The notes below the pieces were generated by a model. The model saw only the letters and a program-made list of their open reading frames with translations. It was not told where the DNA came from and did no database searches. The translations under genes were made by a program, and so were the position numbers. DNA of 32,000 bases from Acaryochloris thomasi RCC1774 (GTDB lineage: Bacteria > Cyanobacteriota > Cyanobacteriia > Thermosynechococcales > Thermosynechococcaceae): positions 1 through 32,000 of the forward strand of contig NZ_PQWO01000015.1 of NCBI RefSeq assembly GCF_003231495.1, read 5' to 3'. This document shows positions 1-32,000 of the stretch, in pieces (the stretch's first letter is position 1; the number at the start of each line of letters is the position of its first letter).

Positions 1-120
1 ATGCGCCAGCGAGTCTCTCGCCTAGTGCGTAAGACCCTGTCGTTTTCAAAAAAGATTGCTAATCATATTGGTGCTATCTGGATGTTTGTACACCACTACA
101 ATGAATCCTTACACGACTAG
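1..120 (+). mobile_element. IS1-family transposase, 3'-terminal fragment (window starts inside the element)
   Basis: Frame +1 is open from base 1 to TAG at 118-120: (M)RQRVSRLVRKTLSFSKKIANHIGAIWMFVHHYNESLHD*. The RL-x-RK-[ST]-L-[SC]-FSK ... H-x-Y-N tail matches the conserved C-terminus of IS1 InsB-type DDE transposases (compare E. coli InsB ...[32 protein letters not shown], from memory). It is too short to appear in the ORF track. Confidence 0.55.
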
Positions 121-122
121 GA

Positions 123-1109
123 CTACCCCGGGCTGAATCCCTGTATAATCTCCGGCATTCCACCCACAGGTGTACATAGAACAGGCGTCCCAGAAGCCAA
201 GGACTCTAGCACCACTAGACCAAACCCCTCCAAGGCCTGACTCGGGATCACCGTTAGATCCGCAGCTTGATAGGCCATAGGCAACTGCGCCTCCGGCAGA
301 AAGCCCAAAAATTTCACCGTGTCCTGGAGGCCCAATTCTGTCACCTGTGCCTCCAACTCAGCTCGCTGTGGTCCCTTGCCCGCAATCGCCAGCCAGACAT
401 CGGGTACTTTTGCCTTGACAGCAGCAATAGCCTGCAGCAGGTTATCGACCCCCATCCGGCGGACCAAGCGTCGAGGCGTAAACAGAATTTGACGATCCAG
501 AGGCCATCCCAGGACTTCCCTCGCCTGACCTCGAGATAGGTTCATCTGGAAGCGTTGGGTATCGACGCCGCCAGGAATTTTGTGGATTTTCTCCCGTGAG
601 ACACCATAATGCTGATGCAGAATCTCTCCAAACGCTTGGCTCAACACAATAAAGCGATCGCACCGTTGATAAACGCGACCCTCGATCCAGCCTTTAAACC
701 GCACCCCAAGCTGGCTGCTCTTCTCTAGCTGACTTTCCAAGGCCCAAGGCCCGTGAAACGTGCAGGTAATCGGCACATCTGGCAAATCTCTCAAGATCGG
801 GAACCCATAGAGGGCAAAATGTAGGTTAACGGCCTCTGGCTGAGTAATCTGACGATCTAAGAAGCCTTGTCGAGCCGTCCACAGCCGAGGAATAAATGAC
901 TGTTCTGGATCACAGAGATTCGTCAATTTAACGCCAGGGAGCGTAGCCCCCTCCGGTATACCCACGCCGCAGAGTTCAACAGCATCAGCATCAGCAAGAT
1001 GACGTGCTAAATCGTAGACATAGCGCTCGATCCCCCCCGGATTGTCAGGGAACCAACCCGAGCCAACGTTGACGACGCCTGCACTCCTAGGTGACCCCGC
1101 CGATATCAT
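123..1109 (-). CDS. Glycosyltransferase family 4 (GT-B fold), apparently 3'-truncated at the IS junction (possible pseudogene)
   Basis: The GT4 C-terminal domain motif 'EGFGLVVLESLASGTPVLCTPVGGMPEII' is present. The ORF stops right after '...QGFSPG', where GT4 enzymes normally continue for some tens of residues. The stop (123-125) lies 3 nt from the transposase stop. The likely start is ATG 1107-1109, which forms an ATGA overlap with the upstream gene's stop; the tracked ORF extends to 1124. Confidence 0.7.
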   Translation of the reverse strand: MISAGSPRSAGVVNVGSGWFPDNPGGIERYVYDLARHLADADAVELCGVGIPEGATLPGVKLTNLCDPEQSFIPRLWTARQGFLDRQITQPEAVNLHFALYGFPILRDLPDVPITCTFHGPWALESQLEKSSQLGVRFKGWIEGRVYQRCDRFIVLSQAFGEILHQHYGVSREKIHKIPGGVDTQRFQMNLSRGQAREVLGWPLDRQILFTPRRLVRRMGVDNLLQAIAAVKAKVPDVWLAIAGKGPQRAELEAQVTELGLQDTVKFLGFLPEAQLPMAYQAADLTVIPSQALEGFGLVVLESLASGTPVLCTPVGGMPEIIQGFSPG

Positions 1110-1936
1110 GGGGCAACTCCCCAACGATGCAGAACATCAAAACCGTAATCAGTCTCTAGGCGCTCCAAATCTGGCCTTAACTTAATCCACAGATCAGACC
1201 TCTGTTTTTCAGAAAGGCACACATCAAACGTCTGAGGATTTGCAAGGGGACGATACAGCTTTTCTTTCATAGTGCTAGGTATGAGCCCCGAGAGTGCGTT
1301 GACCGCTGGAACACGGTATAGCTTTTTAACCCATGGATGAAGCTTCAAACTCGGATCTTCTCGACTATTACGCACTTCTGCCGTCGTTTGAAAATGATAG
1401 TCAGCATCAATGCCTAGAAACCCACACAGGCGCCGCAGCTCAGGGACAGGCTCCTGCTTTAGGTCTTCCAGCAGCAGGAGATGCAGACGGTCTCGACCGA
1501 ATGCTTCGGCGAAAGCATCAAGCTGCATTGCATACTTCGAAAAGGCAACCTGTTCCTCCGTCACCACCGGTTCTTTCAACACACCATCGGCCAGTTCATG
1601 CTGCATTTGCGATTGAATGCGATCAACCGGATTTCGCATGATGTAGATAAAGCGGAATTCAGCCCCCTCCACCTGAGCAATGCGTTTCACCACATCTAGA
1701 TACCTTGGATACATCGTGTACCCTGTCGATGCCTCTAGCGCAATCCGGTGTTCCGGCTGCCACTGCCACAGATCTCGGTACTGCTGCAGTCCCTGGTGAT
1801 AGCGTCGATCGTCACAGAAAAAAAAGGGTTCTTTGTTGCGACTGGGTGAAACTTGAGGATGCTCTGCCAGGTAGTGAAACAAGCTTGTGGTGCCGCACTT
1901 CATTGCACCAATAATTAGGGCAAATGTTTTGATCAT
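1106..1936 (-). CDS. PAPS-dependent sulfotransferase family protein
   Basis: 276 aa. It has an N-terminal 5'-PSB-type loop 'IIGAMKCGTTSLFHYL' and a 3'-PB-type motif 'IYIMRNPVDRIQSQ', both hallmarks of sulfotransferase domains. Confidence 0.85.
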   Translation of the reverse strand: MIKTFALIIGAMKCGTTSLFHYLAEHPQVSPSRNKEPFFFCDDRRYHQGLQQYRDLWQWQPEHRIALEASTGYTMYPRYLDVVKRIAQVEGAEFRFIYIMRNPVDRIQSQMQHELADGVLKEPVVTEEQVAFSKYAMQLDAFAEAFGRDRLHLLLLEDLKQEPVPELRRLCGFLGIDADYHFQTTAEVRNSREDPSLKLHPWVKKLYRVPAVNALSGLIPSTMKEKLYRPLANPQTFDVCLSEKQRSDLWIKLRPDLERLETDYGFDVLHRWGVAP

Positions 1937-1997
1937 AGAGATGAGGGCATAGGAAAGCTAAATTTCAAATATTGAGTCCACGGGTTGCCAGCGGCCG

Positions 1998-2795
1998 TCA
2001 ACATTCAGAACCCAATAGCAGCTTAATATACTCGCTGTAAATCGCATCTGCATCTGCTAGTAGCCTAATATTTTGTGGTTGCCCCAGCTCCTGCTTTTTA
2101 GCTTTCTTAAAGGGTTTGCGCCGTTCTAGCTCTGCAGCATTGTGAGTTCTAGGCTTAATGGTCTGATTAACCGTCTCAACATTAATGATGTCAAAATGCC
2201 TGTCAAACCTTTGATTAAGAATGCTCACCAACTGATCTAACTGCTGCGTGGTTTGCTCAAAGGTACTCACCACACAGGAGGGAGCATAGGGCAAAAGCTT
2301 CTCATAAAAGCCAATATAACCCTTTAAGCCTTGACAAACCGAAAGATGGGGCCAACGACTCGTCAATGAGATCACGGTGTCTGCTGGTTCACGAATCGTC
2401 AACCAAACCGGTACCTGATGCTTCACCGCCTTCATCACCTGCACCGGAGAATGGAGGTGATGGGCGAGACGGACCGGCTGTGTTTGGCAGAGCTGAAAGG
2501 CCTCCGTCGCAAAGCTATTTGCAGAGCCTTGAAAACCATCAATCACCAGCTCAGTCTCTGCCGTCACCTGACATTCTTCAGGATTGAGTCCCTTAGTTTG
2601 ACGCTTAAACTTTGACCACCAAAGATAAGGCTGATAAAACATCCACAGCGATGGCTCCCTCGCCACTAATGAGTACAGCGAGAAGCTTTGCTGCCGAGGC
2701 TTATTCATCAGAGAACTTTGCTGCAGCTTAAGGAGCGATTGATTGATAGCGGCGGGGATCAACGTGGGTTCCTCGTAGGGGCGATTGGGTGGCAT
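1998..2795 (-). CDS. Hypothetical protein, possibly a second, divergent sulfotransferase
   Basis: 265-aa ORF co-oriented in the glycan locus. 'IDGFQGSANSFATEAF' sits where a degenerate PAPS-binding loop would be, and 'LTIREPADTVISLTSR' resembles the R-x-P-x-D-x3-S 3'-PB motif. The function is inferred from motif resemblance only. Confidence 0.45.
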   Translation of the reverse strand: MPPNRPYEEPTLIPAAINQSLLKLQQSSLMNKPRQQSFSLYSLVAREPSLWMFYQPYLWWSKFKRQTKGLNPEECQVTAETELVIDGFQGSANSFATEAFQLCQTQPVRLAHHLHSPVQVMKAVKHQVPVWLTIREPADTVISLTSRWPHLSVCQGLKGYIGFYEKLLPYAPSCVVSTFEQTTQQLDQLVSILNQRFDRHFDIINVETVNQTIKPRTHNAAELERRKPFKKAKKQELGQPQNIRLLADADAIYSEYIKLLLGSEC

Positions 2796-2944
2796 GAATT
2801 TGAATAACGTTGAGGGTATCTCTAAACAGTCATAACCGATATAGATTGATCATCCAAGGACAGAAGTAGACTGCCGTCAGGCTTTGGTCTGATTGAAATT
2901 ACTCCAGCCTCAGAAAGGCATCCAGCTTCGCCCTAGATTAGCGC

Positions 2945-4108
2945 TTAAACGTTCTGTTCCCCACTCGTTGACTGACGATCTTGCAAGGCATTTTTATACA
3001 GCGTTAGTCTATGTTCGGCAGTGCGCTGCCAGCTAAATCTCTGAGCCGTACGATAGGCATTAGCACGCAGTTCTACCAGAAAGGGCAAATCTGACAATAG
3101 TTTTTCTAAACCAGCTTCAATGGCCGCCTGATCACGAATAGGTACGACAATAGCGTCATACCCATCTTTAACAATTTCTAGTGGCCCAGCCGTTTCAGTC
3201 GTAATAGGAGCCAAGCCACAGGCCATTGCTTCGACCAGACCTTTACCAAAGGCCTCCGATAAGGAGGGGAAAAGTTGAATATGGTGATCTTCAAGAAGAG
3301 AAGGGAGATCAGCATGTTCAAAGTGGGGGAGCACGGTGATGCGATCGCGTACACCAACTTCAAAGTCATCCAATACTTTGCTCTCAGAACAGCCCGTGCC
3401 CAAGAAACTCACGCGCACCTGTGGATAGCGCTTCAAAATATTATTGAGGGCCGGGACACTATACTGAATACCTTTGCGGGTAATATAGGTGCCAACAAGT
3501 GCGATCGCAACGCCTTGATGCTCAGCCTCCGTCATCGGCAACAACGGCAATCCTAAGAAAGACTCAGGAATACCGTTAGCCACAATATGAACATGCGATT
3601 CTGAGACACCCAACTGTTGAACAACGCATTCTGCCTCTAAATGATTCAGCAGCAACACCAAATCAGACCTTCGCAGTGAGATCGCAACCTCTAGGAGCTG
3701 CAAACTGCCCCGATATAGAGGGTATTGCCAACTTAGCTTCAGCGATCCCCTTCGCTGCTCTTCCAGGCGATCTAAATGAATCAGCTGCTCAAGATAATGA
3801 CTACGAGTACTCAATAGAGGCCGACGACGCTCTCCCCGGAGAAACAGTGCCCACCACCAAACATCCCCCGTAGAGGCATCTACAACATCAATAAAGCCTC
3901 TACGAAGACAGGCCACTAGATGTACCGCAAGATACCCAGGAAAGACAACCTCCTTCAACCTATCAGGCATCCACTGAGGTAAGTCATTAAAAGAGTAGTA
4001 GGTGACATCATGCCCCAGCGACAGATAATGCTGTCCCAGCTGAAAAGTACTACCAGCCGCACCCGCATTAGGAGTGAGACGCTCATGTATTGTCAAAAGG
4101 ATTTTCAT
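2945..4108 (-). CDS. Glycosyltransferase family 4
   Basis: GT-B C-terminal signature 'FPSLSEAFGKGLVEAMACGLAPITTETAGPLEIVKDGYDAIVVP'. The tracked ORF begins TTG-TTG-ATG, and ATG at 4106-4108 (MKILLTIHE...) is the likely start. Confidence 0.9.
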   Translation of the reverse strand: MKILLTIHERLTPNAGAAGSTFQLGQHYLSLGHDVTYYSFNDLPQWMPDRLKEVVFPGYLAVHLVACLRRGFIDVVDASTGDVWWWALFLRGERRRPLLSTRSHYLEQLIHLDRLEEQRRGSLKLSWQYPLYRGSLQLLEVAISLRRSDLVLLLNHLEAECVVQQLGVSESHVHIVANGIPESFLGLPLLPMTEAEHQGVAIALVGTYITRKGIQYSVPALNNILKRYPQVRVSFLGTGCSESKVLDDFEVGVRDRITVLPHFEHADLPSLLEDHHIQLFPSLSEAFGKGLVEAMACGLAPITTETAGPLEIVKDGYDAIVVPIRDQAAIEAGLEKLLSDLPFLVELRANAYRTAQRFSWQRTAEHRLTLYKNALQDRQSTSGEQNV

Positions 4109-4201
4109 CAACAAAGTTTCGAGTCAGGACAACTGAAGCACATATCCTCTTAGAGATTCATCAAAAAAGATCAATACTATTTCAATCAAACAGAAAGCCC
4201 A

Positions 4202-5629
4202 CTATTGACTCAACTCAGACTCAACACCTTCAAGAATCCCTCGATAGTAAGCATTAGCAGCAAGAGAAATACCCGCAAACCCCCAAAAAACCATCGCCAA
4301 AGTAGAAATAAAAATCAAGTTAAGACCAACTTGAAAAAACAGACCAATAGCAATGGCCCTAGATGCGCTTGCAAAATCATCATTCTGTGATTTTTTTTCT
4401 GAGAACACCTTCCACAGAAGCAAGTAGATTCCGGCAGCAAAAAAAGTAATGCCGATCCAACCTAGCCAAAACATCATCGGCAAAATTGCTCCATCAAAGG
4501 TTGAGATTTTAGTCAGTCGGCTCAGATCAAAGCCAACGCCCCTACCAATCACTTCTTTGATTGCCTCACCAAACAAAGCATTATAGGCAGCCCGCCTTAC
4601 ACCAATACTATTGTCACCAGAGAGATCCGTTAAGCTGCCAAGTCGCTCAGTAATGAAGCCAGAGAAAGGCTCCGTCAAACTTAAGGGGATCATCACAGCA
4701 ATAGAGACAGAGATCAAAAGGATAATTCGGACCTGCCGCTGAGGTTTCAACGATGGCAGAAAGATAGCCATACTGATCAGCCAACTAACCCATCCCGCGC
4801 GTGCTCGGGATAGCAGAAAATTCAAATAGCCAAAAATAGAAGCGATAAAAGGTAGGGACTTTCCAGCATGGCATAGCATCAGCAGGAGTCCTGGAAATAT
4901 GAGACCTGCAAATTGCTGACGTCCCTCTGCCGTGCTGAAAAGGCCAAAAGCGGAATTGACTCCCTGAGAAACCTCATTCTCTTTTTCAATATGTAGCAAA
5001 TAGAGTTGATCCCATTGTGGCAAGATCAGCCTTTGAAATATCCCATAGACACCCATAACAATGAGGCCCCATAGGAAAACACTCAAGAACACTTTTCTAT
5101 ACTTAGGATAGTTTGGCGAGTCAAGAAACAAGTGAAACCCAAAGAATATAGGCCCTAACAGCTTTAATGTTCCGTAGGTATTTGCATTCAATGGATTTCC
5201 CTGTATAGTCCCAACAATAAACGCATAGACAACGCTAGAGATGCAGAGCAGAAAAGGTAAAGCTTTCTTGTCATACAGATAAGGCAGATAGCGAAAAAAT
5301 GTAATTGCACTCACCCAAGTTACTAAAAGAGGCGTTAGGACAAAATCGCCAGGCGTCAATCCTCCTTCTCTAAAGTCAATGAGGCGGCGAACGAAGGGTC
5401 CAATAAACCATAGCCACCAAGTAAAGCCGACATAGTAGTGCGGCATTCTAAAGTAAAAAAAGCACGCTATATATAAAGATCCAACCGGGAATAAGAGAGC
5501 TGCAGCTTTGCCAACACCTGCGGCCAGGGAAAGCCCCATCAAACCAACAAAACCGACAATCAATATCCAAGACTTTTTAAAGTCAGGGGAAGTGGAGGCT
5601 ATAGAAGGATTAGCAGTACGAACAAACAT
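4202..5629 (-). CDS. O-antigen ligase/polymerase-like (Wzy-type) polytopic membrane protein
   Basis: 475 aa, hydrophobic almost throughout (about 10 or more predicted helices) with one larger hydrophilic loop (…HIEKENEVSQGVNSAFGLFSTAEGRQQ…). It lies between glycosyltransferase genes. The call rests on topology and context, not on a diagnostic motif. Confidence 0.65.
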   Translation of the reverse strand: MFVRTANPSIASTSPDFKKSWILIVGFVGLMGLSLAAGVGKAAALLFPVGSLYIACFFYFRMPHYYVGFTWWLWFIGPFVRRLIDFREGGLTPGDFVLTPLLVTWVSAITFFRYLPYLYDKKALPFLLCISSVVYAFIVGTIQGNPLNANTYGTLKLLGPIFFGFHLFLDSPNYPKYRKVFLSVFLWGLIVMGVYGIFQRLILPQWDQLYLLHIEKENEVSQGVNSAFGLFSTAEGRQQFAGLIFPGLLLMLCHAGKSLPFIASIFGYLNFLLSRARAGWVSWLISMAIFLPSLKPQRQVRIILLISVSIAVMIPLSLTEPFSGFITERLGSLTDLSGDNSIGVRRAAYNALFGEAIKEVIGRGVGFDLSRLTKISTFDGAILPMMFWLGWIGITFFAAGIYLLLWKVFSEKKSQNDDFASASRAIAIGLFFQVGLNLIFISTLAMVFWGFAGISLAANAYYRGILEGVESELSQ

Positions 5630-5864
5630 AATTCAATCAACAAAAGGCTTGCAGGTGGGTAGGCCAAATTAAATTCAAGGCTTCCAGGAGTGGCTATCTA
5701 AACATTTATAAATTTCGCAGAGAAAATCTCATAAATCCGCTTTTATTTATCCAAAATTCAAAGACTTTATCATTACCTCCAAAGTCTTCAATCATTTATT
5801 TTATTGGCATTCTGGCATTCAAGCGAGACCAAAACAGAGCATAAATTTTTAATAAATTGACTAT

Positions 5865-7115
5865 CTAAGCACCTTTAGACATCTGAACTTTTCTATAAAT
5901 ATCTAGCAGTTGCTGATTTAGATCGGTGATATCAAAGTTCTCTTCTACATACTTCCTCCCAACGTGGCCCATTTCTGCCCAGCTTCCTGGATTCTCAATC
6001 AAATACATAAGTCGATCAACCAGCGCTGTAACATCACGTTCGGGAACCAGAAAAGCTGACCTTCCCTGGATAACGCTGTCTGGAAAACCATTATGCAATG
6101 TGGCGACGACCGGTAAGCCCATGGCCTGTGCTTCTTGCAAAACAAGACCTTGCCCCTCCCTATCCTGGTTTGCAGCAGTTACGCTCGCTAAGACAAAGAT
6201 ATGAGCTTGCTCATAGTATTTCTGCACCTCCTCCTTCGTCTTCCAGCCCAGTAAATGTACAGAGTCCTGTAGACGAAGTTCAACAATAAGTTGTTGAAGC
6301 CGACGGAGGAGAGGGCCGTCTCCGACAATCTCATACTGGATATTAGGATACTTTTCAATAACTTTAGAGACAGCTCTAATTGAATACTCAATGCCTTTTT
6401 TCTCGACCAGACGCGCAACCGTTAGCAGCCGAATGGGAGCATTCTCCTGAGAAACCTCACGTTCTCGGAAAGAATAAAGTGAGACGTCAAGACCAACAGG
6501 CAAACGTACAATCTTATCTGCAGCACAGTGCAGATCCATCAGCTTCTCAATTGTGAACTGTGAGTTAGCTGTGATGACATTTGCTTTTTGAAAAAGCTCT
6601 TTGTATACATCACTACCACTGAGTGCGGGAATCACATTGACGTCATAACCGTGGAAAGATGTGACAATCTGACCTGCAACAGCTCCAATCTCCCTGAGCT
6701 TAACGCCCATCGCACCAACGTGCCCATGATGACAGTGAACAATATCGTAATGATGATCCTCTCTACTTACAAAGGGAATTGCCCGATAGAACAACCTCAT
6801 TGAAGCCGCAAGCTCACCATGCCTATATATATTCAGTGCTTCAAGCAAAGGACGGAGTCTTGTATTGGTACTGCGAAAGAGCAGAGGCAACACACCCAGA
6901 GCTCTCGCAACCCAGTTTTTCGGAACAGTCGGGTAATAGAAAATACATTTTTGTAGCTCATACCTATCGATATCTCCGTGCTTCTTGACGACCTTAGATG
7001 GGCACTCAGCATAAATATCAACCTGATGACCACAATCAATTAAAGCTGTGATTTGGCTGAGGATAAACGTTTCCGATACGCTAGGAAACTCTCCGATTAG
7101 AAATGCAATTCTCAT
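5865..7115 (-). CDS. Glycosyltransferase family 4
   Basis: Signature 'REGQGLVLQEAQAMGLPVVATLHNGFPDSVIQGRSAFLVPERD'. The likely start is ATG 7113-7115 (MRIAFLIGEFP...). The tracked ORF extends to 7157, which would overlap the upstream gene by 29 nt. Confidence 0.9.
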   Translation of the reverse strand: MRIAFLIGEFPSVSETFILSQITALIDCGHQVDIYAECPSKVVKKHGDIDRYELQKCIFYYPTVPKNWVARALGVLPLLFRSTNTRLRPLLEALNIYRHGELAASMRLFYRAIPFVSREDHHYDIVHCHHGHVGAMGVKLREIGAVAGQIVTSFHGYDVNVIPALSGSDVYKELFQKANVITANSQFTIEKLMDLHCAADKIVRLPVGLDVSLYSFREREVSQENAPIRLLTVARLVEKKGIEYSIRAVSKVIEKYPNIQYEIVGDGPLLRRLQQLIVELRLQDSVHLLGWKTKEEVQKYYEQAHIFVLASVTAANQDREGQGLVLQEAQAMGLPVVATLHNGFPDSVIQGRSAFLVPERDVTALVDRLMYLIENPGSWAEMGHVGRKYVEENFDITDLNQQLLDIYRKVQMSKGA

Positions 7116-7128
7116 TATGAATGACAAA

Positions 7129-7869
7129 CTATGCGATTGAAGCGATCTTCTCGGCAACTAGACAATATCCTAGAGGAAATTTGTGTGATGTTTTATCTGA
7201 GCGTCTTCGGCCCATGTGAGATTTGATCAAGGCTTTGCTTAATCTGAAGTGAAGGGACGATAGGATGGAAGAGCCGACTAGCTGTTTAGCCATAATATCT
7301 AGAATCACCTCTAGAGCACCACCATATGCATCTAGCAATAAAATATTCAGATTATTCTCTTCACAAAACATCCTCAGCGAAAATTCTGTGTATCGAAAAT
7401 AGTCATAGGGGGTTTCGTGGAGCCAATAAAAGAAAGGGACGGTCAAGATAAGTTTTCCCTTTGGCTTCAAAACTCTGGCTATTTCGCGCATGACTAACTG
7501 CGGATTTGAAATGTGCTCTAGCACATCTGTCATGAGAACCGTATCAAATCGCGAGTCACTCAAGGGTATACCCTCATTGAGATTGACCGCATGATCGAGA
7601 TACATCTTTTGATGTAGGCTATCGGCCCAATCAATACAGATGTTATCCGTCACCAAGTTCTTATACATCTGGTAGAGCGGAACATCACCACAACCGAGAT
7701 CTAGCAGGACACCGCTTGCGTGCTTTTCAATCAGCTCCTGATAGACGCTAACCTGAATGGAGGCAATGAAACGAGAGCCAATGGCCACTTGTTTCGGATC
7801 CATTGATAAGCTATACCCTTCGCTGGACTGGATGAATTTAGTTTCACTCCATAATTCCTTATTGATCAT
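7129..7869 (-). CDS. Class I SAM-dependent methyltransferase
   Basis: Motif I 'GVLLDLGCGDVPLY', 'DTVLMTDVLEHI' and 'LKPKGKLILTVP'. The likely start is ATG 7867-7869 (MINKELW...); the tracked ORF extends to 7932. Confidence 0.85.
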   Translation of the reverse strand: MINKELWSETKFIQSSEGYSLSMDPKQVAIGSRFIASIQVSVYQELIEKHASGVLLDLGCGDVPLYQMYKNLVTDNICIDWADSLHQKMYLDHAVNLNEGIPLSDSRFDTVLMTDVLEHISNPQLVMREIARVLKPKGKLILTVPFFYWLHETPYDYFRYTEFSLRMFCEENNLNILLLDAYGGALEVILDIMAKQLVGSSILSSLHFRLSKALIKSHMGRRRSDKTSHKFPLGYCLVAEKIASIA

Positions 7870-8163
7870 AAAAGCCGCATTTGGTGGACCACCTTGAATA
7901 AAACATAAGAGCCTCAACTGATGACCACGCAATTATCACGCAGAACGTCATGACTCCCACTAGTCTACAAGGTCAAACAGGAAACAATCAGGGTAGACTC
8001 AACAACCGATGTCTCGTAGCGATATCCTTCAGCATCAGTCAATGGTTACCACTGAAATAAGGGTCACATCGCTGCAGAGAAAGCTCTTTGAGCCTTTTTG
8101 CACTATTGTCTCAATCTCAAGCTCGAAATAGGCTTTTCACAAAGATAGGCACAAGTTATGAGG

Positions 8164-10443
8164 TCAAGCTCTGAGGTACTTGTAGTTTTTAGTCGGCTGA
8201 TTGACGCCATTTGCGACTAAGCCAATGAGGTTGAGTTTGTCCAGAATATCAACAGCATTCGATAACTCAGTGCGAGTGATTTTGTCCATTCTGCCTACCA
8301 TAACCACGCCGTCACACCCAAGACCAACAGGGATAGTATCAACCAGTCCTAAAACCGGTGGGCTGTCTACAAGAATAAGATCATAACTATCTTGAAAAGC
8401 ACTGATGACCTCCTTCATCCGTTCAAGGCTCAATAGCTTCACCGGGTCCGCAGCAGAGGGGCCTGCAGTTAAAACATCCAAACTCAGATCTGAAGGGGGC
8501 AGGCGACGTAAGCTCGAGGAGGCTTCGCTCTCTTCACCCAAGTCGTCCTCGACATCGTCCCAGCGCATATAAACCCATTGAGGCGCTGACTGCCACTCTT
8601 GAGCTGGAATATCGCCGGTAAGTAGCGTAGAGAGCCCGTGGTGGTTAGTCAGATTGAACACTCGATGCAGGCTGGGATTACGCAAATCAGCATCAATAAT
8701 AAGTACACGCTGATCTAGACGTGAAGCGCTGATGGCTAGGCCGAGAGACAGGGTCGATTTTCCTTCCCCCGACAAGGCTGAAGTCACCATCAGGGACTTG
8801 TAGGGAACCCCCCCCTTCAGGAGTTGAATGTTGGCATAAATGAGATCTAGAGCCTCCCTAAGCGGTTTCCACTGAAATAGATCGGGGGTCGTAAACTCTT
8901 GAATATTATTTTGATAGAACGGAAGAGTTGCAAGCGCCTCCCTTGCCTCAGCTTGAGTCAATGCAGGAAGTGTTCCCAGCAGCGGTAGAGAAATATTATT
9001 GCCTAAGTCCTCTGAGTTGTGAACGGTATCATCCAGTGATTCGCGTACAAACGCAGCAATACTGCCCAAAAATAGTCCTGCAACTGTACCCAGCAATAAA
9101 TTTCTGATCACGTTGGGACTAGTCTGTTCACCTAAAAGCGGCGCTTCTACAATTTGCCAATCAAAGCCACCCTGAGCAATTGACAATCCCAGTTCTTGAC
9201 GGGCATCCAGAAGTCGTTGGAGTGTGGCTTGGCGAACCTGAACTTCGGGCTGTAGTCGGCTATATTGAGCAATCAGCTCTGGAAACTCTCGCAGCTCAGC
9301 CTCTAACTTGGCCTCGGTTTGCGCTAAGCTCTGATCTCGAGCGGCCAGCCCTGCCAGAGTATTTTGAGCTTGGGTTAGCTGGTTAGCAAGACCGACGTCA
9401 CCGCGTCCAAACTGACCTTGTGAAAGAATGGATTGATCACCGACTGCCCCTACACCATTGGGCAGTACTCGACTCTCTTCTTGCCTTAGCAAAGCTATCT
9501 GCTCTTCTCGCTGTTGCCTGAGATCTTGGAGAATCGGGTGTTCTGCTGTAAGCTGCTGCTGCTGTCGTGACAACTCTAGCTCTGTTGTCTGAATTTGATT
9601 GAGAAGAGCTTGGTATCGCGGTGATTCACTCAAACGGGCTGTTGAACGCGCTTGCCTAGGAGATGCCTCAATCTGCTGCTGTAGTGTCTCATAACTGGCT
9701 TTAGCTTCTCGGTATTGAGCCTTGAGAGATTCTCGCTCCTGCTTAACACTGGCCAACTGACTGGTCGTGACGCCAGCTTGCTCAGCAGGGTCAATGACAT
9801 TTTCCCCCCGCCGAAAGGCCTGCAGCGCGGCTTCTGCCTCTAAAACACTTTGACGGATCTCGGGTAACTGCTCGTTGATAAAGGCAAGCCCCTTCGATAA
9901 GCGCTGTTTCTGCTGCTCCAAATTATAGACTTGGAAAACAGAGAGTAAAGTTTGCAAAATACGCTGGGTTTTAGCCGGATCGTTACTGGTGTAGTCTGCG
10001 GATAAAACATTAGTTGCAATCTGGCCCTGTCCTGTTCGGTCAGCCCCATAGACTGGAGAAACTTCGAGGGCTCCCTGTATTTCTTCGACAGTTATATCTG
10101 GATAATCTTGCTGCAGTAAATCGATGGCCTTCTGAAGCAGTTCAGAACTACGCAGAATCTGGATTTGTGTGTTCGGATCGATTTCTACATTTGGATCTGT
10201 AAACTTATCTTCTGTCGCCTGACCGCGTCCTTGCTTCGCCGTGTAATTAGACTCAATCAAGATTCTCATCGAGCTTTGATATTCAGGCTCTGATCGAATT
10301 GTCCAAAGAATAGCTACACAGAGAACGCCCGCAAATGTTCCAAGGAACCAAACTCGGCGACGCAGGAGAATTGCTAATAAATGACCATAGCCCCAGTCTT
10401 GCTCTTTGATATTACTTTCATTCTTAATAAGAGTTCCAGTCAC
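8164..10443 (-). CDS. Polysaccharide co-polymerase / BY-type tyrosine autokinase (Wzc/GumC-like)
   Basis: 759 aa with an N-terminal TM helix, a long Q/E/L-rich coiled-coil periplasmic region and a second TM helix (LLLGTVAGLFLGSIAAFV). The C-terminal P-loop domain carries Walker A 'SALSGEGKST', Walker A' 'VLIIDADLRNPS' and Walker B 'YDLILVDSPP'. GTG start. Confidence 0.9.
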   Translation of the reverse strand: MTGTLIKNESNIKEQDWGYGHLLAILLRRRVWFLGTFAGVLCVAILWTIRSEPEYQSSMRILIESNYTAKQGRGQATEDKFTDPNVEIDPNTQIQILRSSELLQKAIDLLQQDYPDITVEEIQGALEVSPVYGADRTGQGQIATNVLSADYTSNDPAKTQRILQTLLSVFQVYNLEQQKQRLSKGLAFINEQLPEIRQSVLEAEAALQAFRRGENVIDPAEQAGVTTSQLASVKQERESLKAQYREAKASYETLQQQIEASPRQARSTARLSESPRYQALLNQIQTTELELSRQQQQLTAEHPILQDLRQQREEQIALLRQEESRVLPNGVGAVGDQSILSQGQFGRGDVGLANQLTQAQNTLAGLAARDQSLAQTEAKLEAELREFPELIAQYSRLQPEVQVRQATLQRLLDARQELGLSIAQGGFDWQIVEAPLLGEQTSPNVIRNLLLGTVAGLFLGSIAAFVRESLDDTVHNSEDLGNNISLPLLGTLPALTQAEAREALATLPFYQNNIQEFTTPDLFQWKPLREALDLIYANIQLLKGGVPYKSLMVTSALSGEGKSTLSLGLAISASRLDQRVLIIDADLRNPSLHRVFNLTNHHGLSTLLTGDIPAQEWQSAPQWVYMRWDDVEDDLGEESEASSSLRRLPPSDLSLDVLTAGPSAADPVKLLSLERMKEVISAFQDSYDLILVDSPPVLGLVDTIPVGLGCDGVVMVGRMDKITRTELSNAVDILDKLNLIGLVANGVNQPTKNYKYLRA

Positions 10444-10467
10444 AGTTAAATACCAATATATTTATAT

Positions 10468-11580
10468 TTATGCCCTAACGAGCTTTGGTGCCGCTCGTCT
10501 ATCGCAAAATTGATCAATCACCTGATCTACTTTCTGAAAAAATATCGTTTCAGAGAAATTGGAAAGTGCATGTTCTTGAATACTACGATAATCCCAGTTT
10601 ATCCCTGCAGCTGAAGTAACAGCATCCTGAACAGACTCGGCAGTCTGGCTTTTGAAAAACACACCTGTCTGTCCCGGAACCTGCGTGTCTAAGACCCCAC
10701 CTGCACCATAAGCAATGACAGGTGTACCGCTGGCATTCGCCTCTATTGGCACTAAGCCGTAGTCTTCTAATGCAGCAACTAGGACAGCTTGAGCGTGGGC
10801 CATCAACTCCATTCGAGTTGAATCAGACACCGGGCCAAGGAACTCAATATTAGAACCGGCTCTCGCTTTGAGCTGCATTTCTTCAGGCCCTTCGCCAATG
10901 ATCTTTAGTGGCAGTTTGAGTGCATTAAAAGCATCAACAACAACATCAATTCGCTTGTAGCTCAGCAGACGAGAACAGACAAGATAGTAGTCTTGCTTCT
11001 GGCTCGAAAAGGAAAATTTACTGGCATCAATGGGATAATTTACAACTAATGCATTCTGAGAATAAATATTTTTAATTCTACTAGCCACGGTCGTTGAGTT
11101 CGCAATGTACAAATCTGGCTCTCTCGCCGAGGCAAGATCTGTACTTCTCATTGCTTGAAAGATGGGCTGAATGAGGGCATAGAATTTCTGGTACCCTGAA
11201 AACTTTCTCAAGTATGTTTCGGTATCCCACAGAAAACGGGTGACGTTGTGACAGAAACAAATGTGTTGTGCGTCAGGGCGTTTACGTACTGACTTCGCAA
11301 AGCTAGTGCTGCTGCTAATGAGTAAGTCATAGTCTCGCAAGTCCAAGGCTCGAAAGGCTGAATAATAGAATGGAGCCATAAGCCGAAAGTGTTTACTGGC
11401 TCCAGGGATATTTTGGAGAACTGTCGTTTGAACCGCTCGATCACCCAGTTCGATTGTCTCTACTGGGTCATAAAGCGACGTATAGATATCAGCGGTCGGA
11501 AAGTGATGGCACAGTAGCTTGAAAACTCGCTCTGCCCCCCCTCTTTGAGTTAAGTAATCGTGGATTAGTGCAATTTTCAT
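10468..11580 (-). CDS. Glycosyltransferase family 4
   Basis: 'MKIALIHDYLTQRGGAERV' N-terminus and the C-terminal motif 'ALEDYGLVPIEANASGTPVIAYGAGGVLDTQVPGQTGVFF'. ATG 11578-11580 is the likely start; the tracked ORF extends to 11706. Confidence 0.9.
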   Translation of the reverse strand: MKIALIHDYLTQRGGAERVFKLLCHHFPTADIYTSLYDPVETIELGDRAVQTTVLQNIPGASKHFRLMAPFYYSAFRALDLRDYDLLISSSTSFAKSVRKRPDAQHICFCHNVTRFLWDTETYLRKFSGYQKFYALIQPIFQAMRSTDLASAREPDLYIANSTTVASRIKNIYSQNALVVNYPIDASKFSFSSQKQDYYLVCSRLLSYKRIDVVVDAFNALKLPLKIIGEGPEEMQLKARAGSNIEFLGPVSDSTRMELMAHAQAVLVAALEDYGLVPIEANASGTPVIAYGAGGVLDTQVPGQTGVFFKSQTAESVQDAVTSAAGINWDYRSIQEHALSNFSETIFFQKVDQVIDQFCDRRAAPKLVRA

Positions 11581-12116
11581 GAACGATTCTGTGTTGGGAA
11601 CTGCAAAAATGGGTGACGCGATGAAGAAAAATTGGGACAGGACGGCTGATTGACTCCATTTTAGGCGTTTTCTGACTCTAAGCTTAGCAATGAACCTTAG
11701 GGACAAACCTGGAGTCGTTCAGCCATACCGTTGCGAGCAATATGACTATCGTGGAGACAGCATAATTAAACGCACCCGCTTTTGGCTATTAGACCTATTT
11801 GTTCATATGTCTTAACATGACTAGGGGACATTGGTTAGTATTTCAGACAACACCATGTAGCCAACCTTAATGGACGGATGGCTGTCTGCAATGTTTCAGC
11901 ACTGAGAACCACTGCCAACATAAGACCATGGCAGGTTGCTCATACTGTCACCCAGTTACTGAGGAAAAATAAGCCAATGATGGCAAGCGCTTAGAATCTT
12001 TTGCGGTAAGCCGCTTACCCCCTCATTCAGTATACTTTCCTGTTTTTTGAACCGCCACATCGTCTACGGTATGGGGCATTTATTTGAGCAGATGTTGGAT
12101 TTTGACGTTGGACTCA

Positions 12117-13931
12117 CTAAAGCTGATAGTTCTGCGCCTGTGTTCTAAACAAATGAGCATAGCTTTGATCTGCTGCCATGAGTTCAGGGTGTGTTCCCTG
12201 CTCGATGATTTCTCCCTGGCTCATGACATAGATGCGGTCGGCTAATTTGACGGTGGAGAGACGATGGCTAATAAGGATTGCGGCCTGTTGTTGAATGAGT
12301 TGACGGAATTGCTGAAAAACCTCAAATTCAGCCTTAGGATCCATGGCACTGGTGGGTTCGTCTAGGACAATAAGTTGAGACTCACGTAAAAAAGCGCGGG
12401 CAAGGGCAATTTTCTGCCACTGTCCGATGCTAAGTTCTTCACCCTGATCAAACATTTTGCCAAGGACGGTGGCGTACCCTTGGGGCAGTCTTGTGATGAC
12501 GCGATCGGCACCTGAGCGGTAAGCGGCGGCCTGAACTTTGTTGTCTTCGGTAGAAATATCTATATTCCCAAGCCAAATATTATCTTGAGCAGTGAAATGA
12601 TACTTTGCGTAGTCCTGAAAAATGACGCTAATTTGGCGCCTAAGCTCAAGGGTGCTAAAGTCCCGCAGGTCAATGCCATCGATGGTGATGCTGCCTTGGG
12701 TGGGATCGTAGAGGCGGCACAGTAATTTAATCAGAGTTGTTTTGCCTGAACCATTTTCGCCCACGAGGGCAACGACTTCACCCGGTTGGACTTTGAGGTT
12801 GATATTTTTCAGCGCTTGCCGCTGGGTGGTGCCGTACTGAAAGCTGACGTGGTTGAAGGTGATACCAGCTTGAAAGGGAATGGGGACTGGCTGATGCTGA
12901 GTGGGTTCTATCACCCTGGATTTGATGTCTAAAAATTCGTAGAGGTTTGCCAGAAACAGGTTGTCTTCATAGAGTCCTGAGATGCTGGTTAAGAAGCCTC
13001 TAAGGTTAGTTTGCCCTTTTTGAAGAGCCTGATAGTAGAGAACTAAATCGCCAAGCTGTAGGCTACCCTGCAAGGTTTGGTAAATGATGTAGGCAAAGAT
13101 AGCGAAGACAAACAGGCCAGCACTGGCCTGGGCCCCAAAAAAAGCGGCAGAACGCTTGGATGCGATCGCAACTCGTTCTCGATAGAGCTGGCGTCTAATC
13201 TTCTGGTATCTTTGGCTGAACAGCTTCCCAAGGCCAAACAGGCGGATTTCCTTCGCAAACTGATCCGAGGTGAGCATCCATCCCAAATAACCGGATTGAC
13301 GCTCAAGCTGGGTGCGACGTCGCTGCCAGCGGTAGACCACGCGAGAAAAAATGAGGCGCACACAAACCGCAGGAATAGCCGCCCCCATCAAAACGACAAT
13401 CACTCCCCAGTGAAGTGACAGCAATAGACCCGCCATAGCCGCAAGAGATAGACCATTTTGGCCGCACTGCGCCAAGTGACTCAGAATTTGTGTGGGTCGG
13501 AATGGAGCCTCTTGCTGGGCTCGCTGAAGTGTGTCGTAATAGCGAGAATTTTCGTAAAATTCGAGATCGGCCTCAATCGACTTTGCATGAATAATACCCT
13601 GCATTGAGTCAGTGACTTGCTGTGCATGGGCCGTATTGACCAGCTCAGAAAGAGAGCTGCAGAGCGTCGTGAGTACCGTCACCAAAGCCGCTAATGCAAT
13701 CAGAGGCAGAATACTCTCAAATGCAGCCTCCTTATTGGCCACCGTGAGGTTGGCGGTGACAGCATCAATCACTAGCTTCGTTAAGTAGATAGAAGCCAAC
13801 GGCAGCAGCCCCTGGACAAAAATAAGGCTGATGCGGGCCACCGTCCAAGCGGGACTACTCTGCCACACCAGCTTCAACATCGGCAGCAGCCGGTTCATTC
13901 GCCGTAGCTGGCGTAAACGCGCGGCTGGCAT
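12117..13931 (-). CDS. ABC exporter, fused permease/ATPase
   Basis: N-terminal multi-helix TMD followed by an NBD with Walker A 'GENGSGKTT', signature 'LSIGQWQK', Walker B 'LIVLDEPTSAMD' and H-loop 'ILISHRL'. The likely start is ATG 13929-13931 (MPAARLRQL...), 19 nt after the upstream stop; the tracked ORF extends to 13988. Confidence 0.9.
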   Translation of the reverse strand: MPAARLRQLRRMNRLLPMLKLVWQSSPAWTVARISLIFVQGLLPLASIYLTKLVIDAVTANLTVANKEAAFESILPLIALAALVTVLTTLCSSLSELVNTAHAQQVTDSMQGIIHAKSIEADLEFYENSRYYDTLQRAQQEAPFRPTQILSHLAQCGQNGLSLAAMAGLLLSLHWGVIVVLMGAAIPAVCVRLIFSRVVYRWQRRRTQLERQSGYLGWMLTSDQFAKEIRLFGLGKLFSQRYQKIRRQLYRERVAIASKRSAAFFGAQASAGLFVFAIFAYIIYQTLQGSLQLGDLVLYYQALQKGQTNLRGFLTSISGLYEDNLFLANLYEFLDIKSRVIEPTQHQPVPIPFQAGITFNHVSFQYGTTQRQALKNINLKVQPGEVVALVGENGSGKTTLIKLLCRLYDPTQGSITIDGIDLRDFSTLELRRQISVIFQDYAKYHFTAQDNIWLGNIDISTEDNKVQAAAYRSGADRVITRLPQGYATVLGKMFDQGEELSIGQWQKIALARAFLRESQLIVLDEPTSAMDPKAEFEVFQQFRQLIQQQAAILISHRLSTVKLADRIYVMSQGEIIEQGTHPELMAADQSYAHLFRTQAQNYQL

Positions 13932-13950
13932 AGACGTGCCTACGGGTGGC

Positions 13951-14412
13951 TCACAATAAATCGATGCCCAGCGACGGCATGGGGACAAATCGCTTCAGAT
14001 CAGGCAATAGGCCAATGACGACAGAGCCCTCAAGCTCGATCCAAGCATGAGCCTCAAGGCAGTTATTCTGATCTTTGGCAACCCCAATACGTAAATCAGG
14101 CATATAGCCTCGGCGCGACATGAGAACCTGCGTCGTCAGCGCACGGGCAAGGCACTTGACGTGTCCCGGCATCAAATGACTGCTCACGTCCACGGCCCAA
14201 ACAATTTTATGAATCGAGCCGCAGCCAATGGAAGAGACCGGCAACGCCTGCGGGCTGTGACTTATCTTATAGAGAAACTGCTGTAGCCTCTTGAAGGGAA
14301 GTTGCCATAGCCCCAGACGCACCAACCCTAGCAGGATAAAAGCCTTTAATAGCAGCAGGCGATCTCTAGCAGGCAGGCGCACAAACTTAAGCAGTGACTT
14401 CATCTTTAACAA
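13951..14412 (-). CDS. Transglutaminase-fold cysteine protease, lasso-peptide B2-type (Transglut_core3-like)
   Basis: 153 aa. It has the N-terminal helix 'LLLLKAFILLGLVRLGLWQLPFKRL', the candidate catalytic Cys in 'HVKCLARALTTQVLMSRRG' and His in 'LEAHAWIELEGSVVIG'. It overlaps the PqqD gene by 26 nt. Confidence 0.8.
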   Translation of the reverse strand: MLKMKSLLKFVRLPARDRLLLLKAFILLGLVRLGLWQLPFKRLQQFLYKISHSPQALPVSSIGCGSIHKIVWAVDVSSHLMPGHVKCLARALTTQVLMSRRGYMPDLRIGVAKDQNNCLEAHAWIELEGSVVIGLLPDLKRFVPMPSLGIDLL

Positions 14413-14677
14413 CTACGAGCTGCGCTTCAATCATATCGTTCAGAAGGGCAAAGACATCGGCTTCACACTGTGCCGGATCAACCTCATATTCCTGCAGAAT
14501 GGCATCACAAATATCAGCCACGGCTTGAGGCTGCTGCAGCAACTTCCAAACGCTGGCCCCTACCTCATTTAGGCCGTAATACATGCCCGTTTTGAGGTTG
14601 AGAATCACAGACTCGTCCACCAACTCGGATGAGACTTGATCCGGTGCAATGACGACAATACTCTTTTTGCTAATCAC
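14387..14677 (-). CDS. PqqD-family peptide-binding protein (RRE; lasso B1-type)
   Basis: 96 aa with the classic PqqD pattern 'DESVILNLKTGMYYGLNEVGASVWKLL....VADICDAILQEYEVDPAQCEADVFALLNDMIEAQLV'. GTG start at 14675-14677. Confidence 0.85.
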   Translation of the reverse strand: MISKKSIVVIAPDQVSSELVDESVILNLKTGMYYGLNEVGASVWKLLQQPQAVADICDAILQEYEVDPAQCEADVFALLNDMIEAQLVVVKDEVTA

Positions 14678-15002
14678 AGGTCAGCTTAGATCGATACAAC
14701 TAAAAAGACATCTTGAGATCCCTTGAACCCAACATCAACCCTGCTCTCTTTAGGCATTAGATTGATGAAGAATATTGTGGATTTCAAGCCTTCAATTTTT
14801 CACTCTTGAAATAAGTTAAGAGGAACATTGAGATTAGACAGATGCTTTAGAGACCCCCTATCACTAAGCTCTGCCGAATGTGCCTCCAAGCTAGCATAAT
14901 ATCCTCAGTCCTCCTACTCAAAACAGGTCGGACACATCCATCATCAAATCATGCTGTGACCATGCCCCAAAGACGGCAGAGAAAGACATAACAGCTTGCC
15001 TT

Positions 15003-15848
15003 CTATCTCGCCCAGCGACTGCCCTTCCACAAACCGATCAGTAAAATAGCTGCGATCAACGCGCCGATATGCCACTTAACAGATTGCTTCAGCAGCCGGT
15101 TGCGCTGGCCCGTTAGTTTGATTAGCCGATTGCTTTCAAGCACCCGCTGGCGTTGAGCAAGGGCATCTGAGAACTGACCTCTTAAAGGCTCTACATCTTC
15201 TGTCTCTGATGACGGTAGGTCGAGTTCTGCAACGCGATATCTCTGGGCAATCGCGGCCAACTGTGACGGTGTTGTTGCTTGCTGTACCAGCTCTTCCACC
15301 TGCTGTATTCGGACTAACTGCTGTTCGGTATTGATGTTGACCCGCTCTTGCGCCATTTGATCGAGCCGCAGCGTATCCGTAATACCTAAAGGAATCACCA
15401 ACAGAAAGATCAGACCGGCCAACAACGTTATCCAAGACAGCAGCTTGAGAATCGGAAATTCCCATCTTGCACGGGGCTTCCGTTCACCGAAAAAGACCAG
15501 CAGCAGCCCTAGCAACGGCACCGGCACGCGCTCCACAAGTTGACCAATGGTTTGAAATTCCCAAGCTGGATCGGTAAAATAGGAGGGATAAAAGATTGCG
15601 GCCAAATCCAGCCCTACAAAGAGCAGTAGACCATAGCCGACCCAATGAAATAAGCTGGCGGCGCGAAAGACACTAAAGTAGAACTGCTGCAGTTCTCGGC
15701 TACTGTTTGGGAGACGCTTCTGCTGAAAGGGGTTACCACCCAATTTCTTCTTTGGAATCATAGACTTGAGAAGATACCTCACAGTAGTGCGGTTACGCTG
15801 GTCGTTAGTATATCCGAGCAAAAGTATCGTCGTATTGCTGGGTGACAA
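15003..15848 (-). CDS. HpsJ-like / cyanoexosortase-associated membrane protein
   Basis: 281 aa with four hydrophobic helices and a duplicated 'WEF' motif preceding a helix ('DPAWEFQTIGQLVERVPVPLLGLLLVFF' and 'RARWEFPILKLLSWITLLAGLIFLLV'). A Q/E-rich coiled segment and a C-terminal TM helix follow. It lies 40 nt downstream of the exosortase gene. The family name is from memory of RefSeq naming. The start is uncertain: TTG at 15848 or ATG at 15759-15761 (MIPKKK...). Confidence 0.55.
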   Translation of the reverse strand: MSPSNTTILLLGYTNDQRNRTTVRYLLKSMIPKKKLGGNPFQQKRLPNSSRELQQFYFSVFRAASLFHWVGYGLLLFVGLDLAAIFYPSYFTDPAWEFQTIGQLVERVPVPLLGLLLVFFGERKPRARWEFPILKLLSWITLLAGLIFLLVIPLGITDTLRLDQMAQERVNINTEQQLVRIQQVEELVQQATTPSQLAAIAQRYRVAELDLPSSETEDVEPLRGQFSDALAQRQRVLESNRLIKLTGQRNRLLKQSVKWHIGALIAAILLIGLWKGSRWAR

Positions 15849-15888
15849 CGACTTGAAAACGGATAATGTGCATCCGTAAGAAGTGACT

Positions 15889-16749
15889 TCAGACTTTTTG
15901 AGAATCAGAAGAAGTCTGATGAGCCTGACTAGGCTTCAGAACGGTTAGGCACAGGCTACCAAATAGGAGGACTGCGATACAAACAAATATCAATGCTCCC
16001 CCCTGACTATGCCAATATTCAAAAGCAGCATTGTCTGGATAGGTTGAGAGAATCGCTAATAGGGCAACTCGGATAGCATTAACGAAAAAGCCCAAAGCCA
16101 CTGCAACGATTGGCAGCAGAATTTTTTGGCTTTTGCGGGTGGGGAACAGGACAAGAAACAGGACTGAAACACCCAGCATATAAAGCATCAGATTGAGTCC
16201 CGAACAGCTCGGAACAACTTCAACCCCCCCATCGGGTAACCGGATAATATTGTTATCGACCAGTGCGACCTGAGCGCCGGTATACCAGAGCAAAAAGGTT
16301 GAGAAAGCTGCGGTGAACGGGGCTAAAAGATTGGGAATCACAGCAAGGGCCAACCGAGGCAGTCCCAGAAAGAAAAAGATAATCAGCTCTTGGCGGTACT
16401 GTCCCAGACCTCGTAAGCCGGAGGCCAAGGTTCCAACGCTAATAAAGGCCAACAGTGGGAAAAAACCGACAAACTTTTCACCCGGAGTTCCCACACTTTT
16501 TGCCAATAGCAAGCCCAAAAGCGCGATACTCACCAGAATTGAAATCAGGTCGCTATCGAGCCGTAGCTGCTCTCGCTTATCTGAGAGGGTGGACCAGGCA
16601 GCAGCAATAAAGGTGATGCTGAGGGCTAGGTGAGAGTAAGTCTCCGCACTCACATTAAGGTGCAGAAAAATCGCGGCTAAGGCTGCTGAAATAAGGATCA
16701 GGCCACGGACGGGGACTGTATAAGATTTTCCAAGGGTAGGATTAATCAT
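15889..16749 (-). CDS. Exosortase family protein (cyanoexosortase; A or B type not resolved)
   Basis: 286 aa, about 8 TM helices. The three exosortase/archaeosortase signature residues are in their usual order and context: Cys in 'VVPSCSGLNLM', Arg in 'FFVNAIRVALLA' and His in 'FEYWHSQGGALIF'. Confidence 0.85.
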   Translation of the reverse strand: MINPTLGKSYTVPVRGLILISAALAAIFLHLNVSAETYSHLALSITFIAAAWSTLSDKREQLRLDSDLISILVSIALLGLLLAKSVGTPGEKFVGFFPLLAFISVGTLASGLRGLGQYRQELIIFFFLGLPRLALAVIPNLLAPFTAAFSTFLLWYTGAQVALVDNNIIRLPDGGVEVVPSCSGLNLMLYMLGVSVLFLVLFPTRKSQKILLPIVAVALGFFVNAIRVALLAILSTYPDNAAFEYWHSQGGALIFVCIAVLLFGSLCLTVLKPSQAHQTSSDSQKV

Positions 16750-16906
16750 AAAGATAAATTCTCGACTGCAGCAGAGCGGCGCTTTTTGCTTAAGCCATGG
16801 TCTGAAGATGGTTTAGATCTAAAGGGTGAGATAGCTTGGGTTCCATATCACCGCTGAGGGAACGGTGTAGCGTGACCCGGATGCCGTATGGATTTAGGTT
16901 ACTAGT

Positions 16907-17830
16907 TTAGCGATCATTGGTAATATCCTGAGCGATCTGGGCTGCAATTCCGGGCAAACATGCCAAGGTCTTGGGGCGTCTGAGCTGGAAAAGGGGACAG
17001 GCTTGGGCAAGCGCCGCACATTGAGAAAAATGCGCGCTATCTCGAGCAGGCAAGATGACTTTGAGACCAGCAAATCGCAGGAGTTCGATGACGGCTTTTT
17101 GCGGTGATAGAGGGGTGATGCTCAACTGTGGGTCGGTGCTGAGAATAAAAATACGGTCGAGTTTTTGGGGTTCACAGACGGGTGGATCGATTCTGTAGAG
17201 ATGTTTTTCAGACAGCAAGGGCTGTGAAGGCGCTTTGATCTTGAGTGCTTGGGCCATCTGAGGATTGAGCTTGATAGGAGTACCTGCGATCGCAACTCTG
17301 ATTGGCGTAGATAAATCAATCACCGTCAGATCATCGGTGAGCAGTAGGTGGCCTTGGGCATGGAGCGCTGCCGCCATCGAGGACTTACCCTCACCAGAAT
17401 CGGCAAGAAAGACCACGGCTTTACCTGCGATACTGACGGCGCTGCCGTGGAGCACCAATCGCCCCCTTTGATAGCAGATCAGGGCCATCACAATGCCGGT
17501 AATCGCTTGGCGAATCCCTTCTGGCGAGGCGTCGGGCACTGGGATAACGGTGACCTGAATACCGCTCTGCAGCAAAAAAACGCCCACACCTTTGAGATAC
17601 ACCACGGCCGAATCGGGTGTTACCTGAAAGCCCAGGGGCTGCGGCAGCAGTTCCTCAGGAATGTGATCGCGGTAATCTCCTTCTTGGAGCCGAATCGTAA
17701 CGGGGTTCGCTTCAGGTATCTCGGCTGTGGAGAGTTCAGGAAAAGGGATATCAGAAAGAAGCGTCAACCCAAAGGCCGTGTGGACGTGCTGTTGAGCTGG
17801 CAATGGGTGCGTCAAATTGCGGGGTGACAC
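16907..17830 (-). CDS. HPr-kinase-related P-loop protein (HprK C-terminal-domain-like)
   Basis: 307 aa. 'LHGSAVSIAGKAVVFLADSGEGKSSMAAAL' matches the HprK-type 'hG..v...g.gvli.G.SG.GKS' nucleotide loop. The N-terminus 'AFGLTLLSDIPFPEL' is typical of HprK-related kinases found in RiPP/exosortase neighbourhoods. GTG start. Confidence 0.75.
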   Translation of the reverse strand: MSPRNLTHPLPAQQHVHTAFGLTLLSDIPFPELSTAEIPEANPVTIRLQEGDYRDHIPEELLPQPLGFQVTPDSAVVYLKGVGVFLLQSGIQVTVIPVPDASPEGIRQAITGIVMALICYQRGRLVLHGSAVSIAGKAVVFLADSGEGKSSMAAALHAQGHLLLTDDLTVIDLSTPIRVAIAGTPIKLNPQMAQALKIKAPSQPLLSEKHLYRIDPPVCEPQKLDRIFILSTDPQLSITPLSPQKAVIELLRFAGLKVILPARDSAHFSQCAALAQACPLFQLRRPKTLACLPGIAAQIAQDITNDR

Positions 17831-17960
17831 GCTGTTCGGCTTCCGATACGAGAGATGGCGGGTGAATTGCGCCCCAATCTTAACTCATGGATCCAGAAAC
17901 AGGAAGGTTCAGGCCACATGGGTGTGAGAGATGAACGCTGAGCCTGAGAGTCTCCCGATA

Positions 17961-20000
<2,040 letters not shown>

Positions 20001-20047
20001 TCAAGGGTTCGTTGTCGCTTGTAGACTCATCTGCACAGACCGTTATA

Positions 20048-20347
20048 CTACGCATCCGTGGCGGGTTCAGTACCAGATGAATTGCCGCCATAGCTGAAGA
20101 AAGCCAGAAATGCGATCGCAAAGTCCAGGCTTGCCGGTCCCAGCAGCCCGACAATAGACTGAATACTGCCGTACTTTTCGGTATAGACATACAGGCCAAT
20201 ATTGGCAATCCCGAACAAAAACCAGGTGAGCCAACTGACCCCTGCGGCGGACCGACGCTTGAAAATATCTGTGAGCTGAATCAGCGTCGCCATCGGAATA
20301 ATGACGGCGGGTAGCCAACCCGACAAACTCACAACCGTTGCATTCAT
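20048..20347 (-). CDS. Small 3-TM membrane protein, PQ-loop/SemiSWEET-like
   Basis: 99 aa with three hydrophobic helices. The pattern 'IIPMATLIQLTDIFKRRSAAGVSWLTWFLFGIANIGLYVY' resembles the PQ-loop repeat, with PQ replaced by LIQ. I preferred it to the overlapping frame 20067-20360, which has no membrane or domain character. Confidence 0.45.
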   Translation of the reverse strand: MNATVVSLSGWLPAVIIPMATLIQLTDIFKRRSAAGVSWLTWFLFGIANIGLYVYTEKYGSIQSIVGLLGPASLDFAIAFLAFFSYGGNSSGTEPATDA

Positions 20348-20481
20348 ATCCAGTACTCATAGAGGTGATCTGCCCACTGCCTAGTGTCGCTCAAGATCTC
20401 TGCGGTGACTAGTCCCTTGGCCCTTTGAGCTGTGGGGACTTTATAAGGGGGTCCGGCCAGCGCAACTCGAAAGGAGAAGCG

Positions 20482-20541
20482 ATGCTAATGGCGTTCGCGA
20501 CCTCCGTCATTCACCCCAACAAGCTTAGTGACACTCGATAA
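20482..20541 (+). CDS. Candidate 19-aa small ORF (MLMAFATSVIHPNKLSDTR), speculative
   Basis: ATG at 20482 is preceded by AAGGAG (20471-20476) with a 5-nt spacer. The stop lies inside a perfect 9-bp hairpin (20527-20550), and a U8 terminator follows at 20611-20660. There is no homology evidence. Confidence 0.25.
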   Translation: MLMAFATSVIHPNKLSDTR

Positions 20542-20610
20542 AGTGTCACTACCTCGACAGACACCGGGAAGCAGCAGGGTATTGTTTAGCTCGTGAGGAG
20601 TGATTCAAAC

Positions 20611-20660
20611 AAAAAGCCCCGGGAGTCGAAACAAGGAAAGACGTCCTAGGGCTTTTTTTT
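20611..20660. terminator. Bidirectional intrinsic terminator-like hairpin
   Basis: AAAAA-GCCCC...GGGC-TTTTTTTT. Stem segments are 20616-20619/20649-20652, 20621-20624/20644-20647 and 20625-20627/20640-20642, with a 12-nt loop. It is flanked by an A-run upstream and a T8 run downstream, so it reads as hairpin plus U-tract on both strands. Confidence 0.55.
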
Positions 20661-20717
20661 ATTGGTGCATTTAGAGACCTCACCGGTCTTCGCCGAAATC
20701 TCATCCTTTCTGTACCC

Positions 20718-21152
20718 ATGAGCCTCGTTCCTGAAGTTCGGCTTGCAAATGAAACCGACAGCGTCTCTATTGCAAATCTCCTTAGCACTTTGGGATACCC
20801 CTGTTCAGATACGGCTGTCCGTCGTCGGTTGGCAAAGCTTGTGGCAGGCAGTTCAGTTACGTTCGTCGCGGTTTCGGACTCTCGCATTATTGGTTTAGTC
20901 TCTGCACACAAAGTTCCTCTGCTGCATGAGGATGGTTGTGCCGCAATCATGACCTCATTGGTCGTTGACCAAAGGTCCCGCAGCAAAGGCGTTGGACGCT
21001 GCTTAGTCAACAATATTATGAGTTGGGCAGGAAAAGCAGATTGCCTAAAACTGACCGTAACAAGTTCCCTTTGTCGTGATCAGGCTCATTCATTCTATCG
21101 ACACATAGGGTTTGACCAAAACGGTTACCGCTTCACAATGAGGCTTGAATAG
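20718..21152 (+). CDS. GNAT family N-acetyltransferase
   Basis: 144 aa. Acetyl-CoA-binding motif A 'LVVDQRSRSKGVGRCLV' (Q/R-x-x-G-x-G/A) and the C-terminal 'AHSFYRHIGF'. Confidence 0.85.
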   Translation: MSLVPEVRLANETDSVSIANLLSTLGYPCSDTAVRRRLAKLVAGSSVTFVAVSDSRIIGLVSAHKVPLLHEDGCAAIMTSLVVDQRSRSKGVGRCLVNNIMSWAGKADCLKLTVTSSLCRDQAHSFYRHIGFDQNGYRFTMRLE

Positions 21153-21357
21153 CATGGAGTCACTACGCTTGGCGCATAGGATTTTCCTGCAGGTAAGCGT
21201 CATGCTCTATCAATGAACCATGGGTGACATCGTCTTGCCAATCCAAGGATATATTTCCACTTAAGTCCCCTGTCACGTTTGGAACTTTCCCTTTGGGCCA
21301 CTGGTCTCAAAAGCTACCAACACGCCAATCCCACGGCGTCGCATTGAGGAGATCCCC

Positions 21358-22011
21358 ATGACACAACCGCGACTAACAACCCAGGCCGGACTTGCAACCT
21401 TAATCGCCCTAGGACTGAGCGCCGGCAGTTTGACACCGCTCCTAGCACCGCAGCCCGCTACCGCACAAATTTTCCGTCGTTCCGATGGTCGGCTCAAGAT
21501 TGCAGAGGGAACGAAGATCCGAACCACTCGTTCAGGCGCTAAGCGCATTATCATCAACCCGGACGAAAGCATGCCCATCTCACTGACCACGACCCAAGCG
21601 GTCCGCTCCAGAAGAGGCACTGTTGTGATCCCACGCGGCAGCACCATCAGAGGAAAGTTGGCACCTCGACGAGGCGGCACTCAGTTTATTGCCGACTCCT
21701 TGATCCTTAAAGACGGAGGACGGTTCAACATTAGGGCTAATTCTGACGTTATTACCCGCACCAGAGAAGTTGATAGAGGTCGCCGAACCGATCCCATCTG
21801 GCAGGGTGCGCTTGTCGGGGGAGCCGCCACCGCTGCAATCTCTGAGATCTTTGGTGAAGCCGGTATCTTCAAAGTGCTGGCGGGTTCAGGTGCAGGTGCT
21901 TTGGGCGGATTTCTCTTAGGCGGTCGGGATAAGGCTGAAGTCAGGGTGATAGACCCACAAACCGACCTAGATTTGACTTTAAGGTCTGATTTATTCCTGA
22001 GTCGTTCCTAA
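21358..22011 (+). CDS. Secreted hypothetical protein with C-terminal glycine-zipper segment
   Basis: GAGGAG lies 6 nt upstream of the ATG. The signal peptide is 'LATLIALGLSAGSLTPLLAPQPATAQ', followed by an R/T-rich middle and a C-terminal 'GALVGGAATAAISEIFGEAGIFKVLAGSGAGALGGFLLGG'. Confidence 0.6.
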   Translation: MTQPRLTTQAGLATLIALGLSAGSLTPLLAPQPATAQIFRRSDGRLKIAEGTKIRTTRSGAKRIIINPDESMPISLTTTQAVRSRRGTVVIPRGSTIRGKLAPRRGGTQFIADSLILKDGGRFNIRANSDVITRTREVDRGRRTDPIWQGALVGGAATAAISEIFGEAGIFKVLAGSGAGALGGFLLGGRDKAEVRVIDPQTDLDLTLRSDLFLSRS

Positions 22012-22508
22012 TGGGCGGCGAGATTCGCATCGGCTTGGCAGGCTTCTACGAGACGGAGATCGTTATCGCTGACCTCACCGATGGGGTGATAAGAATTAAG
22101 GCTCACAGTATGTCTGTAAACCTGCTGCTCATAGCCCATGACCGTCAGCTCTAACTGCTTGGCCTTGAGATCGCCGCGAAAACAGTCAAAGGAGGACTGA
22201 GGCATATAGAACGCGCCAATCACTCGCTGGTTTCGAACTCGGAAGACAAAATATTCTGTCTGTGCCTGTTCTGGCTTCTGAGTTCTGCCATACAGGTAAG
22301 TCCCATCTTGCAGACTGGGCTGGGCCTTCAAAGAAACCGCAACGGCGCTGCTTTCTTGCTGTTGCCATTCGGGCTGTTGAGCCTGAACCTCAGCCCCCTG
22401 CATGCTCAATCCAGCACCACTGAATAGAGCAAGCCACAGTATCTTCTTACAGAGAGAGGCTGAGAGAAATAACCGGGCTTTGCCAATATGTAAATGTGGA
22501 ACCAACAT
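22008..22508 (-). CDS. Secreted hypothetical protein
   Basis: 166 aa with an N-terminal signal-like 'ILWLALFSGAGLSMQGAEVQA'. No recognisable domain. Its stop codon overlaps the stop of the convergent gene 21358-22011. Confidence 0.5.
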   Translation of the reverse strand: MLVPHLHIGKARLFLSASLCKKILWLALFSGAGLSMQGAEVQAQQPEWQQQESSAVAVSLKAQPSLQDGTYLYGRTQKPEQAQTEYFVFRVRNQRVIGAFYMPQSSFDCFRGDLKAKQLELTVMGYEQQVYRHTVSLNSYHPIGEVSDNDLRLVEACQADANLAAH

Positions 22509-22828
22509 GTCTCAAACCGCCAAACGGTAAATCATCAGAACCTAAGGCAAAACGCGGATCCTATCTCAACCTCATCTCAGCTCTATACCTCTGTTATAGC
22601 CTTGAAAAATTAAATAAACGAGATACGAAAGGAATCAAAGCTGTAATGGCTCTGTTCTCTCATTCTCTCTGGTTAACAGTGTGTTCCAGGTGAGATCGTT
22701 ACAATTTCTCAAATCTTGATAAAAAGCTTCGCATTTTGGCTCGATTTATTGCCTTGAGTGTGTGTTTATCTTAGCTTTGACGCTTTTATCAATGCTTCTT
22801 CCCTAAGATATATTTTTCTTTTTTCAAC

Positions 22829-23566
22829 TTATATTCTTTGCTCTGTTTTTTGCAGCGGAGAGAGGGGGCGATACCACCTTGCAAGATGGTGAGGACTGAC
22901 CCCCAGATAGTAGAGCGATAGCAAAATCCAGTTCCTGAGGGTGCAGAACAAGATCCCTTCTTGTTCCCAGCGCCGTGCCGATACGGAGACGCGATCGCAA
23001 ATCAAAGCAATCGGCAGCCGCTGGCGTTTGAGCCGTCGCATCAGATCTACGTCTTCCAGAATCGGGAAATCAGGGTAGCCCCCCAGAGCATGAAAGGTCG
23101 TACGGGCGATAAAGATCGCCTGATCACCGTAAGGAAGACGCGTCAGGCGCGTGCGCAAACTGGCCCCACGACTGATCCACCCCAAAATCCAGCGAGGAGA
23201 ATCGATAGAAAAATCGAAGGCTCCAGCGACCGCCTTCGTCTTTTCGATGGTGTATACAATTTTCTGCAGTGCTTGGGATGGCAGCCTTGTATCAGCATGG
23301 AGAAATAGTAGAATGCGGCCCTGGGCACATTCTGCTCCAGCGTTCATTTGATGACCTCGTCCAGCCTTAGCCACAACACCCACAGTACCCTGCGGAAGAT
23401 ATTGCAGCGTCGATCCTTGAGGATCACCATCAACCACAATGACTTCATAGGCGATCGAGCCTGCGATTGCGGCGATCTGCTCTAAGGTACGTGCGATGGT
23501 GACCCCCTCATGGAGAACCGGAACAATCACAGAAATATCAGGTGCGACAACGCTCGAAGATGTCAT
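22829..23566 (-). CDS. Family-2 glycosyltransferase, TIGR04283-type (rSAM/selenodomain- or arsenosugar-associated transferase 2)
   Basis: 'ISVIVPVLHE...YEVIVVDGDPQGST', 'GRGHQMNAGAECAQGRILLFLHADTRLP', 'LPYGDQAIFIARTTFHALGGYPDFPILEDVDLMRRL' and 'VSARRWEQEG...NWILLSLYYLGVSPHHLARWY' match my memory of this family's conserved blocks. Confidence 0.8.
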   Translation of the reverse strand: MTSSSVVAPDISVIVPVLHEGVTIARTLEQIAAIAGSIAYEVIVVDGDPQGSTLQYLPQGTVGVVAKAGRGHQMNAGAECAQGRILLFLHADTRLPSQALQKIVYTIEKTKAVAGAFDFSIDSPRWILGWISRGASLRTRLTRLPYGDQAIFIARTTFHALGGYPDFPILEDVDLMRRLKRQRLPIALICDRVSVSARRWEQEGILFCTLRNWILLSLYYLGVSPHHLARWYRPLSPLQKTEQRI

Positions 23567-24263
23567 GCTGATGTCGACTTAGATACGCCATGCTCTGGGA
23601 CTGCTGGCCCTGCTGATTCTGCTGGTAGAACCGCTGCAGTTCATTTAGGGTATCGATATCATACCAAGTGGGCAGCTCATAGATAGGCCGAGCATGGTGT
23701 TCAAGGATTCTTAGGGTTTGTGATCGCACCTTCTCCGTGCTCCACTCAATCCCCTGAAACACCTGCGGGCAATAATTTTCAGCAGTGAAACCAAGGGCAT
23801 AGTAGCCCCCATCCTCACTGGGGCCTAAAACCACCTGCCCCGCCGCTAGCTGCTCAAGCGCTGTCTGCAGGTAGTTCAGGGGCAGATCGGGACTATCGCT
23901 GCCAACGATTAAAGCCTGCTCATATCCCAACTCAAAGCAGCGGTTGAAAGCATGGGACATGCGATCGCCCAACGCCTTCCCCTGCTGCGGATAATATTGC
24001 TGCCCCTTCAACCACTCAGCAATCTGGAGCCGAGCGTCATCGGGGGCAAAAAAGATCAGGGGTATTACAGGGAGCTGACAAAGGGTTACCAGCACGTCCT
24101 GGGCAAAGTAGGTATATAGCTCAGCCGCGCGTTCGTTGCCAATCGTTTTTCCTAAACGCGTTTTCACTTTGCCTGGGTAGGGCGCTTTGACAAACATCAG
24201 TACGCAGGCTTTTCCCTGCACTGGCAAGCTAGCGCTTATGCTCTGTGTCGAAAGATCGTTCAT
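23538..24263 (-). CDS. DUF2064 / TIGR04282-type transferase (rSAM/selenodomain- or arsenosugar-associated transferase 1)
   Basis: 'CVLMFVKAPYPGKVKTRLGKTIG...AAELY', 'LIVGSDSPDLP', 'VVLGPSEDGGYYALGF' and 'FQGIEWSTEKV' are the conserved DUF2064 blocks. It overlaps the downstream GT2 gene by 29 nt. Confidence 0.8.
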   Translation of the reverse strand: MNDLSTQSISASLPVQGKACVLMFVKAPYPGKVKTRLGKTIGNERAAELYTYFAQDVLVTLCQLPVIPLIFFAPDDARLQIAEWLKGQQYYPQQGKALGDRMSHAFNRCFELGYEQALIVGSDSPDLPLNYLQTALEQLAAGQVVLGPSEDGGYYALGFTAENYCPQVFQGIEWSTEKVRSQTLRILEHHARPIYELPTWYDIDTLNELQRFYQQNQQGQQSQSMAYLSRHQHDIFERCRT

Positions 24264-24445
24264 ACCCTATATTTTCCTACAGCGTCCCACAACGGCAGCG
24301 TTTAACCCCCAGCTCAGTGGAACCAATTTAGAGACGCAAGACAAGTTGACTCAGGAACCTGATGCTCAGGAACAACGTCCAGCTATCAAAGTGCCATAGT
24401 CGCTTCTCACTCCATCTTAATAATCCTTAGTTAGGAGATTAACCG

Positions 24446-24844
24446 ATGCCAAGCACATGGACTCAAAAGCTTATCCCCAGCTGTTTAACCGCAGCCGTCG
24501 CTTCTGTCGCATTATTCCCAATCCAGCCTGCAGCCGCTGTCCCTGATATCTTGCGGGATATCGGAGTAGGCGCAGGAACAAATGTTGTGACCGGCGCAGT
24601 AACCCGTGATGGTTCCGCTGCGGGGAATGCCGTAGGGGGGGCTGCCTCAGGCGCAGCCGTCAACGCAACTCGTAGAGCCACAGGCGCACGACGCAACCGG
24701 AATTCAACCGGTGGCTTAGCCCGTGATGCAGCCGTTGGCGCTGCCGCAAACACCGTTACCGGTGAAATCACCAATAACGGCTCCACCGTCGGCAATATCG
24801 TTCGAGGTGCAGCCACAGGTGTTCTCATCAATATCCTCGATTAG
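24446..24844 (+). CDS. Secreted Gly/Ala/Thr-rich repeat protein (glycine-zipper-like)
   Basis: Signal peptide 'LIPSCLTAAVASVALFPIQPAAA', then two related modules of about 40 aa: 'GAGTNVVTGAVTRDGSAAGNAVGGAASGAAVNA' and 'GAAANTVTGEITNNGSTVGNIVRGAATGVLINI'. AGGAG lies upstream of the ATG. The antisense frame is open only as a by-product of the composition. Confidence 0.6.
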   Translation: MPSTWTQKLIPSCLTAAVASVALFPIQPAAAVPDILRDIGVGAGTNVVTGAVTRDGSAAGNAVGGAASGAAVNATRRATGARRNRNSTGGLARDAAVGAAANTVTGEITNNGSTVGNIVRGAATGVLINILD

Positions 24845-24961
24845 TCATCTATCAAGACTCTTATAGGATCCAGGTCTGCAGATTCATGAGGGGCAGCAGG
24901 CAATCGACAAGCTTTCCATGCATCAATTGCCTGTTGCTGTCTCTGCTTCAAAACGTAGCGA

Positions 24962-26326
24962 TTAGGGTAGCCAACTCCCTAATAACTCTTGCAGCATTAC
25001 CATCGCCTCTGCACGCGACTGCCCAGTATTGTCTTGATGACGCTGCCAGAACTTATTCCACCAATCTTCAGGCTGCTGTTTCGGTCCTTCATATTCAGTG
25101 GGGCGTCCTGTCTCACCTTCAACCACCAAACTACCCACATAATCGGCATCTTCGTAGACACGGGCAATCTGCTGATGAATCGCCTTCATATCAGTTTCTG
25201 AGACAGCCCCATTACTGGTCGCCTTATAGAACTGAACGGTTACCCGAATGGGCAACTTAGGGTCTCGCTCAATCTCAAGGGCATCAATTTCAGTAAACGG
25301 CCCTTCCACCTCACCGTGGCCAATCACAGCGGCTTCAACGTCGCTCCTCTTTTCAAACGCAGCATCCTCTTCAGGCGCACCGACTGCCAGCGGTAGAAGC
25401 TCTTGGTCACCAAACGTCAGCGGCTGCTTTTGCTTCAGCGGCACTTGAATCAGCATCACTAGGTTGAGTCCTTTCTCTTCTGCTGCCTCAGACGCACTCG
25501 CCGACGATCTACCGGTATTAGGCTGAAAATCGCTAGCTCTCTCCCCTGTAAGACTGGCCCGCTCGCCATTTTGATTGAAAAACAAACGCTGGCCCCAGTT
25601 TTGTCCGGCTTCAAAAGCATCCCGCTTATTATCAATAACCGTCACGCTGGTGCCTTCTCGCGTAGCTAAAATAGTTAATACCGCCGGGTCGCCCTCATAG
25701 GATTGGTAATTGAACAGCACCGGATTAAACTCCGCCTTCCCAGCCTTGGGAATCGGTAGAAAACTAGCTTGAGCGCTCACTAAAACATGACTATCGCGCT
25801 CCGCCAGCAGCGACTTCTGCGATCCTTTCCAAGATCCAGGCTTGCTGAGATACTGGCGCAAATTTTGCAGAACCTTGCGCAGCGGTACGCGCTGCAGTGA
25901 CTCTCCTTTTTGATTGCCGACCTTAACCGCAAAATTGTCGAGCCGTACGTCAGCAGACTGATCTGAGAAATTAGGATAGCGAATTACTGGCATCAGATGG
26001 ACTTGGTAATCCTCAGCATTTTCAGCCCGATGCTGTACCTGAATCGTCATGTCGCTAATATTAGGCCCCACTGCAGAGTTCTTATAGCGCCCCGTATCTT
26101 CCCATGTCAGACTGAGAATCTCTAAACCTTGCTGCCGTGCAAGCGATTGAGCCTGTGAATTGGACACCATCGCTGCAGTTTCTTCAATGACGCGCTGATA
26201 GCTAGACGACTGAGGATCCTGCTGCCGCTTCGAGGAATTACCTGTAATCTCCTGCGGAACAGCAGAGGCGGCGGATAGGCCCAGCGGCAAACTGAGCGCC
26301 GTTAACAGCAGAACAGAGATACGCAT
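24962..26326 (-). CDS. Secreted hypothetical protein (454 aa)
   Basis: Clear signal peptide 'MRISVLLLTALSLPLGLSAASA'. The rest is a long uninterrupted ORF with no domain I can name. Confidence 0.7.
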   Translation of the reverse strand: MRISVLLLTALSLPLGLSAASAVPQEITGNSSKRQQDPQSSSYQRVIEETAAMVSNSQAQSLARQQGLEILSLTWEDTGRYKNSAVGPNISDMTIQVQHRAENAEDYQVHLMPVIRYPNFSDQSADVRLDNFAVKVGNQKGESLQRVPLRKVLQNLRQYLSKPGSWKGSQKSLLAERDSHVLVSAQASFLPIPKAGKAEFNPVLFNYQSYEGDPAVLTILATREGTSVTVIDNKRDAFEAGQNWGQRLFFNQNGERASLTGERASDFQPNTGRSSASASEAAEEKGLNLVMLIQVPLKQKQPLTFGDQELLPLAVGAPEEDAAFEKRSDVEAAVIGHGEVEGPFTEIDALEIERDPKLPIRVTVQFYKATSNGAVSETDMKAIHQQIARVYEDADYVGSLVVEGETGRPTEYEGPKQQPEDWWNKFWQRHQDNTGQSRAEAMVMLQELLGSWLP

Positions 26327-26585
26327 AGATAGCCCTCACCAATGAAAAGGAACAGCAGAGACAGCGGACTGATTAAGTGCTGACTCTTTCTCAAGCTAAT
26401 CAAACTTTTGGGGTGTAGAGGCCAACGTTTCAGATTTGGTAACCAGCACTCAACGGAGGTCTACAGGAATAGAGCGGCGATAACCTTTACGATAAAATTA
26501 GTTTCTTGTTGTCTGTTGAGTCGTTAGAACGGTTTAAATAAAGAAATGGCGTCCCCGCCAGTCCTAATCGGAACCTATAAACAAA

Positions 26586-27131
26586 ATGCTGACGGAACTA
26601 CAGACGCGCAAACTAACAAAGCTATTCAGCATGTATGACGAGTGCTGTAACGGCTACCTTTGCAAAAAAGACTTCGAGAAAATTGTTAAGAAGCTAGCGG
26701 GTATCCGCAACTGGGGGTTGCGATCGCCTCGTTATCTAGCCTTAATGAACCAGTTAGACCGTGACTGGAAGGAACTGAACAAGATCGCCGATACAGACCA
26801 CGATCAGCAAGTCTCAATCAACGAGTGGCTCCACTATTACGACGTTGTACTCAGCGATCCTCAGAAATACGAGCAGCAGGTAAAAATGGTCATGGAAATG
26901 ACCTTCGATGTCTTCAATCTAGGTGAAGAAGACGGTCTCAACCAGCAGAACTGGGGACTGCTCCTGAGCGCGTATCACGTCTCTCCAGTATATGTACCCC
27001 TTATTTTCCCTACCCTCGACACCGCTAAATCTGGCATTATCAAACGCGATCAGATGCTGCAGCTTATCCGTGATTTCTTTTACAGTGACGAACCTGATAT
27101 ACCTGCGAATTCAATGTTTGGGCCTTATTAG
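26586..27131 (+). CDS. EF-hand calcium-binding domain protein
   Basis: One near-canonical EF loop, 'DTDHDQQVSINE' (D1, D3, D5, V8, E12), plus degenerate loops 'DECCNGYLCKKD' and 'DTAKSGIIKRDQ', each flanked by helix-like segments. Confidence 0.7.
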   Translation: MLTELQTRKLTKLFSMYDECCNGYLCKKDFEKIVKKLAGIRNWGLRSPRYLALMNQLDRDWKELNKIADTDHDQQVSINEWLHYYDVVLSDPQKYEQQVKMVMEMTFDVFNLGEEDGLNQQNWGLLLSAYHVSPVYVPLIFPTLDTAKSGIIKRDQMLQLIRDFFYSDEPDIPANSMFGPY

Positions 27132-27152
27132 CGTTTTCTTTTAATTGCATAT

Positions 27153-27195
27153 AAAAAAGTGCTCTGAAGTTCATAGAATCCCAGAGCACTTTTGA
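27153..27195. terminator. Bidirectional intrinsic terminator between the convergent EF-hand gene and petD
   Basis: AAAAAA-AGTGCTCTG (27158-27166), a 15-nt loop, then CAGAGCACT (27182-27190)-TTTT. This is a perfect 9-bp stem with A- and T-runs on either side. Confidence 0.65.
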
Positions 27196-27221
27196 ATTAA
27201 TCTCTTACCAAACCTGAACGT

Positions 27222-27707
27222 CTAGAACAAGCCTAAAGTCAAAGACTTATCAATAGGAAGCGTGGCTCCAATTCCCAAATAGAGGGCAAAGAAAGTTCCA
27301 AACAGAAAAACCGACGTAGCTACAGGGCGACGGAACGGGTTCTGAAACTTGTTTACGTTCTCGATGAACGGAATTAACATCAAGCCCAGAGGCACAGCGG
27401 TCTGAAGCAGAACGCCAAGGAGCTTGCTGGGAACGATTCGCAGAATTTGGAACACGGGATAGAGATACCATTCAGGCAAAATCTCTAGTGGTGTTGCGAA
27501 GGGATTCGCAGGCTCGCCAATCATGGCTGGGTCAAGGACTGCCAGACCAATACAGAGGGCAAACGTTGCCATAATGACAACAGGGAAAATATATAGAAGG
27601 TCGTTAGGCCAAGCGGGTTCACCATAATAGTTATGGCCCATGCCTCGCTTCAGCTTGGCTTTCAGTTGAGGATCGCTTAGATCAGGTTTTTTGAGTACTT
27701 TTGCCAT
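27222..27707 (-). CDS. petD: Cytochrome b6-f complex subunit IV
   Basis: 161 aa: '[45 protein letters not shown]...', the canonical PetD sequence. Confidence 0.97.
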
Positions 27708-27830
27708 GGCCGCTTTTGGTCTCCTTATCAGCTAGGGTCAGAGGCTGCTCAGAAATGCGTTGAATATAACCCACATAGTCACTCTAACATGCCCACATGG
27801 TAAGCGATATCGAGCTTTCGGTAGACTTTT

Positions 27831-28478
27831 TTACAAGGGACCAGAGATACCTTGCTTACGAATCATCAAGAAGTGCAGCAGCATAAACACTGCCATCAGC
27901 CAAGGCATCACAAATGTGTGCAGGCTATAGAAACGAGTTAGCGTAGGTTGACCAACGCTAGTGCCGCCTCGAATGAGTTCAACCATTGTTGAACCTACAA
28001 TAGGAATCGCTTCAGGTACACCGGAAACAATTTTCACGGCCCAGTAACCCACCTGATCCCAAGGGAGGGAGTAGCCTGTCACACCGAAAGAAACAGTGAT
28101 CACAGCCATAACAACACCGGTAATCCAAGTTAGCTCGCGGGGCTTCTTAAAGCCGCCAGTTAAGTAAACGCGGAAAACGTGAAGAATCATCATCAAGACC
28201 ATCATGCTGGCAGACCAGCGGTGAATGGACCGAATTAACCAGCCAAAGTTCACCTCATTCATGATGTATTGAATGGAGTTAAAAGCTTCAGCAACAGAGG
28301 GTTTGTAGTAGAAGGTCATTGCAAACCCAGTTGCAAACTGAATGATAAAGCAGGTGAGGGTAATCCCACCCAGGCAATAAAAAATGTTGACGTGAGGGGG
28401 CACGTACTTGCTGGTGACGTCTTCGGCAAGCGCTTGAACCTCAAGGCGCTCCTCAAACCAGTCGTACACTTTACTCAT
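27831..28478 (-). CDS. petB: Cytochrome b6
   Basis: '[44 protein letters not shown]...' is canonical PetB. The start is taken at ATG 28476-28478; the tracked ORF extends 12 codons further, to 28514. Confidence 0.97.
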
Positions 28479-28635
28479 AGAACTAACGCTTCCTGAACAT
28501 GTATCGCTCTTCATAAAAAATGTAACACAGTCTCTATGTGCCAGGGTATAAACCTTTCAGAATATAGAGCGCGACCGTTCGTGAATGGCCTATGTTCTTC
28601 AATGAAAGGCCACAAATCTAGTTAGAATCGTTTGT

Positions 28636-29865
28636 ATGACTAAAAGATTCGTTTGCATTAGCCTGTTTTTGCTGTATCTCTTCTGTGCGGGGTTGCAATC
28701 CCCTGCGTTGGCTTTCACGGGAGAGCAGCAGCTTTTCAATGAAGCTTGGCAGGTGGTCAGTCAGTCCTATGTTGATAACTCCTTTAATCATCAAGACTGG
28801 CGGGCTATGCGCAGAGAGGTGTTGGCTCAACCGCTCAACGATAGTCAGCAGACCTATGCAGCCATTCAAAAGATGCTGCATAGCTTGGATGATCCATTTA
28901 CACGCTTCTTGCCCCCTGCTCAATATGAGAGCCTGCAGACTAGCACCGCAGGTGAGTTGACTGGGGTTGGGCTACAAATTACGCGCAACAGTGATGCGGA
29001 GCCCATAGAAGTCATTTCACCCATTGAGGGATCGCCAGCGGCAGCTGCAGATCTGCAGCCTGCTGATCAAATTTTGCAAATTGATCAAACTCAAACGAAA
29101 GATTTGACGCTGGATCAGTCCGCTGAGCTAATGCGTGGCCCCGTGGGGTCAAGGGTAATACTGAAGGTGCGGCGGCCTGATCTAGACAAGATTTTAGAGG
29201 TTGGATTAACGCGGGACCGGATTGCCATTAATCCCGTCAAGTCAGAGCTAAAAGTTCAGCCTGATGGCTCCCAGGTAGGCTATATTCGCCTACGCCAGTT
29301 CAACGCCAATGCAACCCGTGAGATGGAAATGGCCATTCGAGACCTCCAGCGCCAGGGTGTGATAGGCTACGTTCTCGATCTACGCAATAACCCTGGTGGC
29401 TTACTACAGGCAGGGGTTGAGATTGCGCGCCTATGGCTTGATCCCGGTCCCATCGTCTATACCGTTGACCGTCAAGGTATTCAGGGCAGCTTTGACGCTC
29501 AGGCTTCTGCTTTGACCCATACCCCTCTCGTCGTCTTGGTGAACCGAGGCAGTGCCAGCGCCAGCGAAATACTGGCGGGCGCTCTGCAAGATACGGGACG
29601 GGCTCAGTTAATTGGTGAACAAACCTTTGGTAAAGGCTCTATTCAGTCTCTGTTTGACTTATCCGATGGCTCGGGGCTGGCGGTGACAATTGCGCGCTAT
29701 GAAACGCCCAACCACCGCAATATTAATAAGGTGGGGATCAAGCCCGATCAAATCGTGAAGCAAAGTCCGATTACAGCCAGTCAGGTAGCAACGGACGTTG
29801 ATGCGCAATACCAAGCGGCAGTAGATGTTTTGAGGCAGCCCTCTGCGATCGCAAGTGCAGCCTAG
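28636..29865 (+). CDS. ctpA: Carboxyl-terminal processing protease (S41 family)
   Basis: 409 aa with a signal/anchor N-terminus, a PDZ region, 'DLRNNPGGLL', the catalytic Ser in 'NRGSASASEILAGAL' and Lys in 'GEQTFGKGSIQ'. Confidence 0.92.
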   Translation: MTKRFVCISLFLLYLFCAGLQSPALAFTGEQQLFNEAWQVVSQSYVDNSFNHQDWRAMRREVLAQPLNDSQQTYAAIQKMLHSLDDPFTRFLPPAQYESLQTSTAGELTGVGLQITRNSDAEPIEVISPIEGSPAAAADLQPADQILQIDQTQTKDLTLDQSAELMRGPVGSRVILKVRRPDLDKILEVGLTRDRIAINPVKSELKVQPDGSQVGYIRLRQFNANATREMEMAIRDLQRQGVIGYVLDLRNNPGGLLQAGVEIARLWLDPGPIVYTVDRQGIQGSFDAQASALTHTPLVVLVNRGSASASEILAGALQDTGRAQLIGEQTFGKGSIQSLFDLSDGSGLAVTIARYETPNHRNINKVGIKPDQIVKQSPITASQVATDVDAQYQAAVDVLRQPSAIASAA

Positions 29866-31123
29866 CAGCAGTCGGACCTATCACGACCCTCTCCACGGCG
29901 CGATTACCCTGGAAGCAAATGACCCGACAGAAGCCCTCTTAATTGGGCTAATTGACACACCGCCTTTTCAACGCCTCCGCCGAATTCGCCAGCTAGGCAT
30001 TGCCCATCTAACCTTTCACGGTGCTGAAGGATCCCGCTTCACCCATTCCTTGGGGGTCATGGAAGTGGCTCGGCGGGTTTTTGATCGGCTCATTCGTCAA
30101 TATCCGGCTTTAAAGCCTCACCGAGCACTGGTGCTCTGTGGAGCATTGCTTCACGATATCGGCCATGGTCCCCTCAGCCACACAAGTGAAGACCTGTTTG
30201 GCGGCAGTCATGAATACTGGACACGGCGGATTCTGCGAGAGCACCCTGCCATCCGTCAGCGTTTGGACGACTACAGCCCAGATTTGGCAGCGGAGCTAGA
30301 GCAGGTCTATCTCAAGCAGTATCCTCTACCCTGCATGAGTCAGCTTGTATCGAGTCAGCTAGACTGTGATCGCCTCGACTATTTGATGCGGGACAGCTAT
30401 TTCACAGGCGCTTCTTACGGCAAGCTCGATCTTGACCGCATCTTGATGGCCTTTGACTACGATTCGGTCAGCCAACAGCTAGTGGTCGCCCAAAAGGGTC
30501 TAGCCGCGATTGAACACTACTTAGTGGTGCGCTACTTCATGTACGCCCAAGTCTATAATCATGCGAAGAATCTGGCGGCAACTTGGGGGCTACAGCGTAT
30601 TATTGAGCGAGCAAAACAGCAGCTCACCAACGATAATTTAGAGGCCGACGACACAATGACGGCTTGGCTGACGCAGCCGACCACGGCGCTATCTCTTGAT
30701 CATTATCTTGCGGCTGATGATGGCGTCTTACTCTATCACCTTCAACGCTGGCGGCGTAACGCAGACTCAACCCTGAGCGATCTCTGTCGTCGCCACCTCG
30801 ACCGTGACTTACTCAAGGCACTCGACATTAGCGAGCTTGAGGCTGAACAGCAGCAACAGGCTCTAAAACAGGTCCAGCATCTGCTCACGAAAAGAGGGTT
30901 ATCCCAGGACTACAGCGGTATTCAGGTAGCTTTAACGCGGGGCTATACGCTTTACCAGCGGGGTATCAATGTGAAGACGGAGCAGGGGCTGCAGGATATC
31001 AGTGAACTGTCGCCTTTGGTACAAACCCTCAGCCAGCCCTTTCGAAAGGCATGGTTGATTTATCCCCGTGCAGTAGAGCCAGATTTGCTGCGTTCTCAAG
31101 CCAATCGCGGAACCTTGCAGTGA
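29855..31123 (+). CDS. HD-domain phosphohydrolase (YwfO/SAMHD1-like dNTP triphosphohydrolase family)
   Basis: 'YHDPLHGAITL....LIDTPPFQRLRRIRQLG....GAEGSRFTHSLGV' and 'ALLHDIGHGPLSH'. The GTG start overlaps the ctpA end by 11 nt. Confidence 0.85.
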   Translation: MQPSSSRTYHDPLHGAITLEANDPTEALLIGLIDTPPFQRLRRIRQLGIAHLTFHGAEGSRFTHSLGVMEVARRVFDRLIRQYPALKPHRALVLCGALLHDIGHGPLSHTSEDLFGGSHEYWTRRILREHPAIRQRLDDYSPDLAAELEQVYLKQYPLPCMSQLVSSQLDCDRLDYLMRDSYFTGASYGKLDLDRILMAFDYDSVSQQLVVAQKGLAAIEHYLVVRYFMYAQVYNHAKNLAATWGLQRIIERAKQQLTNDNLEADDTMTAWLTQPTTALSLDHYLAADDGVLLYHLQRWRRNADSTLSDLCRRHLDRDLLKALDISELEAEQQQQALKQVQHLLTKRGLSQDYSGIQVALTRGYTLYQRGINVKTEQGLQDISELSPLVQTLSQPFRKAWLIYPRAVEPDLLRSQANRGTLQ

Positions 31124-31350
31124 TGGAGAGAGGCAGCCCTCGCCTGATTTATCGATGTTCTCTTTTTTATTCTGTCTCAGCTGAGTTTTCCTCCCGCTGA
31201 GGAGGGACAAAATGTGGTTAACATAGTGAAGACAAAGTTCAGTGGTCTCGCCCGCCATCAAAACACAGGGGAGGTCATCTGAGTCTTTCGCTGGCTTTTA
31301 TACGCCTGTTCTTGCTCATACGTTGTCGTTATCGTACTCCCCTTACAGCT

Positions 31351-31794
31351 ATGAATTCTGACCCCCAAAACCAGCCTGCAGGCACTAGCACTAGCCCGGT
31401 AGAAACATCTGCCTCTATTGAAGTGAGTTCCGGTACACCGGGCGCGTTATCCACAGTTTCCACCGACAATACGGACTGGAACGAGGTCAGTGAAAAAGTG
31501 TTCAGCTACATCGATATGGTTCCCGATTTTGTTGTTCGGAACTTTAACAAATATCGTCAGCCGTTAACTAAGATCGGCATTTTCTTGCTGGCTGTGATTA
31601 GCGTTGCGATCGCAGATGGCGTTCTCGACGTGGTGAACGCTCTCCCTCTGGTTGCCCCTTTGCTGGAGCTAGTGGGTCTTGGTTATACAGGCTGGTTTAT
31701 CTGGCGCTATCTTCTCTATGCTGAGCGACGTCAGGAACTGAGCCGTGATTATCAGGCCCTAAAGGACCGCGTAGCGGGCAAATCAGCTGAGTAA
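31351..31794 (+). CDS. CAAD-domain (CURT1-like) thylakoid membrane protein
   Basis: Disordered S/T/P-rich N-terminus followed by two helices, 'IGIFLLAVISVAIADGVLDVVNALPLVAPLLELVGLGYTGWFIWRYLL', typical of the cyanobacterial CAAD domain. The start is taken at ATG 31351; the tracked ORF begins at 31312. Confidence 0.8.
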   Translation: MNSDPQNQPAGTSTSPVETSASIEVSSGTPGALSTVSTDNTDWNEVSEKVFSYIDMVPDFVVRNFNKYRQPLTKIGIFLLAVISVAIADGVLDVVNALPLVAPLLELVGLGYTGWFIWRYLLYAERRQELSRDYQALKDRVAGKSAE

Positions 31795-31816
31795 CAGCCT
31801 GAGTTTCAAAACAGAT

Positions 31817-31889
31817 GGGCAAGGCAACATCCCTAACTGATGTGCTACGGCATATGAGGTGAAGAAGTTAGGTCTTGCCCTATTTTTTT
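31817..31889 (+). terminator. Long imperfect hairpin plus T-run downstream of the CAAD gene
   Basis: GGGCAAG (31817-31823)/CTTGCCC (31874-31880), CTAACT (31833-31838)/AGTTAG (31866-31871) and an apical helix 31040-style pairing at 31840-31845/31850-31855 with a TACG loop, followed by TATTTTTTT (31881-31889). It conflicts partly with the tail of a possible minus-strand ORF. Confidence 0.4.
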
Positions 31890-32000
31890 GTCGTTCATAA
31901 TCTGGCGCAATTCGGTCAGAATATTGGGCCAGAGCCAGAGGTACTCACGCTCAATGGCACCCAGCTCTCTACTCTCAGCGAAGAGAAGAGGAACTGGCAA
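31845..32000 (-). CDS. Possible 3' end of an unidentified gene entering from the right edge
   Basis: The minus-strand frame is open from the window edge to TAG (31845-31847): ...LPVPLLFAESRELGAIEREYLWLWPNILTELRQIMNDKKIGQDLTSSPHMP*. I recognise no motif, and the last ~12 codons overlap the hairpin above. Confidence 0.25.
   Translation of the reverse strand: MPVPLLFAESRELGAIEREYLWLWPNILTELRQIMNDKKIGQDLTSSPHMP

Follow-up and report, generated by a model that had tools for sequence, protein, structure and literature searches.

The HPr-kinase-like enzyme of paeninodin-type lasso-peptide clusters phosphorylates a C-terminal Ser, and these clusters share a split B1/B2 pair, an ABC exporter (D) and an HprK-like P-loop kinase with the locus analyzed here. 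The present window contains no substrate, and the likeness drawn between its kinase (K1) and the characterized kinase is one of gene content. Precursors of related cyanobacterial clusters are often Ser-terminated. Peptidase-containing ABC transporters (PCATs), which serve double-glycine-leader bacteriocins, carry a C39 protease domain fused to the transporter and recognize leaders without an RRE; their leader removal followed by export of a linear peptide would be analogous to the activity proposed below for a cyclase-less B1-B2-D set, although the protease fold is unrelated and no homology is claimed. In Haft's HPr-rel-A system, HprK-related kinase A (TIGR04352) reportedly has a PqqD-family partner and occurs near PEP-CTERM loci, which on the surface matches the combination of a kinase-like protein, PqqD and nearby exosortase seen here. 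Cyanobacterial lasso clusters (NF033535 cyclase, NF033537 B2, NF033536 PqqD chaperone) have homologous B1, B2, ABC and HprK-like kinase genes in 71–79 of the 80 cyanobacterial species-level B2 loci compared in this study, and have the B1-B2...D order in common with the present locus. However, the latter is without cyclase and precursor, its B2 abuts the exporter, and a cyanoexosortase A (CrtA) and an HpsJ-like protein are encoded between K1 and B1. In the cyanoexosortase B system of Nostoc punctiforme, an exosortase and an adjacent HpsJ-family partner likewise lie near polysaccharide genes (mSphere 2025, PMC12188702), but no lasso genes were reported with CrtB, and the exosortase of the present locus is of type A (TIGR03763), not B. 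No experimental study of a type A cyanoexosortase turned up in literature searches.

Gene Content of the Locus

The stretch of DNA analyzed (the window) comprises 32 kb of contig NZ_PQWO01000015.1 of Acaryochloris thomasi RCC1774. The six minus-strand ORFs described in an earlier sequence-only reading were all present (Table 1), and the EPS surroundings it had described were borne out by a sulfotransferase, several GT4 glycosyltransferases, a Wzc-like protein and a methyltransferase in the window. Profile searches supported its assignments of CrtA, HpsJ-like A, PqqD/B1, B2 and the ABC exporter, while the HprK-like call for K1 was weak and held at the superfamily level only.

Table 1. Features of the A. 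thomasi locus, with positions in the window and the supporting matches.
Feature	Position	Strand	Assignment and evidence
D	12117..13931	-	ABC exporter of cyanobacterial lasso-cluster type; PF00005 120.7 bits
Deletion junction	13932..13950	-	19-nt spacer after B2 stop; same spacer in window, L081 and L083
B2	13951..14412	-	Transglutaminase-like lasso leader peptidase; NF033537 113.9 bits (cutoff 33), PF13471 78.7 bits
B1	14387..14677	-	PqqD-type RRE, leader-peptide binding protein; PF05402 79.9 bits (cutoff 23.4)
HpsJ-PqqD intergenic region	14678..15002	-	Enlarged in deletion clade; without precursor
Conserved element TGCTAGCTTGGAGGC	14882..14896	-	Resembles extended -10 promoter, upstream of PqqD
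HpsJ-like	15003..15848	-	HpsJ-like protein, cyanoexosortase A-associated; NF050013 252 bits (cutoff 140)
CrtA	15889..16749	-	Cyanoexosortase A; TIGR03763 274 bits (cutoff 150), PF09721 134 bits
K1	16907..17830	-	HprK-superfamily P-loop kinase, paralog of lasso-cluster kinases; PF07475, TIGR04352, PDB HprK, motifs

The best NCBIfam model for B1 was lasso_PqqD_Bac (NF033536), with 75.7 bits just below the cutoff of 80, and lasso models were top-scoring among the PqqD-type NCBIfam models matching B1 at E ≤ 0.01. B1 overlaps B2, the start of which was corrected to 14403 (150 aa) based on gene calls in relatives; these also place the start of the ABC exporter at 13931 (604 aa). The Cys-His-Asp triad of B2 was kept (Cys87, His122, Asp138). 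Judging from their families, B1 and B2 are predicted to be cytoplasmic leader-processing proteins. The ABC exporter matched PF00664 with 27.7 bits, marginally under the cutoff of 28, and its homologs at 54–69% identity are likely orthologs.

The intact exosortase Cys/Arg/His residues noted earlier were confirmed, as Cys182, Arg227 and His247 were invariant across the clade alignment. The locus has the features of a cyanoexosortase A system, with CrtA above cutoff, its catalytic residues in place and an HpsJ-like A partner adjacent to it. The true start of the HpsJ-like gene is probably near 15764, giving a protein of about 253 aa: the NF050013 match begins at residue 64 of the ORF, and gene calls in relatives are 250–254 aa long. 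No PEP-CTERM cargo was found within the 32-kb window; cargo genes are usually dispersed across the genome.

K1 scored below cutoff on every kinase model: 27.6 bits on PF07475 (cutoff 33.3), 39.6 bits on TIGR04352 (cutoff 200), 19.2 bits on TIGR04355 (cutoff 200) and 28.1 bits on TIGR00679 (cutoff 240). A full-length match above cutoff to the HPr kinase/phosphorylase or HprK-related kinase A/B models was not found; the P-loop segment alone aligned, as in the match to HprK in the PDB (E = 1e-3, residues 124–171). The Walker A motif DSGEGKSS and the TDD motif were intact. K1 was 33–37% identical to lasso-cluster kinases of Moorena, Nostoc, A. marina, L029 and L041, and 30% identical to the second kinase (K2) of L086, a cyclase-bearing relative. 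It fits the lasso-cluster HprK-like kinases as defined by co-occurrence. Assignment of K1 and the window PqqD to the exosortase-linked HPr-rel-A family was considered and rejected on the basis of the TIGR04352 score and the top ranking of lasso models for PqqD.

Comparative Architecture and Origin of the Cyclase-Less State

The usual order in cyanobacterial B2 loci was B1-B2-cyclase-precursor(s)-kinase-ABC. Of the 80 loci, 79 had a PqqD homolog at most 10 kb from B2, mostly directly upstream, 73 an HprK-like kinase (K1 homologs by tblastn), 71 an ABC homolog within 10 kb (36–69% identical, and 60–69% identical in many lasso loci), and 69 a cyclase. The cyclases scored 796–1108 bits on NF033535, and in 62 of the 69 cyclase-bearing loci they started at most 60 nt from the end of B2; motif-bearing precursors lay downstream in 65 of the 80. 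The K-A-C-B1-B2-D order that the sequence-only reading had assumed is inapplicable to these cyanobacterial clusters, where the genes are arranged as B1-B2-C-A(n)-K-D. Its placement of the exosortase/HpsJ pair in the slot of precursor and cyclase did not hold either, as the deleted block sits between B2 and ABC and the pair is nested upstream, in one clade only. Adjacency to the exosortase occurred in only two of the 80 species-level B2 loci, which both belong to the clade of the window, indicating lineage-specific synteny rather than a general cyanobacterial architecture.

In this clade, the same K1-CrtA-HpsJ-B1-B2 layout is followed directly by a cyclase in L001, L002, L084, L085, L086 and L090-L092. 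The locus L086 is ordered LigA-K1-CrtA-HpsJ-B1-B2-(cyclase-precursor-K2)-ABC-GT4-Wzc, with the cyclase at 10450-12423, a 57-aa precursor at 12596-12769, K2 at 13070-13972 and ABC at 13977, and its synteny with the window extends from DUF2064/GT2/LigA to GT4/Wzc/methyltransferase. Exactly the bracketed block of ~3.5 kb is missing from the window, L081/L082 and L083. The cyclase-less state, with its shared 19-nt junction, is common to at least three lineages (window, L083 and L081/L082) through common ancestry of the deletion, and is no accident of one genome. In a sister lineage, two assemblies have the cluster divided between contigs, one with K1-CrtA-HpsJ-B1-B2-C and the other with A-K2-D, indicating that operation in trans is tolerated there.

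Between HpsJ and PqqD, the window, L083 and L081 have a gap of 314–450 bp, vs. about 83–192 bp in cyclase-bearing relatives. Small ORFs in this gap were conserved neither in length nor in sequence, and the leader HMM had no match in it. The element TGCTAGCTTGGAGGC occurred exactly once in each clade locus (eight loci and the window), each time between HpsJ and PqqD, and was absent from the 81 other loci. It may act as a promoter, and its conservation suggests that B1-B2-ABC could form a transcription unit of its own.

Selection on the Retained Genes

Substitution rates were estimated by the NG86 method in three deletion-clade lineages, in which dS is saturated (1.1–2.0 for window vs. L081). 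Between the window and L081, dN/dS was 0.05 for PqqD, 0.076 for B2, 0.13 for K1 and 0.047 for ABC, with LigA (0.062) and CrtA (0.086) as comparison genes; within the deletion clade the values ranged over 0.035–0.05 for PqqD, 0.11–0.13 for K1 and 0.04–0.05 for ABC. When normalized to CrtA/HpsJ, dN in deletion-clade pairs was 0.48–0.50 for PqqD and 0.78–0.83 for B2, compared to 0.37–0.57 and 0.87–0.93, respectively, in cyclase-bearing pairs. Rates in the retained genes show no relaxation compared with cyclase-bearing relatives. Long after the deletion, B1, B2, D and K1 remain intact and subject to purifying selection, and the cassette is no dead remnant. The view of it as the functionless remains of a decayed lasso cluster in the course of being lost, which the absence of both the essential cyclase and the precursor from the locus might suggest, is therefore strongly disfavored: all four ORFs have stayed intact in three lineages at saturated synonymous divergence, with dN/dS of 0.04–0.13 and catalytic residues kept.

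Searches for a Cyclase and a Precursor

The reported absence of a cyclase from the 32 kb was confirmed. Pfam scans of 26 of the 34 window ORFs of at least 120 aa gave no asparagine-synthetase-like ORF (PF00733), and two cyanobacterial lasso cyclases, used as tblastn queries on the six window frames, gave noise only (best E = 0.5). A precursor (YxxPxL...T(-2) leader, Asp/Glu ring acceptor at core position 7–9) was sought in all six frames by motif and by leader HMM, with nothing found at E < 5 and positive controls at 3e-10. Beyond the window, none of the best 120 cyclase matches listed (at least 46% identity to the lineage cyclase) was named as A. thomasi or P01_A01_bin.17, many being without a source name; this listing reaches down to ~46% identity, and a more distant paralog or a small uncalled precursor could escape. 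A database search with the precursor profile gave 13 matches, none attributable to A. thomasi or deletion-clade MAGs, P01_A01_bin.17 included.

Proposed Function and Alternative Explanations

Taking deletion and retained module together, we consider it reasonably probable that the array is a composite, with a CrtA/HpsJ-like pair (a PEP-CTERM protein-sorting module) nested within a lasso-peptide gene cluster of the kinase type that is specific to this lineage. Ancestrally, the order was K1 / CrtA-HpsJ / B1-B2-C-A-K2-D, and in the A. thomasi subclade a single precise deletion of ~3.5 kb took out C, A and K2, thereby fusing B2 to the ABC exporter. Most likely, B1-B2-ABC (with K1) would still mature and export a peptide encoded outside the locus, whether or not a distant cyclase takes part. 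The PqqD RRE would bind the YxxPxL-type leader of this peptide, B2 would remove the leader, the ABC transporter would export the product, and K1 may phosphorylate it; this activity is predicted from the selection on the retained genes. CrtA/HpsJ would act independently on PEP-CTERM proteins and substitute for nothing.

A split B1/B2 pair gives linear cores when cyclization fails (bioRxiv 10.1101/2020.11.25.399105), indicating that leader removal is independent of cyclization. We tentatively propose a cyclase-independent RiPP module, in which an RRE-guided leader peptidase and an exporter, perhaps with the kinase, would yield a linear, possibly phosphorylated peptide encoded elsewhere. This mode appears slightly likelier than partnership with an unlinked cyclase, which we regard as somewhat unlikely. 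In the latter case, a true lasso pathway would run in trans, a cyclase and precursor elsewhere in the A. thomasi genome partnering B1-B2-D (and K1). The split assemblies of the sister lineage offer a precedent, several cyanobacterial genomes have more than one lasso locus (L005/L032, L009/L055, L060/L077), and B1 is 81% identical to that of L086, so that the same leader type should still be recognized. However, a complete second cluster would normally carry its own B1 and B2, the close linkage of cyclase and B2 in most cyclase-bearing loci argues against separation, as do the database searches, and the closest cyclases among the matches listed all adjoin B2.

The sequence-only reading had proposed that exosortase and HpsJ take over the functions of cyclase and precursor, with RRE-guided leader removal or phosphorylation coupled to transpeptidation or EPS export. 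Through three clade rearrangements (L084 has no K1, A-K2-D moved in L001, and the window lost C-A-K2), CrtA-HpsJ-B1-B2 was the only block to stay contiguous, and the survival of this core through independent events gives a functional link to the exosortase some plausibility. The common strand and the adjoining EPS locus also speak for the model. Replacement is nevertheless very improbable: relatives with the same CrtA/HpsJ placement retain a canonical cyclase after B2, the block was lost between B2 and ABC and not at the position of CrtA, and the adjacency is rare. The lasso-type rather than HPr-rel-A-type character of K1 and PqqD, the promoter-like element between HpsJ and PqqD and the lack of PEP-CTERM cargo in the window also argue against it. 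Furthermore, exosortases process their substrates, proteins exported by Sec, at the membrane (PMC12188702), whereas the families of B1 and B2 point to leader processing in the cytoplasm. A stronger version of the cyclase-independent module, in which the lasting CrtA-HpsJ linkage would reflect a shared cell-envelope or EPS role, is unlikely.

Implications

Attractive as it was, the link drawn between lasso enzymes and the chemistry of exosortases proved wrong in this analysis, the exosortase genes being bystanders and not replacements. Large lasso-peptide surveys retain only loci with RRE, peptidase and cyclase together, so that cyclase-less cassettes are dropped by design. One such cassette is now shown to have been preserved by purifying selection well beyond a deletion that can be dated, and unrelated Nostoc-type loci, in which the cyclase is absent within 10 kb, use the same parts on precursors with lasso-like leaders and acid-free cores, which are incapable of a lasso ring. 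If such modules work without a cyclase, the lasso B1/B2/D machinery would have gained a further use in the production of linear peptides, which would widen RiPP genome mining and provide a ready-made pair of RRE-dependent leader protease and exporter.

Gene content of the array

The six co-oriented minus-strand genes were present as described in the sequence-only reading, which had placed an exosortase pair in the precursor/cyclase slot of a lasso-type cassette. Searches against Pfam and NCBIfam gave strong support for five of them: cyanoexosortase A (CrtA; TIGR03763, 274 bits, NCBIfam cutoff 150), its HpsJ-like A partner (HpsJ; NF050013, 252, NCBIfam cutoff 140), the PqqD-type RRE protein (B1), the leader peptidase (B2; lasso B2 model NF033537, 113.9, cutoff 33) and the ABC exporter (D). 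PqqD scored 79.9 bits on PF05402 (Pfam), and its top NCBIfam model was the lasso PqqD chaperone (75.7 bits, slightly below the cutoff of 80). The family HMM scores settle the identity of B2, PqqD and CrtA; a sequence search of B2 against the PDB returned zero matches. B2 was 100% identical to a protein from Acaryochloris thomasi RCC1774. The HprK-like call for the sixth gene, K1, held only for the P-loop segment, to which the alignment was limited: it scored 27.6 on PF07475 (cutoff 33.3) and 39.6 on TIGR04352 (cutoff 200), and HprK entries in the PDB matched it at E = 1e-3. The proposed EPS context was borne out by the left flank, which carried a sulfotransferase, GT4 enzymes, a Wzc-like protein and a methyltransferase.

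A Cyano-1 sRNA was matched (50.9 bits, gathering score 41) in the interval that separates LigA from a group of small ORFs lacking annotation. Three intervals of the window contained several ORFs (154-475 aa) with no Pfam or NCBIfam match; two window ORFs, of 166 and 217 aa, had size- and order-matched counterparts among the gene calls of the related loci L081 and L086.

Positions of the array genes and of other features in the window and in relatives' loci (L handles)
Feature	Position	Strand	Description
K1	window:16907-17830	(-)	HprK-like
CrtA	window:15889-16749	(-)	cyanoexosortase A
HpsJ	window:15003-15848	(-)	HpsJ-like A partner
B1	window:14387-14677	(-)	PqqD-type RRE
B2	window:13951-14412	(-)	leader peptidase
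D	window:12117-13931	(-)	ABC exporter
TGCTAGCNTRGAGGC	window:14882-14896	(-)	upstream of PqqD, contains palindrome GCTAGC
TGCTAGCNTRGAGGC	L001:5693-5707		
TGCTAGCNTRGAGGC	L002:1557-1571		
TGCTAGCNTRGAGGC	L081:9504-9518		
TGCTAGCNTRGAGGC	L083:4078-4092		
TGCTAGCNTRGAGGC	L084:9665-9679		
TGCTAGCNTRGAGGC	L086:9675-9689		
Cyano-1 sRNA (RF01701)	window:20587-20661	(+)	
ORFs without family match	window:20549-22508, 24962-26326, 4202-5629		154-475 aa
K1 and CrtA	L086:6875-8691		one-base overlap
Short B2	L091:9783-10004		GCA_964435315.1
A. marina cluster	L050:9715-19259		Acaryochloris marina MBIC11017
Nostoc-type cluster	L019:2190-13517		representative; Nostoc linckia NIES-25, AP018222
Cyclase-less set	L041:9715-13538		compact PqqD-B2-HprK-ABC
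Cyclase-less set	L029:9715-16247		PqqD, B2, 1.8-kb ORF-poor gap, HprK, fatty-acid hydroxylase, ABC

The canonical cassette and a deletion between B2 and the exporter

Scanning species-representative genomes with a B2 alignment yielded 80 cyanobacterial loci with flanks of up to 10 kb. Mapping of the window proteins on these loci recovered PqqD in 79, the HprK-like protein in 73, the ABC exporter in 71 and CrtA with HpsJ in only 2, both in one clade, so that the kinase-exosortase-HpsJ-PqqD-B2 order was not general among cyanobacteria. The stretch from B2 to the kinase encoded a 650-690-aa protein scoring 796-1108 bits on the cyanobacterial lasso cyclase model NF033535, after which came one to five short genes encoding the leader MKK[AT][YW]xxPxLxxYGxVxxxT. 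This makes B1-B2-C-A(n)-K-D (C, cyclase; A, precursor; K, kinase) the order in cyanobacteria, which is a canonical kinase-type lasso cluster, rather than the K-A-C-B1-B2-D order named in the sequence-only reading. Of the 80 loci, 69 had a cyclase: in 62 it started at most 60 nt from the B2 stop, and in 7 it lay at another position inside 10 kb. A further 8 had none although their contigs ran on for at least 2.5 kb past B2, and in the remaining 3 the contig end was too close to judge.

In the positional counterpart of the window cluster in Acaryochloris marina (L050), extra tailoring genes (2OG-Fe(II) oxygenase, JmjC-domain protein) separated B2 from the cyclase. Its two precursors, 46 aa each, terminated in ...DDITS and ...DDVTS; a Ser at the C-terminus would be a fitting target for a paeninodin-like kinase. 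The exporter was unusually conserved across cyanobacterial orders: the window copy was 67-69% identical to those of L003, L004, L010, L065 and others, where B2 reached 57-63%, PqqD about 50% and the kinase 31-40%. In other loci the equivalent position was taken by a second exporter subtype (about 40% identity).

Among the contigs with the closest B2 relatives, L086 (B2 65% identical) was syntenic with the window over the whole region, in the order DUF2064, GT2, LigA, K1, CrtA, HpsJ, PqqD, B2, a 657-aa cyclase, a 57-aa precursor (MKSVYHSPKLISHGSVESITRAFGSSAAED...), a second HprK-like gene (K2, 300 aa), ABC, GT4, Wzc and methyltransferase. The cyclase also directly followed CrtA-HpsJ-PqqD-B2 in L084, L085, L001, L002 and L090-L092. 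In the window, L083 (B2 91%) and L081/L082 (83%), the ABC gene instead lay 19 nt past B2, with a spacer homologous in all. Together with the L086 synteny, this spacer shows that one ancestral deletion, about 3.5 kb long, took out C, A and K2; we refer to these loci as the deletion clade.

The K1 stop and CrtA start overlapped by one base in L086, which suggests translational coupling; the K1-CrtA gap measured 141-165 nt in the window, L081, L083 and L001, and L084 and L085 had no K1 upstream of CrtA.

What the window lacks

As had been claimed, the window held no asparagine-synthetase-like ORF: Pfam found none in 26 of its 34 ORFs with a length of 120 aa or more, and tblastn searches of all six frames with two cyanobacterial cyclases as queries yielded noise only. 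Cyclase pseudogene remnants were found neither in the window nor in other cyclase-less loci. An HMM trained on 87 distinct leaders recovered its controls, L086 and L087, at 3e-10 and had no match in the window, L081-L083 or L001. Within the 325 bp that separate HpsJ from PqqD, two small ORFs, MSFSAVFGAWSQHDLMMDVSDLF and MLAWRHIRQSLVIGGL, were rejected as precursors, their length and sequence being unconserved in L081 and the leader motif missing. The gap was likewise rejected as a remnant of the deleted block, as blastn-short matched only a shared promoter-like element. For a possible structured RNA in the gap, RNAalifold over three sequences returned a covariation term that was positive (unfavourable), and Rfam had no match there.

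That element, the 15-nt TGCTAGCNTRGAGGC, was present as a single copy in every clade locus, always in the HpsJ-PqqD interval, with zero occurrences in 81 other loci. It has the appearance of an extended -10 promoter or operator, and suggests that B1-B2(-D) may form a separate transcription unit. Its distance to PqqD was about 200 nt in the deletion clade vs. about 40-50 nt in cyclase-bearing relatives, and the additional leader sequence of the deletion clade contained several invariant blocks.

Maintenance of the cassette and competing explanations

The view that the leftover genes are a dead relic is extremely improbable. The window and L081 both descend from the deletion, and their synonymous divergence was saturated (dS 1.1-2.0); neutral decay across such divergence would have broken reading frames. 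For this pair, dN/dS was 0.05 for PqqD, 0.076 for B2, 0.13 for K1 and 0.047 for ABC, in a range equivalent to that of LigA (0.062), CrtA (0.086) and HpsJ (0.070). Normalised to CrtA/HpsJ, dN agreed between deletion-clade pairs and cyclase-bearing pairs, at 0.48-0.50 vs. 0.37-0.57 for PqqD and 0.78-0.83 vs. 0.87-0.93 for B2. B2 retained Cys87, His122 and Asp138, and K1 its Walker A and TDD motifs. Low dN/dS, intact frames and kept catalytic residues thus upheld the earlier intuition that the cassette is maintained. The principal claim of that reading, that CrtA-HpsJ substitutes for the cyclase and the precursor, was rejected: the pair lay upstream of B1 with or without a cyclase, and therefore does not fill either slot. 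Functional coupling to the exosortase is very unlikely. CrtA-HpsJ-B1-B2 was contiguous in every clade member (B2 identity 65-100%) and outlived three surrounding rearrangements, which argues weakly for linkage; against this, the CrtA/HpsJ adjacency was missing in 78 of the 80 species-level loci, the lasso-type K1 and PqqD fell outside the exosortase-associated HprK-rel-A families, no PEP-CTERM cargo was found within the 32-kb window, and the promoter-like element possibly separates the two gene sets transcriptionally. Exosortases process Sec-exported PEP-CTERM proteins at the membrane (PMC12188702), a compartment and substrate class different from those of RRE-guided leader processing.

A distant cyclase working with B1-B2-D from outside the locus is a less remote prospect, though still an unlikely one. 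Unlinked parts are tolerated in the lineage: in two Thermosynechococcaceae assemblies, GCA_050330855.1 (L001/L093 and L088) and GCA_964435315.1 (L091 and L087), K1-CrtA-HpsJ-B1-B2-C lay on one contig and precursor-K2-ABC on another, so A. thomasi may somewhere encode a cyclase of divergent sequence or a small precursor missed in gene calling. However, the 120 best matches to the L086 cyclase (at least 46% identity; many without a source name) included no name of A. thomasi or a deletion-clade MAG, the four closest cyclases among the matches listed all adjoined B2 in cyclase-bearing relatives, and a lineage precursor profile retrieved only 13 proteins database-wide, none from A. thomasi or deletion-clade MAGs. 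The precursor-K2-ABC contigs had unrelated neighbours (SIMPL, proteasome-like, ATP-grasp). In L091, B2 was called at just 73 aa between intact PqqD and cyclase genes, owing perhaps to a frameshift, to pseudogenisation or to an error of assembly. A metagenome scan with a CrtA alignment gave pattern matches and no confirmed relative, and literature searches for A. thomasi and for lasso peptides of Acaryochloris yielded nothing relevant.

Possible cyclase-free use of lasso-type parts

Two observations indicate that lasso-type B1/B2/D parts can operate without a cyclase. Five Nostoc-type loci (L019, L035, L063, L072 and L079) had no cyclase within 10 kb, in the order PqqD, GT4, two to three precursors, HprK-like, two GT2/TPR genes, epimerase, (Branch glycosyltransferase), B2, ABC and NTP_transf_5. 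Their precursors combined a lasso-like leader (MKKNYSEPELKAHGKISGLTQQ) with Gly/Thr-rich cores, several of which lacked Asp and Glu, making an isopeptide (lasso) ring impossible. These clusters may represent an undescribed linear RiPP class, possibly glycosylated or phosphorylated. Work on fusilassin showed that its split peptidase and RRE cleaved the leader from 8/8 chimeric substrates left uncyclised by the cyclase, which ended as linear cores (bioRxiv 10.1101/2020.11.25.399105). Two further cyclase-less B1-B2-K-D sets, L041 and L029, had no motif-bearing precursor, and a cyclase remnant was undetected in both. Survey pipelines keep only loci with a local cyclase (bioRxiv 10.1101/2020.11.25.399105), which accounts for cyclase-less cassettes having so far gone unremarked.

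The observation of a cyclase-less six-gene array was thus confirmed, and the array is best read as a derived lasso cluster in which B1-B2-D (with K1) would still mature, and then export, the product of a peptide gene outside the locus. That these parts act in a cyclase-independent mode is a serious possibility, to which we would give somewhat less than an even chance. The point of interest is the maintained cyclase-less cassette, rather than a substitution by the exosortase.
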